Shown here: positions 1-12,688 of the stretch, piece after piece
How positions within the stretch are numbered: position 1 is the first letter of the stretch
Layout of the letters: each line of letters begins with the position of its first letter
Assembly: GCA_040752695.1 (NCBI GenBank)
Contig: JBFMGO010000144.1
Coordinates: 1-12,688 of the forward strand
Direction: 5' to 3'
DNA: 12,688 nt
Source: a bacterium
GTDB taxonomy: Bacteria; SZUA-182; DTGQ01
The notes under the pieces: generated by a model
Told to the model about the DNA's origin: nothing
Seen by the model: the letters and a program-made list of their open reading frames with translations, nothing else
Databases searched by the model: none
Made by a program: the position numbers and the translations under genes

Positions 1-57
1 ACAATCCTCATCTTGGAAGAAATTGCTTATCAGTTTGGAATGGTGAAAAAATTTCCC

Positions 58-86
58 TTGACAGAAAAAATCTATAGAAGTACAAT
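58..86 (+). promoter_or_regulatory. Sigma70-type promoter
   Basis: TTGACA (58-63), 17-bp spacer, TACAAT (81-86), 40 nt upstream of an ATG with an SD. Confidence 0.8.
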
Positions 87-126
87 GAGGTTAATCATGA
101 TAAATAAAAAATTAAATGAGGTCAAT

Positions 127-318
127 ATGGAAAAAAAATATTTAACTACTAAACAAGTTGCTGAATTTCTTACGCTTAGTATTGGTACAGTTAAGGGATT
201 GATAAAAGAAGATAAAATTCCTTACTATCGAATAGGAAAACGAATAGTTTTTGATCAAGAAGAGATAATCAAATGGGTTGAATCACAAAGAGAAGAACCA
301 AAGGCGGCCACAAGATGA
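127..318 (+). CDS. Excisionase-like helix-turn-helix DNA-binding protein (HTH_17-like), 63 aa
   Basis: YLTTKQVAEFLTLSIGTVKGLIKEDKIPYYRIGKRIVFDQEEIIKWV is a typical HTH_17 pattern. Start moved from 13 to ATG 127 because of SD GAGGT (118-122) and the promoter at 58-86. Confidence 0.88.
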   Translation: MEKKYLTTKQVAEFLTLSIGTVKGLIKEDKIPYYRIGKRIVFDQEEIIKWVESQREEPKAATR

Positions 319-611
319 GCACGAGTACACAGGTAGTTGAACTATTCAATATTTTTGCTGAAACCTTTGGTAAAGAAAAGGCTCAAATTGCCATAAAAGA
401 TATCGAGGAAATAATCGATGCACGCAAACAGGATCTTGCTACCAAGGGGGATCTTCTTACAGTAAAAGCAGAACTGAAAGAGGATATCAAGCAAGTTGAA
501 TTGAAGCTTACCAAAGAGATAGAGCAGGCAAAATCGAGCACGATTAAATGGGTTGTTAGTCTCATAATAGCTCAGACAGCAGCTATTATTTCAGTAGTTC
601 TCTTGAAGTAA
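315..611 (+). CDS. DUF1640/CCDC90-like coiled-coil protein with C-terminal membrane anchor
   Basis: LATKGDL neck motif, heptad coiled coil, then IKWVVSLIIAQTAAIISVVLL hydrophobic tail. ATGA overlap with the upstream gene. Confidence 0.8.
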   Translation: MSTSTQVVELFNIFAETFGKEKAQIAIKDIEEIIDARKQDLATKGDLLTVKAELKEDIKQVELKLTKEIEQAKSSTIKWVVSLIIAQTAAIISVVLLK

Positions 612-614
612 GTC

Positions 615-689
615 GGTCTCGAAAGGTGTTACGAGCACCATTCCGAGACCTGGCCAGCATGGTCTTTTGGTGTCCCTACCATGCCGGTT
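615..689. other. Two adjacent stem-loops in the intergenic leader (candidate cis-regulatory or antisense RNA)
   Basis: GGTCTCGAAA (615-624) pairs 9/10 with TTCCGAGACC (641-650) around GGTGTT-ACG-AGCACC. A second imperfect stem pairs GGCCAGCATGGT (652-663) with ACCATGCCGGTT (678-689). Confidence 0.55.
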
Positions 690-694
690 AATGC

Positions 695-703
695 ATTATA
701 CCA
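695..703 (-). promoter_or_regulatory. Extended -10 element on the antisense strand
   Basis: The minus strand reads TGGTATAAT (TGn + TATAAT), pointing back across the 615-689 hairpins. Confidence 0.5.
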
Positions 704-737
704 CAAAGGGACCCCTCCAGAGAGGGAGGGAATTTTC

Positions 738-1085
738 ATGGATCATCCTTCAGATGTTTCTACCACCACATTGCAATCCAGTATTGAGAAATTATTCGGT
801 ATCAGCAATCTTGCCACGACACTATCTTACCAGATCCGGGAGGTTGCCACGGTGATTATCGGCTGCATCCAGGAGCTTAACCCCACGGTGACACCGAAAG
901 GCAGGGCAGAGGATATCGAGATCATGGGCCAGATGACAGTGCAGGAGCTTCGGCAGGTGGTTAATCTTGAGAATACCAGGCAGGGCCTTATAGCTCAATG
1001 GCGGGAAGCTGAGGCACAGAAACAACAGCTTATTGACCAGGCCAGAACACGCATTGCTGACCAGGGAGGGCCGGATCATGCTTGA
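738..1085 (+). CDS. Hypothetical helical protein (115 aa; alternative start 681)
   Basis: Open frame, SD GGAGG at 725-729 before ATG 738, coiled-coil-like C terminus, stop overlaps the next start. Confidence 0.65.
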   Translation: MDHPSDVSTTTLQSSIEKLFGISNLATTLSYQIREVATVIIGCIQELNPTVTPKGRAEDIEIMGQMTVQELRQVVNLENTRQGLIAQWREAEAQKQQLIDQARTRIADQGGPDHA

Positions 1086-1359
1086 AAATCTGTCTCTTTT
1101 TGATCTGCGGCGAATCCTTTGTGCTATGTCTGTAATTCAATCGATGGCTAATGATTTACCGGATAAAAAAACATTAGATGCGGCAATCGAAGAAATTAAT
1201 CAAAAAATCGGTAATCCCCTGGAAAAACTTCTTGGCAAAAGTACACAGCAGGATAAGACGCTTGATAGCAATTCGGCTATTTTGGATAAATATGAGCAGC
1301 AGCTTATGACCGCCGAGCCAGAGAAAAAGCCAAAGAAGAGAGGCAGGGCCGCGAAATGA
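1078..1359 (+). CDS. Hypothetical protein with basic C-terminal tail (93 aa)
   Basis: SD GGAGG at 1065-1069 before ATG 1078, 8-bp overlap with the upstream gene, ends KKPKKRGRAAK. Confidence 0.65.
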   Translation: MLENLSLFDLRRILCAMSVIQSMANDLPDKKTLDAAIEEINQKIGNPLEKLLGKSTQQDKTLDSNSAILDKYEQQLMTAEPEKKPKKRGRAAK

Positions 1360-1586
1360 GCAAGGTATCGAATGATAAAATCACCGTCTCTTTCACCAAA
1401 GACCAATGGGAAGATGTTATTTCCTGCCTTGAAGCGGTTGATAAAGCAAAAAAAATGATCAATACGGGCTTGTTATCAGCCGAAGGTGGATCAAAATACT
1501 TTCTCAAGATGGTTATGCGTATAAAATCGGAGGTTGAAAAATCCTCTCCACAGGCCGAGATAATCAATCTGAATGTTTTTAGATAA
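1356..1586 (+). CDS. Hypothetical protein (76 aa)
   Basis: ATGA overlap with the upstream gene; followed directly by terminator-like hairpins. Confidence 0.65.
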   Translation: MSKVSNDKITVSFTKDQWEDVISCLEAVDKAKKMINTGLLSAEGGSKYFLKMVMRIKSEVEKSSPQAEIINLNVFR

Positions 1587-1590
1587 CCAT

Positions 1591-1660
1591 GGCCTTCGGG
1601 CCTTGCTCCTGGCAGGGGATTTTCCTTGGAAGGGTTTATCTCCTGCCGGGGGCTTTCTCT
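1591..1660 (+). terminator. UUCG hairpin plus 16-bp stem-loop (probable terminator or structured RNA)
   Basis: GGCC-TTCG-GGCC (1591-1602). 1605-1620 pairs fully with 1638-1653 using three G-U wobbles on the + strand, followed by TTTCTCT. Confidence 0.55.
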
Positions 1661-1716
1661 AAATTCCAAACGGTTTGGAATTTGTCCCACGGTGGGATTT
1701 TTCTCACCGTGAGAAA
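1661..1716. repeat. Three adjacent palindromes, each with a 1-nt centre
   Basis: AAATTCCAAAC-G-GTTTGGAATTT (1661-1683), TCCCAC-G-GTGGGA (1685-1697), TTTCTCAC-C-GTGAGAAA (1700-1716). Confidence 0.85.
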
Positions 1717-1769
1717 TTTGACCATTGACCCATGGGGAGGTTTTTAACATTTTTCCTCCCTGGGGGAAT

Positions 1770-2066
1770 GTAACCCACGATACAAACACTGTAACCGGGA
1801 ATGTGACAGGTGACACAGGACAAGGTAACAATCCAAGAGGCTGCACGAATAGCCAATATCAGTAGAAAAACCCTTTACCGATGGATTGAAAAAGGGTTGA
1901 TTTCCAGAGAGAAAGATAAAAATCTTTCCTTTGTGTCCCTGGCCGAAGTCAAAGCAGTATGTGACAGGGTAACAAACCAGCAGGATACAGAGAATGTGAC
2001 AACAGGTAACACTCAGGATGCACAGCAGGATACAATCAGGGTAACAGAGGATACAAACACGGTTAC
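1770..2066 (+). repeat. Two clusters of short GTAAC/GTGAC/GATAC direct repeats (1770-1830 and 1959-2066)
   Basis: 1770-1795 matches 2041-2066 at 21/26. GAATGTGACA at 1799 and 1992. ATGTGACAGG at 1801 and 1959. Confidence 0.75.
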
Positions 2067-2382
2067 ACTTAAACTTGAATATTACAACGGCTTGATAACC
2101 AGGCTTGCAGGGCTGGAGATCGAGCGGCGCTACCTTCTGGAGAATAAAGAGGGACTTGAGGCCAGAGAGCAGGAATTGACCGAGACCAGGGCAGCACTTA
2201 CGCGGGCTAATAGCGAATTAAAGCGGCTCTTGGAAGTGAAAAAAGATGCTGATCAGAAAGCAGTGGTGCTCCTTGACCAGCAAAGAGCACTGGAAGCACG
2301 GGAACGAGAGTTGCGGGAACTGCGGGCAGAGAATGAGCGGCTTAAGTTACCGTGGTATAAAAAGCTATTCAGAAGTAAGTGA
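1810..2382 (+). CDS. N-terminal HTH, linker, long coiled coil and amphipathic C-terminal helix (RacA/pSK1 Par-like architecture)
   Basis: VTIQEAARIANISRKTLYRWIEKGLI HTH, T/Q/D-rich linker, heptad region, ends LPWYKKLFRSK. GTG start without a clear SD. Confidence 0.75.
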   Translation: MTQDKVTIQEAARIANISRKTLYRWIEKGLISREKDKNLSFVSLAEVKAVCDRVTNQQDTENVTTGNTQDAQQDTIRVTEDTNTVTLKLEYYNGLITRLAGLEIERRYLLENKEGLEAREQELTETRAALTRANSELKRLLEVKKDADQKAVVLLDQQRALEARERELRELRAENERLKLPWYKKLFRSK

Positions 2383-2431
2383 TTGAAAATAAATAATATA
2401 ATAGGCTAGACTTAAGGTGATGGTTTAAGAA

Positions 2432-3250
2432 ATGAATGAACTGGATAAAGATCAAGGCAAAAGGGATTTTTTTAATTTTCTTGTAGATGTGAACAAGTGC
2501 TTCCATGCCGACTATGCAGATTACTTTTTTAGATTAAGTGATGTGGCAAAAGGTTATGCCAGAATATTAACTATAATAAAAAAGATAGTTGATTACAGGG
2601 AAGAAGAAGAAAGGCAAAAGAAAAAAAGACTCCCCTTCTATGAGTTGTATAAAAAAATAGAAGACGACCTCAATACTATTTATGCGCGAATGGAAATACA
2701 TCCCGATGCAGACATAGTGTATTTTCCAGGAAGTTTGTGGATAGACGGATTTTTTCATGATACACACGCCAAGAGTGCTATCTATGAAATGCTTGACCCT
2801 AAATTTAAACTTCCCGATAACCTGGAAGATGATTTAAAGCTTGCTGTTCATTGTTCCCTGGGAATTGCCGGTGCTTTTCATTCATTAGCTTGCGGTTCAG
2901 GCGTTGAAATACCTGTAGCTATCTTGCTGTTTTTGTATGACCATCTTAATAATCTAATCGAAAAAACAACAGAACTACTCCACGCGATAGAAAAACGCGA
3001 ATTACTTGGAGACCGGAATAGTAAAAACGCTTCGAGTGTTCATCTTAAAATCAATAAAATCAAATTGAGCGACCAATACCCAAAACTTAAACGAGTACTA
3101 AGCAATTTCGATGGAACACAAGAGGGAAAAACGGCTATTGATAGGATTGTCTCTAAAATTATAAAAACCAGGAACGAAAAAACCCTACGAAAATACAGAC
3201 AATATCTTTTAAATAGCCTTGATGAAGAAAAACAAGAGGTTAATTTATAA
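2432..3250 (+). CDS. Hypothetical protein (272 aa, AT-rich, basic helical C terminus)
   Basis: Long ORF in AT-rich DNA; possible promoter TTGAAA (2383)-18-TAGACT (2407). No family recognised. Confidence 0.75.
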   Translation: MNELDKDQGKRDFFNFLVDVNKCFHADYADYFFRLSDVAKGYARILTIIKKIVDYREEEERQKKKRLPFYELYKKIEDDLNTIYARMEIHPDADIVYFPGSLWIDGFFHDTHAKSAIYEMLDPKFKLPDNLEDDLKLAVHCSLGIAGAFHSLACGSGVEIPVAILLFLYDHLNNLIEKTTELLHAIEKRELLGDRNSKNASSVHLKINKIKLSDQYPKLKRVLSNFDGTQEGKTAIDRIVSKIIKTRNEKTLRKYRQYLLNSLDEEKQEVNL

Positions 3251-3253
3251 TTC

Positions 3254-3315
3254 TTCGCGGTAAAAACGATTCTTTTTACCGCGAAATATCACGGTAAAAA
3301 CGATTCTTTTTACCG
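3254..3315. repeat. Direct duplication of a 24-bp inverted-repeat unit
   Basis: CGGTAAAAA-CGATTC-TTTTTACCG at 3258-3281 and 3292-3315. The first copy extends to perfect 13-bp arms (3254-3266 and 3273-3285). Confidence 0.92.
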
Positions 3316-3343
3316 ACTATTTTTCGATAAGTCAATAAGTTAC

Positions 3344-3372
3344 TTGATAAACTTATCAAAACAAGATAAGAT
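3344..3372 (+). promoter_or_regulatory. Putative promoter of the replication operon with an overlapping palindromic operator
   Basis: TTGATA (3344-3349), 17 bp, TAAGAT (3367-3372). The palindrome TTGATAA-AC-TTATCAA (3344-3359) covers the -35. Confidence 0.55.
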
Positions 3373-3397
3373 ATATTCAATTAAACGAAAGTGACCC

Positions 3398-3517
3398 AAA
3401 AAGCGAAAAGGGCTTAAATCAGCTTACCGACCAAGATACTCTGATTTAAACCCTCACCATCACGCTACCGGCTTTTTTTATCCAGTAACTATTTCGCTTC
3501 GGCTGTAGCTACAGCCT
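3398..3517 (-). ncRNA. Candidate counter-transcribed antisense RNA (about 120 nt) over the replication operon leader
   Basis: Minus-strand promoter TTTACT (3552-3547), 17 bp, TATAAA (3529-3524) with TGn extension. A 14-bp stem (3409-3422 with 3441-3454) has its single mismatch as G-U only on the minus strand and is followed there by TTTCGCTTTTT. Confidence 0.4.
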
Positions 3518-3526
3518 TTTTTATTT
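3501..3526 (+). terminator. Intrinsic terminator (possible attenuator) upstream of the RHH-rep genes
   Basis: GGCTGT-AGCT-ACAGCC followed by TTTTTTATTT. Confidence 0.65.
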
Positions 3527-3573
3527 ATAACACATTGATTTAAAAAAGTAAAGATAGAAAGGAGTCAAGGTTA

Positions 3574-3756
3574 ATGGTAATCGAGGACAAAAACTATGTA
3601 ACAATTTCTTTTCCCTGCCCAAAGTCAATCCACAAAAAACTGAAAATGGTTGCCACGGCAAAGGGTAAGACCGTCAGAAACTTCATTCTTGAATTGTGTA
3701 CGGAGGATCTTTTTGAGCGACCGGAAAATAAAGAATTGCTTGCTGGATTGAAGTAA
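3574..3756 (+). CDS. Ribbon-helix-helix DNA-binding protein (CopG/ParG-like)
   Basis: VTISFPCPKSIHKKLKMVATAKGKTVRNFILEL fits the beta-strand/helix/G-x-T/helix RHH pattern; SD AAGGAG at 3559-3564. Confidence 0.75.
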   Translation: MVIEDKNYVTISFPCPKSIHKKLKMVATAKGKTVRNFILELCTEDLFERPENKELLAGLK

Positions 3757-3770
3757 GGCAGGGCCGGAGG

Positions 3771-4592
3771 TTGGATCGAGGTTGGGTTAAACTTTGGAGA
3801 AAATCACTGGATAGCCAGATATGGCAGAATGCAGAATTATGGCATTTATGGTGCTGGTGCATCCTCAAAGCTACTCATAAGCCAATATGGGTAAAAGTAA
3901 GAACCGGCAAGGGATTCACGGAGGTTAATCTTGAGAGAGGTCAATTTATCTTCGGGAGAAATCAAGCCGCAAAAGAACTGCATCAAAAACCATCCTCAAT
4001 TTACAAGCGATTGCTAAAATTAAAAAATCTTCAAAATTTGATCATCCAAGATAACAACCAATTTTCTATAGTAACTATTTGTAATTATGATCTTTATCAG
4101 CCAGAGAAAGAAGAGGAAGGAACAACCAAGGGAACAACCAAGGAACAACCAAGTAGCACAAACAAGAACAAAGAGCATTTAGAGAAGGAAATAAAAAAAC
4201 CTTCTTCCTTGCCAAAAAAAGACTTGGCAAGGGGGGGGTGTGTCCCTGAAATTCCCTACAAAGAAATCATCGACGATCTAAACGAGAAAGCAGGGAAGCA
4301 CTTTTCCCCTGCTACCAAAGACACGCGGGAACATATCAACGCACGATGGCGGGAAGGCTATCGCCTGGACGACTTCAAGCAGGTGAACACCGTCAAGTCT
4401 GCCCAATGGCGAGATGATCCACACTGGAATAAATTTCTCAGGCCGAGTACTTTGTATAATTCGGAAAAATTCGAGGGATATCTGAACGAGAACACAGATA
4501 TTAAGCCACAGGAAACGCCAGAGGACCAGGCCGCAAGAGAGAACAACGAGGAGATTATGAGACGGTTGAAGGAGAAAGCCAAACATGACTGA
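3771..4592 (+). CDS. Phage-type replication initiator with conserved phage C-terminal domain (Phg_2220_C-like)
   Basis: N-terminal GWVKLWRKSL..W and LERGQFIFGR ... SIVTICNYDLYQ typical of phage initiators. C-terminal IIDDLNEKAGKHF...ARWREGY...FLRPSTLY..EKFEGYLNE. Internal iterons; precedes a DnaB-like gene. TTG start. Confidence 0.88.
   Translation: MDRGWVKLWRKSLDSQIWQNAELWHLWCWCILKATHKPIWVKVRTGKGFTEVNLERGQFIFGRNQAAKELHQKPSSIYKRLLKLKNLQNLIIQDNNQFSIVTICNYDLYQPEKEEEGTTKGTTKEQPSSTNKNKEHLEKEIKKPSSLPKKDLARGGCVPEIPYKEIIDDLNEKAGKHFSPATKDTREHINARWREGYRLDDFKQVNTVKSAQWRDDPHWNKFLRPSTLYNSEKFEGYLNENTDIKPQETPEDQAARENNEEIMRRLKEKAKHD
4119..4232 (+). repeat. Iterons and inverted repeat within the initiator gene (probable replication origin)
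   Basis: GAACAACCAAG at 4120, 4132 and 4143, then an A-rich tract and CCTTGCCAA-N8-TTGGCAAGG (4207-4232). Confidence 0.7.
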
Positions 4593-5868
4593 TCGAGTTT
4601 TTGAGAGACAGGTCTTATGCTGCATCCTGCTAGATAATAAGCTCATCTACCAGGCCATACCGCAGCTATCAGACGATGATTTCGAGGATTACCGGAATGT
4701 ATCTATTTTCCGGGCCTTGAAAAAGCTTATTGTCGAGGAAAAACGTGATGCCGATATAGCCCTCCTGAGAAACCTTGTCGATTTCGAGGACTCCGGCTCT
4801 TATCTTGTCGATATCTTCAATGCACTTCCTACGGCAGGGCGTATTGATAACTATATCCAGCAGGTGAAGGAGTATTCAGCCAAGAGAGCTTTATACAGGC
4901 ACTTCCTGGCATCGACAGAGGAAGTGAAAAAACTTGACAAGCTTAATTTCAAGGAATGGCTAAACCAAAAAGAGGCTCAATTCACTGGCATTCTCAACAG
5001 CTATCGTAAGGAAGTGGTCAAGGATTCATTCAATCCGAAGGTTTACACTCAGAGAATGCGTTTTCTTTATCAGCAGTATCGAGAAAATCAGGCAGATTGC
5101 AGGGGGCCTAAGACCGGGTTTAGGATTCTTGATGAAATGATGGGAGGCTTACGGCTCCTGAATATCCTGGCCGGGACCACCGGGGCGGGAAAATCGACTC
5201 TTGCACAAAATATAGCCCTCAATATTTCCATTCAGCAGGGCATACCTGTTCTGTACATCAACTACGAAATGGAAGCAGATGACTTGCACTGCCGAATGAC
5301 TTCATGCTTATCTCAAGTCAAGTCTGACAAAATTAAGGCTGGGCGCTGTAGTGTTCAGGAATGGGCAGCGGTTGACGCTGTTATAGACCTGATCGAGAAA
5401 ACCGGAACTTTGCACATTACGGATAATGCAAGCCGCGACATTAACGACACTGTAGCTTTGATTCACTACTACAAACAGCGATTCGGGGTTAAAGTCGTTT
5501 TCGTGGATTACATCGGAGAAATAGAGGGTGATTCCCTGGCCCACAAAGAGCGGAACGAATATATAACTTATGGCCGGTATACCCAAACATTGAAAAATAC
5601 CTGTTCCTCTCTTGGTATCCATTGCTTTCTGGTTGCTCAATTCAACAGACAGGGCGATAAGGACAAATCTCCGCAAAGAAGTAATATTCAAGGCTCATGG
5701 AAGCTTATCCAAAAGGCTGATGTATTCATGGCCTTGCACTACGACGACAAGGAAAAGCAGCACAATTTGACAATCCAAAAGCAAAGACATGGAAAGTATC
5801 CATACAAGATAGGCTTTAATTTTCATAAAGATATTCACAAGTTTGAAGAAATACCAATGATGTTTTGA
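4585..5868 (+). CDS. dnaB: DnaB-like replicative helicase (SF4), phage type
   Basis: N domain ERQVLCCILLD...LSDDDF..YRNVSIF, Walker A ILAGTTGAGKST, YEM catalytic Glu, Walker B VFVDYIG, AQFNR, IQKAD, KQRHG arginine finger. 8-bp overlap with the initiator gene. Confidence 0.92.
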   Translation: MTDRVFERQVLCCILLDNKLIYQAIPQLSDDDFEDYRNVSIFRALKKLIVEEKRDADIALLRNLVDFEDSGSYLVDIFNALPTAGRIDNYIQQVKEYSAKRALYRHFLASTEEVKKLDKLNFKEWLNQKEAQFTGILNSYRKEVVKDSFNPKVYTQRMRFLYQQYRENQADCRGPKTGFRILDEMMGGLRLLNILAGTTGAGKSTLAQNIALNISIQQGIPVLYINYEMEADDLHCRMTSCLSQVKSDKIKAGRCSVQEWAAVDAVIDLIEKTGTLHITDNASRDINDTVALIHYYKQRFGVKVVFVDYIGEIEGDSLAHKERNEYITYGRYTQTLKNTCSSLGIHCFLVAQFNRQGDKDKSPQRSNIQGSWKLIQKADVFMALHYDDKEKQHNLTIQKQRHGKYPYKIGFNFHKDIHKFEEIPMMF

Positions 5869-5925
5869 ACGGTGTGACCCTGGCGGCTGCAATCCAGCAG
5901 GGCCACAAAAAACGGAGTTTAAACC

Positions 5926-7299
5926 ATGAATAGGGTAGTAGAAATCGAGCTTGGTTGTCAAATCACGCTGGATAAAAACCAGCTACCGACCAGGCTCCTT
6001 GACCAGATCAAGAGCTTTTTGACGCTGGATAACCCACGGTACAAGCAAGCTGATGAGCATGGATACAGCACTTATGGTATCGCAAAGTTTATCTATGCCT
6101 ATCACGAGGATGAATCTTGTCTCTACGCATATCGCGGCTACATCGGCTCCTTGCTGCCATTCCTGACGAGAAGCGGGTTGCAGTATCGAATCATCGATGA
6201 TCGGCGCAAGTTGCCGGAGATCGAGCTTTCTTTCCGTGGAACACTGCGACCATACCAGGAAAGAGCGGTTACTGAGGCACTCAGGAAGGATTTCGGCATT
6301 GTGGTTGCGCCATGTGGGGCCGGAAAAACGGTAATAGCTTGCGCGGTTATCGCATCCAGGAAACAGCCTACACTCATTATCGTCCATACCAAGGAGCTTT
6401 TGAATCAATGGCGCGATAGGCTTACTCAATATCTCGGTATTCCTCTTGATGAGATTGGGGTGATCGGTGCCGGAAAAGAGCTTATCAAGCCCATTACGGT
6501 GGGTATGGTTCAAACACTGGCAAAGCGTGACCTGGCAGAGATTCGGCAGCACTTCGGCCAGATTATAGTTGATGAGGTTCATCATTGTCCGGCGAGCACG
6601 TTTAATGAGGTTATCACATCCTTTGATTGCCAATATCAATTGGGGCTTTCGGCCACTCCATACCGGCGTGATGGCCTGGGGAAGCTGATCTATCTTACCC
6701 TTGGCAATGTGGCCACTGAGATTACAGATAGAGACCTGCAACAGGCCGGGACCAGGATAAAACCTGAAATCGTGGTCAGGGAGACCGGCTTTGATTTCGA
6801 TTACTGCGAGGACTCCGACTATCAGCCTATGGTAAGTGCTCTTATTGCAGATCCAGAGCGAAACGCTTTGATATGCGCTGATGTGATTTCGGAGAATCAA
6901 TCCGGGGAAAACCTTTCCCTAATCCTCTCCGACAGGAAAGCTCACCTTGCAGACCTGGCCGAGTCTCTTCATAACTTCGGGGTTGACTGCGCTATTCTCA
7001 CTGGCGACGTACCAAAGAAGCAGCGGGAGCAGATTATCCGGGATGCCGAAGGTGGAAAGCTTCGGGTGATCCTGGCGACTGGGCAGCTTGCCGGGGAGGG
7101 GCTTGACCTGCCAAAGCTTAACCGGCTGTTCGTGACCACTCCGATCAGATTCAGGGGCCGGATTACTCAATACATCGGGCGGGCGCTGAGGACGGCGGAG
7201 GGCAAGACCGATGCCAAGGTTTATGATTATGTGGACCCGGTTGGTATATTGCAATCAAGCTATCGGAGCAGGCAGAGAGTATATGATAGTATCAATTGA
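5926..7299 (+). CDS. Superfamily 2 DEAD/DEAH-box helicase (XPB/SSL2/ResIII-like)
   Basis: Q motif LRPYQ, Walker A APCGAGKT, DEVHH, SATP, GEGLDLP, QYIGRALR; SD GGAG near 5914. Confidence 0.93.
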   Translation: MNRVVEIELGCQITLDKNQLPTRLLDQIKSFLTLDNPRYKQADEHGYSTYGIAKFIYAYHEDESCLYAYRGYIGSLLPFLTRSGLQYRIIDDRRKLPEIELSFRGTLRPYQERAVTEALRKDFGIVVAPCGAGKTVIACAVIASRKQPTLIIVHTKELLNQWRDRLTQYLGIPLDEIGVIGAGKELIKPITVGMVQTLAKRDLAEIRQHFGQIIVDEVHHCPASTFNEVITSFDCQYQLGLSATPYRRDGLGKLIYLTLGNVATEITDRDLQQAGTRIKPEIVVRETGFDFDYCEDSDYQPMVSALIADPERNALICADVISENQSGENLSLILSDRKAHLADLAESLHNFGVDCAILTGDVPKKQREQIIRDAEGGKLRVILATGQLAGEGLDLPKLNRLFVTTPIRFRGRITQYIGRALRTAEGKTDAKVYDYVDPVGILQSSYRSRQRVYDSIN

Positions 7300-7533
7300 T
7301 ACAACGTCTGATAACATACCATATGTAAACTTAAGTTTACCGATTGCCTATAACCTCTTGTAATGATTATGCTTGTGAATACATAATTAAACCTGTTCAT
7401 TAACTGCACTGTTCACGAATTGCACAGCAGATAAGGTGCTGATAAGATTGATCGATATCGTAAGATATAAGATAGGTTAAAATAATATCATAAGTGATAA
7501 GGAAAGAATGAGACAAGGCAAGAGACAAAGGGA

Positions 7534-7546
7534 TAAGTCATTGATT
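7534..7546 (-). promoter_or_regulatory. IHF consensus site
   Basis: The minus strand reads AATCAATGACTTA, an exact match to WATCAANNNNTTR, just upstream of the cos-like site. Confidence 0.5.
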
Positions 7547-7582
7547 ATTAGTGGGTTAGATGGGAGGTGGGGGGGTAGGGAT

Positions 7583-7660
7583 AGGTACTTCCGGGCCAAT
7601 AGCCAATTGCTGTTTCGGCCAAAGGCTCGTTATTTTTCTACGCCGGAATTTCAAAAAATA
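7583..7660 (+). other. Putative lambdoid cos-like packaging site
   Basis: AGGTACTTCCGG resembles lambda cosQ context (GGGTCCTTTCCGG). CTCG and a T-run follow 36 nt after the heptamer, echoing the right side of cosN. It lies immediately upstream of a Nu1-like gene. Confidence 0.45.
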
Positions 7661-7694
7661 GGGTGTCAGTCAGTCAACCAAGGGAGATAAGTAA

Positions 7695-7982
7695 TTGAAA
7701 AATAAAGCTAAGAAAAATGATAAAATAGACGAAAATAAAGTAGAAATAGGTGAATTTTGTGAAGTTAAGCGAAAAGAATTTTTTTGTTACACTGCCGAAG
7801 GGCTTGGGCAAGTGCTAGGAAAATCAGAGAGATGGGTACACCGAATGTTAAAAAAAGGTGCTCCTGAAAAAGAAGAATTTTCCAAGGGTAAGTTTGGTTA
7901 TAGTACCGTCGCATGGACTCATTTTTTAATTTTCTATGAGCTTAAGTTTGGTGGTCAAACTAAAAATAGTGAAGACGATTGA
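7695..7982 (+). CDS. Nu1 (small terminase)-like winged-HTH protein, short form (Rpp-like candidate)
   Basis: TAEGLGQVLGKSERWVHRMLKKGAP...GKFGYSTVAWTHFL aligns by eye with lambda Nu1 NKKQLADIFGASIRTIQNWQEQGMP...GNEVLYDSAAVIKWY. TTG start with SD GGAG at 7683-7686. Confidence 0.62.
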   Translation: MKNKAKKNDKIDENKVEIGEFCEVKRKEFFCYTAEGLGQVLGKSERWVHRMLKKGAPEKEEFSKGKFGYSTVAWTHFLIFYELKFGGQTKNSEDD

Positions 7983-8011
7983 TTTTGCAGGCTTTTGAGA
8001 GGGAATAAATA

Positions 8012-8212
8012 ATGACTACACAGCAGATTATCACCGAAAAATGGCTCACAGTGCCAAGTGTCGCACGGCGGCTCGATATGTCCGAATCATCGGTTAGAAG
8101 AGAGATTAAATCCGGGCGACTCCGGGCCTATAAATTCGGCAAGCTTATAAAAATCTTGGAATCGGACGTGCTTGTATACCGTGAAAGCTGTATTGTTTGC
8201 CCTCAAAATTGA
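8012..8212 (+). CDS. Excisionase-like HTH_17 DNA-binding protein
   Basis: WLTVPSVARRLDMSESSVRREIKSGRLRAYKFGKLIKILESDV; SD GAGGGA. Confidence 0.88.
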   Translation: MTTQQIITEKWLTVPSVARRLDMSESSVRREIKSGRLRAYKFGKLIKILESDVLVYRESCIVCPQN

Positions 8213-8219
8213 TGATTTC

Positions 8220-8255
8220 ACGCCATTTGCACCATACGCACCATTGACGCCACAA
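8220..8255 (+). repeat. Four tandem 9-bp imperfect repeats
   Basis: ACGCCATTT GCACCATAC GCACCATTG ACGCCACAA (core RCRCCA). Confidence 0.8.
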
Positions 8256-8259
8256 CCTA

Positions 8260-8287
8260 TTGATAATATAGCTATATCTGGTAAAAT
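8260..8287 (+). promoter_or_regulatory. Promoter giving a probably leaderless transcript
   Basis: TTGATA (8260-8265), 16 bp, TAAAAT (8282-8287) with TGn extension. ATG 8294 lies 7 nt downstream and has no SD. Confidence 0.6.
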
Positions 8288-8293
8288 ACTAAT

Positions 8294-8854
8294 ATGCAAA
8301 CACAGTATCTTTCAGTTTCAGAGACAGCACAGGAACTATCTTTGACACGTAGTGACGTAAAAAAGCTTATCGGTGAGGGGAAATTAATCGCCTATACTTT
8401 CGGTAATGACCTGCGTGTTAATGTCGTAGATTTGCAAAATTTCATTAAAAAATCAAAGGTTGAGGTATCAATGAACTCATACGAATTAGCAACAAAATAT
8501 TTGTTTCATGTGGTACAGGCATGGAGTACGTCCGGCGAAGATGGTTCGCTTGCTCAGGCTCACGAAAAAATTTCCGCCGTTTTTCCCGCAGGTAGTCAGG
8601 CTTACCAGCAGCATAAAGAGGAAATTCTTAACGACAGCGGCAAAAATCAGGCTTCGGCATCATCCACACAGCAGGCCACACCGTCAACAAATCCTGCATC
8701 GGCTGGATTATCGGCAGGTGATCGGCTTAATAAGTTGATCGAGGCGAAAATACTTCAGAATCCGAAAATGAGCTACATGGCCGCTTTTAATGAGGTTCAG
8801 GTTGAAAATCCTGAGCTTACGAAGCAGTACGAACAGGAGATCTATCATCGATGA
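8294..8854 (+). CDS. Excisionase-like HTH fused to a helical domain with a phage scaffold-like C terminus
   Basis: YLSVSETAQELSLTRSDVKKLIGEGKLIAYTFGNDLRVNVVDLQNFI HTH, in-frame internal ATG 8471 with SD GAGGT, S/A/T/Q linker, C terminus AGDRLNKLIEAKI...MSYMAAFNEVQVENPELTKQY. Confidence 0.75.
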   Translation: MQTQYLSVSETAQELSLTRSDVKKLIGEGKLIAYTFGNDLRVNVVDLQNFIKKSKVEVSMNSYELATKYLFHVVQAWSTSGEDGSLAQAHEKISAVFPAGSQAYQQHKEEILNDSGKNQASASSTQQATPSTNPASAGLSAGDRLNKLIEAKILQNPKMSYMAAFNEVQVENPELTKQYEQEIYHR

Positions 8855-9462
8855 GCAATTCTTATATTAACAAAATCAAGCAGATCGAGCAGGACATTGC
8901 CAAGACCATCGAGCGGCTAACAGCTACGCAGCAAAAAGTTAATGAGCTAAAGCCACGGATTGAAAAGGCTGAAACCTTATACCGCGAACATAGAAAGGCT
9001 CTCGCTTTGTCAGAAAATGTTGACAAGCGGGGCGTCTCTGAAGCTCAGAAAACACTCAATTTTCTCAGGAGCGACCTGGACGAGGCTGTTATCTTGGTTG
9101 AAGCACTGGGAGATAAGCGGGTGCAGCTTGAAAACGACCTTGTAGCAGCTAAACAAGCTCTGACGGACCACGAAAATGAAATTCTTTCAGGCAAAGCTCA
9201 AAAATTGGTCGATGATTACACCAGGGCCATTACCGAAGCTTACAGTGCTGCATTCAGGTTGAAACTTGTTAGCCAACGGGTAACGGCTAACAACGGCTCA
9301 CTAAAGTTTGACTATCCACTCTCAACCTTTGAGGCTTTTGAGCTGGTTTACCAAGGCTTTCCACTTCTTGAAAGTGGCGACGGTGGATACTGCCGGAAAC
9401 TTTCCAGCAAGTATCTAAAACCGGAAGAGATCCAAGCTATTTGGGCTGATTTATTGAAATAA
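8851..9462 (+). CDS. Long coiled-coil hypothetical protein (203 aa)
   Basis: Heptad-rich for about 140 aa; ATGA overlap with the upstream gene. Confidence 0.8.
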   Translation: MSNSYINKIKQIEQDIAKTIERLTATQQKVNELKPRIEKAETLYREHRKALALSENVDKRGVSEAQKTLNFLRSDLDEAVILVEALGDKRVQLENDLVAAKQALTDHENEILSGKAQKLVDDYTRAITEAYSAAFRLKLVSQRVTANNGSLKFDYPLSTFEAFELVYQGFPLLESGDGGYCRKLSSKYLKPEEIQAIWADLLK

Positions 9463-9563
9463 ATCTTCCATCCCGTGAACGACAAAGCGCGAGTTGGATA
9501 TCAAGGGCGGGTTAAATCCTTCTCCCTCCTTTGAAAATTAAAATTATCCAATTTTATCTAAGC

Positions 9564-9597
9564 GGCCAGTGCCTTACGGGGCGCTGGCCAATTTTTT
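9564..9597 (+). terminator. Intrinsic terminator
   Basis: GGCCAGTGCC pairs with GGCGCTGGCC (one G-U), followed by AATTTTTT. Confidence 0.7.
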
Positions 9598-9609
9598 AGA
9601 AAGGTTAAT

Positions 9610-11979
9610 ATGAAAAAAATAATTATCGCAATATTAATATCTTTTACTTTATTTTTTGCCTTCAATGTTTGTGCACTCACTCAATTTCGGCGTACAACAC
9701 TTACCGGCGTAACTGGGATGGTAGGAATAAATGGCGCATTGCTCAACGACGGAGACCTCTGTCAAGTGGTTGACGCAAACAACTTTATTTTAACTTATCG
9801 CCTTGACTCCGATTCCGGGGCCACCGAATCAAGTCCTGAGATTTTGGCTCCTACTACCAATCCCGGATCGAAGAGATGGATCAGACAGCACAATTTTCGG
9901 GACCGAATCTCAATTGGTGAATATAGTGATAGTCTGGCTACAGCGATAGCCAATGCCGGAATATTAAAAAGAACGGTTTATATTGACACCAACATATCGC
10001 TTGCTTCAAATGTCATTGATCCAAACAATTTGAGCATGGAGATCGGGAAGAACGGCATTGTTCATCTCGGAAACTACAACTTAACCATATGGGGAGATTT
10101 TGAGTGTCCTTCGAATCATCAGGCTTTTGTGTATGACGGAACGGGAACCGTTACTTTTAAAAATCGTCCGCCTGTAGCGCATCCTGGGTGGTGGGGAGTA
10201 AAGGCGGATGGGGCTACAGATGATACAACAGCTCTCCAAAGTGCCATTAATTGTGGTCTGGGGTGCTATCAACTTCCACAAGGGATAATCAAGCTGACAT
10301 CTTCCGTTGTATTGAAAAATCCAATGAGGCTGATTGGGAGCGGTCACATAACTGATGTCTCTGGAGTGGGAACCTTGATCTGGGAAGATACAAATGTTCC
10401 GGCAATTTACTTGAATGGGCACGATTATAATATTCAAGATTCTTACCTTGCCAATTTTGATATCGTATCAGAGGGTGACGGTATCAAACTTTACGAATCG
10501 CATCGGAATACTATTCAGGATGTCCAAGTAAAGGCCGGGACAAAGGGGTGGGGGTTTGTCCTTGATGGATCTTACGAAAACAGGCTAATAGCATGTACAG
10601 CCACGACCAACGGATACAGCCCTCATACTTATACTACCGGCTATGCAGGTCATTTTGCCGGAGGGTTCCGTCTTTACAAGGGGGCGGCTTCTTACGGGCC
10701 GAACGCATCAGAATTAATTAATTGCATCGCTTCGTGTGGGGGAACGGGTGTCTATATTGGTGACATTGCTGCAATGTATGCAAATATTTATGGCGGCACC
10801 TTCGAAGGCAATGATTATAATTTGCATATAAAATCAGTTACTTTGCCTGTTAATATTCACGGATCTCACTTTGAAGCCGCCGAAGTCGAAAATATTAAAT
10901 TGGAGTCGGTTTCGGACATTCATTTTTATGGCATCGGCGCGATGGGTACAGGGTTGTCGAATCAATCTGTAGAAATGGTTTCGGCTACCAATTGTACTTT
11001 TAGTGATTCTTACTTGGGGTATGTGGCAATCGATGCAAATTGCCGGGACAATATCTTTAAAGATTGTACTGCGTATCATACCTATTTCGAAGATGCCGGG
11101 ATAGGCACGGAAATTATAAATTTAAAGAACCGATCAACGGATGAATACGGATATGGAAATCGCACTGATGTTGGAGTAGCCAATTTAGTAACCAACGAAG
11201 ATTTCGAACGGTGGGCAGACCCAAACACTCCTTGCGACTCAATAGAGCAGACCTGCTATGCCACAAAAGAGGGAACGATTATTAAATTCGGCACTTACTC
11301 TGCAAAAATCGAGAGCAATGGCACTTATTCGGGGCTTAGATATAATGATCTTGGCGCAAAGTTAAAATCGTCTTATCTTACAATATCTTTCTGGTTGTAT
11401 GTTCCGACCGGGGCGACGGGGAATTTTGGTATTCGTGTATACGGATTGGATACATCTTGTATTGTCTGGGACAGCGCAGCCGCTATTGGTTTTGATTCCT
11501 GGAAGAAAAAACAGTATACGGTCTATGTTGGTTCTCCAGGTTCTGCCAGGAGATCTGGATCGATTGACGTTGCGGTAATCTGTGCTGGCGATGCCGTTGG
11601 CTCTACCGGATATATAGACGGGCTGGCTGTTTGTGACGGAAGAAACCAGGCAAACATACCGGATGTCAGTGCGGTATCAATCGTCACTAATCGAATAACG
11701 AGCGGATCTATTGCTCCTGCTTCCGGTGGGTATATTCAGGGGGATGTAGTATTAAATTCTGCTCCTGATGCAGGAGAACCATCCGGCTGGATGTGTACCG
11801 TATCAGGCAGTCCTGGTACATGGGTAGCGACAGGCCAGGTTGGATATAGATCGGGGTCGGGGGCTCCAAGTGTCAATGCGAATTTCGTGGGGGAAGATTA
11901 CCTGGATACAGGGGCAAGTAAGTGGTATAAGTCAATAAGCACCGGATCGGGAGCGGGCGATTGGGTAGCGCTTAATTAA
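9610..11979 (+). CDS. Tailspike/depolymerase-like right-handed beta-helix protein with signal-peptide-like N terminus and CBM-like domain
   Basis: MKK, hydrophobic stretch and VCA cleavage-like site. WWGVKADGATDDTTALQSAIN (pectate_lyase_3/GH55-like start), N/G/I-rich beta-helix repeats, NLVTNEDFE (CBM-like jelly-roll start), and APASGGYIQGDVVLNSAP..GEPSGWMCTVSGSPGTW tail-protein motif. Confidence 0.85.
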   Translation: MKKIIIAILISFTLFFAFNVCALTQFRRTTLTGVTGMVGINGALLNDGDLCQVVDANNFILTYRLDSDSGATESSPEILAPTTNPGSKRWIRQHNFRDRISIGEYSDSLATAIANAGILKRTVYIDTNISLASNVIDPNNLSMEIGKNGIVHLGNYNLTIWGDFECPSNHQAFVYDGTGTVTFKNRPPVAHPGWWGVKADGATDDTTALQSAINCGLGCYQLPQGIIKLTSSVVLKNPMRLIGSGHITDVSGVGTLIWEDTNVPAIYLNGHDYNIQDSYLANFDIVSEGDGIKLYESHRNTIQDVQVKAGTKGWGFVLDGSYENRLIACTATTNGYSPHTYTTGYAGHFAGGFRLYKGAASYGPNASELINCIASCGGTGVYIGDIAAMYANIYGGTFEGNDYNLHIKSVTLPVNIHGSHFEAAEVENIKLESVSDIHFYGIGAMGTGLSNQSVEMVSATNCTFSDSYLGYVAIDANCRDNIFKDCTAYHTYFEDAGIGTEIINLKNRSTDEYGYGNRTDVGVANLVTNEDFERWADPNTPCDSIEQTCYATKEGTIIKFGTYSAKIESNGTYSGLRYNDLGAKLKSSYLTISFWLYVPTGATGNFGIRVYGLDTSCIVWDSAAAIGFDSWKKKQYTVYVGSPGSARRSGSIDVAVICAGDAVGSTGYIDGLAVCDGRNQANIPDVSAVSIVTNRITSGSIAPASGGYIQGDVVLNSAPDAGEPSGWMCTVSGSPGTWVATGQVGYRSGSGAPSVNANFVGEDYLDTGASKWYKSISTGSGAGDWVALN

Positions 11980-11981
11980 TA

Positions 11982-12266
11982 ATGATCAGTCTTGATTATT
12001 GCAGTATCCAGCCAGAGCAAGAGGACGGTGAACAGGCGTGTTCCCTGGAATTTTCTATGCTAAAACTTGCCGGAGCAGTTTTGGAAGTGGCGCTCATGGA
12101 TATTCAAAACAATTTCGAGCGGGATCAAGCTTTAAGATGGCTTTTCAATGACAACGACGAATATATTTTCAGTTTTCGATCTATCTGCCAATTACTTAAC
12201 ATTAGCCCTTGGCAGATCCGGCGAAGCGTGAAATCCTACCTGGCAAAGCATGGGCACAGAGCATGA
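11982..12266 (+). CDS. Conserved-looking hypothetical protein of phages/mobile elements
   Basis: LAGAVLEVALMD...ALRWLF...FSFRSICQLLNISP..IR resembles a recurrent uncharacterised small helical family. Starts 2 nt after the upstream stop. Confidence 0.7.
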   Translation: MISLDYCSIQPEQEDGEQACSLEFSMLKLAGAVLEVALMDIQNNFERDQALRWLFNDNDEYIFSFRSICQLLNISPWQIRRSVKSYLAKHGHRA

Positions 12267-12688
12267 TCAACTCACCAAAGATAATCCGGCTGCCACATCG
12301 AAGGACTTCTCTTATCGCTTCATTCCTGCGGGGCAGAAATGTTCGGACGGCTCAAGGATATGAGCGGGATCTGACCGACTTTGCAGGATGGCTGAATGCT
12401 GCCGACATCGAGGGGGCCGCGAAATCTCTCCTGGAGGGCGGACAAGGGGAGGCTAACCGGCTGGCACTGGATTACCGAGCAGCACTCATTGACCGGGGGC
12501 TCTCTCCTGCCACAATCAACAGAAGGCTCTCTACTCTCAGATCATTGGTAAAGCTGGCGCGGACATTGGGCCTTATATTCTGGACCCTGGACGTTGAGAA
12601 TATACGGGCGGCTCCTTATCGTGATATCAGGGGGCCGGGCCTATCCGGTTATCGTCTCCTCTTGCAGCAGGCCGGTAAGATCGGCGGG
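12263..12688 (+). CDS. Tyrosine recombinase (XerC-like), N-terminal core-binding domain; truncated by the window end
   Basis: Absent from the ORF track because there is no stop in the window. Manual translation from ATG 12263: MINSPKIIRL...FLRGRNVRTAQGYERDLTDFAGWL...ALDYRAALIDRGLSPATINRRLSTLRSLVKLARTLG...YRDIRGPG. T..Y..DL.DF and SPATINRRLS.LRS are SAM-like integrase motifs. Confidence 0.9.
   Translation, partial: MINSPKIIRLPHRRTSLIASFLRGRNVRTAQGYERDLTDFAGWLNAADIEGAAKSLLEGGQGEANRLALDYRAALIDRGLSPATINRRLSTLRSLVKLARTLGLIFWTLDVENIRAAPYRDIRGPGLSGYRLLLQQAGKIGG

Follow-up and report, generated by a model that had tools for sequence, protein, structure and literature searches.

The window, the entire 12.7-kb contig C144 (12,688 nucleotides) of genome G000, is judged from its sequence, with somewhat better than even confidence, to hold most of a capsid-less mobile island, a PICI-like satellite that would carry a CpmB-like scaffold mimic. 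A sequence-only reading had proposed a new type of phage satellite with plasmid-like control elements. A capsid-less element that exploits a helper is still the best reading, but the features named as defining the type do not define one.

Overall organization

The contig has no terminal repeat, and its ends were not found to overlap any other contig of the genome; it is incomplete on either side. The 17 complete genes are all open and the coding density is 0.88. Widespread pseudogenisation, named beforehand as a sign of a decayed prophage, was looked for and is not seen. Eighteen plus-strand genes (g1–g18) out of 84 ORFs of at least 40 aa were scanned, together with one minus-strand ORF (Pfam); the remaining ORFs are short or overlap the 18 genes. 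No match to TerL, portal, capsid or lysis genes was obtained for these 18 genes in Pfam, PHROGs or NCBIfam, as had been noted from the letters alone. No primase matched among the same genes (Pfam, PHROGs), no tRNA gene was found in the window, and PADLOC returned nothing more specific than generic HTH, helicase and coiled-coil matches. The search for elements with the same gene order, which the sequence-only reading had called for, recovered sister elements that share gene blocks, but no second element with the complete order.

Early region and replication module

The genes begin with g1 (127–318), an excisionase/AlpA-like regulator (HTH_17, E 2.6e-13) that has homologs in sister elements and is one of four HTH_17 genes in the contig. 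It is followed by g2 (315–611), a short CCDC90-like coiled coil with a hydrophobic C-terminal end and multiple copies in the genus; g3 (681–1085), which is of no known family and has a 67% identical homolog on contig C190 of the same genome; and g4 and g5 (1078–1586), small proteins whose ORF calls suggest translational coupling and which have no confident family in Pfam, PHROGs or NCBIfam. The g6 protein (1810–2382) combines a MerR/HTH_17 domain (MerR, E 1.2e-7; 31.9 bits, cut-off 28.2) with a coiled coil and has homologs in three sister elements; it corresponds to the AlpA/MerR/Stl-type regulator of the PICI core set, as that set is given in 10.1101/2022.09.14.508007. It had been called Par-like. 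The HTH and coiled coil are present, but there is no ParA-type Walker box and no plasmid match, and the score against NF038291 is 25.3 bits, under the cut-off of 85. The next gene, g7 (2432–3250), is of no known family, and its homolog sits behind the g6 homolog in G001:C99.

Two likely antisense RNAs were located on the minus strand. The first (615–703) has two hairpins and overlaps the start of g3 together with its RBS; a conserved extended -10 box lies at 695–703. Its folding z is -4.41 on the minus strand versus -3.11 on the plus strand, and the alignment of six homologs contains 24 pairs, two of them with compensatory changes. The second (3395–3534; z -5.80 on the minus strand) lies in the leader of the replication operon and has an extended -10-like box near 3524–3534; the same leader contains a terminator-like hairpin on the sense strand at 3501–3516 and is preceded by two tandem 27-nt palindromes (3255–3315, z -7.88) that are operator-like or terminator-like. 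The antisense RNAs anticipated from the sequence are thus conserved and structured, but neither matches Rfam, and the second leader, 75% conserved on C190, precedes a different HTH gene there. Such RNAs would hold down expression of the early operon and the replication operon.

The replication module opens with g8 (3574–3756), a putative RHH (Arc/CopG-like) repressor. Its earlier assignment to the RHH family agrees with weak matches to an Arc-like PHROG (phrog_582, E 3.9e-4) and to ParD (E 0.004), but the RHH match is below cut-off. A g8 homolog (33%) precedes the prim-pol in the sister element G005:C160. The replication genes that had been recognized are borne out by profile matches: g9 (3771–4592) is a phage-type initiator (Phg_2220_C, E 2.5e-26; phrog_428, E 2.3e-38), g10 (4585–5868) a DnaB-like helicase (DnaB_C, E 4.3e-39) and g11 (5926–7299) an SF2 helicase (ResIII, E 4.5e-30). 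Three 14-nt repeats at 4117–4153, inside g9, form a candidate origin. The g11 protein is 60–73% identical in two sister elements. Viral relatives were also sought through g11, and its 35 viral SF2 matches (27–29% identity) were uninformative; for g10, no DnaB relatives were confirmed in viral contigs.

Sister islands with primase-helicases or a prim-pol in place of initiator/DnaB share the RHH gene, the antisense leaders and the HTH–coiled-coil gene, so the replicon is a swappable module. The initiator/DnaB replicon, RHH plus antisense control and Par-like gene therefore do not mark a new type as had been suggested, and plasmid-like control was rejected as a defining trait.

The cos-like site and its surroundings

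A bipartite lambda-type cos-like site (7583–7629, plus strand) consists of GGTACTTCC, a spacer of about 19 nt and a conserved 18-mer. Of 49 viral loci that contain its 15-mer, 32 have it upstream of, and in sense with, packaging modules, and one has it in a different arrangement. The motif recurs in G001:C99, where the 18-nt word is identical in that other species, and a similar site stands ahead of TerS-GpA in the relative G005:C161. Both the viral loci and this relative support the cos-like site claimed earlier. The 17-mer of the cos core occurs at at least 120 genome loci and one viral locus, and no helper phage was found. Among 123 loci examined, a cosQ-like motif stood upstream at the G001 site (twice), in the window itself and at two loose matches, and at no other. 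Clear two-fold symmetry was not found at the putative cut site.

The adjoining g12 (7695–7982) encodes a 95-aa wHTH that lacks an oligomerisation or TerL-binding part. Atlas agrees with the label Nu1-like (Nu1, 0.90; 150 of 256 features), but g12 is only a wHTH fragment, and as a whole it has no Pfam, PHROG or NCBIfam match; its last 70 aa match phrog_57 weakly (E 0.027). The wHTH of the C44 cluster (see below) and the TerS of C161 (E 0.30) were considered as kin of g12 and show no detectable relation to it. Next comes g13 (8012–8212), an HTH_17 gene with homologs directly upstream of cos in G005:C160 and C161. As the earlier reading had pointed out, HTH genes, and not GpA TerL and portal, stand behind the cos–wHTH segment, an arrangement that departs from the order of lambdoid prophages.

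The cos site was probably acquired from a sister-island lineage carrying TerS and GpA TerL without portal or capsid, and the island appears to have lost TerL, so that cos cutting would need a terminase in trans. Alternatively, cos would be vestigial and the DNA would be packaged by a headful terminase. A fragment of a complete prophage, with its structural genes on other contigs of a fragmented assembly, would account for the two open contig ends, for the prophage-type initiator/DnaB and tail fibre, and for the other head and tail contigs in the genome. We regard this as very improbable, given that no TerL or portal follows the cos and wHTH, GpA terminase is absent from G000, the contig ends overlap nothing, the other head and tail modules belong to Mu-like prophages or to the host cluster, and sister elements carry these blocks without head genes.

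An HTH protein fused to a Mu-type scaffold segment

In the g14 protein (8294–8854) an HTH_17 domain is fused with a segment from the C-terminus of Mu-type protease/scaffolds. Its residues 128–184 are identical at 32 of 57 positions (56%) to the C-terminus of the resident protease/scaffold encoded on contig C44, which substantiates the scaffold-like tail seen earlier; it is the segment in which phrog_976 protease/scaffolds end. Of 93 viral loci with the tail motif, the best 80 include 79 with a protease and 70 with a matching capsid gene. The gene has a likely leaderless start and, in the same frame, a second start at 8471 preceded by an SD of its own; two forms of the protein may be made. An independent protein, P0003, encoded on a 15,996-bp contig, has the same HTH_17–tail layout at 43% identity and shares the internal Met; the fusion is therefore not a one-off deletion. 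No match to g14 was obtained in GenBank phages, no relatives of its tail or of P0003 were confirmed in viral contigs, and no solved relative of the tail was found by sequence; word-based protein searches with g14 and g15 found only themselves. By analogy with SaPI CpmB, the tail may bind the major capsid protein and compete with the native scaffold. For the capsid-morphogenesis component of the PICI core set, the window offers the g14 tail by homology, with no match to described PICI capsid genes.

The only resident head in G000 that matches the g14-type tail is that of the C44 head-tail cluster, which is genus-conserved, GTA-like and vertically kept; this operon lacks a tail tip, and its TerL has no neighbouring TerS. 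Of 42 ORFs that precede the portal gene in heads with this tail segment, none is GpA (29 are Terminase_6, 13 have no assigned family). Since tail-bearing Mu-type heads use non-GpA terminases, cos and scaffold indicate different helpers: the cos helper expected from the sequence agrees with the cos-like site, but not with a scaffold segment of Mu-type heads.

The coiled-coil protein g15

The coiled-coil protein recognized earlier, g15 (8851–9462), was modelled as a long helical hairpin and is a candidate Sid/Psu-like capsid-shaping factor (Atlas Psu cluster, 0.93). An intrinsic-terminator-like hairpin (9564–9589, plus strand) ends the g12–g15 block. A short tail gene followed by a coiled coil recurs in two other capsid-less elements, L222 and L227, where a protease-plus-tail gene of 188 and 197 aa, respectively, is directly followed by a coiled coil of 232 and 224 aa, with no capsid or portal match. 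These elements have retained the protease domain along with a tape-measure gene, and L222 also encodes a Mu transposase; in the present island the recombinase is of the tyrosine type, and a cos site and the HTH fusion are present. A profile of the L222/L227 coiled-coil family, built with g15 excluded, ranks g15 first among the six-frame segments of G000 (E 0.038), and none of 300 heptad shuffles reached its score; hhalign between g15 and this family is not significant (probability 0.7%). A profile of the C160/C524 coiled coils fails to find g15.

No Pfam Psu match was obtained at E up to 1, and a Psu/Sid fold is not among the Foldseek PDB, BFVD or two VIA fold listings, which contain generic hairpins only; the best Z of the fold searches, about 12, is at a level common for long helices. 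No solved relative was found by sequence, and relatives from the g15 alignment were not confirmed in viral contigs. The g15 protein may act like Sid/Psu. The assignment was graded weak.

Genes g16–g18 and the host head-tail cluster

The 789-aa product of gene g16 (9610–11979) is a beta-helix protein that resembles tail spikes or fibres and starts with a signal-peptide-like stretch. Its earlier description as tailspike-like is borne out by a tail-fibre PHROG match (E 3.6e-7) and by a homolog among the tail genes of a resident prophage. The gene has its own terminator and a promoter-like site upstream, no match in two congeners and no solved relative by sequence. Gene g17 (11982–12266), of no known family, has a homolog that is the last gene of the conserved host head-tail cluster in all three congeneric genomes. 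The recombinase, g18 (12263–12688), has a tyrosine-type N-terminal domain (Phage_int_SAM_1, E 7.1e-6; XerC, E 1.4e-5), but only its N-terminal 142 aa are present, the catalytic part lying past the contig end.

Taken with the C44 cluster, these genes would also suit a satellite that parasitises the host's own domesticated GTA-like head-tail operon and supplies its missing parts, as one member of a larger family, not described before, whose islands exchange scaffold mimics and replicons. This proposal is distinctly unlikely. The g14 fusion would then anchor the DNA of the element to proheads or alter their size, with g16 as a receptor-binding spike and g17 as a copy of the last gene of the operon, and some islands of the family would have a complete lambda-type terminase but neither portal nor capsid.

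Sister islands and the possibility of decay

The sister element G005:C160 has g1-, g8-, g11- and g13-like genes, cos, a TerS fragment, a coiled coil and an integrase, and no head genes. Its TerS fragment is fused to the gene that comes after TerL in C161 and C524 and appears to be a deletion product that arose by TerL loss. The 'tail repeat' protein of C524 and C160 was considered as a phage scaffold, and no tie to any phage scaffold was found.

A deletion product in C160 and the g12 fragment also fit decay. In that case the window would be a decayed or mosaic island, derived from terminase-bearing islands like C161 and C524, which has lost TerL and is no longer specifically packaged, with cos, wHTH, scaffold scrap and a tail-fibre moron retained as passengers. 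The truncation of g12, the C160 fusion, the mismatch between cos and scaffold, and the moron-like g16, with its own signals and unmatched in two congeners, agree with this account, but the complete genes are all open at 0.88 coding density, the HTH–tail fusion and its internal start are kept in P0003, and the 18-nt cos word is exact in another species. We consider decay unlikely.

Comparison with known satellites

SaPI1 CpmB and SaPIpT1028 Rcm are internal scaffold mimics and proposed competitors for capsid protein (PMC12409344). Like them, g14 of this probable satellite has a motif in common with a phage scaffold; unlike them, its tail is fused to HTH_17, has an internal start and has Mu-type (phrog_976/phrog_1005) heads as putative target, and a long coiled coil accompanies it in place of CpmA. 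The cos PICIs of Gram-negative bacteria (EcCICFT073, RppA/RppC; PMC6739421) resemble the island in having their own cos with cosQ/cosN-like parts and an adjoining TerS-like wHTH. The Rpp proteins have 144–153 aa and a helical dimerisation domain, compared with 95 aa in g12; the replicon here is initiator, DnaB and SF2, not primase, and the relatives carry their own GpA TerL.

With P4-like satellites (bioRxiv 10.1101/2022.09.14.508007) the island shares a long coiled-coil gene with language-model resemblance to Psu and a structured RNA in the replication-operon leader. In contrast to the P4-like set (Sid, Psu, Delta, Ash, alpha), there is no Pfam Psu, alpha primase-helicase, Ash or Delta match and no C4/CI Rfam match, and the island carries a spike gene. 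The serine recombinase given for PLE in PMC9618062 differs from the tyrosine-type g18. None of the cf-PICI set (own capsid, portal, protease and TerL) lies within the contig.

Rpp proteins use a TerS-like wHTH to stop the packaging of helpers (PMC6739421), and the two putative mimics here would be directed at two phage classes. Both points are consistent with an interference-only defence island in which g14, g15 and g12 would spoil the head assembly or the packaging of Mu-type and cos phages that enter the cell, and so shield the host, with no hijacking of particles. This is decidedly improbable; a cos site, full replicon and receptor-binding-type protein are not needed for such a role, and the PADLOC matches are generic. 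In the favoured satellite reading, the island would excise by its tyrosine recombinase and replicate by means of its own initiator and DnaB, while g14 and g15 together would redirect or shrink helper procapsids. The cos/scaffold mismatch, truncated g12, lack of a primase and open contig ends count against the satellite reading.

No satellite of Mu-type heads or gene transfer agents was found in a full-text literature search, which most subscription papers lie outside. Satellite scaffold mimicry is known from staphylococcal SaPIs; the island suggests that a widespread family of Mu-type heads is subject to it as well, here by way of a fusion to a DNA-binding domain. Relatives with cos, TerS and GpA but without portal or capsid suggest a further packaging strategy. 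If the host GTA-like operon is the target, domesticated virion genes would be shown to be open to renewed parasitism.

Gene content and genomic setting

The window is the entire contig C144 of the draft host genome (6.05 Mb, 239 contigs, 96.6% complete). The contig has no terminal repeat, and neither end shares at least 20 bases with other contigs of the genome. Its GC content is 43.8% versus 48.1% for the genome, and its tetranucleotide distance ranks 352 among 369 equal-sized pieces. Leaders and small genes are common to C144, other contigs of this genome and two congeners, which places C144 in the mobilome of the lineage.

The 18 genes (g1–g18) are all on the plus strand and mostly closely coupled, with a coding density of 0.88. 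Replication genes, as proposed in the sequence-only reading, were identified by family matches to a phage-type initiator (g9), DnaB (g10) and an SF2 helicase (g11), and the proposed absence of TerL, portal, capsid and lysis genes was borne out by zero family matches among the 18 genes. A prophage fragment is, in our estimate, an improbable source of this gene set, and a decayed mosaic is an unlikely, though appreciable, alternative. The recombinase is of the tyrosine type (g18), with only its first 142 residues present. HTH_17-type domains occur in g1, g6, g13 and the N-terminal start of g14, and g8 has a weak RHH match. The tailspike-like gene was also recovered: g16 is a beta-helix protein, and its nearest relative here, which sits in a baseplate context, is a tail-fibre protein from a resident Mu-like prophage (50% over 135 residues, 52% over 67 residues). 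The N-terminus of g16 resembles a signal peptide. Two related tail-fibre-like proteins (window 9610–9680 and locus L006, 6632–8809) each carry a hydrophobic, signal-peptide-like N-terminal stretch, which is unusual among virion proteins.

Control elements

For two leaders of C144 the minus strand gives the better fold (z −4.41 and z −5.80), and neither leader has an Rfam match. The first has six homologs; its extended -10 box is conserved and would direct an RNA across the start of g3. Its alignment contains 24 pairs, with compensatory changes in only two. The second is 75% conserved on contig C190, upstream of a different HTH gene (two sequences only). Antisense RNA control, as originally proposed, is plausible, though generic. 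The gene considered Par-like, g6, encodes an HTH and a coiled coil and recurs in three sister elements; neither partition-type nor plasmid-type matches were obtained for it.

A two-gene cassette of HTH_17 and CCDC90-like genes (window 127–611) has many copies in the genus (loci L061, L063 and L064; contigs C11, C28 and C33 of the host), also outside obvious islands, and is often followed by an antisense-RNA leader. The intergenic stretch 1589–1830 contains several hairpins and a 23-nt palindrome (1661–1683), and loose GTAAC/GTGAC-containing repeats at 2020–2066 extend into g6; together these form a putative centromere- or operator-like region.

The cos-like site and g12

The cos-like site between g11 and g12 is bipartite. 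Its 15-mer (7582–7596) is carried by 49 viral loci. At 32 of these the motif is followed, in sense orientation, by a ParB-methylase, Nu1 or GpA gene, in agreement with the proposed cos-like character; nine of the 32 have GpA or Nu1 within 3 kb, and 20 distinct sequences follow the motif in this set. Packaging genes match in any other arrangement at only 1/49 loci; the queries were drawn from the same 49 loci and named by Pfam, such that the control is the side asymmetry rather than the match rate. Two of the 20 phylum genomes have the bipartite form, one in the window and the other in a primase-type island of congener G001 (contig C99) that contains no packaging genes; the 18-mer is the second-longest exact word common to the two. 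GpA is found in one of the 20 genomes (G005, two places). On its contig C161, a similar cos-like site lies directly 3' of a g13 homolog and ~200 bp upstream of TerS (phrog_57, E 6.9e-13) and a GpA TerL. Both parts of the site can be aligned across four sites; the names cosQ and cosN, used for lambda, follow PMC6739421. The supposed Nu1-like gene, g12, does encode a wHTH, but of 95 residues and with weak TerS-like scores only.

The scaffold segment of g14

The scaffold-like tail was confirmed: residues 128–184 of g14 are identical at 32/57 positions to the C-terminus of the protease/scaffold (phrog_976) of the C44 cluster, a resident head-tail operon. Residues 60–186 gave 30 matches, including self, among 1.84 billion representative proteins. 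These comprise full protease ends, short repeated-tail proteins and P0003, which shares the HTH_17-tail layout (43% identity) and has an internal Met at the same place. In g14, this internal ATG (8471) is preceded by a Shine-Dalgarno (SD) sequence; the first ATG has none, and a promoter-like site ends 7 bases upstream of it. The motif occurs in 93 viral loci; among the best 80 of them, a protease is present in 79, a cement gene in 72 and a matching capsid gene in 70. Two exceptional loci, L222 (9572–13661, with Mu transposase and Mor-like genes) and L227 (element 187–4033), contain a short gene combining protease and tail, immediately after which comes a coiled coil; a tape-measure gene is close by, and neither capsid nor portal was matched. 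Judging from the tail position and the CpmB precedent (PMC12409344), the g14 tail would bind capsid protein.

Two or more tandem tail copies are present in P0004, P0005, P0007, P0008, P0013, P0017, P0022, P0023 and P0030. Some of these also contain a protease domain, and P0004 and P0005 each derive from a 5194-bp contig. Such proteins are possibly multivalent scaffold decoys.

The coiled coil g15

In both structure models g15 forms a long helical hairpin whose C-terminal part is not resolved, consistent with the coiled coil originally proposed. Two results favour a Sid/Psu-like role. Atlas gave a Psu cluster (0.93, with 195 of 256 features), ranked 17th after unnamed clusters. Built from four coiled coils of the L222/L227 type, a profile ranked g15 first in the six-frame host genome (E 0.038), and 0/300 heptad shuffles reached its score; this test is not fully independent, as 2/4 rows were found via an alignment containing g15. 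Other results speak against the role: hhalign gave a probability of 0.7% between g15 and this family, g15 has no Psu Pfam match, fold searches returned generic lists only, and the coiled-coil profile from G005 (contigs C160/C524) does not detect g15. A Sid/Psu-like role is a tentative lead.

Candidate helpers

Mu-like head modules are present on host contigs C85 and C189/C120, with an additional TerL on C153; the scaffold-tail profile matched only C44 and g14. The C44 cluster (L005, 184–12334) encodes TerL, portal, protease/scaffold, cement, capsid, adaptor, tail tube, chaperone, tape measure, a wHTH and a g17 homolog, and no TerS, integrase, replication gene or tail tip was seen beside it. 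It shares two genes with the window, the g14 tail and g17. The cluster is present in 3/3 genomes of the genus (G000:C44, G002:C1, G001:C133), with dS of 0.8–1.8 against G002, similar to uvrA (1.13) and hydrogenase (1.59), and dN/dS of 0.06–0.25 across both comparisons (purifying selection), which makes it a GTA-like operon kept by the host. Its tail genes are 56–79% identical to those of the C85 Mu-like prophage. In G002 (C1, 111594–112909; L089), the protease/scaffold frame is broken near residue 305 of the host protein, by assembly error or in reality.

That the element parasitises this operon is doubtful. The head family is frequent in phages (L177 head genes are 61–72% identical), which makes an incoming phage no less likely as the target. 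Upstream of the portal in scaffold-tail-bearing heads, 29/42 ORFs are Terminase_6, 13/42 have no assignment and 0/42 are GpA (42 of the 49 candidates, drawn from 62 portal-bearing loci); the cos-like site and the scaffold segment therefore indicate different helper classes.

Relation to known satellites and sister islands

We lean, by a modest degree, towards the window being a satellite. Within the contig, it falls outside the P4-like, cf-PICI and PLE groups (core gene sets from 10.1101/2022.09.14.508007). It is a possible PICI, and in function would be closest to one equipped with a CpmB-type mimic and a wHTH that is either Rpp-like or vestigial. According to PMC9618062, capsid-remodelling genes are missing from many environmental satellites. 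An island that acts by interference only is an improbable reading of the window. The literature searched yielded no description of satellites of Mu-type heads or GTAs.

Contig C160 of G005 carries, in order, a g13-like gene, an HTH gene, cos, a partial TerS, two small proteins that have repeated helical tails and a coiled coil, followed by g1-like, RHH, prim-pol, SF2 helicase (60% to g11) and integrase genes; this contig fragment has no head genes. In C524 (L371, 200–4338), TerS, GpA TerL and two small genes precede homologs of the C160 tail-repeat protein and coiled coil, and this 7.75-kb fragment has no portal or capsid. Both C161 (L370, 2195–5242) and C524 show cos, TerS, an intact GpA TerL and then small genes, making them candidate terminase-carrying, head-stealing satellites. 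The C-terminal third of the C160 TerS fragment matches the gene directly after TerL in C161 and C524, which suggests a deletion of TerL in C160. Replicons on these islands, all contig fragments, are of the initiator/DnaB type in the window and primases in C160, G001:C99 and L065. The window is probably a member of this group that lacks TerL and carries a Mu-type scaffold segment, and the sister islands would explain its cos/scaffold mismatch. Their gene orders point to an island plan in this bacterial family of cos, TerS, optional TerL, small tail protein and coiled coil, with swappable replicons.

Follow-up and report, generated by a model that had tools for sequence, protein, structure and literature searches.

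Positions 7583-7690 of the 12,688-bp stretch of DNA analysed here (the window) on balance appear to form a conserved packaging signal of the gpA type, which would be used by the terminase of a helper phage. The 95-aa gene behind the signal would, in the same reading, be a truncated remnant of a small-terminase gene, dispensable for the site. The element as a whole is likely a PICI-like satellite with a lineage-specific cos variant and a vestigial TerS stub. Most of what has been established on cos-type satellites comes from enterobacteria and staphylococci. The cosQ-cosN variant described below is common to otherwise dissimilar elements; it provides a sequence handle for further elements and for the helper, and its conservation predicts the map position of the helper's virion ends. 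A TerS decoy reduced to its domain would, if true, test the minimum of Rpp that is needed, but the evidence favours a remnant. The more surprising leads may be the element's scaffold-tail gene and a head-tail cluster present throughout the genus.

The window and its genes

The window is the complete contig C144 of a 6.0-Mb genome (G000). Its layout is that of a single small mobile element, running from an excisionase-like gene and small ORFs through an initiator, DnaB-like and SF2 helicases, the site, the 95-aa ORF, two HTH_17 genes, a coiled-coil gene and a tailspike-like gene to the start of a tyrosine integrase. The contig lies wholly within the element, and neither end matches another contig of the genome. 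The features surrounding the site are as follows (G005 is a genome of the same family).

13-318, plus strand: excisionase-like HTH_17 gene at the contig start (family-profile matches)
3255-3315, no strand assigned: two near-identical, partly palindromic 27-bp repeats at a spacing of 34 bp, in front of the initiator gene; a candidate origin or operator/regulator site
3771-7299, plus strand: replication module with initiator, DnaB-like helicase and SF2 helicase (profile matches)
8012-8212, plus strand: HTH_17 excisionase-like gene, the first of a tandem pair; such a pair also precedes cos in the G005 elements
8294-8854, plus strand: HTH_17 domain continuing in frame into a 127-aa part; the latter has a GAGGT of its own and an ATG at 8471
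8851-9462, plus strand: 203-aa coiled-coil protein; the G005 cos elements have a coiled-coil gene at a similar place, a likeness of position
9610-11979, plus strand: 789-aa tailspike-like protein, two stretches of which match a gene of the Mu-like prophage in contig C92 at ~50% identity
12263-12688, plus strand: N-terminal part of a tyrosine integrase, interrupted by the contig end

None of the 18 window ORFs scanned matched a terL, portal or capsid family. The PICI features present are the integrase N-terminus, the HTH_17 regulators and the replication module, which consists of initiator and helicases, not of a primase-replicase; the replication genes are intact open reading frames. PICIs are expected to lack tail, holin, portal and terL genes. 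Portal, terL and capsid matches are indeed absent, but the 789-aa ORF is of the tail type and matches a tail-fibre PHROG (E 3.6e-7). The element, small as it is, has no tail gene besides this tailspike-like one. A 94-aa ORF at 11982-12266 had no family match in profile scans and is 38-42% identical to the final gene of the Mu-like cluster on contig C44 described below.

Relatives of individual window genes occur in several settings. A second host contig (L002, C190 of G000) carries paralogues of the window's left arm with up to 79% DNA identity. Homologues of the ORF at 315-611 are present on several host contigs and in loci L198, L269 and L270, which are tandem arrays of small integrase-plus-primase elements with many repetitive coiled-coil genes. 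Helicase-based searches returned 35 distant viral loci at 27-29% identity, and two G005 contigs that otherwise have little in common with the window.

Architecture of the cos-like site

The original prediction combined an IHF consensus, a cosQ-like AGGTACT and a cosN-like right flank, followed by a short gene. These parts were located as follows.

7534-7546, minus strand: exact match to the IHF consensus, upstream of cosQ; probably incidental
7583-7592, plus strand: cosQ-like 10-mer AGGTACTTCC, scoring 16.4 bits with a weight matrix built on 35 cos sites of gpA phages
7607-7630, plus strand: variant cosN-like site, a 24-bp imperfect palindrome around an 18-bp core (7612-7629); it agrees with phage cosN in its right half, matches weakly in its left half and is 1-3 bp longer than phage sites
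7631-7690, plus strand: cosB position with a T tract, a conserved GAATTT-AA motif and short TCAG repeats (alignments of related sites)
7695-7982, plus strand: 95-aa orphan ORF with a lysine-rich N-terminus and a MerR/TerS-class winged HTH (residues ~30-85), without oligomerisation or TerL-binding tail

For reference, 80 IMG/VR loci with a gpA-type TerL were reduced to 53 RGGT(A/C)CT candidates and further to 35 non-redundant sites with a cosN-like left half. The AGGTACT (7583-7589) agrees with the cosQ consensus of this set, as the 16.4 bits of the 10-mer compare with a leave-one-out median of 14.9 for the phage sites. The cosN-like right flank, AAGGCTCG plus T tract, is present at 7622-7638, and the right half scored 7.2 bits (phage median 6.6). 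From the start of cosQ to the right end of cosN we counted 47 bp, a phage-like spacing that is also found in 9 of the 35 phage sites; the distance is 47-48 bp among the conserved copies described below and 43-47 bp in the phage set. The best cosN left half reached -2.3 bits versus a median of 9.8, which derives from 35 training sites picked for their left half, a selection that favours left-half scoring. The length from the cosN left half to the right end is 21 bp, versus 18-20 bp in the 35 phage sites. On the fixed-length phage model, the whole site reached 7.1 bits, where the leave-one-out median is 32.4 and 54 positions of the host genome lie above 8 bits. The original prediction cautioned that the cos match is loose and the cosN spacing unlike that of lambda; the fixed-model score is low and the cosN is 1-3 bp longer than in the 35 phage sites. 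With the inner spacer freed post hoc, the site scored 18.4 bits and ranked second among 12.06 million host positions, above 5 of the 35 left-out phage sites and below the cos of lambda and cos1 of EcCICFT073 (22.7 bits each).

A loose pattern derived from the window had five matches in IMG/VR, four of them ~100 bp before terS and a gpA-like terL. At a contig end, the fifth match is another copy of the same phage; in all, the matches stem from two independent phage groups. In bacterial genomes, 1 of 27 matches to the pattern preceded terS-terL and 21 lay within long ORFs; these matches are mostly chance, and such patterns are not diagnostic alone. Combining cosQ with AGGCTCG at free spacing gave nine matches, none of them near gpA.

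The exact IHF consensus stands as a sequence match, but we rejected it as a functional part of the site. It lies upstream of cosQ, the genome contains 381 such matches, and none of the six related sites has an upstream copy; the match is therefore regarded as incidental. One of the six has the consensus downstream of the core start. In lambda, the IHF site I1 is located in cosB (PMC9026076). In the window, neither a lambda-like R3/R2/R1 set within 7631-7690 nor an IHF consensus after cosN was seen. The full cosB set of R repeats and IHF site is also missing from PICI and N15 sites (PMC9026076).

Conservation of the site among small elements

A cosQ scan of five related genomes yielded 19 matches, one of which, in the same-genus genome G001, has the identical 18-bp core GTTTCGGCCAAAGGCTCG, with cosQ at -29/-30 from it. 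The core itself had 63 matches in a metagenome scan. Four of these have RGGT(A/C)CT at exactly -29 or -30, two of the four lying 7 kb apart on one contig; a fifth match has a one-letter variant of cosQ, and the remaining 58 look like chance. Finding cosQ at -29/-30 in 4 of 63 matches corresponds to a binomial P of 3e-8, or of 5e-6 if the two same-contig copies are counted once (three independent copies). The invariance of the core is partly built in because the core was the query, whereas the position of cosQ is independent of the query.

Among the five less-related copies, the mean pairwise identity was 0.84 for cosQ, 0.37 for the spacer and 0.57 for the 25 bp downstream. The spacer thus kept its length while its sequence drifted; in the window copy, the cosQ 10-mer and the 18-bp core are fully retained. 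A length-constrained, sequence-free spacer between cosQ and cosN is also found in the reference phage cos sites. On the flexible phage model, the six other copies scored -0.8 to 10.7 bits, which leaves the window copy as the best of seven. We consider conservation among elements to be stronger evidence for a cos than the model scores. A lack of upstream conservation among related elements would have counted against the original prediction, but cosQ and core recur with fixed spacing in G001 and in the metagenome elements. The cos-like reading, with a gpA-type architecture conserved among related small elements, is better supported than when first proposed. A model of the seven sites had full-length matches only in G000 and G001 among 151 genomes, and when run on 76 loci of phages and elements it matched once (E 0.0075), at a true cos whose locus came from the window-derived pattern and hence is not independent.

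Some copies are part of small elements that encode a primase or helicase, and others lie next to excisionase-like genes. The G001 contig shares four window genes at 27-60% identity, L269 and L270 share one at 61-65%, and L231 and L218 share none. Since the carriers differ in their replication and recombinase genes, we see no element-encoded protein that they have in common. The site points in the direction of the replication genes in some copies and against it in others. Behind the core, two of the six other copies have an unrelated 134- to 135-aa gene of the HTH_Tnp_1/HTH_23 type, and four face a convergent gene, two of these on short contigs (2.2 and 3.4 kb). The number of symmetric palindrome pairs is lowest in the window (5 of 12); it is 9 of 12 in G001, L269 and L270, and the other copies fall within 6-9.

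These observations bear on the foremost alternative, which we nevertheless rate as unlikely. The motif might be a binding, nicking or recombination site, origin-like or att-like, for a protein of the element or the host, with the cosQ match being inherited or coincidental. Such a function would fit the occurrence in both orientations, the two copies 7 kb apart on a contig of tandem elements, the poor scores of most copies on phage cos models and the outcome of our phage searches, in which no cognate phage was found. It would not explain why the second conserved block equals the phage cosQ consensus at phage spacing, and the carriers offer no evident common protein to act on the site. A terminator or RNA hairpin was rejected; substitutions in the left arm are not compensated, contrary to what an RNA hairpin would show, and a search of Rfam with the site gave no match.

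The 95-aa ORF

The ORF has an intact frame and a TTG start with GGGAG just upstream, a plausible ribosome-binding site. Its product begins with a lysine-rich extension of ~27 aa that was absent from the first description. The last predicted helix spans residues 71-85 and is followed by 10 residues, the stop codon, 30 bp and the next gene. The protein had been described as ending about 17 aa after its domain; the short tail proved real, with a measured length of 10-14 residues. The absence of a long coiled coil and a TerL-binding tail was borne out by the TerS profile match, which covers only positions 15-48 of the 179 in the profile. Apart from one 33-residue low-complexity match, no homologue was detected among 5.8 billion proteins of similar length, 1.84 billion representatives and the 19 other genomes of the phylum set (20 genomes including the host). 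None of the six other site copies is followed by a homologue.

The designation as a Nu1 homologue is weakly supported. The protein had no Pfam match at E<=0.1 and none to PF07471; the terS profile PHROG57 was reached with E 0.048 (0.027 for the trimmed sequence) and lambda Nu1 by BLASTP with E 0.14. In the Atlas, its features pointed to DUF1441 (0.91) and Nu1 (0.90), and its structure to HTH_17 and AlpA at a TM of ~0.5. A full TerS HMM of 62 sequences gave 16.0 bits for the ORF and 15.6 bits for the element's own excisionase. We then compared two profiles, of 42 TerS domains and 29 excisionase-like domains, with each excisionase left out in turn. The ORF scored 15.9-17.3 bits on the TerS HMM (31 columns) versus 9.1-9.5 bits on the excisionase HMM. 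The difference of +6.4 to +8.2 bits is above that of all 29 excisionases (maximum 2.1) and below that of 39 of the 42 TerS domains; RppA reached +20.8 bits. None of the 360 shuffled sequences that scored (of 500) attained the TerS HMM score. By hhalign, the probability was 94.9% over 31 columns for TerS versus 84.3% over 27 columns for excisionases. In a tree of 73 rows the ORF was nested within TerS, at the end of a very long branch (2.84). The set was then thinned by dropping five misplaced or long rows and afterwards every second row (20 TerS, 14 excisionases); AU tests on it rejected neither the TerS nor the excisionase placement (p 0.50 and 0.39). The clear grouping with generic excisionases that would have contradicted the original prediction was not observed by HMM or hhalign. 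In structural comparisons, a single-sequence model had a pLDDT of 68, Foldseek returned nothing at E<=0.001 in PDB or BFVD (Nu1 1j9i was third, E 0.82), and the top match of a wide structural search (Z 5.1) was to unrelated helical proteins. Taken together, the 95-aa protein is probably a winged HTH of the MerR/TerS class that leans weakly to TerS.

The original prediction went further and proposed an Rpp-like redirector of packaging. Rpp proteins are 139-154 aa long (PMC9026076). Residues 65-139 of RppC form helices 4-6, which dimerise RppC and add contacts that favour Rpp-TerS over the TerS homodimer (PMC6739421). The 95-aa protein has neither the C-terminal dimerisation domain nor the length of an Rpp. 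Its similarity to RppA amounted to a BLASTP E of 0.26, RppA itself scored 32.5 bits on the TerS HMM compared with the 15.9-17.3 bits of the ORF, and RppC (6hlk) was absent from the PDB sequence matches at E<=10. By the features tested, the 95-aa protein is not an Rpp. The redirector proposal is not supported, given an orphan protein without the C-terminal helices that is missing behind the six other sites, the RppA E value and a genome in which no helper TerS was found.

As an alternative, this model of the original prediction ranks second, and we judge it improbable. As a functional minimal analogue of Rpp, the protein could pair through its winged HTH with the DNA-binding domain of a helper TerS, bind the R site of the element and block or redirect packaging. 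The gene begins 66 bp past the core, the position of terS or rpp in the published layout (PMC9026076). The TerS scores exceed the excisionase scores by HMM and hhalign, the Atlas features include DUF1441 and Nu1, and the RppC winged HTH itself mimics the second TerS domain (PMC6739421). Set against this, nearly all true TerS domains (39 of 42) show a larger TerS-minus-excisionase difference, there is no room for helices 4-6 with their extra TerS contacts, the RppA match is poor, the orphan is absent behind six of six other copies and no gpA-type helper was found in the host.

Searches for a helper phage

None of 57 core matches in IMG/VR has cosQ, none of 58 matches to cosQ plus half of the core precedes a gpA-type terS-terL, and an exact 18-mer from cosQ had no match in IMG/VR. 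The best INPHARED match to the site had E 0.8. In the host genome, no gene matched gpA or Nu1, and a helper TerS of this type was likewise not found there. Only 1 of the 20 genomes of the phylum contains gpA, with a different cosN, and TerL of G005 used alone as query retrieved no viral relatives. The open-access literature searched contained no paper on this site or lineage.

The best gpA-type cos of the host is at position 5116 of contig C186 (28-30 bits) and follows a 709-aa primase-like gene, named by eye. No terS was found between this cos and the contig end ~520 bp later. Judged by its sequence, C186 is a second cos-bearing small element in the host.

A precedent for a terS stub and a model for packaging

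Contig C161 of G005 carries a tandem HTH_17 pair, a cos, a 200-aa terS and a gpA-type terL. Contig C160 of the same genome has the same HTH_17 pair and nearly the same cos, followed by a 149-aa gene whose N-terminus resembles that of terS (PHROG57 E 9e-6). The last 45 aa of this gene are 49% identical to the gene following terL in C161 (E 2e-10). C160 is best read as a deletion of the terS C-terminus and terL that left a fusion. In the window, the HTH pair lies directly behind the stub and is homologous to the G005 pair (50% identity for the first gene). As no remnant of a terS C-terminus was found after the stop of the 95-aa ORF, the proposed truncation draws on the example of another element. 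On three G005 contigs (L057, L056 and L197, i.e., C161, C524 and C160), small genes and a coiled-coil gene come after cos, terS and gpA-type terL, and one copy has lost terL; no capsid gene was evident by eye on these contigs.

We propose the following model. The element, whose initiator and helicase genes are present, would replicate by means of these proteins. A helper phage would provide TerS and TerL in trans, and its gpA-type terminase would nick within ~7607-7630 and package rightwards. The 95-aa stub may have arisen through loss of the terS C-terminus and terL, as in the G005 element, and is likely dispensable.

The third alternative, which strikes us as distinctly doubtful, is a former cos that has decayed in the window together with its gene, the element being defective and its packaging a thing of the past. 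Decay would fit the left arm, less symmetric here than in any other copy (5 of 12 pairs versus 6-9), and an ORF with a GC3 of 0.24, a low-complexity start and the branch of 2.84, but the cosQ 10-mer and the 18-bp core are intact though the spacer drifted, the replication genes are open and the copy scores best of seven on the phage model.

The scaffold-tail gene and a Mu-like head-tail cluster

Over its last 57 aa, the ORF at 8294-8854 shares 51-56% identity with the scaffold tail encoded by the genus's Mu-like protease/scaffold gene (56% for the gene on C44, E 6e-14). The ORF may be a pair of genes that became fused when a stop codon was lost, or it may encode a tether between DNA and capsid. 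Among proteins of 69-223 aa, the 127-aa scaffold-tail part matched only itself, and the Atlas placed it with unnamed viral clusters (0.93, recognition below the bar).

The protease/scaffold gene on C44 belongs to a Mu-like head-tail cluster of 13 genes, among them terL, portal, protease, capsid, tail tube, tape measure and two small genes. The cluster is syntenic at three loci.

L001 (G000 C44), 184-12334
L337 (G002 C1), 5241-17734
L338 (G001 C133), 121-12649

All 13 genes have the same order in the three genomes of the genus, with a capsid identity of 88-91% and differing upstream neighbours. On C44, no terS was seen in the gap before uvrA, and neither an integrase nor replication genes were seen. 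The capsid had no match in 17 other genomes of the phylum. The cluster is a candidate for a domesticated operon resembling a gene-transfer agent. Its terminase is not of the gpA type, and the cluster therefore does not explain the cos.

These leads can be assembled into a broader scenario, to which we give less credence than to any alternative above. Satellites of this little-sampled phylum would form a family with a longer cosN of its own, used by a gpA-type helper that is yet to be discovered and whose cohesive ends differ. The window would be a member equipped with a TerS decoy consisting of the DNA-binding domain only, with its own tailspike and with a scaffold tail, possibly tethered to DNA via the in-frame HTH, that is aimed at Mu-like heads such as those of the domesticated cluster.

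Comparison with known systems

A close parallel is the cos1-rppA module of EcCICFT073, a Gram-negative cos PICI (PMC6092414, PMC6739421, PMC9026076). This is likewise a small integrative element in which a replication module is followed by cosQ, a cosN-like site and a winged-HTH gene, without terL and without a phage-like cosB. RppA has 144 aa, dimerisation helices and homologues across PICIs, whereas the window encodes an orphan without these helices; the PICI cosN is nearly identical to that of the helper, whereas the window cosN matches no phage found; and the window lacks a lambda-like capsid gene and has tailspike-like and scaffold-tail genes instead.

The PICI model of SatelliteFinder (PMC10085698) shares with the window an integrase, excisionase-like regulators, a replication module, a possible small terminase and a size of ~13 kb or more. 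The window differs in having an initiator, DnaB and an SF2 helicase in place of a primase-replicase and no capsid-morphogenesis match, and it carries a tail-type gene, which the model forbids.

With lambda and other gpA-type cos sites, the window shares the RGGT(A/C)CT of cosQ, a spacer of constrained length and variable sequence, the right half of cosN, the T tract and the start of a winged-HTH gene within ~100 bp. It departs from them in a length of 21 bp versus 18-20 bp, a weak left half and a cosB without R repeats or I1. Unlike lambda gpNu1, the 95-aa protein has no oligomerisation and TerL-binding domains, and no terL accompanies it. The wHTH genes of the cos-terS(-terL) elements of G005 have no detectable match to the 95-aa ORF, and these elements differ in their cosN and in the position of the HTH pair, which precedes cos in G005 and follows it in the window. 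They are not described in the papers cited here. They share with the window the tandem HTH_17 pair, a cos, a TerS-like winged HTH, small genes and a coiled-coil gene, and one of their copies is likewise without terL.
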